Assembly: GCA_963924565.1 (NCBI GenBank) | Contig: OZ004608.1 | Span: 26,040,001 to 26,104,000, forward strand | Length of the DNA: 64,000 bases | Direction: 5' to 3' | Source of the DNA: Ascidiella aspersa | Lineage: Eukaryota | Shown: positions 1-64,000 of the stretch, piece after piece | Layout: each line of letters begins with the position of its first letter | How positions within the stretch are numbered: position 1 is the stretch's first letter | Notes under the pieces: generated by a model | What the model saw: the letters and a program-made list of their open reading frames with translations, nothing else | What the model was told of the DNA's origin: nothing | Database searches by the model: none | Position numbers and translations under genes: made by a program

Positions 1-88
1 TCAGGTCGAGCGGCGTGAAGTGGCGCTTGATGTAGCTGGGCGAGTTTGAGAGTGGTGGGGTGGGGTAGGCCGACGACGGGCTGCCACA
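1..88 (-). CDS. Fox-ZF exon 15 (partial; continues past window edge)
   Basis: atttag acceptor, phase 0; [29 protein letters not shown]; GC3-rich like the other exons. Confidence 0.65.
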
Positions 89-3000
89 CTAAATAAAATA
101 CGAAATGTTAATTTAAACTAAATATTTTTAATTCGAACAAACTTGTATTGCGCGGAAAAAACAAAAAACAAAAAAATAAATAAATAAAAATAAAGAAAAT
201 AATTTAAAAATGTATTGAGTGGTAGTTTTAATTACTTCTACGTCGTTTTATCTCACCTTTAAACATTTTTCTTAACCAATAGCACTTATTTTTAGTTTAA
301 GACGTTATAATGCCTTGTAGACGATTCTTGAATATTTATGTTAAGCAGCAACGAAACACTAAATTACTTGGAAATCGAACCGTGTTTATTCTCCTGAAAA
401 TGCGGCCATGCTTGTTTATCTGTTTTCGCCTTACACGCAGTTCACGATTATGGCGATAAAAGGCCCGTTCCGAGAAAAGAGTTGTTGTTCTCACGATAAT
501 GTAAAAACATTGGCGTAAAATCAACGGGTTTTGGTGGATTAGAAAAGAAAACATTGCCACACACACACACCTCGTCCTCGTTGTACTTGGACGTATATTT
601 CTGCGGCGAACAAGCCTTGTTCGTTCTTGTCGATTCGTTGGTGCTTCTGTAACAAAACCAAAAAAGTTGAATATACATTACAGCATAACAGGGAGATAAA
701 GTAAAATTATATTATAGGTAAATAAGTAAGTATAAGTTAAAGCGTTTATCCAAAGCCATCAACTGTTGATTTTATTTTCATCTTTGGTACAAAATATATT
801 ATAATATTTAAAATGAAACAAAATACTTCGAAATATTTGTGGCAAAAGAGCGTAAAAATTATGTCCCCGCGGATATATCTCGATTGGTATGTAAATGCAA
901 ACAGCGTGCATCGGCGGTGTACGTGCATCGGCAAGATTCCGCCGCTGCTGTATTCAAATCGCGTGCGGGCACGACCGGCGAGCATTAAATCGCACGCGAT
1001 GAACGCATCAAGAAAGCGAAAACGCAAGTCACACAATGCCCGGGGGCGTCGAATTTTCCCAGGGTCGGGTTTTATTCCTGAGCCACAACAAGCTAGGAAA
1101 CCCTGCTCGGCCAACGGGTCTTTATCTCTCTCTCGCTCCCCTCGCCATTTTCCCTTTCTCTTTTTTTGCTCACGACGATCTCTCGCTCCCTTGCCTTCGT
1201 TCAGCGGAGCGCGACCATCGAGATGGCAATCTGAGCCGAGCCGAGCCGATTTCGGCTGCGTAGCGTGCGAACCAACGTAAACAATCCCGGGCTGATTCAG
1301 CCGTGGCTCGCCGTGTGACGACAGAGGCTAGGCGCTCTCGCGTGCGAAGGCCGGCGGATTACGAATCGCCTGATTGTTTACAAACCAACGGCCTGTTTAT
1401 TCGTGAGATCAGGCCCGCGATTCATCAACGGGAAACGGGGAGGGATCTTTTTTGAGCTTCTATGACTTTGCAGTTAAATATAGCGCGCATCCAGTTTTCT
1501 TGTTTTCTTTGCAGAGTAAACACTGAAGCTTTCAATGTTGACCGGTCGCTAATTTTCCGGTTGACGACCTAAGGTCAAATCGTGCACCAAATATTTGCCA
1601 GGGTGTTTTGCGTTTAGAAACATCACAACAGCGTGTTTCAAAAAGTCATACCATTTTTGGTTTATAAAAAGGGCCCGGTATATGCGGACTGTATGGCGCA
1701 ATGTTCATTTTGTTTTTGTTTTTTCTTCGTTTCGTGGTTTTAGATTGGACTACGCCTAAAATCAGCTGTCGAAATAGGGGTGGACGGGTGTAAAACATAA
1801 AGGGGGCCAAAACGAATTTTTTGTCGTCATTTTCTTGTTTTACCCTCTCATAAACTTGCGTTCCCGCTAAGCTCCGATTGATGCGCGACAATAAATAAGG
1901 CCATCGATAAGTGGTGGGGATCAAAGGGCGGAAGGCAGTGCACGACGCGGGAGGCCAAGATCGAAAACGAGCGCCTGCCGTAATCCACAAATCAACACGT
2001 ATCAGGCCGAAAACGAGCAGAGGCCGGCCGCGATCGGAGTGACGTCACAGCGTGTTACAATCTGTTGTGGAATGCGTGCTGTGGCGGTGGCGTCTGCACG
2101 CGATCTCTCGCCCTTCGCTGCCCCGGCTAAACACCTCGATTTCCTCGCGGCGCCGCGCGAATAAGACAATGACTCACTTCAAGCGCAACAACAACACGGA
2201 AAAGGAGGTGTTTTTCTTCTCCACGAAAGCCCCCTCGCCCCCACCGCGCTCCCAGAAGTGGCTCGTAATGGGGAGTCACCGCCATTGTGACGTCGCCGGG
2301 CTGTCAATGTCGCGGTCCAGTGGCCACAGGAAGGACTCTAGGTTATTATCTGACGGGCGCTTCCGTGTTATTGCATGACGGCATGGTCATCTGTCATATT
2401 GTTTGAAGTTGCGGTCAGTCGTGAAACGGAGGCGTGTCCTTATATTTTTGTCGGATAGGCACTTTTAAATTATTTATGCCTCCTATACTCCGAGGCACCT
2501 TAAAATTGGACTGTCTTCATAGGCAAATCGCTTTGATTGTGCGATGACGTGATGGGATTAAGTGTATTCTCAGCCGTTTTCGGTGTCGCGAAAAAAAATA
2601 AACATGACGCGTCTCGTGTTGTGTTTTGCTGACACTCTGCGGAGAGCAGCTGTGTCTACTTACGAAGGCGCCTTTCGAAATAAACGTCCTAAGAAAACAT
2701 CAACAAGGCGCGAGAATGAAATGAATCATTTCTCCGTCTTCCGCTCGGATCAAACGCCACAACTTTTCCTCGCCATCGCTGAACGCGGGCCCTCTCGCAC
2801 GCGTGATCCCAAGTCAACAGCCTTCCGCGAATAGCGCAACCGAAACGGACTGGCTTTTGACGTCACGTTCACACACGCCGCGCAAGTTCAAGCAAGGCGG
2901 CGGCTGCGCGCGCGCACACCGGCGTACACACGCGCGCCCTGCCGGCTTGCACGCGAGCGGCGGCGACGAGAAAGACATATCGCCTCGGAACGTAAACATA

Positions 3001-6000
3001 ACAACAGGCGGTTTTGGTTACAGCGGCCCCGGCGCGGCCTTCTCACGCAACTCGGTCTTGCACGCAAACTCCATATCGCGCCTATAGGCACAAAAGCACC
3101 ATGCCAGGTAAAGGTCAGCTTTGGAGCTGGAGGGAGGAATCAAGCCGGCGCAAATCTCCGACAAGGCGCAATTATCTGGTAATGGCCTCCTTCATTCCGC
3201 GACAACGCGTAGCTTGACACCGCCCTTTGTCTTCACAAAGTCGACCAAGACACTGATTGAATGTTTAACGGGCTTTCGTTCGATTACCGGAACGGAAAAA
3301 ATGTTTGTTGCGGTTTATCCATTTTGCGCATTTTCTCGCGACGGCGACACACCTCTCCAAGAAACAATTCCGTCACTGCAATTAAAAATTTATGAGAGCT
3401 ACGTTCCCCGACCCCTGATGTATGCCAAGTTGACTCGTCCAACTTTAAAGGTCGACTAAAATAAATATTTTAATTTGTCGCGAAAATGAATTATTCCTAG
3501 AAGCGCGTATTTATACACAAATATTAATTATTAATTTGTGTAAGTTTACGTTTGTTTTAGCAAGGGACGGCTTCTTGTTAACACTGCGTGTCCGATATTT
3601 ATTTCTGACTGTGCTTAAAACCTAGTAACGGTCTTTCACTCGAGGAATGTTAAATCGCGACGCAAACACCAAACCGCAAGGACCCTGAATGCGAATCGGC
3701 CAGGAATGGCTAAGCACAAACACCTGTCCGTGGATGAGTCGAGAGAGGCCCGTATAGGAGAGAAAAGGCCCGCGCCGCCTTGTTTTCGCAACTTCGTCAG
3801 GCTAGCACGCGATATGTGCTCCAGCCGCTCGACTCTCTCACGATATGTTTACGTTAGGCTGGGTGTCGCTGCATCGATCAAAACCAGGCCCAAGTCCTCC
3901 AACCACCGACGCCTCCCATGCATTTTGTACTTATCTTGAGCTTCCCGTCGCTACTTCTGCTAATTCGGTGTTTGGCAGCCGATAATAAGCCACAAATCGG
4001 GCCGGAGTGCTTTCGCACGCAATAAACTAGGAGATTCTTTGTAGGCGGTCAGTTGTTTTGGGATATCCTGAGTACGTCACAAAAACGTAACAAGTGTTTT
4101 TAAAGCGTTGTTTGTTTTTTTAATCCGGCCATAGACACATAAATAAAAGTTTGTAGGAAATTGTTTAGTTAAAACAAAATAATTATTGCTATGAAGAAAA
4201 ACCCGTTTATGTTATGCAATATAATAGGATTACTTTGCGGTTCACTTTCATTATTCTCGCGTTAGCTATTGCATTGAAAGTGCGCGAATTCCGCGGCAAA
4301 GGGGGATTAGAATGACAGGAACGTGTTTTTCCGCTTTCCCGTCGCCAACGCCAAAGCCGGCATCAAAACAAGGCCGTGACCTTTGCGCGTAATCAGATCG
4401 CGTTTTCGGCAAAGCAGACTATTAAAAACGCATTGTTTCAAGTCGGCCTGGGCGTCGCACGCAAGCTTAACCGCAGCAGTCATTGTGGCGGTCTGCTTTT
4501 GGCATTTCAAAAGTTGCCGGCTGATCATCTCTTTTCCACATTCAAGTGGCTCTCTTTCTCTCTAATTTTGTTCCTTTTCTCTCTTTTTCGTGTGACGTCA
4601 TCGTTTGGCCACGTAGGCTTCGCTGCAGCGGTCGCTTACAATATTAAAAGCGGAAACATATTGCGCCCGCCGATATTATCGAATTAATTGCCTCTCGCGG
4701 GTTCGGAATTTTTAACTGCGCCAGTTTGCAGCGGAAGGAGTTGATTACAAGGTTGCGAGTTCCAACATATACGAATCGTAATGAATTATCCGCCTGAACG
4801 TGTTTTATTTAATTCTAAGCCATCACAAGAAATGTAAAGATATTTTTTGCTACTTTATATTTCCAAAAGTAAACAAGAAAATGAGGAATGTTTAAATTAC
4901 AAATATAAACGAAATATTTGTTTTAATGATCAACGCGCGCCGGACAATCCTAAACCCTAGAGCACAGCTGGCCAAATCCGGAGCGGCGCAGCACGAGAGA
5001 GAAATAGAGATATATAGTCGTCACAGCTCCGAGGCAGCATCAATCGCGATTAGGCGATGTCCTGGCACGCAAGAAACACTCGGCAACAACACACGGGGCG
5101 AGCAGGTAATCTAAATATACGCACGCGGCATGCATTGCGCCGCGGCCGCAAGGTTCGTGAGAAGCCGGCTGTTGACATGCAGATCGCAGGGCCCCGGGGC
5201 AGCCTTGGAGTCTGGGCCACTCGGACTTCGCGTGCGAGGATTTGCCGCGGCGCCGGCCGCATGTTTATTTTCATGTTACGGCGAAAGCTGCCCGGGCCCG
5301 GCGACCGTCGCACGCGACTGGAAGCTTAGCGCGGCAGGCGGCACGACCGACAGCGGCGTCGGCGGTGGGCGTTTGCCGCGGCCGTCGACCAGATTTCGAA
5401 AAGATATCGGCCACCCCATCAGCCCGCCCATTTATCATGCTTCGCCTACGCATGTCGAAACCTTTAAGAGCAAAGCGAGGGTTAAGCCAGTTTACCCGAG
5501 TAAATAGCAAGGCGCCTCTTCTTTTCTCAGCTATAGATTTTAATGCCTAATCAAAATTAGCCTGATTTAAAACAAAATTAGCCTGATTTGCCGGTAATGC
5601 TAATTCCTTTTGGGTAATTGTGAAAACAGGCCTTCTTGGCCACTAATTTTACCGATACTTTGTGACCGTTTTAACCTGAAGCCAATTTTATCATGCCGGT
5701 TCAATACAAGTGGAGATTTATTTTCCCCGTTGTAAAACGAGCGGGCGTTTGCAGTTTAAATTGCGCACACAACGAGCTGCATAGTTGCGCCATCAGCTGA
5801 CTGCTCGCGTGCGTCGAGTTGTTCTGCGCTTTTTTCGCACTTGAACATCAAAACACTTGTTGACGCTGCAGGCTCGGGTTACAAAAGCACTTTGTAACTT
5901 TTACATTTTGTTCAATAAATAAATTCGAGTTCGTTTTCTGTTCATGTTTTGGTGTATTTTGGTATTTTTGATTAGTTTTTGTAAATGTTGTATTTTACTA

Positions 6001-9000
6001 TTGATTCTATGTTTTGTTATTTCCAACTTTTATTGCAACAAAGCCGAAAACCCTTTAAATAAACACACTCTATTCACGTCTCAGACTATTAATCGTTTGG
6101 AGCTTAGTATAAACACTTTTTGTTAACATATTTTGCCAGACCTCGTTAACGAACGTGAGCTGAAAAGACATAGGTGTGGCGTCGAGTGATTTGCATACAT
6201 TGCCGCGGTTTACATGTCGCCAACTCGTTGCAATGACTTGGCAGAAAATTTCGCCGGCACGATTTTTTCGGTTCAGGGCGGCGCATAGCACAAAATTTCG
6301 CACAAAACATCGCGGATCAGTTCGCTGAACTGCGAAGCATTTCCCGCGGCCGCGTAGAGTTGTTTACCGCCTTCCAGAACGCCACAAGAGCAGAACTACT
6401 GGCGCTGCTGATAAACACGCTTATTATTGTCAAGAACAATCCTCGACGCGGGTGAGTCAACATCGTGGAATTCACGCCAGCCACTGTTCCCATTCCGACC
6501 CATAACAATTACGCCAAACAGAACAACTGTTGACGCGATGGCGAATCGTAAGCGAAAGGGAATTTTTTCGGTGATTGACATTTCACGCGCACTCGAAGAA
6601 TTTGTGCGGAAATCGGCCCTCGTTCTCCCCCTCCCTTTTATTTTTATTTTTTGTGTGCAAAGCTTCGCAAACGCTCAATTAGGAATACGCGCCAGGACAG
6701 GAAATCGTTGCACGGGGCGATTGCCCGCATTCGTGCAAAGCCAACTGGCCGCCAGAAAATGTTGACGTGACCCGCACGGTTCGGACAAAGGTGGAAAGCA
6801 GTAGGCCGATATAGGCAAAAACAACGAGCGGAGACCAATTGCGGAGCCTTGAGAGAAGCGCCCGACGCCAACGAATGAAGAGCACCGTTTGCTGCTGGTT
6901 GCTTTCTCCTTTCGCGCGATGTTTTCGTACCCGGCGGGTCATAAACAAGCGGGCTGTGACATCACAGGGACACGAAGAGCCAACAAGTTTCGCGTGTCTC
7001 CGGCGCTTTTGTTGTCACGCGATCGTTCAAGGCGAGTTTAGCGATCAACAAACAACAAGGAGGCCTTGAGAGGCGGCGATGACGCGGCACCAGCAAGCCG
7101 ACGCAGCTTCGGAACGCTATTTTCGAGATATTTTTAACGCGCAATTGAAATAACCTTATGGAAAATTAAAATCCACTTTAATACGAAATAAGATTTTTTT
7201 TTTGAATATGTAAACTTGTACAACCTCTACACAAGGAAATTAAAGCTTGAAACACAAGCAAGATTATTATCTTCCTCTCACAATGACGTGTATGTTGACG
7301 CCACGCCCCACTGGGCCCCAATCGCCCCCGCCCCCACCCCCAATTGTCGAAGGCCACGCCCTCATTCCCCCCACGTCACTCGCATTCCTGCTTATTGTCA
7401 CAAGAGGGGGCCCCTGATCGCGGTGGGTGGCGAATGTGGGTAGCGCGTGAAAAACGATGAAGGGAGCTTTCGTTGTTTCTCGGCATATGTTTATGTCGCT
7501 CACTTTGTAAGAAGAATGCGTCTTACCGTTTTTTACGCACTTAAATTTAAGCAGATTGTTTACTCAATTTAACAATTCAAATTCTTACAGGAAAACTTTC
7601 GGCCATTGTCTTTGAAATATAATTAGGGAGCAATGACGTTTTGAACTTTTCACCCAAATCTACAAAATTCAATAGAATTTGTACTGCAAATGGTTGAACT
7701 TTGTGACCTAATCCCACGAGAATCGAAAGAAAATCCTACAGATTATGTTCTTACAATATAACATGTAACATATCCGGGGTTACGGCCGGGGCGCAACTCA
7801 ATAGAACCGCCAATCTGCTTAAATCGAGTAAACAGCGTAACGCGACTGGACCTCAAACGTTTACAATCGTCCAATTAATCCCAAGCGGCGCAGTTAAATT
7901 CGCCTGCAACTAATGGCCGGGATCAAAGCGAGCAGTTGTCTTACAGCGGCTCCCGCGGGGACGGGTGCGATCCTAACAACAATCGAAAATACATCACTTA
8001 CAGCACTTCCAAGTTGGGAAGCGAGCTCCTCTCGTCCTTTGCGTCATCGTGTGACGTCATCAGCTTTGTTTGCGAGTGCGTCTTGCGGCAGTGCTGCTCG
8101 AGGCCGTGGATGCCCTTGGCGTGGAAGTCGCACTGGTTGCATTGGTGCTGTAATGTGTTTACATATAAGGTTAAGCGCTGTCGTGTGTCCCACGGGGATG
8201 AAAGCACGGCAGGCTCCGCGCGAGAAAAAGGATTACGCCGATGCGCGGGCGATACGCGCCTCGTCGCCTTGTCTACGAGTTTGTTTGCAGTCGACGACGG
8301 GATCCGGCTAAGTCGGCGACCCGCGAACTTTCGCGACGGTCGCGAAAACGCACACAAGCACAAGATGGGCGTGATCCGCTTTTCGGGCAAAATGACAAAA
8401 CTTGACGCAGCGAGATAAATACATGAACTTAAAGCGAACACTAACCCAGCCGTGAATGTTCTTCTTGGCATCTGACTCCGCTTCCAAACCCGCACTTCTC
8501 CTCAGCTGCGGACTGATGCACGGCGACGAGTTAGGATTTACATCGTTGCCTTTGCAAAAAACAAATATTATTAGCAATGTTTTCGGAACAACGCCGAAAC
8601 CGAGGTTTCAAAATCGCCAGGACAGTTACCTGTGGAAGACGGTCGGTTATCGCTGGAGCTCGATCGTGCGTCCTCCTCGGCCGACTTGGCCTGCGAGAGT
8701 TCGAGAAGCTTCTGCTGGTAGTTCCAGAAGTGCTGTTTTAGTTGCGCGGCCTGGTCGCTCTCGGCGCCTGAAAGCTGCGCGACAGAGCAAGGGTAAAATA
8801 AATAAAAACAGAAAATTGAATTTTATTGCGATGGGCGACAGCACGAACCTGGCGCGGGAAGTTGGGCGAAAATGCGGGGTTTGCCGGCGCGGCGAGGAAG
8901 GAGTTCTGCATTGCCAGCTGCTGGTAGAATAAGCGAAGCTGATCTTGTGAAAGAGAGGCCGACGAAGCTGCGAACGAAGAAATAACATTTAGAGTGCTAA

Positions 9001-12000
9001 ATTCACTTTAAAGAACTTCTTTAAAAATACAGGAGCTGTATATAAATAAGAAAAACAGGTCGATTAAGCAAGGCATTCTTATTTTCACCTGCAGCAGCCT
9101 GTTGCAGCGCAGAGTTGAGCATGTGCTGTCGTTGGACCGCGTAGGCGTCCATTCCGGTCACCCCTGCCTCGTGGCTTGCCGCCGCGGCGTCCCGCTGGTG
9201 CTGCTGTTGTTGTTGCTGTTGCTGCTGTTGTTGCTGCTGTTGTTGTTGCTGTTGTTGTTGCTGTTGTTGTTGCTGCTGATGTTGTTGCTGTTGCTGTACT
9301 TGCTGTGTGAGCGAGCGCATCACCGACTCGTCGAGAAGGCCGGAAGCGAAACTCGCCGAGTAGGGGAAGCCGGAAGTCGGACTTCCTATTAAATAAGACG
9401 AAACGAGGTTTGCAAACATGTGCCACCAGACCACTACTAAACAGCAATTAAATAAAACGACCTTAAGTTTCATTAGGACAAAATGCTCTTTCAAATATTT
9501 TGAAAAGCCTTTATTATTAAGTAATTTCTTTCGGGTTACCTGCTGAAGCGTGCTGGACTGCGGCGAGCATGTTAGATGGGCCGCCCGACACCATGATGGA
9601 ACGCGGGGTGAGACCGGACACCATATTTTGCAGCGACATCAAGCGATCCGAGGTTTCTGCGTAAGATAAACAAAAAGGCTGAACAGGTCGGTCGACAAGG
9701 GTGATTTCCGCTCCTTGTATACCCAAGAAGGCAGCGTTGCCTTCGCGGACTTCGTGTATTTATGCTCATGAATATTTCAGGCCGATTGATTGACGCAGGT
9801 CGCCGCGCAATGAGGACCTTGTCAAAAGGAGCGAGAAAGCACCGCTTGGAAAAGTTATTTAAAGAGAAGCGACGTTTGGCGAGATATCCTAAGGATTAAC
9901 GGAAAAAGCATTTTACTTAAGGATTAATGGGAAAGCACTTTACCTTTCTGGCTGTGGCTGTTCTCTGCATGGGCCTCGTTGTTTGAGTTGGCGACGGCCG
10001 CTGCGACAGCCTTGGCCTTGAGGTTGGTGATCTCAAGCTGATGCATGACCCGGGCATGTTGCTCCAGCAGGGTGGCGCCTGAGCTCACGTAGGTGTACGG
10101 ACAGAAGCGGCAGCGGTAGTGGTGGATGTCCGACGACTCGTAGCGGATCGTAATATTACCACCGATCTACAAGTGAAACGTCGGGTCAATTGCGGTCTTC
10201 AATCGATTTAAAAGTGTCGGTTGGGAGATACTTACGTTGACGCCGTCCACCATCACTGGTGTCTCGTTGCCCGAGTAGCCGTCTTCGCGTCTCTGGCCCT
10301 CGAAGCTGTTCCTCTCCGGCGACGACGTTATGCGTTCCGACGTCAACATGGACGGAAGAACGATTCCGGATTGTGCTGCAAGGCAACAACATATAAGACC
10401 ACGCTCTTCTTTTAAAACCACCGCTATATGCGAATTCTCGTACCCATAAGGCTCTTCTGGGCTGCAGCGATCCAAGGCTGGGTGGAGGTCGGAAGACCAT
10501 CCTCCCTTCGTCTGACTTTCGAGAGCATTGGAGAGTCGATGAGCGCCTTACTAAAGGTGTTGAGAGTCCCTTGCATGTCCTCAACCGACGACAGAGAGTT
10601 TGGGCGTTTTCCATCGTCGTTGTTCATTGCTGTAAAAAGTAATCGTAAAAGTTAGGACTTATCCTCGCCAACCAAAAATGTTATTTCATAGACGCGAAAA
10701 CCGATAGCAAGGGTTTCGGCGATCGGCCAAGGTTGTTAATATAAAAGCGCGATTAGCAGAGTAAGGAACGCGAAATATACGCGCTATTGGAGTTGTTTTC
10801 TACGAGCCAAGATCTGTTTTTACCCTGGAGGAAATTTACTCAAGCCCCGGCTCAGGGTACAAGACATGTTCGGGAGTGTCAACGTAGCACAGTGTACGTT
10901 TTGTGTGACTGAAACCAACGCAAAATGCGAAACCGGGACTGGGGCAGTTTCGTCTGTCGTCACGACTGAGCCATGTAAGTGTGACAGTTGTGGTTACACA
11001 GAGGCGCGTGCGATTGAATCGCCGTGACGTCAGGCGCGTCCGGTGAACGCTTCCGGGTCAGCTACTGCCGCTGGTAGCGGTTGCGTCATAAAACGGTCAG
11101 TGATAAACAAATGTTTACGCGTTTTGTTTGCTAGCGCGCGCATTAGTTTGTAATGCGCCTCTTAATGTGATGACGATGGTGACTAAGCGCTGTCGCTGGA
11201 CAACAGATGTTGTCGCGATGATCTGTTGCCAATCTGGTAGGCCCACGCATGTCGTATAGAGGTGCACAATGCGCATCAAAACAGCAGCTACAATTTTTAG
11301 CATAAATACCCGCCCACAGGTACAAGACAGATCTAAAGCAAACATATACAACAACCAAGTAAACGAAGGTAATTGAACTATCAAGTACGAACCCAAGTTA
11401 GGTCCTTCCCCTTGCTTTAAAATCATCATCCTCGGATGCTTAGCGAGATCTTTTTCCGGGGGGCTCTGCGATCGCTTCCTGGCCTTGGCCCTGGGGTCCT
11501 CGACCGCGTGGTAGGCGCCATCGCCCTGCTGCCAGCCCATGGCTGACATGGCCATCAACTGCGGGGGGAAAGCCGCCATCGGATAGAGGCCGCTGGATGT
11601 CGCCACGTGCCCTTCGTTGGCGCCGGCGCCGGGGTTCGGGGGGTTGTGCCGGTTGGCTTCCTCCTGGTGGCTGGCCTTGCTCTTTCGACCTCCGCTTCCT
11701 GGAGGACGCAAGGGATTATTAGTTGGAACAATGGGAATTGTAAAGTTGGACGCAAACACGGCGCTTTGTAGGAAAGCTTTCGCCGCGTCGGCCTTGGTTG
11801 AAAACAATTTCCACGTAACAGAATATCATTAGGAAGCGGGCGATTATCAATCAGGCGAGACAAGACACACCGCCCAGGCTGGGCCGCGCGCGAATCAATC
11901 ACCAATCTGCGTCGGAAACTTTCCTTGGTCGGTAATTAACACGACGGCAAAATAAAACCTGCAAACAGCCAATAGGCCAAGAAAAAAGCCTTATAATATA

Positions 12001-15000
12001 CATATTCGTTGGGAAGCCTTTTTTACCTTCGTTCTGCTGGTATTTCTTCGCCTTGTAAGCGGAGATAGGGGCAAGGGCGGCGCCGCGTCGCCTCCTCCTT
12101 TTGAAGCTGTTTTCGTTGCCGAACTCCCCAAATCCCTCGCGGGTCATGGTCCAGTAGTTGGACTTGGCCGCGTTCTCGTATCGTGGAACTAAACAACGGG
12201 TAAAAAAAACACAAATTAACAGTGATATAAGGCGTCGAAGCAAACATATTTAACCGACATGTAATGTGCGAAAAGTGTAAATATGCTTTGTACACTTTAG
12301 GCAAAATATCTTGCGTATATAGGTACTCTTTTGTTAGTATTCAAAGGGGGGTATGTATAAACCTGCAGCGTTCGACTTTTATGCCTAAGTCCGATGAAAT
12401 TTCCCGCCGTGTCTTCGCAAAATCGTCGCCGCCACCGCGGGACTACAATATAGGAAGAAACGTCGCTTAATCAGCGCGCTAGGATCGGAAAAGGCCCTGG
12501 CAAGCGTTGTAATTGGATCCAGCCATTGATCAAGTGGGACGCGGGCCGGAGTGCCAGCGCTCGTTAGTTAGCGCAGACAGGAGCGGGGAAGCAGCTTTCC
12601 TCGCAACAACAGGGCTGCACTTGTTTGTGCCACTTCGGGAGTCGCACCGGCGTTCAAATAAAGTATTCGAACACGGCCCGAACCCCATCAACGGCTAAAA
12701 ATTACATTTTTTACTTCTACTGACGCACGATAAACGACACACAGATCACTTATATGCGTTATACGTTGATGAATATTATCGCTTTAAATGCAACTAAAAG
12801 TGACCCGCATTGTCGCAACCTATGGGCGAATCGTTCTGATAGCGAATATGCACACGTTTCGCGCGAACATTGTGCACAGTATACGTAAGTATGTGTTCGG
12901 TTAATTCATTGGCCCGCTTCATACAAGAACTGGTTTTTCCTGGAGTTCGGAGTCGCCTTCTGGGAACGTTGCATTGTGCTCGGAGCCATCAGCGATTATC
13001 GTGTAACAGGCGCGATGCGTGGTGCCGCTTGTTATCGGGCTGCGCTTTGTGCTGCATTTTAATCGCTTCTGGTTTTTATAACACGTAACCGCCGCGGCGG
13101 ATGCGGCGCGAGCGATCGAAGCATTCACTACAGAGCACCTGGATTTCTATTTACACAGATGCATTTTTATGTCGTAGTTTATAAACACCGATCACAATCC
13201 CTAAATATTATAATGGGAATAAAAACAACGTAACTCACCTTTGACAAAGCACTGGTTGAGACTGAGATTGTGACGAATCGAGTTCTGCCAGGCGGACTTG
13301 TCGTGGCAGTACTTGTAGTAGGGAAAGTTGTTCATGATGTAGTCGTAGATACCGCGTAAGGTGATCAGCTTGCCAGGGCTATCGAGGATGGCGGACGCGA
13401 TCAGGGCCGGGTAGGTGTGGGGTGGTCGCTTGTACTGGGAACGTTCCTCGGGCGAGGGGCTGCTTGGGGGCATACGGTTCTGTGGTCCCCCTGACCCGAT
13501 GATGCCCCGAGCGGCTGTGTGGAATCCGTTGGGGGCGGGGCGGTCCTCTGAGGGCTTTGCGGCCGCCTGTAACTTGTAGTTAGGTACCATGCCTGGAATT
13601 GGCGCTGTCGTGGCGCAGCTGGTTTGGATCATCGTTGGCAAGCACATTCCAGCCGCCATTGCGGCGATCGCTGTCGACTGGCTGCTGTTTATTGCGCTGT
13701 ACGGATTCACCGGGTAACCCGGCGCCGACGTCATCGAGTTGGGGGTGGGAAACGGCGGGGCCGTGTTCTCCCCTGGTGAAGCGCCGCCTTTGTTGGACGC
13801 CACCGCGCTGGCCCGCAAGGCCACGTTCATGTCGTCACTGTGACGTCGGTCCGAAGCGATGATTGAGTTCGCTGTCGCCTGTTGCATGGCTTCGGAGGAT
13901 AGCGAGCGCTTGAGTGGCATCGAAGGGTCGTACCTGGGTTCTACTTCGGGGTTACTTTGTGGAGAGATCTTTACGAAAGGCTCGGGGCTGTGGGCTGATC
14001 CCGCCCCGTCTGATATATTGTCATCTGCTCTCTCGTTGCTGTATAAGCTTCCTGTTGATTCGACCGACCCGATGGGGGTATTTGACCCAGCTTTGGGGCT
14101 GTGGTGGTGACCCATGGGCATGGTTTCGTGCATGTCAATCATGCTCTCTGCTGTAGTTTTGTCTGTTCGTTTTGCTTTCAACACTCGCCGCAAAACAAAG
14201 TCTAAGCTCTTACTGCTCTTGCTTTGGGTAATGTCTTCCTCAGCAGGGATTTGTTGAATTCGGCGGGGTTTCGAAGTACTTTTGCGCCGCCGTGATTCGG
14301 ATTTTTGCCGTTCCTTGTTCGTTGCGTTGTACTTTTGAAGCTCGTCTAGATCTACCAGGCAATAAAATAATGATTTCTGCTTATGGTAAACCTAAATAAC
14401 CTTTAAAATTACATAACAAATTTATAGCTTTTTCACTAACACTTAGGAAACAGAACCTGGGCGGCACAGCGGCCGTCTCTCTCCAGACTGCGAACTTCGG
14501 TGCGCCGCCTCAAGTTTATATAAACACGGGCGAAAAACTTTTTTCCGCGTCAGAAAACTTCGCGTGTGTAGGCTCCACACGCAAACGTAAACCAACAAGA
14601 CACCGGCTGGCGTGTTTAGCTTAGAGCTTGCACGCGATGGCCCACATAACACCGTAATTAGAGTGGCGCTTCATCATACACGCGGTTTGCCTCTCTAGCC
14701 GTTAGTTTGGCTCCGCCTCACGCCAGATTTAACCTTAACACGCGAGGCTCGTTTTTTCCGCAGGTCGGTTTTTCATCGCGCAAGTACAATTGACACCTGC
14801 GTTAATGACACCCGCTTAACTCAAGTTTAATTATTTCCATGAGCAGCTCCGTCGTTCGCACGAAAATCGAGGCGAATTTACATTTCTTATTTCGGCAGGG
14901 GCTTTTAAATATAGACTAAACCCAAATTCAAGCTTTGTCGCTTTAAAGCTCAAAACAAGAGGCTGTGCCCTGCGTCACATATACATGGGAAAATACACCG

Positions 15001-18000
15001 CAACACAATAAATACACACAGGAATGTTTTGCGGTTTAATGATTTGAATTGTTCGCCGCGCGATTTCCTGGATGCCATTCGGCCACAAACGCCTGTTTAC
15101 AAAAAGACAGACAGCTGCCTAAAAAGCAAACAACGACCTGAAACGTAAAATTTGTTTTTCTGGCTGTCGAAATAAAAAGATCTGGTGATTTGCGGCAAAC
15201 AAAACAAGGCCAGCTCTCGAAATCTGAAGAGCCCTTTCAACGAAAACACGCCGCGCGCAATTTCTACTGAAACTTTTATGACCTAATCGCGACAGTCACG
15301 CTAAGGAAAACTTTCATGAACTGACTATGGCTGTTGATTGCGTAACCCTTAAGGCTGCAACTATAGGCAAAAACACTGCAAACGTTTATTTCAAAATTAA
15401 CAATTTTGCAACCCTTGCCTTTTCTAAAGCATGCTTGTCACACTGGCAGTTGTTTGTTTGACTGCAAGAAAGCCAAAACATGGAAACGAGCTGATAACTA
15501 AAACAGGAAATCGAGCTCCGTTGTTTTTCTTTACTGCATGTAAGCTGAAATTTCATACCGACCGAAACATATTTAAACAAAAATTGCATGGCCAATAAAA
15601 TGCGCCAGATAAAAAAAACAAGTTTAACTAATGCACCAGTATTTTCATCAGTATAACAAAAGTTGAATACTTAAGTTGACAAAATTAAAAGACAAAAACA
15701 CAATCAAACGTTGATTCCATATAGCATATACAACTGACAACAAATATAAAATATCGAGCAGCTGTGCAGATAGGCGTTTTATTGAGGGCACAGAAGTTGT
15801 TTTCGCCTTCGAAACACACCATGCCAAACTCCCAGGATCAGAACAGTTTAATTTAACACTGAGTATTGCCAGATGCGCTAGTTTTGGTTGTTGCTGCCCA
15901 GCATTAAAAGCAAATTAACAACGCCCTTTTCAACATCGCCCGTCTTGTTTTATGTTTTTACCCGTTAGTTCGCTGGTTCATTCGCTTGCCCCGCCAAAAC
16001 GCGCTTGCCTGGCGCTCTGGTAAAATAGAGAATTTCCATACGCCAATCTCCAGTTACAACATCCGCGCCAGAGAACGCGTAAACAAGAAGCCACGTGATC
16101 GTTTGGGCTCCCGCGCCTGGCACGCTACGTGCTCTCCCTAAGCTTGAGTCGGAAAAGGGGTGTTGCCAGCCCCGCGCCACTAATGCTGGCAAACTAAGCG
16201 ACCCTTTTGCTTTTGCAGTGAAAGCTAGCGCTTCATATACAACAGCTCGTTTAAACGCTTTGCGATTCGCCGCGTTTGACCATTGGGCTTTTGTAGCGCA
16301 TTTTGCAGCCATTGTCGAACCGCCACATTCCGCCGCTTCGATTTAGCACCTGTTTATTTAGGGGCGTTCAGTCGAATGGGCGTTTGGACAGCGGTGAGCG
16401 ACAGCCCGAAACTGCATCGCGGTTCCCTCCGGTATTAGGATTAATCCACATTATCCGACATTCCGAAAAAGTGCCGAGACGCTGCCGAGTGGTATCCAAC
16501 GCAACGCCATTTCACCGCAATAGCTTTGTGCGCAAACTAAAAAAAACGCCATACCGCTGCTTATCGCCGGGCTAAGAAAACAAGCATTCTGTCGAAACGA
16601 AACCTTCCTGCGAGAGTTTCAACGCGCACACACCACGGCCTGATTCTTGTCGCCTCTTGTTGACAAAAGGCCTGTATCCAATCGAAGATTAAGATACGTA
16701 CTGGACCATTGTGCTCATGCGCTGTTGCCTGTGTAAAATCCCGGGCGAGCGACAACCGCCGCTCGAAATAACAGACATCCAAGCCTGCGACGCCACGGCA
16801 ACAAAAACAAAAATATTCGGGCGCTTGTTTGTGTCAGCCAACGCGCACAAAACAACGCGTAGCTAAGCCAAACAAAACGGGCATGTCCGTTCTGACTTGG
16901 CAACAACAAAGCGTTAAAGAAATAAAGGCGCGCGCGCTACAAAAAGAAAAGTCGGCCACTGAGTTTCGGCGCGATGTGATTTCAATCCCACGCCGCCTGC
17001 CGACTGGGCCCGCGCTTTTCCTGATTTCCAATTAATTACCCGACAACTTGTACTTTGCCCAAGCGCCATTCGTAGCATACGGATCAATCTAAACGCCAGG
17101 AACCCTGTTGCAAGCTGAACTCACCAAACGGTTTATTGGCGCAATCCTGTTGTTATGACAGTTAGTAATTGCTCTGTTGCATCTGATGCGAGCGTAGTAA
17201 ACCGCATTTGATTATTTATGTAGCCCGTCACGTTTACGCAATGGCCGTAACCCAAACAAACAGCTGGCCTGTCACAACAACAATTGTCGCCACGTTCAGT
17301 CGTTCATGCACTACCCATTAATCTGAACCAAGACACAACTTGCTGGTGAAAAGCTTATCTGTATTTTTTTTTTATTTTGAATCGAAATCGTAGCATGCAA
17401 ACTGTTACTAAGTCGTACGGTATATCTACTGTCTAACCTGGACATTCGACAGTGCGCATAAATAATGACACTCTGTTTACTACGAGCGTCGCAGTCAACA
17501 TTCTGACACTAATCTTAGCACATTGGTTCGCGTCACCAAAGCCAATACAATGTGTTTTGTGACCAAGCGACCAACAAACACAATGACACATTATCCACGT
17601 AGTTGGAAAGCAACCGCTCCAACGCGATTACGTTGTTTAAAAAAGTGTCCTGGAATGAGACCAAAATTATGCCACTAATGTGCATTAAACAGTCGAGCGA
17701 TTCCAACGCATGTTAACTATACCTTCGACAATTATAATCGCTTGTTTACAGAAGATTAGCAGTGCAGCCTTTTTTCTCTTTTCGTCTCTCTTCTTTTTCG
17801 ACCTTTTTTCTTTTAGTTAATTAGATTCTCTTCTACACTCGGTTTGGTTGAAGCCTGGGAAAATTTAATCTACTGAAATAAAATTCAATAAACATTTATA
17901 AAGGTTAAAGAAAAATCTGGAAGAACTTGTTTCCAAAATGTGAATGGTTGGTGATATCGCACTTTGGAAAAATAGTTTTCAGTATGATCAATACGCAAGA

Positions 18001-21000
18001 CACCATAGTCATTTCATTTAAACAGCAAACGGAATGAAAATATCTAAATAAATTGAGTAGATAACATCTGTGTATTACAGAAAGAAGTTGCATCCAAAAC
18101 TGAAACGTAATCAGTCCAAACGATAGGAACTCGAAACTATAAACAACACAGTTAATCGTCCGCAATCGCCCAGAAGAGACAACATTTATACGATACACAA
18201 ATATCCAACTGATCTAGGTGGCATCCGGCCAAATATCGTAACAAACTTACTTGAACTATGCCATTCGGGTTTATTGCTATACATAGCTAAGCGGTAAATG
18301 AGTTTAATTTTTTTGTTTTGTCTATTGTGTTTTACTTGTATATTTTATTGCAAAATTTGTATGACAGTATAACACGTCAATTTTTACAAGAAAAAGAGCG
18401 TCGCTACTTGCTATACAAACGTTGTTGAAATTAAATGACGATTAATGACTTGACAGCGCGTGTAAGCAGCCCACTGAAAGCAAAAGCCACGTAACCAGAT
18501 TTTGGCAATTAGTTCTGTCTAACTCGTATGTCATAATAGAAAGAGCCAGCGAGAGCCTAAATAAAATCAAAAATAGCCTTTTAGTCGCACACGCTTAACT
18601 CTTTTTTTTTCAATTACAAAAACAACCTACTACTAATCTGCATATACTAAAAACACGCGCCATATATTATCCTTTTAAGAAGAACCATTATATGGCAAAA
18701 AATGCACTTTTACACAAACATATAGGCATCCAAATATAGTTTCCCTATACTATCAGAAATGGCAAACAGCTGTATTTTTCTTTTGAACATGTGGTTTACT
18801 ATCTTCAGAAATAAGTTTATTCAACATAAGGTAAACATTCTGACAAGAAAAATGTGTAGTGCGGGATAACACCATATTACTATATTGGTTTCATAGTTAA
18901 ACAATGTTGCTTTTTATGATCCTTTGTATTTTGCGCAGCCTACTGTATTTAAATACCTTTATGGCGAGAGTTTGTAAAGGGCAGTGTTGCTCAACCTTTT
19001 TTCCGTGGCCACCCGAACAATATGTGTAAGTACATCAGCAATTATCGTAACTAAACGTAAGCCTAAAGTGAAAAATAAAGTGAAAAACACAATAGCATTA
19101 TTAAATCAAATTTTAATTAATCCGAAATCTCTTTGTCGCAATTTCGTGGAATAATCTTGCTAAAAATCAATCTTGAAGTCTAACCATGAGAACAACTGCT
19201 ATCGGCGACCTAACTAAACCGAACGGTTATCCAACTTGTCACGACCGATAGGTTGAGAAACACTGGTTTAGGCGTAAGCCTGGACAAAGAGATTTAAAAA
19301 TCATTTCTAATAGAGAAAGGGTTGTTAACGATTAGTTGGCAGGCCATAGTCTCTCTGATCTATACTGCTTTGTATGGAAACAATACAATTTATTTTTAAT
19401 GCTCTTCGTCACCGGATGTTTAGAACCCAATCATCCCAAGTTTGCTAATTTTGTCTTCATATGATGCATCGAAAATTCAACAATTCATTTATTGACGCAC
19501 CATTCGGCAAAGGCCTTTCGTGGCATTACGATGTAGAACGACGGTGCGGCACGTTTTCGTTAGTTTTCTCTTGAAAACATAACTCACGAAAATTCGATTT
19601 CTTGTGAATAAACGCCACTGACCTATATCGAACGAATATGGCGAATCTTGGAAGTGACTTGAATGATGGTGTGCAACGGTGGCCGCTAATTACTTGGCAC
19701 GTTCCAGCAAAATCCTCATTCCTCTGGACTCCCGATCGAGCTAGGTTATCACGCACAACGTGCAGATACAGCTCACGCTTTGAACAAACGGCGTTTTTAC
19801 TGGACAGGGGTATACAACCGCATCTTGGTTTTTGCTCCAAAGTGCTTAATGCAAGTACGTGCGTCGAAACACACTCTTATAAAAATGCCGTGTAATTTAA
19901 GTTGAAATGATTTGAATTCAACTTCCTACAAACCAGAAAAGGAAAGTGGGAAAGGATTTGCCTCTCGCGGATAACAGTCCTGTTCAAAGCCTTTAACGAA
20001 GCATGTTGTAGTTTGAAATGGCCTGGTTTAACACTGGGCATGCCAAAAAACAACACGACCTACTTCCTAATGAGGCTCCGGCCAGTCTTGATGAACGGTC
20101 ATAAATCAAGTTTCCCGGGTCGCACGAAGGACACATCTTTCTTTTTCTCTGACTAGTCACAGCGCCAACACTGACCAGCAAATCGCTTAAACGTGTTATT
20201 ACCATACGCAAGCGATTAACCGTCCTGTCGAAATGTTGATTTTCTGGAAACCATATTTGAATTTTTCGTCTTCATTTTTGCAGTAAAATTAGCTCCTGGC
20301 TCCATCATCATGTAAAAGTAAGCATGAATCATTTTGGTTTGCACGATTATAGAGACACAACGACAGCGATAAAGTCGAAAAATAAACCACCATGTGAAAG
20401 ACTCAAAACGATTCAAATTGGCAAAAAAATTGAAAGTTCTAGATAATCATCATTCTTATTGCTAGTGTTTTCTAAATGTCGTTGATTTCAAGTATAAAAT
20501 GCCCGTATTCCGCGCTTACTTTAAACAGCAGTTTCAAAGTAACACCATGCACACGAAATGCTTTTGTTTGCTAGTTAGTATGGCTTCGATGTTAATGAAT
20601 GATCCTCACATGTTAATAAACGCAAACAACAGCTTCCCCATTTAAATCAGAATGAACAAACGTATTTTGTAAACAAAACGCAACGAGGTGATATGCAAAC
20701 GGCAATGTGTTGTGTGCTGCTGCGCATTGTTTACGAAATACATTTTTCGTGTTTGTAAACACGCAACAGCTGTGAGAACTTTAAGTTTCTCTCGCAATAA
20801 AAAGCAAAAAAAATAAAACACCAATATGGAAACCAATTTTAACATATGTTAGAAGCCGTTACCAGTCCAATCAGCATTGATTAAGTGTTTTGTAAGTAAT
20901 TTTTTAGCAGAACGAAAACTAAAAAAAATGTAAACGATTGTATACTAAAAAGCGTGTTAAACTGTGTTCTAAAAGTGATGCGGCTCAAGAAATTTTCATG

Positions 21001-24000
21001 TGTATTGCGGAACAACCGATTGTGTCCAATGTCCTTGCTCTGTCATTCGGCTATTTTACACTCCTTAATGCATATTAGTGTTTTCATAAAAGAAATTCCG
21101 AAATATTTAATTTTAATTGCAACATAAAACTAAAGTGTCAAATAGTTTGTTGGAATCCGTACTTACAAAATGAGTAAACAAAATTAAACGAAATCATTTA
21201 AGAGAAATTTGTATAGCAGTCACAAAGTTACAGGATTGGTTTTGTGCCAAACACAGATGCGTACAAAAGACTTAAAGAAAACTGAACTACAAAAGTATTA
21301 CAAATGTTTTTATCGTGGTCATCTCGATATCATAAGCATAAAAAAACTTTTTCCAAAAAGTATATTAAACCACAAAGTTGTTGTGTTCATGCATGTTTAA
21401 TATATACACTATAAGCATTACAGACTCCTCCGCAAACTCACAACAAAATCGTAACATCAACTTTCCTGTAGACGCTATATCCGTCTGAAACTTGTGATTG
21501 CGAAAGTATCCTTTTAAATAGAAACGTGGGTTTACAAGACCCAAAACAACACTCTTAGAAAAGGCAGGTTTCCTTCAACCCACCAGCAAAAGAGGTGCTC
21601 GCGACAGCTCTAAATATCGATGCTTCTTTTAGGCAAGATAAATTATAGCATAGGCAAATCGCATATCATCAAACAAAAAGAGGTAAAGAGGTGTGCACGT
21701 TTGAGGATGCTGTAAAACGAACGGAATTCCGAGCGACTAAGAAAGTAGGAGGCCCGAATGAACACAAGTTGTAGGTGGCTTAAAGAAACACTTGCTCCCG
21801 GGAAAATGCTAATGCTTCCTAACGCGAAACCACGCCCACATCGTCCTGCAAAACATTCAATATTGTTTCCATTGCGTTTCTGTCTTAAAAGGCCCAAAGA
21901 CTTTTATTTACTTTTTCTACTGGACCACAATTTATATAAAAAAGGCTTTATCACAAAATTGTAAATGTGTAAAGAATTGCCCCGAAGAGATTGAATATAA
22001 TATGATAACAAACGGAGTGCGTGTGCTTTGCGTTTTTGGCAGCTTTTTGTGCGCGGTAATCGGTTAGAAGGACTTGTCTTTTGTTGTATGCATCCGCAAC
22101 ACTTACCAACCCAGAAGTCACAACTATACATTCTAGACTACAACAACGTTCTGCGATAAAATTTCCTGGTCGGTATCGCAAGAGACACCTAATATACTCG
22201 CCACCATGTCTATGTGTGACATACCAAAATTGAACTATTTTTGCCAGACTGCAATTCGTTGAACTCGCACAAAGTTTACATAAAAATCATCGGGCAAAAA
22301 CATTGTTACTCGTCGAGATTGCACTGTCAAAAGAGTACAAATCGTCGACGCCTGTCGTTCAATCGAGTGCGCGTTTTCGAAAAACATCGCGAATTCCGTT
22401 TTCGCCAAACATTAATATCGGCGAAGGTTCAACTCGAACGAAGTTGGTTCGGCAGCCTATACACCCGTGTTTTTGTTTTAATTCGCTTTCCAAAAATAAT
22501 TGTTCTCGTGCGGCGCGAGTTCACGACAGGCGTCCTTCTGCTCATGAGTCCGTTTCCGGCGATTTAGCGAGCAAATGCAGCGTCATGCAACGTATTTCAG
22601 CATCGGCTCAGGAGCGGTCGGTCCGTTTCTATGTGACATCAATGCCACAAGCACTCCATTGGACCTCGTTTGTTTCACCAGAGGTTTGTTCTTTTTTGGA
22701 ACGCATTTCACGCGTGTGATTCTTTTCTCCGTGCCGCGAATGCTTTACTCAACATCCGCCCACTGACGTATGACCAATGACTTTGTCATCGCGCACAACC
22801 GAAAACAGTGAAGCTGACTCTTCATTAAACAACATCCGGGCAAAAATAAACCGTCGATTATTATGTTGTAAAACCGTGTAAAACCAGTCATTTTTAAAAC
22901 ATAACGCACAGCGTCATGCGTTTCGGTTGACCGATGTAACTTGGGTTGATAAATATACCAGGGTAATTACCCGCCGCAGTGAAAACCAAGTTTTGCGATT
23001 AGCGCAGTTTCAGATCAATTTCTCCTATGGAAAAAATACGACGAGGGCAGATTCTGCCCAACTGAAATAGGAAACAAACATGTATGTCAAAGGTTTGGTT
23101 GTTTCACCATTAAGAACTATCCATCACAAATTTTGTTTACGACCCTGATTTTCTCTGATTCTTGTGAACCAGGCTTTATAAACGCGAGGTATCCGGAAGT
23201 ATATGCTGTTCATCGTCAAACAAATGTTTACACGGCTTTCGCGCCAGATCTTGTTTGCCATAAATCGTGGCACCATAAACAAAATACCGAGCCACAACTG
23301 CTGTTTATACAGAGCATTTCAGTTCCCAAACCGCCAAGCATTCAGCATGGATGGCATTTGTCAAATCGCAACGACAAGGTTATATCCGAAAAAGGCCAAG
23401 ACAAACTCCCGCCATTGCCTGAAGATGTTCAGACGTTTAGCGGCCACATCCATGAAGTCCGACCCTTTTTTCCATCCGATGTCAGCTGAGACAACACGAC
23501 GAAAAAGAGGGGAGTCAAATACTGGAGCCACCGCGTGCCACAAGCTGGCCATGCGCAGGAAAAGGTGGAAGCTCTATCCTGCGACATTACACGTGGCGAT
23601 TTAAAAGGTACCAAACATTTATTCCGATGTTTAACAGCGTCGTGAAGCAGCTCACAATACCCGCAATATTATTTCAAGGCGACTGCTTTTCGAAAAAAGT
23701 GAGCGTGCCACCTGCTGCACGACTCTGGCTCGCTCCCGGATGAGTGTTGGCATTTGGAAAACGTGAGATGTTTTGGATACGCGCATCACGACGCGCCGAC
23801 AACGGGCCTTGTTTATTTTTAATTGCAATTAACGCGCACGTAATATACTGGTAATTGGCTCCTTGCGTGTGGCGGCCTGCGCGCTGCGCCACTGCGCATC
23901 CGGCGCCGGGCAGGCATTCCAAGAAATCGAATGTCAACCAAGCGATCTTGTATTGAGGCATCGCATTGCGTTCATAGGACATGACCCCACACGAATGGTG

Positions 24001-27000
24001 CCTGTCGTTGTGATGAGTGACACGTAAAACGACTTGGGACATTCCGATTTCGCATTGCTGTATAAACAAAGACTTTTACGGATGCGAAAATTACTTTTTT
24101 TAAAGATAATATGATATAAACGGTATAAACGCTAAACTTATACTGTGACGTTCTTCCAAATAGACGTCACACTATTTTCTCTTTTTTTGATGTTTTAGAA
24201 AATCGAGATTTGCATGGTTTATTTTGTTCTACAAAGTCATGCAAAACGTTGTAGGTTTTATTTTATATCATCTGTAGAGATTTGTAAAGATTGCCATGGA
24301 ATACAAAAAACGTTAATAAAACTATACATCCTTGTACACAAGGCATATTAGTTTTTAAACTGTTGTACTGTCTTCAGTAATACACGTTTTAGAACACCTT
24401 CGTACCGTATATGGGGCCTGCAACGGAGCGCCGAGTTACAAATGCCTTAATGTTTTTCAGACAATAACTCACTGTATGACAACAAAATAAAAACATTGAT
24501 GCCCACAGTTGACAAATGTTCGCCAATCCCTTTTCTAACGTCACCTATTTACCAGCTACACAAATCGGATGCCGTTTGAAGTGGCCATTATAAACCGACC
24601 TAGAGAGATCTATCCACGCGCAAACTAACAAAGAGAAGAAAGGAGGCAAAACTTGTTAATAGGCCAGTTGTATAAACGCGCCTTTGGTGCCTCCATTCAC
24701 CTCACACGACCAGCAACGGGTAGCAGCACATTCATTGTTATTGAGGTTAACCTTTCAACCAGGAAATTCGGACAACAGCCGTGCGTCTAAAACACAAACA
24801 ATGACTTCCAGTTTCCTACGAAGCCTCGCCTCAGCAGAAGCTGGCGCACAATAAAGGCACAACCACAACAATAATAATGATAATATATTGACAAAGCGGT
24901 TTGCCTTGATGCTTCTCCAATACGTGCTTCGCCATTTATTATTCCACATCGAACATCACATGAATGGGCAAGACTCGTCTTGCGTCCGTGCTTGAAAACC
25001 TATAGGCTTATTAAAACGAAACAAAACTAGGATAGTTAACGCTACAGGCAATGGTCCCTAAAGTGACGTGTTTTATCACCACACTAGCTAGGCCAGTTGG
25101 GAAATTTCTTGTGAACTTAGTATTTCAAAGTTTTTCGTTTATTTACTTTATCCATGCATAATGTAAAAGCGCGATATAAGTGGAACTATTCGTGATAAAT
25201 AAACCTCATTAAAGGTCGCCTCGAAATGACAGAACCGAAATTCCGTTAAGAAATGGGAATTTTATATTGTACGTTTCAAGATAGCCAATCTACTTCCGCG
25301 AAAAGTCCGAACTACAAGGTATTATCTAGTTGCTGACGAAATGTCATCATCTTTATCCAAATGATTCACTGGATTGCATCATTTTGTGGAAGAACATTAA
25401 TAATATATTTCCAATGAAAAGCAGTATTTGTCGATTCGTTACAACACGCAGCACAGTAGTGACGTCACACAATTACGGATGTGAATAGGTTTTATTTTGT
25501 GCAACACGAAGCTTTCTGAATGTTGCCACAATTAAGCAATATGTGGAAACGGTCATCCTTACTTGACTGAAGCACACAGAGCTCTACGTAAGTTAAAAAC
25601 AAGCTTAACAAAGTGATTTGAACACATGTTTATATCGCTTTTAGCTAACCAACATGTTTTAGTAATTTCCCCTGTTAAAGGTTTGAAAAGCAGTTATTCT
25701 GCTGCACCCGAATCTTTATAGAAAAATGTGAGTGTTGCAAACAAGTCATTCTGAAAGCACTTCAGTAACAGTTAAGTCGTTTGTAAATTAACTCAAGTCC
25801 AAGTCAAGTCATTTGAGAAGTACAAGTCCCAACACTTCAAGAAATTATCATAGTAAGTGTTAAATTGAAAAAATTAGTAAGCTCGTCTGATTCTGAGCGA
25901 CATCTGATACAAGCAGGAATTAGGGTGAAATGACAGCCAAATTTTACCAAATATTTATTAATAATAAAAAGTATCTAAGGAAAATATTTGTTGAAAGATA
26001 AGTCATTTTGCCCCCAAGAGTAGAGTCAAGTTAAGTGTTAAAAGGGTGACTAAAGTGAACTCCAGTCAAGTCATTTAAGTTAGTCTATAAAACCTTAAAA
26101 ATTACCCATTGACGTACAGTAGGCCATTTTATAAACTTTTGGCGCCCTATTTTTTCCTTAGAAGTGACTTTAAGATTATTTCAATTAATCCGAGTTTTTA
26201 TTTTACCACTGCCGTTTAAAAAAAAAATGCCGTTTAAAATGTGTGTCGTGCACTTTACCAGACAAAAGAGATAACTTCATCCAAGACCTTCTAAAGGCAT
26301 ACACGCATTTGTGCAACCAGTCATTAAAAGTTTCCTTTAAATTATTCACATACAATTACAAGTTTAGGAAACAGTCGTTTAACCCTAAAAAAATCTTGAT
26401 GGAAAACGTAGCCATTTCCAAGTAAAACAATTACTAAAATGTAGGCAAATTGATAAATTACATATTTCCTGAGACGAAACTTCCAGTTTATACTTGATTA
26501 TCTCGTTTTATGGTCCATATGCTTGGAATTCGCGTTTTGCGTTAGATGTGTATGTATTTGGTTAAGTGGTGACCACGAGTCCACGACCTCGCACTTTTTA
26601 GGTAAATGGGGCTGATGGGGTATGACTCGAGGCTTTTTAAATCAGTTATAGAAAACCAGGATTCTGAATGTAGTCGCATATAAAACAATTATACAATTTA
26701 GTTTACTTTGCAGCATTGCAAACAACTGTGCACATTTCGGCCCTCAAACAATTACATCACTATTAGCGGCTTACGTGTCCCTGGTCGGACTGTAATCAGG
26801 CTTAATACGTCGAATCAGAGCTAGCTTCCGGTTACTGTCCCCAATAGCATCAACAAAGTGGGTTGTAGGGGGACAGGCGACGGGGCCAGTAAAACGTCAT
26901 CACGCAGTGATTATGACGCGTTCTGTGTGTTGACAGCAGAGATATTTTGTTTTGACTGACGGCCTGTCTTCCTGTTTTTAATACTGTCGCAACGCAGGGT

Positions 27001-30000
27001 GATTGCAAGGCAACCGCTACATGCAAATTGCAGGCCCTGAAAAAAGAGACGCCACTTCTATTCAGCCAACAATCCACATACGCACTTCTGCCAAACAGAC
27101 TGAGTATATGCAACGTTCATTTGTTTTAATGTATATATAAGAAGTTGAAAATGCCGAATCCGGATGGCGGTTACATAACAACAACAAAAATCATTTTAGC
27201 GCACTATTTGTCAACAACAGCTGATGACTTTGGGTTCAGTGTAAGTACATCGAGCAAAATGAGCCTTCTCTAACGAGAAATCGTCGTACAGGATAGCAAT
27301 AACGTGACAGCGTTGCAATTGCATTTGTACGCCGATGACCGCTGTCACCCAAGAAGGTAGCAGGAAGATCAACACGAAAACATCGCCTTGTTTACAAGTC
27401 GCTCGCGCTCGGGGGTGGAGGGGAAAGTTGGCTGGTGGCCGCGAACAGGAAGTAGTAATGAGCAACGTGACATTACTTTGGCCTCGCTTACATTGTGGCA
27501 CAATAACAAACAGGCCCGGCGTCAGTTCGGAATAAATCCAACAGCGTTGTTTGCGTTGCACGATTCTAGCTACCGGCCGGGTCATTTTAAGTCGCAAGTA
27601 GCACGAAATTCACTTAACAATGTGGGCCAGTAAGGTTTAAGGTGAGTAAACACTCGTTTAGGCAGGCGGAACCTCCACCTGTCTCTTTTCAACCTCTTTC
27701 TACCATCGATGTGACAAGTTTTCCATAAATCCAGTCTTCCCGAACTATCGTTACGATGTTTCGGGCAAATACTAAGATCATCGCAACCGGATCTAAACTA
27801 TTTATTTCGTTATAATAGAGTCCAGTTGATAACAGGTAGGCTAATTTAAGACACGTAAAGATATTTTTTTTAAATCTTGAATAATACCGATGTAATGTAA
27901 CTGTGTTAATACTTCCTTTAGCGATAATTCATTAGGTTACATTGAGGTAGCTTATATTCATCGCCAACCATCGATGAAATATAGGTATTCGATATCTGAC
28001 ATTTCTAATAAGCGGTAGTTGGACTAGTCAAAAAAAATCACGAAAATTGGCATATTTCTTTACAAAAAAGCACATCAAGAAATTGACAATGACTATCACT
28101 AGAGTTAAGTTGGGGGCTGCAACACATTCTTTGTGAATCGAAGCACTTCATAATTTATGATATTCCTTAAAAACCCTAAAAAATTAATAAATAAAATAGT
28201 AAATATATTTGTAAACGTTCTTTAAAGGGTTGTTTGGCAGCTGAAAATATTTTTTGTTAAATATTAAACGTCTCTTCTGGTATAATATATGTTGCAACAC
28301 GCGTTTTGATAAAAACGAGTTTTACTACCGATTTGGTTGAAGGCAGTAAGACCCATCTTTTCTCTCTAGCAATACCTAGTGGCTGAAGGTATTGTTTCTC
28401 GCGGATATCATAAATGGAAACTTTAGTCTAAACAAATTCAAATTGTAACACGAGGTGAAAACAGGGGTAAGCTATGAGTTAACCAACTAATTGATTATTG
28501 AAAGACCTAAACCACATTTAGTTATGCGAAATTTCCCAATGTAATATATGTCAATATTGTGCCGTTGTGTCATGTGGTATTGGTATAAAAGTCGTATGTT
28601 TTCTTCAAACAAATAGTTTTCGTCTGTCCAAGGTCATCACTAAATTTAGTTAAGAATTGATAACAAAGATAGCATATTGTCAAAACATTATTGGATGTAC
28701 CAAACCCTGAATTCACTATGGTTTAAGCGTAACGTTTTAAAAATGAACAGATTAAAACAGCTCGTACTAAAAAACTTTCCTATCAAGGCGACCACATAAC
28801 TTATGTCTTAGCAATAAACAAGCAATAACATGTAAAAAAATAAAACGATTTAAATGTTTTCCGTCTAAATATTAAACTCAAAGAAGTCTAGTTGCAAAAG
28901 AAGAGTAGCAACAGTTAAAGCTAGTTAGGCAGTCTATGATCCCAATTGCACAAATTAGTGCTATTGAACTAGCTAGAGAGTTAGAGCCAGACAGAAAAAC
29001 AAGGTTCGGGCCTTCCAATGATTAATATAACCGACGCAAACAAACATGGCAGAAACAGTCCCGGTTCACACACACACACAAGCAGGCCGTTTGTTGGTTT
29101 TCAGGGCAGTGCCGTTCCGCACTCAACTGGTTTTAACTAGTTCGCGCTGGTGTGTTTAGCCATAACAAGTGACAGGGAGGTTGTTTCGTCGCGAGGCAAT
29201 GTCCAAACAAGAATTGGAAAGGTAAACAACGGGCTCTCGACATGCGATAGTTAAAGTTTGATGAGCGAGGTTCGAGCCAAAGGATCTTGGGAAGGCAAAT
29301 TTTTTCGAACATGAAAGGGCGATAAAACTTGGAGCAATCGTTGATCATTAATCCGTCGCAAAGCTATCTGTGCGAAGGAGCCGAATGCTTTGGCTTATTA
29401 GTTTGGCATGATGCTTGCGAATACGTGCCGATAAGAGTCCGCGTAAACCTTTGGTCACGATCAGGAACGACCTTGAAAAGAAACACAAACAACCTGCCTA
29501 ATGCCAATACCACGTGTATATCCCTACACCACTTAACGTTTCAGGGTTTCTTCATTGAGGCACGAAATCATTGAAATTCTTGCCAACAGTCAAAGTTAAA
29601 CAGCGCTTAAAATGGGCCAACCAAAACAAACAAGTCCTAATCGCATTAAAACATAAACCGCTGAACAGGACAATTATATACAGTATAGGCTGAGAACCAA
29701 CAGCCCTTTTTAATGTGTTTTAATTTTTGCTATTATTTGGCTGTTACAAATGTATAACCTGGCCATACTAGTGTTTTTTGGCAAGGTTGGCGACTATATA
29801 GTAGGTAGAATGGTGCAACCGGGCCCCCAAAACGGGAAACACAAATTAGCCCTTGTCAAATAAATTTTCGACCGAAACAAACCAAATTGCTTATTCGACA
29901 GGCGTCCGAACATTACAACAATACTCCAAAAGTTGATCGATTATTATGCGATAAACGCTTTTACCTATTTGACAACTTAACGCCGTTACAAAACTTTATT

Positions 30001-31666
30001 TCTGATTGGTAGCTTTCTGAGTTTTTTTACCAAACAACTCACTACAAAATGTCGGTAAAAGTGACATAGGCTTAGTTCTTCTCATTCCCAAACACCTGAT
30101 CAACCCGAAGCATATCATTTTATGGGTGTTTCACACGAATCGAAGAAACATATTATAAGGTAGGAAGCCGGGACAGTGTGTTGATTGAACGATCATTAAA
30201 CCAAAACAGACGACTTCAACCCCCCGTCCACGCTCGATCCCGCCTTTTTTGTGGACTTAAAACCGTGTAACCGGTAGTCGAACGGCACTGCTGCCTCCCT
30301 GGGACCGCTATCGCAAGCTTCGCGGCCTGTTATTAAAGCACGATAAACAAGGAAAGCGCCGGCGTGTGAAAGGCGCCTCGTGTTTACGAAGCTTATCTTA
30401 CTTCGGCGTATTCGGCAAACCTGGATCTTGGGTTTCCGCGAAAACGTCAACAACTGGCCAGTAGAGGGGGCCCGAAACTGACGGCCACATCTGCTCATCG
30501 TCAGAGAGAAATCACAACAATCATCGCGACGACTCCTTTTGGAGGCCAACTTTAACCAGCGGTCTGGGTCGGGCGTGGTAACAGACCTATCCCGCGCTAT
30601 TAAACAAACTACAACTCCGGATATGAACCCGAGATGTGGGGCGCTGCACCCAACGCTCTGACGTACGTTATACAGTGCAGACTCGGGAAGCACTTCTCGG
30701 AAGTACTACCGAACATAGATCGAAAGCATACACTTTTTTGATCTACGTAATCTCTTTATAAATAGCATTACAAAAGCTTACGCAAGGATTAACAGTTTTT
30801 GTCGTTGCCTCAAGAATCATAAGGAACCTTTAAGCTACGTAGCGAAAGATTATCCTGGAGTGTGAAATTACCAATTCGTCTCCGTAACTAGAATCCAAGC
30901 TTAAACCAAACATTGCCCAAATTTTTTTTAAGATTGAAATATGTTGGTGAGTGTCGACCTTTTTCAGAAAACCTGTTACCAATTAAACCTTTTCCATTGT
31001 CACTAATTTTACCATAATAAACAACAACATGCTAACATGATAACATCATCGTTAAAATGTAAAGTTCAAGCTTTGTTTAATTTCTGTCACATCCAAATCG
31101 AGTTATTAGGTAAAGTAGACAAATTTCGCTGTATGACGGTCGGAAACTAAGGCGTTCCGTTTGTAGTTGCAACAAGGGCGCTGCCTGAAATTCGGTAACA
31201 CAGGTGTGATTCAAATTCATCTCGTAATCTGTAGCCTATATTGATACCATGTGTAAGGTCGCTCGGCATGTGAGATGACTGGATCATGGACCCAACAATA
31301 AAGCCCTCCTAAAACGTTACACTAAACACGTGGGTGAAAAGGCAAGCAAGCACGTGATAAAAGTTGACCCGTAGAACAACTGACGTGTTTTCACAATGCA
31401 TTTACACATGCTCTTCCCCGATAGTTAATTAAATCAAAAACGTTATTATAATAATAGCATATCAAAATATTTGTCAGTGGGTCTATGTGTCAATAAATAA
31501 AGGCGTGTCAAAAAAACTCTTTCGTTTTTACTATCCTTACGTATAAAATGCTTACAGTCCAAACGTGTCACGAAACGTGTAAAAAAGTTATATATATAAC
31601 GGTGCGTCACGTAATGTCATATCCATGAACCAAAAGTAAGATTCGCTCACCTTGTCGATTGTCCAT
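1..31666 (-). CDS. Forkhead-box transcription factor with two C2H2 zinc fingers and poly-Q (15 exons in window, 3' end beyond window, >1079 aa)
   Basis: Exons (minus): 31651-31666, 13239-14351, 12027-12188, 11393-11698, 10444-10629, 10236-10375, 9944-10166, 9540-9656, 9089-9385, 8849-8967, 8630-8774, 8446-8549, 8002-8147, 571-646, 1-88. All introns are GT..AG, all 14 phases chain without a stop, total 3238 nt. Fox subfamily not assignable, so no symbol. Confidence 0.8.
571..646 (-). CDS. Fox-ZF exon 14
   Basis: ttacag acceptor in phase 2 matches exon 13; [25 protein letters not shown]; GAG|GTGTGT donor. Confidence 0.65.
8002..8147 (-). CDS. Fox-ZF exon 13 with C2H2 zinc finger 2 (C-x2-C-x12-H-x4-H)
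   Basis: [24 protein letters not shown]...LPNLEV; ttacag acceptor, CT|GTAAGT donor (phase 2). Confidence 0.82.
8446..8549 (-). CDS. Fox-ZF exon 12
   Basis: [15 protein letters not shown]...KKNIHGW; aaag acceptor, GTTAGT donor. Confidence 0.72.
8630..8774 (-). CDS. Fox-ZF exon 11
   Basis: [28 protein letters not shown]...; G|GTAACT donor. Confidence 0.78.
8849..8967 (-). CDS. Fox-ZF exon 10
   Basis: [24 protein letters not shown]...FPRQ; CAG|GTTCGT donor. Confidence 0.78.
9089..9385 (-). CDS. Fox-ZF exon 9 (poly-glutamine)
   Basis: [13 protein letters not shown]...QQVQ5HQ26HQRDAAAA...; phase 1-1. Confidence 0.85.
9195..9305 (-). repeat. Mixed CAG/CAA trinucleotide tract (26 uninterrupted Gln codons at 9201-9278)
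   Basis: (ctg/ttg)n on the plus strand, inside exon 9. Confidence 0.95.
9540..9656 (-). CDS. Fox-ZF exon 8
   Basis: [15 protein letters not shown]...VQHASA; gcag acceptor, G|GTAACC donor. Confidence 0.8.
9944..10166 (-). CDS. Fox-ZF exon 7 with C2H2 zinc finger 1 (C-x2-C-x14-H-x4-H)
   Basis: [45 protein letters not shown]...; absent from the ORF track, translated by hand. Confidence 0.85.
10236..10375 (-). CDS. Fox-ZF exon 6
   Basis: AQSGIVLPS...MVDGVN; tgcag acceptor, GTAAGT donor. Confidence 0.83.
10444..10629 (-). CDS. Fox-ZF exon 5
   Basis: AMNNDDGKR...AAAQKSLM; tttacag acceptor, GTACGA donor, phase 1-1. Confidence 0.8.
11393..11698 (-). CDS. Fox-ZF exon 4
   Basis: GSGGRKSK...KQGEGPNL; ccag acceptor, GTTCGT donor, phase 1-1. 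Confidence 0.8.
12027..12188 (-). CDS. Fox-ZF exon 3: forkhead wings and basic tail
   Basis: [35 protein letters not shown] completes the forkhead domain; tttag acceptor, G|GTAAAA donor. Confidence 0.93.
13239..14351 (-). CDS. Fox-ZF exon 2: N-terminal S/P-rich region plus forkhead helices 1-3
   Basis: [63 protein letters not shown]; donor G|GTGAGT. The frame stays open upstream of the ORF-track start to the acceptor ggtag at 14352. Confidence 0.93.
18982..19265. mobile_element. Non-autonomous hAT (Buster/Charlie-like) MITE in Fox-ZF intron 1
   Basis: TIRs CAGTGTTGCTCAACCT / AGGTTGAGAAACACTG; flanks gtaaaggg / gtttaggc (decayed TSD, 5/8). Confidence 0.75.
31651..31666 (-). CDS. Fox-ZF gene putative first coding exon (MDNRQ)
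   Basis: cgtcATGG context, then AAG|GTGAGC donor in phase 1, matching the phase-1 acceptor at 14352. Lies at the edge of a GC-rich region. Confidence 0.6.
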
Positions 31667-32130
31667 GACGTCGGTTTCTCACAACAGAAGCGCGACAGAA
31701 GCGGCGGGCATCTCCTCGAAGATCGATAAAATCCAACTTTTACAACCGGACGCGACAATGAGGTGCGACCGCGTCAACAAACTGTATGACGATCCGGCGG
31801 CGACAATAGGCACCAAAAAGACGTCGGTTTTGCGAGTTCTTAGAGACGTCGCGAGTTGCTCACACACGGACAGAGCGCGTTGTGATGAGACGGCGTGGGT
31901 GCGACGGGCCTTCAACAACAATATAAAATTCCGCGCGACGACATGTAAACCAACAGTGCCCGGGCGCGGGGTAAAGAAACATCCTCGTGCGCTGTGTACA
32001 AGGCACAAAATAAACAGGGCGTCGATTTTGCAGCAGCGCCGTCGCTGATGATGATGCTGATGAAGGGGGGAGGGAGCGTTTGAGAGCGCGCGGGGCTGTT
32101 GAGTCGCCCCCTCGAGCTAACAAGGACAAA
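31667..32130 (-). promoter_or_regulatory. Putative 5' UTR/proximal promoter of the Fox-ZF gene
   Basis: CpG/GC-rich block directly upstream of the proposed ATG; contains uORFs; TSS not determinable. Confidence 0.4.
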
Positions 32131-33730
32131 CAGACGTGCGCTGGAGTTGTTGACGAGACCTAAACTCCAGCCTGGTTTAAAGTATAGTTATCGCGGCCAT
32201 CGGGAGACATTGTTTTACCCAAATTTTATGCGTCGTATCATCACATTTACACGTAAGCTTCAAATGCCGTCTACTCGAATTTTTAGCCCTGATGTTGTTT
32301 GAACGTGAGTAAACCGTGTCAACATTGATCAAAATACCATTACTTCACCCATGTCACTTTGCGGTGTACTAAAAAACGTTGGAACAAAACAACTTTACTT
32401 CATGACTACCGTGTCACTTCACGGTTGCCGTGTAGAAAGACAATGTCTTCCCAACTTGGCAAACTTGGCAAGCTCGAATCTGTCTCTGCTGCGCTGCGCG
32501 TGCAAAAGTAAACAGAGAGAACGGAAAGAGACAGTGTGAGTGTGGAGAGCAACAATCGGCCCGGTTGTGCTTCCCTGAGCAAATTCGTTGATGATAAGTC
32601 GCACCGAGTTGCCATGAAAACAAAATAGGTGCCAGCAGCGCTCACTAAGTTCCAATAAATTGCTGAAGGAAAAATGTTTCTCACACGTCGCACGTTCTAT
32701 ATTATCACTTTTCAAGGTGCGCCCGAAAACGTACATTTGTTTGTTTGTCAATGACTGTTTTCAATTCTCAGGCGTTTTCCAGCATTTTACTCACCAATTG
32801 CCGTTTTGGTGAATTAAAAGATGTTTTTGATAAATAATTTTCAGATAAGGGTCCATTCCCATACTATTTTTTTATATGAGAAAAACGTTCTCAGTTGTTG
32901 ACCTATGTTTCAACCATAAACTCACAAGTCATATCGCAACTTTATAAAAATTCAACACATGTTACTGCTAGTCAAAAGCATACGGCAAGACGAAAGAAGT
33001 TATTTCGGAGATTATGTTGTTAAAAAGACCCGTTCAACATATTTACACACTATTGCTTATTATGTGTTTCTTCACGTTAAAGCACTATCCTCTCGATAAA
33101 ATATCCACTATGGCTACATTTTATTTTGTTACTTTTTATTTCACTGTTGGTCTTTCACTCCGATAACAGGAAAGTCTTATGTGTATATAAGACTGCGGCC
33201 GGATATGTCTCGGAAATGTGACAAAACATTCAACATACTAGCCTACTAAAGCCGTTGTTATGAGTTAGATTTATTGTCCCGTAAATTATTATTGTTTGCT
33301 CCATTATGACGAAACTCAAATAAAATCCAAATCCTTTCGGTGTGTTACCGTCACCTGAACATTCAAAGCAAGGCCCTGAAAAATATCGACATTAAGAAAT
33401 TTTGCTTCGGCATCCTAGAGAAGTTGTATTTGATTGACATACTAAACGAAACAAGACAAGGCGCACCACAATACATTGTTTTGGATCTTTTCAGAAGTTA
33501 AATCTTGCTTCGTGTATCAGGAACAAACAAACGCGTAAATTGCCAAAACATGTACATAATCGGTTTAAACAAGGTTGCCTAATGTAACGTTGGATGTCAA
33601 GGGTTCGTTTTGACAATTGTGCGAGACAAACAAATAATCAAGGAACACTATGCGTAATGTAAGATTAGCCCGGCACAACGTCGGGCCAACGCATGTTGCC
33701 GATCAGAGACGCTCTTACCGCGTGTATTTG

Positions 33731-33746
33731 CCCCCCCCCCCCCCCC
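33731..33746. repeat. C16 homopolymer inside a GC-rich block (33650-34100)
   Basis: Directly visible; followed by tgattacgtcacgg. Confidence 0.9.
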
Positions 33747-36280
33747 TGATTACGTCACGGAACGTGGGCATCGCCGTGCAGCGTCGTAAATTATTCAGCG
33801 CCGAGCGAGTAAAAGCGCCCGGTCAGAGTCGGCGAACGTTCCTTGAAGGTCACGCAATCTTCCGGCCCTCAAACCATTGCAGGCGAGGTTTTCTATTCTC
33901 ATCCAGACATCGACCAAACTTCGAGTCGCGTCGTCGTCGACGGTGCTTATTCTCGATTCCTCATCAATTTTTAATCGGGACGCATCCCGACGTGTTGTCA
34001 CGCCCCCGTTTTGGGCCACCATTTGCATGCATAAAATAGCGCACAGCCTTGAAGCTTAGCAGTTTCGACGGTCTGACGTTTCACGATCCTTGCTCGACTT
34101 TCGTGTGACCTGTTGCTGTAGTTTGCACTTCACGTTTTTATTTAAATCTAGCCACCTATAGCGCTATATCAATTGTTCAGTGAAGGAGTAAAACAAGTTC
34201 CAACGTTCTTTGAAATACGCTTTTTAGATGTTGAGTTAAAATAGTTTAGGACAACATAGTTAAGTTAAGGAATTTTGAGGATGAATTCTCATGTTTTTAC
34301 ATGTATTTGCCTACATTAAGTGTGGCTGGGCGAAAACAAATAAATATGTAGGATTTCGCAAGCTTTCACCAAATTACACACCGTTCCTGAAAATTACATT
34401 TACCCCCGTGTTTAACTTGTTAGTCTATGGGGAGCATAAAACAAAATTGTTGTAAGACGATTGGAAATACACCCCTGAAATAAATTGTGTTAAACCTTAA
34501 TCTACCACAGCGAAACTAAAATGATAAAATCTCATAATTAAAGTTAATGTAGAGCTTTTTGATCACTTTGCACCAACATTTGACACAGTCTCTTGCTTAA
34601 CATGCATACCATTCTTAACAACTATTGAAACGTTCGATAACTACCATTTGTGGAAAACATTTATAATTGTTTTCATAAAAACATAACAGTTTAGAAAGTT
34701 CAAAATAAATATAAAATAAAAACCCTTCATTACCTAAATATCATTCCAATGACAAGTCGTGACCCGCGACGTATATTGGCCTCGAGCTATACAGTTCAAT
34801 TAATTTAATTTATCAGGCCTCTAACTTACGCATCTTTCTTGATAAACGGAGCCCCGTAAAAATTTCACTGAACTCTTGTCAGTATCGTCTGCTTTGTGAC
34901 GCAACAAACATTAAATCAGGAGTGTGCATTAAATGTTTTGGCTTGGCGTCAACAGTCTTTGTCATGGGGCACTGTTTTGCAATAACAGTCTGATAGTATC
35001 ATGTGCTTTGATTACTTGGCCTACAAGGGTATATCAGTAAAACTTTAATACATGAAGTCATAAAGTTAATATTAGCTATTGTGTTATAAACTCAAATAAC
35101 TATAGTCAATTTTATAGCCTACTGTTTATTAAAATGGTAATTTATGAAAAAAACATGATTGTGCGTAGCATTTTTATATACTGCTAACAAACTATTTTGC
35201 AATTTTAGTCACTAAGTTTAAAAAAAACCAGTGCGAATCTTTTTAAGTCCAATTCGTAATGCCCTATCTAAACTATATTTTTTCTAAATTTAAACCTAAT
35301 AAAATATTTGCTTCGCACAAATGCTATATATCGTCAACCCCTTGAATGTATTTGGACTAAGATTTCAGTTCCATATTTGCAAACGAAGTTAAACGATAAG
35401 CCCACATTTTTTGCGTTTCAGTAAAAAAATCCCATCGTCTCACTTAGAAAACTGCTCTACTTTCAACCCTGGGTATAGGCTTACCATATTTTTGCAACTT
35501 CAAACCGAGACGCTGAATATTTGTTTATGTTTTCGGCATTTCATAATAACTAAGTCGAAACAATATTTTATATCCGGCCAGCTATCATTATTCATTAGTC
35601 ATTATTACAGTTATCCGACCCGCGATCGTATGTCTTAGCTAAATAGCCGTCCCTTTGTAAAAAAAGTTTGGTGACCTTCGATATACGACACTGGCTATGG
35701 GCGAATACGTTTTATTTTATTTTTTTGGAAAAACTCTTATTTTGATTTGAACAGCTAAAACCGGCTCTAAAGGCCAAAACGGGACAGTTGGTCCAGGACG
35801 CCGGGAAAAAGTACTAAAAAACGGGACTGTTTTGGCTATATGGCAGCAGTTTTTTTTGGCAGGCAAAAATAAAAAAAAGCAAAACTTTCCTCAAAAAAAG
35901 TCGAAAAAAGTCAAATCTATTAAAAACTCCAACAAGCCTATGGTTTTGCTTAAATTAATAAAAAATGCAAAAAAATGGTCATGCTTGTACATTGAATTTC
36001 TCTATTTGTGGCCATTTTTCTCAATTTTTTCATTTTTTGTAGCTTTTGTAAAGTCTTCTTGGTAATTTTTTCTCTTTTTTTAATTTTTTTTTATCATAGT
36101 TCTCTTTTTATGTTAGTTTGTTGATCTCTTCGTTACATTACACCAGTGCAATTTTCGAATAAAACAGAAAAGCCTAAAAAAGACAAATTTTATATGTATT
36201 TTTAACTGGCTGTATCAGTAGCCTACTTACTTCACTGCCAACTTGTAAAGTGATGTCATAATGGATGTTAAACAATCAAC

Positions 36281-37048
36281 ATGAAAGTATTTTTTTATCA
36301 TTTTCGTTTAATGTTTAATTGTTGGCGCAGTTTGCATGCAATCTTGTGCAAGACAAATTAAATGTATCTTATCGTTCAAATCGGTTCGAATTTGTTCTCA
36401 CTTCCAGTGGGAATCTTTTATTGGCAACACTTTGCCGATAATTTTGCCAAGGAGGCCATAGAATGGAAAAGGTTTCTTTTAGAGACCGATCCTGGCTTAA
36501 ATATCATCATGCTGTTGTTGATTTTGTTAGTGTTGGCGCTAACAAAAGTTTGTGTTGAAGTAGGATTTACTTTAACGAAAAGATAAACTTGTAACTAAAA
36601 TTAATTATAATAAATTGTGAGTTGGTAGAGTCTAATAGAGTAAGTTTACCTTGGTAAAAAGTTTTAATTCACATTTATTATTAATAGTGTTTTGTTTGTA
36701 CTAACCTATCGATTTTTGGCGCTGCATTTTTAGCGCCAGTAACCATGTAGTGTATAAATGAGTTGCATTTTTGTTTTTAGGTTCGCATGTCAACTGAAAT
36801 CAAAACTGCGAAACACTAGAGTAGAATTGAGGTCCAACGCAAGTTTTGAGGTAATAGCAAACACATTTATTCTTCGACTGCACAGCACCTGTTTAAACAT
36901 GCGCTATCTGTATCAAAACTTCGTCAGAAGTGTTATATGTTGTATGTTTTTTAGAACCAAAGTACTTCGGATGACTAGTTACTGGTGCCATACCTTTCGG
37001 AAAGCTCGAACGTTCAAAATAACAAGGACGTCGATTCTTTCCATACAG
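36281..37048 (+). pseudogene. Apparently damaged upstream exons of the repeat-protein gene (signal-like, TM-like and two small exons)
   Basis: Exon-like segments 36408-36582 (LNIIMLLLILLVLALTKV), 36781-36850 and 36955-37048. Phases chain into 37983, but there is an in-frame TAG at 36976-36978 and AG|ATAAAC where a GT donor is needed. Confidence 0.35.
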
Positions 37049-37982
37049 GTAAATATTTTATAAAGAACAATAGATTAGTTATGGAATTCGTAAAATGGTT
37101 TCAACTGAACGTTATTAACCGCCGTCCTAGGGCCGATGGACTTATTTAACGAATCCGACAAAGGCCCGGTTTTGGGCAAATTAGAACCCCCCTATACACC
37201 TTCGCGCAAAATCGTTCTATAGTTTAGATCGGTTTTAGCTAGTTTAGATCGTTGTTTTTTTATTATTTTATTTTTTGTGTCCATAGCGCCACGCATGTTA
37301 CGGTGCTGTTCAAAGTATATAAAAAATAGACTAAGCCTATTTAAATACTATATTATTTAGGATTATCAGGAAGTTCTCCGCCTGAAACGTTTCGAATTAT
37401 ATAAACTATAATTTTTTAAGGCGACGAATAATTTCTTTAATTGTTTTTGCTTTATTCATAAGGCTTTGGGGACAACAAATCTCCAACCTGGGTTTCCTTA
37501 AGAAAATTTAAAATAAAAACTAACCTGTTATTGAAAAGAAACGAATTTTGATCTGTTTGGTTAATTAAATTTACTACAAAACTTTTTTTCAATTGAGCAG
37601 TCAAAATAGGATTGCATATTTTTGTTAAATGACCGTTTTTTAACATTTCGTTGTAGAATAGGGGCCACCAAACTATGTTTATAAAGGGTATTTACCCATA
37701 CGGCCTGAAGATCGTGGGCCACTATGAAGGAAACATGAAAAGTTATTTTATAAAAAAAAATCTTGAACTGCATGAAATTGCGAGTTGTATAAAATTGTCG
37801 TGCAGTTTAAATTAGTCAAAATTTTGTTGATTTGAATTCCACAACATGTCATAATTATTTTGTCTTCATTGGGGCAATATTTGACGGGTCGGAAAAATTA
37901 CCTCTGCGAGCTGTACTTTGGTTAGAGGAATATCATTAAATAATTACTTTTTTTGTTTTTAATTTTTTTTAAATATTTTAAG

Positions 37983-40339
37983 GATTAAATAAGGAGAAGT
38001 GGTCGAAGCCTGTTATTGCTGAGCGTTCTTCAATGCCGTTGTTTTCATCCCCTCAAACGCATGTTGAGTTACTACAACCACATGGAACCGTACGAAGTGT
38101 CTTGACCAGATCCTCGTCCACCATGACATATCAAGGGGAAATCGCCCAGGCCTTTACCCAGACAATCAAACGCACCACCATTACCGCGACCAGTTCAACA
38201 CAAACGAGTGAGTTCTTCACCGCGTCTGTTGGAACGCAAACTTATCCATTTAAACCTCCAAAACATGACGCCGTTCCAGTTGTGCCCGCTATAGGTCAGA
38301 ACAGTTGTAAAACTTCTGGACGTACCGAAAGGGAAAACGGATCTGGTGAGATTCAAAGGGTGGGTCCAGTCCAACAAAAATCATCAGCTGTCTGTCCAGG
38401 AGTACGTGATTTAAAAATAAACTATTCTTCGAGGCTTAAGGAAGGTCTACAAACAACGCCAAAGCACGCCAAGATTCCTGAATGGGACGACGTCAGAAAG
38501 TACATTGTTGGATTTCCAGGCATAGTGGGAGCAAGCGAATTTCCTAAAGGGTCGAATGAACCCATACGCCATTCATCCAAGGAGCTTGGTGAACAGACTA
38601 AACTGAAAGGTGTCTCACAAAAAGAGGCACAACTTAATACATCAAATAATGTAAACGGGCAAATGGCTGCCTTGTCTTTTTTAGTCCCTAAAAAAATGAA
38701 CACTTCCCTATCCACAGACAGCCAGGCTACATTATCGGAAATACTAAAACCTACTTCTCTTAGAATCCAAGAAAAAGAGACTTGCTCGTCCAAAATCCTG
38801 AAAACAAGCCCTCCGAAAGCTTTAGTCAAAGAGGCTTCCTCAACCGAAATACTTAAATCGACTTCTTTGAAAGTCCCTGTTAAAGAGACTCGCTCACCCG
38901 AAGTGCTAAAACCGACAGCTCTGAAAATCGAAGAAAACAAGGGTTCCCTCTGCAAAATACCAAAACCGACTTCTCTAAGAGATTCTGTAAAAGAGGCCCA
39001 CTCTACCAAAATACGGAAACCGGCTTCTTCTATAGTCGTTGTAAATACGACTTCCTCGCCCGAAGTACTAAAATCGACTTTTCCGAAAGTCCCGGTCAAA
39101 GAGACTTGCTCATCCAAAATTCCTAAATCGACTTGTTGTGTAGTCCCAGAAAAAGAGGGTTATGAAGTCCTGAAACCGGATTCTTCTAGAGTCCAAGGAA
39201 GAGAGGCTTGTTCAACTGAAGTGCTAAAACCTACTTATCCGAAAGTTATAGAAAAAGAGGATTCCTTCTACGAAACACCAAAACCAATCTCTCGGAGAGT
39301 CGCAGCAAAAGAGGCCAACTCCTCCAAATTTTCGAAATCGACTTCTGTTAGAGTCCCAGTAACGCAACGTAGCTCCAGTAAAATAAAGAAACCGAATTTT
39401 ACTAGAGTCGTCTTCAAAGAAACTTGCTCTTCCGAACTGTTGCAGCCGGTTTATTCGAAACTTCCAGTGACATATGACTTCCAATCCAAAAATATGACAC
39501 CGAATTCTATAAAAATCGTAAAAGAGGCTTCCCCTTCCAAAGTTCTGAATCTGTCGTCTTCAAAAGTCTCAGTAAAGGAAGATGCCTCTATTAAAACCAT
39601 GAAACCGACCGCCGCTGGAGACACTGCAAAAGAATGTGTCTTCTCAAAAAATCCGACTATTAATTCTCGCAAAGCCCCAATCAAAGAAAATTTCTCTTCT
39701 GAAATTCCGAAACCAACTTCCCCTAAAGTCCAAGTAAAAGGAGCTTTCTACGGTGAAATACTAAAACCGACTTCTCATAGTGTCTCAGAAAAAGATGCTT
39801 CAATCTGTAAAAAACTGAAACCGACTTCAATCGGAGTTCAATTAAAAAGGGCCTATTCCTCCAAAATTCCGAAACTTACTTCCGCCAGAGTCTCGGTTAC
39901 GCAAGCTGCATCCCCTGAAATACAGAAACCGACGTCTTCTTATGACCCAGTAAAAGGAGCTTCGTACGCGGAAATGCTAGAGCCGACTCCTCAAAAAGTC
40001 CCAGTAAAAGAGGCTCTATTCTCCAAAATTACGAAAGCGAATTCTACTAGCGTCCAGGGCAAAAAAGCTTCCTCCTCAAAAATTCCATATCCGAGATATA
40101 CTAAAGTCCTCTCAAGACAGGTTTCCGTTTCCGATGTGCTAAAACCGTCTCCTCTCAAAGTCCCAGTCAAAGAAACTTCCGTTTCCAGAATACCGGAACC
40201 GACTACTTCTAAACTCAAATTGGGTAAACATAATTTTTCCTTTAAAATACCGAAGCCGAGTCCAATAGCTCAAGGCAGCGATGCTTCATCTTCGAAATGG
40301 CTGAATCCGTCTTCTCACAAAAATCGCAATGTGCCCTGA
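37983..40339 (+). CDS. Large terminal exon of a disordered K/S/P-rich repeat protein (TQT motifs plus ~30 x 18-aa repeats with SxIP motifs)
   Basis: 768-aa ORF from 38033; frame open back to a polypyrimidine/ag acceptor at 37982; no recognisable globular domain. Confidence 0.7.
38735..40336 (+). repeat. Degenerate 54-bp (18-aa) coding tandem repeat, ~30 units
   Basis: Consensus about S[KE]I[LP]KPTSxKVPVKEASS, e.g. SEILKPTSLRIQEKETCS, SDVLKPSPLKVPVKETSV. Confidence 0.9.
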
Positions 40340-40569
40340 AAACTTTAGTCACCTTGCAAACTAAAAACAAAAAGTTCCAAAATGGGCTAATGAAAGGCCG
40401 AACGGTTCAGGACAAACTGCCCGATGAACTAAGACAATGGATTTGAATTGTGCCCTATGGACGCTTACTGGTCCATTTTATTTTATTTTGTGTATTTATC
40501 GTTTATGTATACAAATTAAAATATAAAATAGAAATATATTTTCTTGGTTGCTTTCCAGATGGTTTAATC

Positions 40570-41768
40570 CAGGGGCGGGCAACATACGGCCCGCGAGCCG
40601 GACCCGGCCCGTGACGCGATTTTTAAACGGCTCCAGTCTAGTCAATTCGACTCGGAATCGAACAAGATTTTTACACGCTGCAAATGGGGTATCATTAGAA
40701 GGTGTGACCACTGTCCTTCTCTTAATATAGGTCATTATTGGGGCAGTTGGCAATATCGAATCGTTTTGGCCGGATGTTTCCAGGATGAAAAATCACGATA
40801 TTTCGTCTGTGTAGTTGTAAATATGAATTTGTTAAACTTTAATTTTTTCTTCAAAATTCCTTTCCTTAAGAAGATAAAGTAGACAAAAGCAGCGTGTAAA
40901 AATCATGTTCGATTCCGAGTCGAATTGACTAGACTGGAGCCGTTTAAAAATCGCCGCGATAAGGATTAGAATCGAGCAGTCTGGAGCAGTATCAAGATGG
41001 CCGCGATCGGTTATGAATATTAATATCGGGTATCAGCGCTATTAAATACTTCCCCCCCTTAAACTTATAGCAAGTTTTCTATCACTGGAAAGGTATTTTC
41101 TTGCGCAACCCGAATTTGTTAGTTAAAATAATGGATCAAGCTTTTTTTCCTTATTTTATTGGAAATATTAATTATGAATATTAATATTTTTTTAAATTTT
41201 TATAATTTTTTATTAAATTTATAATGTATAGGCAATTTTTAGTATTGTGATATAATTTTTTTTTTTTAATTTTTGTCGTAAATATGTTTATTTTGGCCTT
41301 TGTATTTCTTTGTGCTGGCATTTGTGCTGTGTAGCTTCTGGTATCAATAACCTCAGGCAAGCCAGGTGCCAAACCAGCCGCGACATAACGGCGCCCTTCA
41401 AACTAGGGCGCCCAAAATTGGACACCAAAACAGCCGATTATACCCATGGCCCCCGTTCGTCACATACACTATCCCTACAGTTTAAGGAGTTGTTTTGGTC
41501 CTAAATTGGATATAGAATTTTCGATCAATATTTTCCTTTGGATTTTGCCAAGAAACGTAAAGTTGCAAATTTAACAATGTTTGGTTGCCAAAGTGCTTTT
41601 TTACCCAAGCCGGCAATAAAGCAGTATGTTGGCTGTGCAATGAAAGTGTTAGCCGTCATTATGCGACAAAACGTGTAGGCTATGGCAGTACACGGTCAGG
41701 AATCCGGCCCGCCAAGTACTTTATTTTCCCATATCAGGCCCGCCGATTGGAGAAGTTGCCCGCCCTTG
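40570..41768 (+). mobile_element. Internally deleted hAT (Buster/SPIN/Charlie-type) element
   Basis: TIRs CAGGGGCGGGCAAC / GTTGCCCGCCCTTG; perfect 8-bp TSD gtttaatc; remnant KKRKV..FFTQAGNKAVCWLCNESV..RHYATK resembles the N-terminal Zn-finger of this transposase group. Confidence 0.88.
40617..40954. repeat. ~65-bp inverted repeat pair (40617-40681 / 40889-40954), 1 mismatch
   Basis: gcgatttttaaacggctccagtctagtc...ttttacacgctgc and its reverse complement. Confidence 0.9.
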
Positions 41769-41876
41769 GTTTAATCCTATACAAAGATTGTCAGTAACTA
41801 AATACGGTCAGTGGGCATCTTGCACTATGGTTTATTACAGAGTGTCAGTTATGGGCTCAGTTAAAATATAACAATA

Positions 41877-42195
41877 CTAGACGAAATACCCGGCGTTGCC
41901 CAGGTTACAAAGAATAGGAAATAACACTAATTTACGGAATGATGAATGGTCGGAACGCTCACAGTAATATTATTAAAGATCATAACACTTGACCCACCTT
42001 CACCCAAACGCTAAATATATATATTGTAAATTGAAATTCAGCATTACAACAGTTTTCCACCAGTGAGGTTCGAAACCAGTTCTCTACCACTGAGCTAAAG
42101 CGAGGCAACGTTAAATTGCTCGAATTTCATATTATAATCATCACCGACTGGGAGAACATCTTACATCTCACAAACTTTCTCTTTTATTACGTAGA
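41877..42195 (-). mobile_element. Short non-autonomous Helitron
   Basis: Minus strand starts A|TCTACGTAATAAAAG and ends CCTGGGCAACGCCGGG (hairpin)-TATTTCGT-CTAG|T: 5' TC, 3' hairpin plus CTAG, A/T target. Confidence 0.75.
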
Positions 42196-43423
42196 TAATC
42201 GTTAGGTATTTAATTAGTATCTGCATGGACAGTTATAGTGAGTTGTATTAGGACGTAAGGTTCGCTAATAACTTTGTACTGCCCTGTCAGAAATATATGT
42301 TGGTACAAAAAACGAAGTAAAATAGTCAAAAACTATTCAAGGTAAGAAAAAAACAAACATTTGCAACCAGTTCGCTAATAAAGCAAAATAGTAAGTTTGA
42401 GAAATATCACATTACTGTGAAGAGCGCAAAACAAGTAATGACGAACCAACGGCTGTTTAAAAGACATGTAGCTCTCCCTAACGTTGCAATTTAACAGGCA
42501 CAAAACGAGCGTGCCTCGTGAAAAATGAAATGCGTATAAAGTATACTTTTACCCAAATAACGCCATAAACTTTGGATGAAATATATTTGCGATAACCAAA
42601 TAACTAAAAAACAGCTTATATTGTTCAAAATAGACGGTTGTGCGTTTCGTTGGACACATTTTTCAAAACTTGACTTTCGTTCTCTTCTAGAATTTAGATC
42701 CAAACGTTGTTCTTTGGTGCGAATTCCTATTATCAAGCTAGTGACCCGCCTGTGTGTTAAATGAATTAAATGTTTAATACGACAAAATAAACTCACAAAT
42801 TAATTTTAAGAAAATACAAACAGTAATCTTTGTCATAGACACTGTTCTACAAATTAAGCACGAATCTTAGAAAAAGGAACATAGTTTAATTCATTTGAGA
42901 ACATATTTTCGATTACTTAATTCGCCACGACCATGAAACTCATCGTCATTGCAGTAATAAAAACTAAATCGATTAAGTTATACCTTACCTTATGAGAAGA
43001 GCAACATTTAATAGTAGGTCTATAAAAAATTGAAAATTGAACCACCAAGCAACTTTTAAAACAACAATCGAGGAGTGCTAAATACCTTTAACATTTGAAT
43101 GAAATAATTAAGATTAAGTGATCGGTAATTCGTACTGCATATATAATTCACTTGACTAGAGTATAAAGAAATGCATTGGTAACCAGTGTTAAAATTGACT
43201 TAAGTGTGCGAACGAGTCATAACAAAATATAAAACAAAAGAATGCAATTTCATGATTGACAGTTTTAACAACGAGAAATTTGTATGTGAAAGATGAAAAG
43301 ATGTGAAATGTGAAAGATACTGTAGCGGCCCTGTAATTTCCCACATACGTGTTCACGAAGTGAACCTTTTTCTTACTTTCTCTTCTCTCGTTTTTCATGC
43401 GCGCTGTCACCGCTCGTTTGCAC

Positions 43424-43585
43424 CAGGGCTGCCACTCCTAGTGGTTTTCCACTAGATCTAGTGGTTTTTGAAATAATCTAGTGGTTTAGTGGTTTTCTTA
43501 AGGTAAAGCTGATAAATTAGCCAGCAAAATAAAAATTCCTTTTTCAAAAAGTCGACCTCTAGGGAGGAATTTTTGGCAATCTCTG
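43424..43585. mobile_element. Small TIR element interrupting the 5' LTR
   Basis: CAGGGCTGCCA ... TGGCAATCTCTG; internal (C)TAGTGGTTT repeats and a perfect palindrome ccactagatctagtgg (43449-43464); no clear TSD. Confidence 0.5.
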
Positions 43586-43784
43586 GCTAGGACCCCCAGG
43601 GTCAGTTATACTCATTTATAGTGAATACTTTACAGTTCAATTGATAACATAGTCGGAGTGTGACGTAACTCCACCACGAAAAAACATGTTTTAATCGCCT
43701 GTTTTACCGTGAATTAGTTGAATAATGACACTTTAAAGTAGGGTTCCTCTCCGGGAATGTTTCGACGGGAAATTCCCGGGATTT

Positions 43785-46109
43785 CTAGCCCATGGGCATC
43801 TCCATTGCACATGGTCCCCAAAACGTCCGGAGATTGGAGACCTTGTGGGGATTATCGACGATTGAACGCTGCGACACGGCCCGATAGATACGCAATACCC
43901 CACATCCAGGACTTTTCTGCTCGTTTAGCGGGACGCAACGTTTTCTCAAAGATCGACCTTGTGCGTGGGTATCATCAAGTACCTGTGGCACCGGTCGACA
44001 TTCCAAAGACGGCCGTCGTAACGCCTTTTGGATTGTTCGAGTTTATCCGGATGCCCTTTGGTCTTAAAAACGCCTCCCAAGCTTCCTAGCGACTGATGGA
44101 CACTGTCTGTCAACCTTTGGATTTCGCGTTCGTCTACTTGGATGATATCCTGGTGGCCAGCTCGGTTGAAGAGCACCTAATGCATTTAAAGAAACTTTTC
44201 CAGCAGCTTACCAGCCATGGTTTGGTCATCAACGTGGGCAAATGTCTTTTCGGCGTTTCCGAAATTGATTTTCTGGGGCACAACATAACGAAAGATGGTG
44301 CACGGCCGCTTTCCGACAAAGTTGAGGCTGTACAGAAGTTTCCACGATCAACGACTATCAAGGGCCTCCAGCAGTTCGCAGATATGATAAACTTTTATCA
44401 TCGGTTTATTCCCAAATCTGCAAAAATCATGTCCCCGATATATTACGCATTTTCGGGAAAACCTAAAAACCTTGTTTGGAACAAATCTCTAGATTTAGCT
44501 TTTCGACATGCAAAACAGGCTCTAGCCAATGCAACTCTTCTGCACCACCCGTTACCTCGGGCCCCGACTGCCCTCACCAGGGATGCATCGGAATATGCCG
44601 CTGGCGCCGTTTTACAGCAATTTATAGACGGCGGGTGGCGCCCACTGGCTTTTTTCAGTAAAAGGTTTCGGCTACCGGAAACTAAATATAGCGCATTTCA
44701 CCGAGAATTATTTGCATTGTATCTTTCTGTGCGGCATTTCAGGTATTTTCTTGAAGGTCGTACTTTTGTTGCTTACACCGAACACAAGCCATTGACTTTT
44801 GCGTTTACTAAAGTTTCCTCACCATGGTCTGCCCGTCAACAACGACACCTAACCCGGAGGTTCAAGCTTATCGTACAGCAGTAACCAACCTTCAGCTTGA
44901 AGAGATTGAGGTGGGACGGTCAGGTACAAAACTCCTCTGCGATACGTCTCAAGGCACACCACGCCCGATAGTACCAAAATCGTGGCAGCGTAAAGTGTTC
45001 GACATGATACATGGTCTTTCCCACCCATCCATACGAACAACGAGGAAGCTAATGTCTTCGAAGTTCATATGGCACGGGCTTCTGAAGCAAGTTGGTTCAT
45101 GGGCTAAAGAGTGTGTTCATGGTCAACGTTCGAAGATCCAGAGACATGTTCGCGCACCCTTGTCAAACTATCCGATGTGTAGCGGTCGTTTCACCCATGT
45201 CAACATTGACATCGTCGGCCACTTCCGCCGTCACAAGGTAACATGTATCTCCTTACAATGGTTGACCGTTTTACACGTTGGCCAGAGGCGATACCAATGC
45301 CAGAAGCAACGACAATCACGTGTGCGCGCGCTTTTGTTTCTAATTGGATTTCGCGTTTTGGAGTTCCGCAGGATATTTCGTCCGACAGAGGCGCTCAATT
45401 CACCTCAGCCATGTGGACATCGTTCAACGATTTACTTGGCAATAAGGTGCATCGGACAACAAGTTTCCATCCACAAGCGAATGGCCTCGTGGAGCGTTTT
45501 CACCGGCATCTCAAAACGTCGCTGATGGCTCATTTACAGGGTCCTAACTGGATGGACGAGTTACCGTGGGTAATGCTAGGAATCCGCACTAGTCCTAAGG
45601 AAGATTTACTAACATCTTCCGCGGAACTAGTTTATGGTTCCACCTTGTCTGTTCCAGGTGATTTCTTTTCATCCAGGCTTGACAGCCCACAGGAGCGTTT
45701 GCCAGCTTTGCGAGATTCCTTTCGACACCTGGTGCCAATCCCGATGTCGCGTCACGGTAGAGCAAAGACGGATGTTCCTACATCACTTCGTACGAGTAAT
45801 TACGTTTTCGTACGAGTTGACAAGCATCGCCCGCCACTTACGCCGCCGTACAGCGGGCCATTTCGAGTAATTCGGCGCAGTGACAAGACGTTTACGGTGG
45901 ATATAGGAGGGCGAAACCAAACGATTTCCATTGATCGCTTGAAGCCAGCATACATCGACGAGACACAACCGATCGAGGTACCTCAAGCACCCCGCCGAGG
46001 AAGACCTCCTACGCGCAACATCTCGACACCAGCTTTGTCCAACGAATTGGAGCAAACATTCGTACAAACGCGCGCTGGTCGTGTGATTCACCCCCCTGAT
46101 CGTTATTGA
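43785..46109 (+). pseudogene. pol: Disrupted pol: RT ([25 protein letters not shown]), RNase H, integrase (HHCC, DDE, GPF)
   Basis: TAG at 44087-44089; deletion/frameshift near 44850; 1-nt deletion near 45220; second Cys of the HHCC motif is Gly. Confidence 0.92.
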
Positions 46110-46756
46110 TAGGTTCACTTCTGGGAGGGGGTCATGTAGCGGCCCTGTAATTTCCCACATACGTGTTCACGAAGTGAACCTTTTTCTTATTTTCTAAGAT
46201 TTGGCTTTAAATACGTCTACTAAAAGACTATGAATGTTTTAATACGATGGTTTAATGGTTTACGTATCACAATTCTTTTATACCAGTAAGCGATCCTCTT
46301 GTGATAGCTTCACTTTTAACAAGACTGACCACAACCGACACAAATTCTGTTAATTGTGAACAAGCATGGCATATTTGTCAAAACATCCAAGATAACTTTG
46401 GACATGCTAGTCACCTTGAACCTATTAAAACTTCTATGAAAGTAAAACCAAGTTCTCTTGGAAAATATATGGACCTAAAAAGGTTTACGTTCAAAAAACG
46501 GTTCTCTTTAACCGACTTATTGTTCTTGCTGAAAGAGATGGAGACATCGAAAAACATTTGAATATGAGCTGACACCTTTTCCAACAGCTTTTCTTAAGAT
46601 GGACAAGGAGAAAACCAGAAAAATAAAATTGATCAAATGTTGAAGGAGAACGTCGCCGAAATCAGCACGGTAGATGGGGCATCTATTAATTTACGTTGTC
46701 AACATGTGGTTGCTTTTTACACCACTCATCGTGGAACAAGGGTGTATATTTTTCCG

Positions 46757-47015
46757 ATATTAACAAGTAAAACTCATAGTTAAAAACATGAGTAAAAACA
46801 GGATCAGACGTTTTGTTTAAAGGAAAATATATTTCGCCAAAGTGGCATCATCAGTTCCTGTAAGAGTACAAATAAATAAAATCAGAGCGCAGCCATCAAC
46901 AAACCAATAAAAGAAACAATAAAATATTAAAACATTATAATAGACTAAAATAGACTAAAAACGTCTGATCCTGTTTTTACTCATGTTTTTAACTATGAGT
47001 TTTACTTGTTAATAT
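46757..47015. repeat. Perfect 58-bp inverted repeat (46757-46814 / 46958-47015)
   Basis: atattaacaagtaaaactc...gacgtttt and its exact reverse complement. Confidence 0.92.
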
Positions 47016-47499
47016 ACGCGTCAGCGGAGCAGTGATCGACTGGCTAAAACCTGCCGCCGATGGTTTTCGATTCTATAAAGATACACCCTATTGTTTTTCC
47101 GATATTGTGATGTCCTATATAGATCTATTCCAAAGGAAATATAACGGTGGTTTAGTTGTTCGGGATTGATATCCGAACAAACCTACAACCAAATACCATG
47201 AACACCATCGAAGGACATTCCAAAAACAAGCAAGTGCTAATGTGAGTGTTATTCTGGAGAAAAAAAGGTTTCAAAAGAACGAAAAAAATTCCTTCGCAAT
47301 CGCAATAACTAATAATCATCGAAAATACAGATGTATTAGTTCTTTTATGCTGCCATTACCCTACCAACTCAAAGCTATTTTTTTCAAACAAGCAACGGCA
47401 TCTTTAACATCTCGTGTATTGCTGGGTTAATTGATACCTGATGAATTTGTTTTTAATTATGCGTGGTCCGGATGTAACACTGTATCTTCTAACAAACCA

Positions 47500-47768
47500 G
47501 CCAGTGGGTCGCGAAGCTATTTCATATTTCGAAGCATTTCTGAATGTTACAGTTTTCTATTAAATCGGGAAATTATTGCATTATACGTAACATTATGCAA
47601 CAATTTAACAAATACGTAAAAAGTAAATGTGTTGCGTCGCAATAACTATTTCAGTACGTACGCCAGTTGTTATGTAACTTTATTTGTTAAGTCATATCTC
47701 ATTGTGCGTCGCACAACAAACTTTGCACTATAACTGGGTCGCGAACTATAAAAGGTTGGGAAGCACTG
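47500..47768. mobile_element. hAT MITE remnant (right end intact)
   Basis: Ends ...tgggtcgcg...AGGTTGGGAAGCACTG then cacTAaac; a second tgggtcgcg near 47505; left TIR lost, start approximate. Confidence 0.5.
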
Positions 47769-48377
47769 CACTAAACCATCTATATATATACAACAAGAAA
47801 TTCCCTCCTAATGCTTTTTCGATTTTCACCAACCCTTTATCAAGCATCGAAAACATTTGCAAATATCGAATTACGGCTAGGCTTTTCACATATGGTCTCA
47901 AGCCAGAGATAAAAAATTGTCAAAGGCAAGGCACAATAAATTTGGCGGCAGGCAGCAAAGAGTAAATTAAATCCAGACAGGCTTCCACAAACAAATGGTT
48001 GTACTAAACAGCACTCCATGCGGTTCACCAGCAAATTATTACATATAATACAAAATAGAAGGACGGATAATTAATGACGATCACTTGATTCGCTTTGATG
48101 TTAGTTGAACAAAATTCAGAAATTACTTTAAATTGTTCATGCTGTATTATATTAATCCACTGACTGCATGACCGTTTGTGAAAATATATTTTTAGAAATA
48201 ATGTATTCGTAATTCTCACGCCCCTCCAAATAAATAGCAGAAAGAAATATGCAAAAACGTATATTTTATAGAGGCCAATTTAAAAAACACAATGCCGACC
48301 ATTGAGTGAACTTTCTAATGCTCTATTGGGTTCCTTGACCCCTAAAACACTTCCTTTATCATCATTGTGTTATAAAT

Positions 48378-48826
48378 CAGGGTTTCCCAAACTGTGGTCC
48401 GCGGACCATTGGTGGTCCTTGGCGATTATGACAAGAAATTAAAAAGTCACACAGATACGTTGTACAGTATTTACCGTTTCAAAGATAACTGCAGCAGTTA
48501 TTCAAAACTTAATGGTTTCGAAAGCTTTTGCTATCCAGTATCGTGAATCTTACTTGAAAATTCTCGTATTTCCGTTATAATATATTCTTATTGCGTAATA
48601 ATATATTCTTATCGCCATTTGTAATTTGCGGCTTTGTTGAGATCATTCCAACCGTTTGGCGTTTGCCAGCGCAAAACTTAGTAAAACGAAGAGATGAGTA
48701 ACGAGCCGTCCCATTGATGTTGTCAGTTTTTTAAATAAATAAAATTCGGTTGCTTTGTGTTGCGGTTCGCGAAAAAACAGATTCACAAATATTGGTCCGT
48801 TTTCCAAAAAAGTTTGGGAAACCCTG
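48378..48826. mobile_element. hAT (Buster-type) MITE, family A copy 1
   Basis: Perfect 16-bp TIR CAGGGTTTCCCAAACT; perfect TSD ttataaat. Confidence 0.93.
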
Positions 48827-49204
48827 TTATAAATGACTGTATTTTATGGCGACCATTTTGAAAATCCAAAATGGGGGCTTTCCCCAGGCCGGATGAGCTG
48901 GAACTTTTTTTGGTTGATATGTAGGCCCCAAATGATACAAATCTGTTGAGAAACACTTGTTTCTAATTGTTTCCAAGAGAAAGTGAAAAATAGGGATACT
49001 ATAACAGAATTATACTTTTATGGCTGATCGACCTGAGAGCGAAGTTAAATCACATGACTTTTTTATTTATTTCGGCAACAGAATAATCATTTTTCTCACC
49101 CAATTTGTCCGAAATGAGGGCAGTTCTAAGCAAAAAGGTCTACGACAACTAAGGCATCCACGGTCTGACTTTTAGACCTTTAGGTCTAGGACAATGCACT
49201 AATT

Positions 49205-50150
49205 CAGGGGTCAGCAACCTTTCGCACACAATGTGCCAGTTTATAAATAATTTCAAAATATCAACAACTCGCGTGCCAAACATTTTTCTATGTTTGGTTT
49301 TGCACTGGCAACCAGGGCTGCGGAGTCGGTTAAAAAAGTTCGAGTCCGACTCCCGCCAAATGTGCAATTTAATCGAGCCCCGACTCCCGAGTACGGCTCA
49401 GACTCTACAGCCTGTATTTCACCGATTTACGTAACTAAAATAAGATGGATATCAGCAATCCACTTATAAGGCTCATAGAATATATGCCATCATATACTAT
49501 TCCACCTTCACAATTTACAGTTATCAGTTCGAAAATTTACACTGCGAATGCGCACACCTCGGACTCGGGTAATTTTACCTAGTCCTACTCGAGTCCAACT
49601 CCGCAGCCCCGTTGTGATCTGACATCGAATTTACGTATCTTGGAAGATGCCATTAAATCTAATAAATTTTGTAAAGATACCCTAACCCTGCTGAAAAAAA
49701 CGAACTGTCACGAACACAATACTTTGCCGGTTATTTTGGAATATATATTTCGAAGCTTTACAACCGATACCTATATAAGTGTTAGCAATCAGTTTCGCTT
49801 TTAGCTTGGTTTCTCAGTCGCACAAAAACACACGTACTTACTTTTAATGTAGACTGTTCTGCTTTAACGCAGTAACCATTACGCCAATTTTACGGCATTG
49901 TAACGTAATACGAACGGTTAGAAAAATAATTGTAAATACAACAGGTAAGACACTAATTTGTGACACGAACACTGCAGATTGAACTAGAAATGTGTGCAAC
50001 CATTTGTTGAGCGCTGGTGATGTAATAATAGAGTTATTGATGCGGTAGTTATTTAGGTGATATAACATGCGCGTTAAATCATTTGGCGTGCCCTGAAAAA
50101 TCATGTCGCTTGCCACTTTTGGCACGTGTGCCAGGGGTTGCCCACCCCTG
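49205..50150. mobile_element. hAT (Buster-type) non-autonomous element
   Basis: TIR CAGGGGTCAGCAACC / GGTTGCCCACCCCTG; perfect TSD cactaatt. Confidence 0.9.
49313..49611. mobile_element. MITE nested in the preceding element
   Basis: TIR CAGGGCTGCGGAGTCGG / CCAACTCCGCAGCCCCG; GAGTC/GACTC subrepeats; TSD decayed. Confidence 0.7.
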
Positions 50151-52089
50151 CACTAATTCAAGTTATGAAATCTGCATAATACATCAATGTGTTACGTAAC
50201 AATCATATATACCCTGGACGAGAAAGTATTTTAGGTCAACTCGAGTTTGGGCTTTTATCCCATCGTTCATTATTAAATCAATGCACATTATTTGGGTTAG
50301 GGTTCGGGTTAGCGTTTGGGATCGGGTGCGTCAAGTATTATAAATTCCATCTCTTTATTTTATCTATGCCGAGAATTTACCAAAGGTCTAACTACTGCAT
50401 TTCCATAACCTCAATGTCACACGTTTAGGCCCTTGGATACCCTAATTGCCGTAGACCTTATTTCTGATAACTGGACTAATTTCTGACGGGCGGATCGAAT
50501 GGTTCTTTTATCATTGTTTCTTTTTGAAAAATTTAACCGGAACCACCAAATATTCATAGTGAAAATCTTTAAAATAATATTCTCGTTTTTGCTGCTATAT
50601 TATAGTGGACAAAATTTATTTTCGGGGCATATCTTATTTTCACCGTTAAATATTTCAGAATGATTTTTGTCTGAAGCTTTATAGAAAAACCCTACATCGT
50701 GGAATGCTTAAATTTTTAGACAAGACGAAGAGTGGTGTAGATTGTAGGTGTGCATAAGAGGCCCTAAGGGCCTTCGATTGGGGGACAAAAAACCTAAAAT
50801 ATTGTGACGTAGGCCTAATCGCTTTAGCTCTTTGTAGCTATCGACTCCCATTTTGCGGTAGAAAAAAATTTTGGAGGAAATTTCCGGCCCATATCTGTTT
50901 TAGCTTACAGAAACAAGTTAAGGGAAAAAATAAATGTAAAATAAAATAAATAAAAATAAAATAAAGACTAATCCTTGAAAATATAGGACATAAAATGGCA
51001 TCTAAAATAATAATTTCTTATTTTAAGGTAATTTCCCTCTATGGAAATCGTAGTAAATCTAAAAATAGTTTATTACTAGTAAATATTTCAGTCAATCAGT
51101 AGTAAAATGTAAAAACCTAAAATATAATCAGCCAAAAATTAAATTAAATAACTATATATATTTAAAAAATGATAATCAGGTAATTTATTTTTAGTTGTAT
51201 CCAGTCATTGCAGGATATTTTTAAAATGTATAAACCAAACATGTCCGCAAGACCGCAACTATTATTGGAGTCCGTAAAAGTGTGTTGTTGACTACTCAGC
51301 TAGAACAAAGTTTCTGAAATAACAACGTCAGGCATATTCTACTTGCCATTCTAGATTATTTTAATCTAAAGATAGGTGTTTTGGATTGATTCTAGATGTG
51401 GGATTGTACAACCTAGTCAATATGTAACTTTTCAGATTATTAAAAAAAAATATTGTAATTGGTGTCAGATTTATCATCGCGGTCTTCGCGGATAATATTT
51501 TATTAATTTCATAAGTTTAGAATTTTCGCTAGTTTAAAATTAAATAGTAAGGTATAAAATCAAAATCTCAATATACCTGGTCATGTTTACTATGTTTAGT
51601 AATTTTTTTGGCGCTTGTCTAGAATCCTACCACATTCTTTTGCAACTACGCAAACGAGTTGCCAAAATTGAAAATGCAGGATAGAAATAAATATGGAAGA
51701 ATAAATATAATAGTAATACTTGACATCCCAATGCGTACTCGCGCAATACCCAAATTATTTAAAATCTTCAAGCCTTCAGTAAAATTGAATTGTAGAAAGT
51801 TTTGCTTTACCCAAAGAGTTACTTTTGAGTAGAAGCAGATAATCTAAATGGTTGTAAAACATCACTAGAAAAAAAACTGGTGTACAATCGGGGGTTTTAC
51901 ACAAGCACAAAGTTGCTCCCTACCTAGTCGGTGCTGCTGTCCTAATAACAGCAGCATCAAAACAAAACAATTTTTGAAATATAATAAAAATCAATACATT
52001 TTAATGACATATAAAGTTTCAATGAGAATTCTACTTGATGCGTTAGTTGGTTACAAGATTTTCTGTTGCATAGAACATTTGGCTCTGGT

Positions 52090-52420
52090 CTAAAATCCTA
52101 CCACATTTTTGTTCGGGTGGTTCTATTGCTGACATTATTTGGGTATTGTGCGAGTAAGCATTTGGGTTAGGGTGGTTCAAGTATTACTATTGTATTTAAT
52201 GTCCCATATTTATTTATTTATTACAATTTCAAGTCTGACAACTCGTATCGTCGTTGCAGAAGAATCCTACCACTATTTTGTCCGGTGGTTTATATTGCTA
52301 ACATTAGTTGGGTTAGGGTGGAAGTTATTTTTTGGGTCTAAGTAGGTCAAGTATTATTATTATATTTATTACCTCATTTTATTTATTTCCTGTAATTTCA
52401 GTTTTAACAGCTCATTTCAT
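52090..52420 (+). repeat. Two diverged ~170-bp tandem units containing GGGTTAGGG; related fragments at ~50285-50350 and 51621-51637
   Basis: aatcctaccac...attgct(g/a)acatta...tgggttaggg...tcaagtatta repeated. Confidence 0.6.
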
Positions 52421-53001
52421 TACAGTAAAAAAAATGGTAAGACTTTAGACCAGCGCCCTAGATTTAATTTTTTGTAATTCTAGATGTTTACTGTTAGAAA
52501 AAAAATGGCAACTATGATTCCTGCAATTACATATATTTAAGGAAGAGGCTATTTGCCGGCTCGGCTGTTTACCAAACTTTCATTATTGTAATGAATAAAC
52601 CAAAAAAACTGAACCTAAACCAAAACTAATAGTATTTTATAAAAATTGTCAATTTCTGATCAAAACACAATTCAAACTTATAATTCTGCCAACTATAAAA
52701 CACACTGCAGCTTTTTCAATCATTTATGATTTATGCAGTTTTCAGATATGTGCAATATTGTATATTCAATCGGCTGGAAATTCAACTAATTGTATAAAAA
52801 TGTCAATCCCAAGCCAGGTTTTTAGTTTGATTAGTTACCAATGTTCCTCAATGTTAAAAACAGGTGATAATTGATATGTAATTATTAAAATCAGAGAAGA
52901 CACTCTTAAAATGAGTTACTGTAAATATTAGAATGAAGGTACTTGGATGCCTTTTATAAACCGCATTTTTTCATTTGTAGAGTTTAATTTAATCGGGAAA
53001 A

Positions 53002-56000
53002 ATGTCAAAAAGTCAAAAAAGTCACCTAAATCTGAAATCAGTGTTTAACAAGGAAAGAACTTTCAGACCAAAGAAGCGGTTCGACCCTGGTACTGTGAAG
53101 TTTGAGCTTCACAAAAAAGCACAAGCTAGTTTAAGATCAGGTACCTCTTCCTAATGTTAACTAAATTTGTTTATATTTTGTATAATTTATAGTTTTGTTG
53201 GTTGTTGTTTTTGTTTCATACCTATAATAAGCTCACAACCATGGCTAACATCTATTATACTTGATTTTTAAAATATTAAAAAATTAACTGTTATAAAAAC
53301 TTGATTTGTATTGTTGGTTTACAAAAATAACTCCAACATTTTTTTATATATTTACATGAAATATATATTTCATGAATAAGGTGTGTTATTTCAGTGTTGG
53401 ATAATCATATAAAATTTAAAAATAAAATTTAGGTGCTTATTAGCTTATTAACTTATCTTACATGTAGTAAGAATCATTAAAACTGTTTATGTAAAGATTT
53501 GTAATTTATTGTGCCCAAAGGCTAATACATATTTTGATAAACCTAGCTAAAATTAGGCCGATATAAAGTTTTTGTTTATCTTCATGATCTGTTACAGGAA
53601 TTGTTAAATATTGTTGCGGCATTATTGGCACAACACTAGGGATGTTAAAAGTAGAATATTGAATCCTTGGATTCGAATCCCAATGGATCTGTATCCAATT
53701 CTGCTGTATATTTTGGGTAATTGGAACCAATATAATTTAATAATTTACCGACGATGGTTGTTCCTAATTGTACATACCAAGTTTGTAGTGCTTGCTTTAA
53801 ATGTAGCCTTGTAGTGAAGTGTCAGCGTTTTTTTCGGGGGTGGTGGCCCATTAATTAGTGTCTCGCGATAGATTTTGTCTAACAATTAAGTTTCATTTAA
53901 GGGTTATTGGGCGAGCAACTTTCATGTAATGCCAGGTGCAGAGTTTACAATTTCCTTAACTGTGTTAAGTTGCAAAAGTAATATTCCGTCGTAAAACATG
54001 CTGGCCTTCAGACAAAACGCGCTACAGAGTTACTTACACACAACAATGTTTTTTAAAAAACAGGACCGAATTTCTGAGGAGCTTAAAATAATTCATTGTG
54101 TTGTGTTGCATTGCACTCACTAGTCACTATATTGGCAAAAAATAGGTTTTGGCAACAACCTGGACATGTATTACAGTTTAGACAACTGCTTGTTAAACAT
54201 TTGTGAGAATATTTTATATTACTGTCACATACACATGTTAGAAAATTGTTTTGCGATTTATTGCTGTGACTATATTAAGATTAATCCCTCCACTCAAACA
54301 AAAAATAATTTAATAAAAATATACTAGGATTCAATATTATATTCTGGATTTAATATTCTAAATTTGAAACCTAAAGTTCTAGAATCCTCTAGGATTCTAC
54401 TTTAAACATCCCGCCACTACACCATCATAAAATAATCATTTGGCAAACATTAATCATTTTGATATATACAATTTAGTTATGTCTAATCCAACTCTCAATG
54501 TTTTTTCTGCCAAACTTTACACTTTCAGCAATAATATTATTATTGTGAAATGTAGTTTAATGGATTCAAATCTAGCAACTTGATCTTTGTCTTTTAAAGA
54601 AAGTTATTTTTGTTTTAAATTATCCTTATTATGACTTAACCTATAGATAGTTAACTTAAATATATTTTACTCCGCATACAAAATTACCTGTTTAGTGGGC
54701 ATTTTGTAACGTTAAATTAGGAGAGAAGCTTGAGAAACCCTGTGAAAAACAAGGCACTGTCTATGTATGTAACAATTAATATACACAACAAGCAAAAAAG
54801 TAATTTGATCACGGGATGTGTTTTCTTTTGAATCATGGCTTTACCAAATGTGTAAATAACTATATTTTCACTTTTGCCTTCAAAACTTGTACCACTTTGT
54901 GCTTAATTTTCTGAAAATCCAAAAAAATATAGTAACAGGGTTGGGATTTTGCCCGGTATGGCTTACTTATTGTAAGTTTGTAAGCAAGTCAGATAAACTT
55001 GTTTACTTGCGGCCAGTAGAATTTTTGATAAAATATGATGGTTAGTGTTGAGCACGTAACTACATTCCATTTGTCCATCCATGCGTTTAAATAAACGCGC
55101 TGATTTATAGCTTTAGAAATGTATATCGCACCTAAATAGTAAGACAAGTTAAATATAAAAAAACAGTTTTGTAGGACAGAAGTTTGCGAATGGCCTGCCA
55201 ATATTTTTGGCAAGTGTTTGCGTAACTGTTGAGTGCAAATTTTGTTTCAATGACAACCATGTAATGATAACTTAACTGAATTAAGTATGTAAATCTTTAG
55301 TAAAATATTTTGTGCTTTAAATATACAGGATTGGATTTGAAAAACATTGTTGTCTTACCTGAAGGAGAAGATATTAATGATTGGATTGCTGTACATGTTG
55401 TTGATTTTTTCAATCGTATTAACCTGATCTATGGAACAGTGGCAGATTTCTGCACATGCGAGGTTGGATTTAATTTGATGCTGGACAGGAAGTAAAAAGT
55501 TATGACGCATTTACTCTATGAGTCATATAAGCAGTGTGACTGTTGCTTTGGTACAACTTAAGACTTGTTCTTTTTAATCTCCAATATATTTATTTAACTA
55601 CAAAATATTACCTTTAAACAGTTTATTCAATTTTTATTAATTTATTTTTACCCAATTGAAAATTGAATTAAGACAAAATTTAATCTTTGATTATTTGGTA
55701 AATCAAATTAGTAAATTATGTTCATGAAATGCAGTGAGTGTTTTAATGGTAAAATAATTCTCTCGAATATTCAACAATTCAGTTCAGTGTCATTCAAAAT
55801 ACAATATTTTTATCTTGGCATTGTTGTATTCACTTGGCTTTTTGATTTGTACATTTTATAAAATTTTGGAAGAAAATCTTCATGTTTTATAGTTCAAGTG
55901 GTAATTTTGTTAAAGTGATTCGTATGACATCTGATTTATCTTTTTGTTGTTTACAGTCCTGCCCTATTATGTCGGGTGGTCCTAAGTATGAATACAGATG

Positions 56001-59000
56001 GCAGGACAACAATAAATATAAGAAACCAACTAACTTACCGGCATCAGATTATGTTGCTGAACTAATGCAATGGATAGAACAGTTAATAAATGACGAGTCT
56101 GTTTTCCCTACAAAAGTTGGTAAGTGTGGTGATATAGATAGCTTTTACCATATGCATGAATATGTGCTAAACCAGTGTATTAAAGTTGATATTGGTTTTA
56201 GAATAAATTGGGGGACATTGTTTAAGGCATAAGTGAACATAAATGTTATGTTGTGTAATTTAAGTTTGGTATATATTTAAATTAAAGATTTGAAATATTT
56301 TGGTTTAGAATATATATTTGTTTGTTAAAATTAAGAACTATTTGTTTGAACTGTAAACCTTTTTGGTAATATTTTGCCGGCTGGTAAACTCAAGAAGTTG
56401 GTCAAACATATTGTTTGCCAAAAGAACAGGTGTTTTATTTCTACAATTATATATACAAGTCATATGTATTGTGTGAATTTAATGTTTGTGTCATAAAATA
56501 TGAATACAAGAAATATCATAACACATACATTGAATGTTGAAGAATGCTTTGCCATATGTTGAATCAGATATTCATCAAACAGTTTATTGCCAGAACACAC
56601 TGTTAAAACACATCTGTAGAGCTTTTCACAAGCACCACTTTTTGGGAATATTTTGATGTTTTTAATATTTTTCGCTTTTTTTTAAGTAATATTTTGCTTT
56701 TCTAAATTGGGAAATCAGTGTTCATTAAAAAATAAACTGTCAAATTTAAAGGAAAATCAGACAGTATGGCTAATCCTTCCTGGATTTAGTAAGAGCCATT
56801 GTTTTTATTGATAATAAATGGTGTTTACATGTTCTGATTAAACCAAATGGAAACCTGCTTGCACCTTTGAATAACAGGAACCCCATTTCCCAAGTCGTTT
56901 CAAGGGACATGTAAGAAGATCTTGACACGACTTCATCGTGTGTTTGTGCATGTGTACATTCATCATTTTGACCGTGTTCATGTAAGTGTCTCTACCCCAA
57001 TAAATTACTTCCTCTTCGCTATTATTATTTACTTTATTGGCAATGCACCAATAATGCGTCCGACCTAAACTATTTTTGTCAAGCACAAAGTTTGGCTTGA
57101 TTTTATTTTAATCTAAGGATATAGAGAAGTAATTATATGATGGGCTCTATTCCTAATAACATCATGTATGCTCTTTAATTTTTTAACATAAAATAAACGC
57201 ACTATGTAACCACATGACTGTGTATAAAACGTGTTTCTAGGCTGATTGTACATGACAGAACAGGACAATTGCCATGTTTAGTATTGTAAATTAGTTGTTT
57301 GGCCAAAATTCTTGCTTTTGGGTTTCAATGTGTGTGATCTGAACTAGCCATGCGAAATTACGGTTAACATTTGATTGACGTCCATGACGCAAGTTCCTAA
57401 TTAATTAGCAAAGAGTATCTTTGTTAATGCACAAGCATTGCACGACTCCACACACTTCCTATTTAACAAAAATGAAAGTACTTTGCATGTAGTTATTTCA
57501 AACCTCCTTTATAAAAACATATAATCTTTAATCTTGTATTGTGGATGCTTTAAATGTAGAATATTTTTTACAGGTGAAGCATATATATTTTAAGATAGAT
57601 ATTTTAGTACTTGTGTAGGCATAAAAACATGGGTACCTGTAAAGTTTAATGAAAATATGCATCATAATAAAATTTGCCTAAATAAAGCTTTACACGCTTA
57701 CAACCCATCATAACACACCTGTCTCATTTGGCCTTTTATCACTTTGCCCTAATTAGAAGAACAATAAAATAGTGCAAGTGTCCATTGTACTAAATTAAAG
57801 TCCTAAACTGTAAGATCATATGGCAAGACAAAATTGTATTTGGGCATTGGCAAGCTTTTACACATATTTGCTTGAATAATTCACAGGAAGAAAAAACATT
57901 CCTTGTTGTCAATTTAAATAAACTACCCCCTTTTCATTTAACCATTTTATTGTACTAGATCACAAACTCACCATGAATTAGACCAAGCAAACTAAACCCT
58001 GGCAATTGTGACCCACTGAATCCCATCATTCATGTTTATTTGTGCATAGAAAAGTGGGACAAATGCATATTCAAAAATAAAAACGAATTCACCCACCCCA
58101 CTGTACTTTAATTTGTTTTTTTATACCATGAAAACAAGGTTAAATATAAAATGGGTAAAATACAAACATTACCTTATTCTTCACAGAGCATGGGTGCTGA
58201 AGCCCATATCAATGCCTGCTACAAACATTTTTTCTACTTCGTCAAGTACTTTAACCTTGTTGACAAGAGAGAGCTAGAACCTTTGGTGAGCATACTTTTT
58301 CTCATATTATGTGTTGATTTTTCCTTTTATCTCTGAAGTACATTTATTGTTGAAAGTAGAAGATAAAGGTTTAATATATCTGGTGTTTAATACCCAAGTT
58401 TAATATTGCCGGTGCGCTGAGTGAAAATTGTACATTAAGTCCACTTAACTGTTTTAAGCAAAAGGTGCACACATAAAAATTAAACCTTGTTCAGGCCCGG
58501 TTACTGTGTTTACCACATTAAAACATTGCAAACGCAGGACATAAATATACTGTGTCAGCTTGTGGGCTGGACTGTTTCACATTTTCTTTATTTTGGCAAA
58601 TTTTCTAGAAACACTGCTTATTTGCAGTTATTAGCAATAAATTCGACAACCAATTTTACCACTTTAAAAGTCCACCCTGCTAAACATGTTATTTACGAGT
58701 TTTAAAGTAGGTGACATACATTAATTTTACCAAATCATTTGTCATGGTCCTACGAAAGTTTTTCAGTACCCCCGCATCTAACTTTGACTGTTTGCAGGAT
58801 TTTCACAAGCATCGCTGCTTTAGATCCGTTTGCTTGTGATAGTTACTTGTTTGTTTATGATCTCCGTTTTTAATATAAAGTATATACAGCGGGATAGCGT
58901 TGCATATAGTTTCAGAGATACGTTCATATGTCGTTACATGTACTCAACATTTCATTTACTTTTAAACAGCTTTAACATTAAATATTTACCATCTAAATAC

Positions 59001-59319
59001 TTCCATACATCACACGTGCGTATAATTATAGAGTCACTCTTATTGCAAATATTATTGAATTCCATTTGTCTTTCTTTGCTCTAGTCTAGTTAAGCCCCTC
59101 ATTTTGTATCACGCGACAAATTTGTGTCAGTGTGTATAGTTTTTATGTCATTGTCATTAATTAAAATAAATTTGTAATGAGGTGGTTTTTGATCTTTTTA
59201 ATTTTCAAAACAACTTCCAATTTTGTACTTGGGAAATTTTGGTTTGAGTAATGTTTCGTGATTGTCTGTCCATTTCCTCATTGCAGAAAGAAATGCAACA
59301 GACAATTTGTCATCAGTAA
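53002..59319 (+). CDS. MOB3: MOB kinase activator 3 (MOB3 family), 223 aa, 6 exons
   Basis: Exons 53002-53140, 55329-55462, 55957-56119, 56878-56981, 58187-58285, 59287-59319 (672 nt, phases consistent). Motifs [77 protein letters not shown] match MOB3 rather than MOB1. Confidence 0.95.
53637..54414. mobile_element. hAT-like MITE in MOB3 intron 1
   Basis: TIR TAGGGATGTTAAAAGTAGAAT / ATTCTACTTTAAACATCCC(gc); flanks cacaacac / cactacac (7/8). Confidence 0.7.
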
Positions 59320-61120
59320 GATGCAACCCGGCACACTTGATGCGATCATTCCCTGGCACAATTACGCAGCAACATATAAAACAAATTGCGCGGAGTGCTC
59401 ACCAACAAGCCGAACGAGCCAATTTTGTAAAACAGTGTCTCAGTGGAAAAGCATGTATGTTATCAATGGTGTTGCTGATCGTTTATGTTTGAGCATATAT
59501 TGCGCAATAAACTGCATTGCTCCACTTTTCAACTTGTTCTGCTATTGTATATTGCCGACCGCTAGGAGCGAATCAATGTTTTTATTTTTTTAATTCTCAA
59601 AAATTGTTCGTCTTTCACAAGCTTTTTTATACTAGCCGAATGTTGTTACATGTATGAACATTGTGAAATTATCACAATCCTCATAAACAATATTGCCGTG
59701 CCTTATCAATCATATAGTGCTGCATTTATAATCGTTTAGATTTTCGCGACAAACAGAACACCCGAGCCCACGTTCCAATAACCACGTCTTAGGCACCATT
59801 TTAATTTCGTGTTGTTTTGCGGTGAATTTTTTTTTTGACGTTGTATTAGAAAGTTACTAAGACTTCACTGTACTAATTCACTTGTGTTTAAGTGTCTATA
59901 TCTCTATATAATTCACCATTCTTTATCAATTATCTTTGTATTTTAATACACGTTTTCTAAAAATACGTTGCCTTATAGGGATTCCCGTTTGTTTAGAGAA
60001 AAACATTTTATCGTTAACATCGTGTTAATATTCCATTAGAAAATATGAATGATCAAAAGCTTTTATTTTTTGGATTTTGAAACCCCGTTTGGTCACCAAA
60101 CCCAGTGGACTTTTAAGTAAATTTGTTCGCTAAACCGCTTGAGATTAAGTTTTTCTTTCCATGTTTCTTATTTTGCGGTCTTTCTCGTTCATCATTGTGC
60201 AGCGCAACGTACGAAGTGTAAATAAAGCTAATTTCAATAAAATCCGCGAAATACCTGCGTGATGCTTAGATTGCAAACGTGGGGTGTTGACAGGCAAACA
60301 CACACCAATACGCAAACGAACGCGTTGATGACACACCATCCGCAACGCATCAATTGTGAAACAGGTTGGACAAGGTATGTGCACGAACAATAGTAACTTT
60401 CTCAATAACAAGAGTTTTACAAAATCCTTTATTGTAAACTAGATACATTTTTTTCTAAAATATATCCTACGCCAAATTTTACTGGCAATTTCGTACAAGA
60501 GATCATTAAATATATCCTAGATGTTTTACCCAAAACGTCTTATTTTCGCCAACAATGTGTAATATTTAGAAGTTTTCCTAAGGTTTAAAATTGGCTTTAC
60601 ATTTTAAATTATAGTTACGTTCCTTTTTGTATTGCATTGTACATTTCTTATATCATTAGGGAATGTTATCCGATATACGCAGTTCTATTGTGTCGAACAA
60701 ATACATATGAATACCAACAATCCAAAATGCAGCTAATCAAACCTTTATAGCTGTTCCCTTACCGCTAGATGTCGTCAGTTCATGACCACACCATATGACT
60801 CTTCGGTCAAAACTCTATTCACAAACAATCTCTTTCCGTTGTTGTGTGCACGTTTTGTTATTTACCGTTGTAAATACGCCGAATCTGTTCCGAATTTAAA
60901 TATGTTCTTCAATGTGGTCAAATCGGTCCAGAAATCGCTTACTAAGAATAATAAAATGAATGACTTTCTGCAAGTGAACAGGGCTCTTTTAAAGCCAGGT
61001 TCAAGTAATCCCGAATCCCTGGCTGTCTTGTAATGCCTATACCTGCTAAATCGTAGCTTTCTAACATGTATTTTATCTCGCCCCTTTACTGTCGCATTCG
61101 TTTTGCTGTGTCCTTAAATG

Positions 61121-61126
61121 AATAAA
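61121..61126 (+). terminator. Candidate distal polyadenylation signal of MOB3
   Basis: AATAAA ending a T-rich 1.8-kb UTR-like stretch; other AATAAA at ~59505 and ~60221. Confidence 0.3.
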
Positions 61127-62410
61127 AAATCCTATAAAAAAAAGTCACGTCAAACAATGGTCGTATGAACATTGTAAAGCGATAAGTCAGTTGGTTGGTG
61201 ACTCAGAAAAATCTCTTGCTACAGATTTCTTGCCCAATGGACCCCATGTATAAACGGATTTACACGACAAATGTTATGCTAAAAACATATATGAAGGAGA
61301 ATTACACTGCCTTTGGTCTCAACTAAATGAAGGAAAAGACAATGAATTCTATATATGGTCAGGTCAGACCTCTATCAGTGGCAACTTTTGCAGTGATTGG
61401 TACCAGATTAGAGATCTCTTTTCGTTTTGCTACTTTTCACACGACAAATGAAACTTTTGAGTATGAACCACTAAACTTTGTTGAATTCGTTTTAACTGTA
61501 CGAAGCAAAATTTCTCGGTGTTTACGAACCCCCCGCAGTCTTATCTCTGCCTAAAACGGCGCAAATTTCTCACAATCGATTACCAGAGGGTCCTGTGAGT
61601 TTAAGCTTGTCCAGCCATCCATGTCGTATTGAATGGAGGAATCTGTTTTACCATCCGCTTCCGTTATCGAACGACATGCAAGATGGAAAGAAAAGAGAAA
61701 AAGCATCCCAGGGGAGCGGCATTTTCTTACGCTGCTATGTAACAGCGCATGGCAATTAAGTTTTCGCAAACACTCTCGAGTGGAGGTTTTCATAGAACGT
61801 TGCTAATGAGCGTAATTCGAAAATGATTTGTAAGCATTGATAGAAGTTTTTGCAAGTTTTGATAAGACAGGCTAAGATTCAAAATATTATACCACATGTA
61901 TTCTTTATAGAAATGAGGTTTTTTCAATAGGACTTTGTAGATTTGTTTTGTTCTAATTTTAGATTTAACGTATTTTAATCTATAAATATTTTTAAAAGTT
62001 TGCTGTCAATTTGAGATTTTTTTAAATTGTTATCATTGGAAATCGTTATCAATTAAGACTTGGTCGTTTATATTTTTTAAATCGTATCATTGGAATCTAT
62101 AAAAAAAAGTCTTACAATGTGTGGCGAAAATATGTTAAAAACGTGACGAAAAGTGTCGTAAAAACGAAGAACAGCATGCGTAACGTAACTAGCCAATTTC
62201 TTGATTTCACGTTTACGTTGTATCACGGAGACACGCAATCAGACCTATAAAGCAATAATATCTAAAGCGAAATTATCTATAATACCATAATATTACGGCA
62301 TTAGACATAACCCAAATAAGCATGCAGTACAACGATCTAAAAATGTAAGTTATTTGGTATAACAACTAAAAGGCCTAGATAAAACCTAAAACTGTGGGAA
62401 CAGGCTATAA

Positions 62411-62825
62411 CAGGGTTTCCCAAACTGTGGTCCGCGGACCCTTGGTGGTCCGCGACGACTGCACTCGTCTGTGGCGATATGACAAGAAATCAAAAAGTTA
62501 CACATATACGTTGTACAGTAAGTAGCCTTTCAAAGTTAGTTCCCGCAGTTATTCACAACCTAATGATTATGAAAGCTTTTGCTATCCAGTATGTAGTGAA
62601 AAGTTGTTTACGAAAAATTCTTGTTTTCCTCGTCTATGATGTAATAATATATTCTTATTGCCATTCTGAATAATAATGGTCCGGACTTTCGGTGGACTCT
62701 GACTTACTAGTTTGCCTTTCACAAATAACTCCGAGAATTAATGATTTATGCAAACAGAGGCAATGCCATCCATCCAATTGATGTTGTCAGTTATGCAAAC
62801 AAATAAAATTATTTGGGAACCCCTG
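62411..62825. mobile_element. hAT MITE, family A copy 2
   Basis: Same left end as 48378 (cagggtttcccaaactgtggtccgcggacc) and shared internal blocks; right end tttgggaacccctg; flanks ggctataa / ggttatgg (5/8). Confidence 0.85.
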
Positions 62826-64000
62826 GGTTATGGGACGATTGGGACCACCGGTATGACATCGGCCGTTTTGGCGTCGACGTTTGTGAGCCACTGTTTTGTC
62901 ACCGGACTGTTTAACCCTGTCTGGAGTTAAGGTTGGGTAATGAAGGAAGTTAGAATGGGGGTTGAGGTTGAAATGGTTGGAATTAGTGATGAAGTTAGGG
63001 GTGAGATTTGGGGTTATTTAAAATGTTTTTGAATCTCATTACGGAAATTTAGGTCTTTTTCCGATGGTTTTAGATCATATACGTTTTAAACAGTTTATAG
63101 CAGGGCAAAGATGTAGCCTACAGTCTGCCGCCTTATTACAAATTGCAGTTTACGACATCGAAAAATGACTCTTTCGTTAAGTGAACAGAATAACAAATTT
63201 TTAAAACAGAGGCCGGTGATTTAGCTACCCCGTTAATTGGCATGTTGACGTATTTATGACGGTACACCATGTAAGTCGCCTTTCGTCAGCAATACCCGCA
63301 GACGCCCGTAAATCCTCAAATACATTAAAAATGCATGCGATTGAATCAACGAAATGCCTATATGTCGCCGGTAATCGAATGCTGCCCGTAAAGAGAGAAT
63401 TTGCATTAGGCACACACTGGGCTTTCAAAGCCGGAAGTAACGCACACCAATCGTTATCACTTGTGTTAAACAGGACAAAGTGTGCTCTTAAGCTGTTACA
63501 AAAGATCATGTGTTGTTTTGCGAAATACCTTTTTTGTTTAAATAAAACGGCACAGAAAGGACGGATAAAACTACAGACAGTCGATACCTATGACTTGGGT
63601 TAAACAAATTAATTTCACGATATTTAAAATATGCCGCCTTGTTTATATTTAGACAAATCTGATCCTAAATTCGGTTTCTGTCCGCAAAAATTATATTGGA
63701 CCGCATAGTTTATCATATTAACAATTTTTTTAATTAAAGAAATAACTTGTTACTTTTTTAACAGGATAAACTATATAGCCAATTTGACAACATCAACTTG
63801 CCGCAATGTTCTTGAAGTTAAGAGTGTATGTCGTCATTCTATCTGCTTCTTTAGGTAAGTCGGGTTTATGGATGTCCAATAATATCGGATCGGAAACAAA
63901 ATATAATGGTATTTCAGTCATGTTTTGCTATCAACCGCTTTTATTTCAACTTTTTGGTAAATATATTGAAAAAAGAATAGGTTAAGATCTGAACGTAACT

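Follow-up and report, generated by a model that had tools for sequence, protein, structure and literature searches.

The forkhead (Fox) proteins of class FoxP (FOXP1-4) resemble the gene described here in having C2H2 finger(s). Q-rich regions and CtBP binding are known from FoxP1/2, and FoxP proteins dimerise and are often repressors. Their one finger and leucine zipper (FOXP-CC), however, lie N-terminal to the forkhead, which is shortened. Outside the Fox proteins, dimerisation via C-terminal fingers is known from Ikaros and Hunchback, the former of which binds CtBP by the motif PEDLS (PMC5393059). Tunicate-specific Fox genes of Ciona have been named Foxtun1-4 in papers; the present gene could not be matched to any of these names. 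The stretch of DNA analysed here as a whole (the window; 64,000 nucleotides of Ascidiella aspersa) carries a real ascidian gene coding for a forkhead DNA-binding protein with C-terminal zinc fingers. In contrast to FoxP, it has no FOXP-CC, a full-length forkhead of FoxC/G/D/L type, four fingers on the C-terminal side and a polyQ run that is not conserved.

An earlier note on this DNA had described, on the minus strand between 14351 and 8002, a complete forkhead followed by two C2H2 fingers flanking a Q-rich run, and splice sites, phases, the Pfam match and finger ligands all agree with that description. The range contains 12 exons with canonical AG/GT sites and agreeing phases. There are no stops in the 13 window exons, and their borders and phases all fit a single frame (Table 1). 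The exons of the range are real, but it ends short of the 3' end: the gene extends beyond the window edge to two more fingers. A predicted 5' exon comes first, 14351..8002 and a micro-exon (646..571) follow, and the terminal exon begins at 88 and finishes outside the window. The complete gene comprises at least 16 exons. The TAA at 8000-7998 sits within the GTAAGT donor of exon 13. The reading frame of exon 2 is open from 14391, and conservation in frame with the locus L002 and with the Ciona and Clavelina models is seen upstream of the ATG at 14142. At the probable micro-exon the matching segments of Phallusia and Ciona both align best, at this one place, and it restores the frame from exon 13 to the terminal exon. 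Beyond the window start the terminal exon has 405 more coding bases plus a stop codon (G000:C2:26039594-26040088, equal to L005 1363-1857), and this part encodes the paired fingers RTCKHCSVIFGDEMMHALHMSCHDKCDPFRCTICGQNCHEKYYFNVHLLRGLHQ followed by the stop. None of the RNA reads supports the micro-exon or the 7.36-kb intron preceding it.

Table 1. Features of the forkhead and zinc-finger gene in the window (exon numbers as in the earlier note).
Feature	Position	Strand	Content and evidence
Exon 2	13239..14351	-	AG/GT borders, phase; first two bases finish a codon from the upstream exon; conserved N-terminal region, MIDMHE at 14142, first 64 forkhead residues
Basic motif RRRK-x3-KPR(R/K)I	14257..14292	-	In the window, C. 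intestinalis, Clavelina, P0266 and P0268
Forkhead N-terminal part, helices 1-3	13239..13431	-	Pfam PF00250, E 1.7e-25
Exon 3	12027..12188	-	RNA joint 13239/12188; forkhead C-terminal part 12188..12088 (SFKRRRRR), basic tail
Exon 4, linker with conserved block	11393..11698	-	Acceptor set by Phallusia P0267 alignment; borders, phase; collinear in L002
Exon 5, conserved block	10444..10629	-	L002 and Phallusia alignments, borders/phase
Exon 6, linker	10236..10375	-	L002 and Phallusia alignments, borders/phase
Exon 7, finger 1 then predicted long helix	9944..10166	-	78% identity to L002, 76% to Phallusia
Exon 8, conserved block	9540..9656	-	L002 and Phallusia alignments, borders/phase
Exon 9, conserved block and 34 Q/H run	9089..9385	-	Borders/phase
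Exon 10, conserved block	8849..8967	-	RNA joint 8849/8774; L002 and Phallusia alignments
Exon 11, predicted helix	8630..8774	-	RNA joint 8849/8774; L002 and Phallusia alignments; AF2
Exon 12, ends KKNIHGW	8446..8549	-	L002 and Phallusia alignments, borders/phase
Exon 13, finger 2	8002..8147	-	Phase-2 GTAAGT donor at end
Probable micro-exon, 25 codons	571..646	-	AG 648-647, GT 570-569; phase 2 in, 0 out
Terminal exon, start	1..88	-	PLDL at 13..2; match to Phallusia, 79-82% identity

Confirmation of the junctions by RNA had been proposed, and the Ascidiella data (24 reads, approximately 6% of one run) confirm two of them: the joint 13239/12188, which splits the forkhead domain (three reads, GT..AG, strand-consistent), and 8849/8774 (four reads, strand-consistent). 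Exon 7 has an RNA depth of 1.06 on the strand of the gene. None of the 24 reads spans from a forkhead to a finger exon, so that the link between the two rests on other species. In the orthologous locus L002/L001 every exon is matched with order and strand kept (30-96% amino-acid identity in local matches), whereas the introns are not conserved. Exon 2 is 72% identical to the transcript-derived Phallusia protein P0267, and exon 3 is 96% identical to L002 and 90-95% to Phallusia, Ciona and Styela. Compared with reads of other individuals, seven synonymous and two non-synonymous exonic differences were found, and all three indels are intronic. The conserved exon order and strand, the retained finger ligands, the predicted fold of finger 2, the mostly synonymous exonic differences and the intronic indels together place the gene beyond chance.

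The encoded protein has, in order, the basic motif RRRK..KPRRI, a long disordered region, the forkhead, finger 1, helical Q-rich linkers, finger 2, PLDLS and the C-terminal finger pair; the AlphaFold model of the whole is poor overall (mean pLDDT 36.7). Finger 1 (C-x2-C-x14-H-x4-H, 10118..10041, minus strand) keeps its Cys/His ligands in all eight orthologues having it, matches zf-C2H2_4 and ZNF462-type Pfam entries weakly (E 0.01) and is modelled as beta strands and a helix (pLDDT 55-67). In finger 2 (C-x2-C-x12-H-x4-H, 8141..8076, minus strand) the ligands and the motif AKG.HGL are kept in all seven orthologues having it, the Pfam matches are weak and of ZFHX3/ZHX/ZN142 type, and a beta-beta-alpha fold is predicted with block-mean pLDDT 75-85. 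The Q/H run between them has 34 residues (32 Q; 9296..9195) encoded by mixed CAG/CAA codons. It was not present in any of the orthologues compared (L002, Phallusia as the closest, Ciona, Clavelina and Styela), and on this sequence comparison the long glutamine run is peculiar to the Ascidiella gene. Reads and contigs break at 9190-9304, around the run.

The terminal exon has PLDLS, a CtBP-binding consensus that occurs in six sequences, the window included, and is missing from Styela, P0268 and P0269 in the orthologue comparison. The terminal finger pair is nearly invariant in all nine orthologues having a C-terminus. On sequence it looks like the Ikaros/Hunchback dimerisation type. Three other unnamed, paralogous Ascidiella loci share the finger-pair signature (30-44% identity, E 1e-14 to 3e-15), and an embedding feature search has Ikaros and Pegasus clusters among the neighbours, BCL11A and ZNF423 scoring equally high. 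Among generic finger pairs in the PDB, SALL4 comes out best with 32 bits, and AlphaFold is weak on the pair (pLDDT 47-55).

The forkhead matches PF00250 at profile positions 1-63 of 88 (residues 238-301 of ORF window:13240-14142), and its remainder opens exon 3. The intron within the domain is in phase 1, both here and in the ascidian orthologues. By sequence the domain is of FoxC/G/D/L type and far from FoxP, the PDB ranking being FOXC2 98, FOXG1 97, FOXD3 96 and FOXL2 92 bits as against 47-56 bits for FOXP chains. In a Fox tree built without classes A, B, E, F, H, J, K, M, N, O and Q, the family of the window gene forms a 100/100 clade on a very long stem, outside both the FoxG/slp clade (96/99), where Styela's own FoxG-like gene falls, and the FoxD clade, to which the Ascidiella locus L007 belongs. 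Bit scores are at least 208 within the family and at most 97 to any other Fox protein. The distance from FoxP and the ascidian clade support the orphan Fox lineage that had been proposed.

Members bearing species names are ascidian in every case: the Ciona intestinalis 'transcription factor protein' (NP_001071789/BAE06610/Q4H317), already cloned in 2005, C. savignyi H2Y9G3, Phallusia mammillata A0A6F9DCI1, Clavelina lepadiformis LOC143458611 and Styela clava LOC120337500. The cDNA-derived Ciona protein P0317 has the forkhead at residue 213, finger 2 at 814, PLDLS at 916 and the terminal pair at 948; P0267 maps exon by exon (54-93% identity in local alignments), and the RefSeq models of Styela and Clavelina have the parts in the order of the window gene. 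It had been feared that annotation could miss or split such a gene. The bacterial-style ORF track indeed cuts finger 1 (ORF 9924..10088 begins past the Cys pair) and has finger 2 within a 165-aa ORF of which 48 aa are exonic, but in five ascidians the gene models (from RefSeq, Ensembl and transcriptomes) have all parts in a single protein. The family proteins bear no class name in databases, the automatic name in Phallusia being 'Forkhead box protein I1'. Orthology to an already described class with this architecture had been named as grounds for refuting the earlier proposal: the catalogued Ciona gene does have the architecture, while no paper describing BAE06610/NP_001071789 as a class was found in the literature. 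The gene is hence a new member of a family already catalogued yet undescribed. Gene structure, orthology, the order of domains and the placement outside FoxP, FoxG and FoxD are shown: the window has most of the orthologue, in an ascidian closely related to Phallusia, of a Fox family that is single-copy and has named members only among ascidians. Taken as a whole, with the mechanism proposed below, we hold this explanation to be quite probable.

It is unlikely, in our estimate, that the family instead belongs to a canonical class, most likely FoxI, as a tunicate orthologue which evolves fast and gained its fingers later. The tree does join the family to Ascidiella L008, which looks FoxI-like, and both the Phallusia name and the classes left out of the tree leave room for such an origin. 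However, the join is weakly supported (80/34) and flagged as long branches meeting, Ascidiella retains a three-Fox cluster at C2:33.2 Mb that includes L008, and the stem length and bit scores set the family apart. Ciona FoxQ2III is a different gene of 210 aa (PMC12828049).

Far less probable is a pair of adjacent genes, a short Fox gene and a downstream zinc-finger gene, with the single-protein models elsewhere being read-through artefacts. Exon 3 is unlinked to later exons among the Ascidiella reads, an alternative acceptor at 11794-11793 leads to a stop after 24 codons, and P0025, a short family member of 405 aa, has no recognised part besides the forkhead and the terminal pair. Against this, the Ciona and Phallusia proteins derived from cDNA and transcripts cover both parts, all exon phases suit one frame with no start codon or promoter-like break needed, the linker exons from forkhead to finger 1 are themselves conserved, and P0025 too couples a forkhead with fingers. 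A FoxP derivative with its finger moved C-terminally, for which RPP.TY..LI..AI..SP at the domain start, the C2H2 fingers and the CtBP binding of FoxP1/2 could be cited, is refuted at the level tested and hardly credible, since the bit scores, helix 3 and the basic wing are not of FoxP type, FOXP-CC was found in no orthologue, and its sole match in the genome (C4:13056565) leads to a real, canonical FoxP on another contig.

The gene product is likely a dimeric sequence-specific repressor that would recruit CtBP. The forkhead would bind DNA, PLDLS would recruit the corepressor, and by analogy with Ikaros, Hunchback and TRPS1 the terminal pair may mediate homo- or hetero-dimerisation. The isolated fingers 1 and 2 possibly serve as protein-contact modules. 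The Q-rich region would be equally compatible with activation. The basic motif near the N-terminus may act as a nuclear localisation signal, or else it may be NuRD-interaction-like but off the consensus.

Among known systems, the ascidian orthologues share the order MIDxHE, forkhead, finger 1, finger 2, (PLDLS) and terminal finger pair, with forkheads 92-100% identical among named members; that of Phallusia is 100% identical to the window gene in the N-terminal part and 90% in the C-terminal exon. They differ in that the Q/H run is confined to Ascidiella, PLDLS is lacking in Styela and the linkers diverge. FoxC, FoxG, FoxD, FoxL and FoxI resemble the window gene in helix 3 and in the basic RRRRR tail closing the wing (48-57% identity over the domain), but fingers are absent from those classes, and the window family has its own signature and a two-residue insert. 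The earlier idea of a FoxP-like toolkit independently assembled in reverse finds no support: the polyQ is not conserved, the isolated fingers are unlike the finger and zipper of FoxP, and the terminal exon adds PLDLS and two fingers of another type. With the NuRD-interaction motif of FOG-1, SALL, BCL11A and ZNF512B the window motif has in common that it is basic, conserved and close to the N-terminus, with R-K followed further on by K-P-R, but its spacing RK-x4-P misfits the published consensus, RRKQxxP or RK(x)xxPxK/R (PMC11602157). The window gene has its terminal C2H2 pair in the last exon, as do the Ikaros family, Hunchback and TRPS1, and the ligand spacing and the linker agree too. TRPS1 is alike also in combining the pair with isolated fingers and with another kind of DNA-binding domain. 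In Ikaros a PxDLS-type CtBP motif likewise lies upstream of the finger pair (PMC5393059). Whereas DNA is bound in those proteins by an array of C2H2 fingers or by a GATA finger, the window gene has a forkhead together with a predicted dimerisation pair.

The gene under study lies on the minus strand, and its exon chain was derived from three minus-frame translations of 7900-14500 together with direct reading of the DNA (see table). All 12 exons numbered 2-13 have canonical AG/GT borders and phases that join them into one reading frame with zero internal stops; the acceptor of exon 4 was placed at 11698 by alignment to the Phallusia protein. The order forkhead, zinc finger, poly-Q, zinc finger, read from the spliced exons in the earlier note, is confirmed and extended, as the 12 exons are in phase, the forkhead is recognized by Pfam and both isolated C2H2 fingers (finger 1 and finger 2) are present. 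The description there of the ORF track, from which finger 1 is absent and in which finger 2 is buried in an otherwise intronic ORF, is also correct. For comparisons the window exons were taken singly, with natural proteins of the orthologues in place of a full-length product.

Exons of the Fox gene in the window (window positions)
Exon	Positions	Strand	Content
2	14351-13239	-	N-terminal region and N-part of the forkhead
3	12188-12027	-	C-part of the forkhead
4	11698-11393	-	linker
5	10629-10444	-	linker
6	10375-10236	-	linker
7	10166-9944	-	finger 1
8	9656-9540	-	linker
9	9385-9089	-	Q/H run
10	8967-8849	-	linker
11	8774-8630	-	linker
12	8549-8446	-	linker
13	8147-8002	-	finger 2
micro-exon	646-571	-	probable exon; 76 bases; AG/GT borders; would link exon 13 (end in phase 2) with the terminal exon (start in phase 0)

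The range 8002-14351 first assigned to the gene does not cover its full extent, and the most telling parts, a PLDLS motif and an Ikaros-like finger pair, lie beyond that range. In the orthologues, finger 2 is followed by a conserved block and then by a nearly invariant pair of C2H2 fingers (the terminal pair). In the window a TAA at 8000-7998 sits in a consensus GTAAGT donor directly after base 8002. Retention of the intron after the finger-2 exon would bring in a stop two codons on, giving a possible short isoform that has neither PLDLS nor the terminal pair. The terminal exon was found by a search of this genome at C2:26039732-26040076 on the contig of the window; it begins at window base 88 and extends off the window. 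Positions 648-571 are the best match for the linker segments of both Phallusia and Ciona, and the probable micro-exon is placed here. The intron in front of it measures 7355 bases (647-8001), as against 68-1050 bases for the other introns of the gene, and holds no convincing coding ORF on either strand. At the 5' end, the orthologous locus and the models of Ciona and Clavelina share a conserved frame upstream of ATG 14142 (RRRK...), which puts the true start into an exon upstream of 14351. This first exon was not located, none of eight ATG..GT candidates being convincing.

The forkhead profile of Pfam (PF00250) is matched at the end of exon 2 (E 1.7e-25, profile positions 1-63 of 88); the remainder lies in exon 3, and the joint is confirmed by RNA. 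The orthologues match positions 1-87 of the same profile (Phallusia 1-82) with 103-109 bits, and the forkhead signature of the family is identical in the window. The gene has the complete forkhead (winged-helix) domain of a Fox gene. Its placement among the Fox classes was addressed with a tree of 37 forkheads. Besides nine family members, this tree included named proteins of FoxG/slp, FoxD, FoxC and FoxL, five Fox loci of this genome, and a fungus as outgroup; the Phallusia forkhead, identical in its exon-2 part, stands in for that of the window. The family, with a very long stem, forms a clade of its own (100/100) and falls neither into FoxG/slp (96/99), where Styela's own FoxG-like gene is placed, nor into FoxD, where locus L007 of this genome is placed. 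Its only neighbour is another locus of this genome, L008, which we take to be FoxI-like, and this grouping is weakly supported (80/34) and flagged as a meeting of long branches. Three Fox-domain matches, L008 included, are found within 46 kb at C2:33216426-33262325, 7 Mb from the gene.

The forkhead is not of the FoxP type in comparison with the PDB, where the orthologue forkhead scores highest with FOXC2, FOXG1, FOXD3 and FOXL2 (92-98 bits), lower with FOXK and FOXA (69-77 bits) and FOXN3 (60 bits), and only 47-56 bits with FOXP1-4. In addition, the FOXP-CC domain (PF16159), and with it the finger plus zipper that FoxP has N-terminal to its forkhead, gives no match in the window exons or in eight orthologues; the only FOXP-CC match in this genome is at C4:13056565, on another contig. 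Identity with FoxQ2III was rejected, as Ciona FoxQ2III is a different gene of 210 aa (PMC12828049 supplement). The orphan status of the family is thus well supported with respect to FoxP, FoxG and FoxD, and provisional with respect to the remaining Fox classes.

In a word search with the forkhead exon, approximately 13 unnamed ORF fragments span the whole exon with 40-56% identity, further fragments match the forkhead part only (60-86% identity), and the next matches are FoxG/slp proteins at about 87 bits. The contig of the best relative, from the JGI metagenome collection, provided the orthologous locus. Each window exon is matched there, with order and strand preserved, the introns being unmatched; the local identities include 54% (exon 2), 96% (exon 3), 78% (finger 1) and 44-47% (finger 2). 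The two "metagenome" contigs of this locus, L001 and L002 (Ga0210059_1001796 and JGI24158J21664_10001227; 28-33 kb), carry a complete ascidian orthologue, that is, host DNA in microbial community data.

Named full-length relatives were collected by an exhaustive search and a second word search, and all of them are from ascidians: Ciona savignyi (H2Y9G3, 1019 aa), Ciona intestinalis (NP_001071789 / BAE06610 / Q4H317, cDNA-derived, 1039 aa, with XP isoforms of 1071-1154 aa), Clavelina lepadiformis (LOC143458611, 1098-1210 aa), Phallusia mammillata (A0A6F9DCI1, transcriptome-derived and automatically named "Forkhead box protein I1", 1080 aa) and Styela clava (LOC120337500, 1374-1375 aa). In the second word search the family scores at least 208 bits and all other Fox proteins at most 97 bits. 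High-scoring predicted proteins of Schistocerca and Procambarus were rejected as orthologues, since they have two to eight tandem forkhead domains. The locust proteins P0131, P0132 and P0134 and the unnamed ENA protein P0133 have four to eight near-identical tandem forkheads per chain, which are either real or arrays fused by annotation.

The match between the Phallusia protein and the window runs through the exons one by one (54-93% identity in local alignments), and a single chain, the Ciona cDNA protein, unites the forkhead with finger 2, PLDLS and the terminal pair. The latter, together with the Phallusia match, is the main evidence that the parts would belong to one mRNA. From the forkhead onwards the conserved blocks keep their order, finger 1, finger 2 and terminal pair, on one strand in comparison with P0130, P0136 and the Phallusia protein, and the gene is single-copy in this genome.

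Transcription was followed in one RNA run with the same species label, of which approximately 6% was read, with three reads as the threshold for a junction. All of the 24 reads placed are oriented as expected of a minus-strand gene, and the finger-1 exon is among the regions covered. The confirmation of junctions by RNA suggested in the earlier note was obtained for two of them, 13239/12188, the intron of which lies within the forkhead domain, and 8849/8774; no junction between forkhead and finger exons is seen among these 24 reads from about 6% of one run. The window differs from the data of other individuals at 13 intronic and 9 exonic positions. All three indels are intronic, and seven of the nine exonic differences are synonymous, the other two changing residues in unconserved linkers, which fits selection on the assigned reading frames. 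Both the reads and the contigs of other individuals break at the CAG/CAA run (9190-9304); the assembled length of the run is possibly uncertain or variable among individuals.

Finger 1 has the spacing C-x2-C-x14-H-x4-H and finger 2 C-x2-C-x12-H-x4-H. The Pfam C2H2 matches on the two exons are weak and below threshold, as is usual for single fingers. In per-exon alignments eight orthologues keep the Cys/His ligands of finger 1, and seven keep the finger 2 motif QC..C.F.AKG.HGL..H.R..H. The whole-protein AlphaFold model derived from eight orthologues has a mean pLDDT of 36.7, which fits a mostly disordered protein. Finger 2 adopts the beta-beta-alpha fold (pLDDT 75-85) and finger 1 a hairpin plus a long helix (55-67); values are 57-69 in the forkhead and 47-55 in the terminal pair, confidence being low outside the forkhead and the fingers. 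Between the isolated fingers lies a Q/H run of 34 residues, 32 of them Q, encoded by mixed CAG and CAA codons. None of 14 family proteins has a run of 10 or more Q, and L002 and Phallusia lack the Q/H run at the corresponding site. A glutamine run between the fingers is not part of the conserved family architecture, and the polyQ is a private, species-level expansion.

The terminal pair, C.HC.V.FGD..MHALHMSCHD...PF.C.ICGQ.C.EKYYFNVHLLRGLH, varies hardly at all among nine orthologues. It is 30-44% identical (E 1e-14 to 3e-15) to the terminal finger pairs of three other loci of this genome, L012-L014, in all of which the last exon ends with the pair; ordinary C2H2 fingers lie upstream in two of the three. 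The pairs of L012 (5893-6567), L013 (6071-6955) and L014 (6069-7280), on C9, C3 and C4, respectively, are of the same type, C.HC...F.D..M...H.GCH....F.C..CG......F..H...G.H. By their appearance these loci are presumably of the Ikaros, Pegasus or Hunchback type; they are probably the tunicate genes of this kind and could be candidate dimerisation partners. C-terminal fingers of the Ikaros, Pegasus or Hunchback type dimerise (PMC5393059). An Atlas feature search with the stored Ciona savignyi orthologue as query gave Ikaros and Pegasus clusters, and also BCL11A and ZNF423. The likeness to the Ikaros pair is our own assumption from direct comparison. The best PDB matches are generic SALL4 pairs, the PDB being without an Ikaros C-terminal finger pair, and the terminal exon gives no Pfam match. 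A word search that needs shared 5-residue words, with the finger pair of P0025, a short family member of 405 aa, as query, returned the query itself only. Ikaros/Hunchback/TRPS1-type dimerisation through the terminal pair may be regarded as a lead of moderate strength.

The sequence PLDL(S), at window positions 13..2 and beyond, fits the CtBP-binding consensus PxDLS and is a putative CtBP site. With the window included, PLDLS is conserved in six sequences, the other five being those of Phallusia, the two Ciona species, Clavelina and the family protein P0266; it is absent in Styela and in two unnamed deeper-branching members, P0268 and P0269. The N-terminal RRRK-x3-KPR(R/K)I resembles the motif of NuRD-interacting proteins, the consensus of which is RRKQxxP at the N-terminus or an internal RK(x)xxPxK/R (PMC11602157), and was rejected as such because its spacing, RK-x4-P, is one residue too long.

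The earlier note had proposed an orphan Fox lineage that assembled a FoxP-like toolkit in reverse order, and this interpretation is half right. A distinct non-FoxP lineage is borne out by the 100/100 clade, while its description as a mirror image of FoxP, newly assembled, does not hold: the polyQ is absent from the relatives, and the isolated fingers are unrelated to that of FoxP, which goes with a zipper. The lineage is also known already, as the family is in public annotation and was cloned as a cDNA in Ciona. No match of the gene with one of Foxtun1-4 or with a numbered "orphan Fox" gene was obtained, and its accession numbers were found cited in no paper. Nor was a paper found that describes the forkhead-plus-fingers architecture, and modest novelty therefore remains in recognising it.

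The likeliest function would be that of a CtBP-recruiting, dimerising repressor. It is a tentative and rather doubtful suggestion that the family is the sole forkhead lineage with an Ikaros/Hunchback/TRPS1-type pair and a CtBP motif, acquired via exon shuffling early in tunicates. If true, the protein could homodimerise or pair with tunicate Ikaros-like factors that share the module, three such loci being present here, and the family would be a separate Fox class so far described by nobody. A FoxC/G/D/L-type forkhead combined with four C2H2 fingers, including a putative dimerising pair, would illustrate in a clean form how domains are shuffled among developmental regulators. Chordate gene networks are studied with ascidians as a model; the orphan Fox genes (Foxtun) of ascidians are used in these networks, and we know of no biochemical description of these genes. 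Fox classes are defined by the forkhead and a few partner domains, such as FHA in FoxK and the finger plus zipper in FoxP; if the terminal pair dimerises, it would represent a second, independent route to Fox dimerisation.
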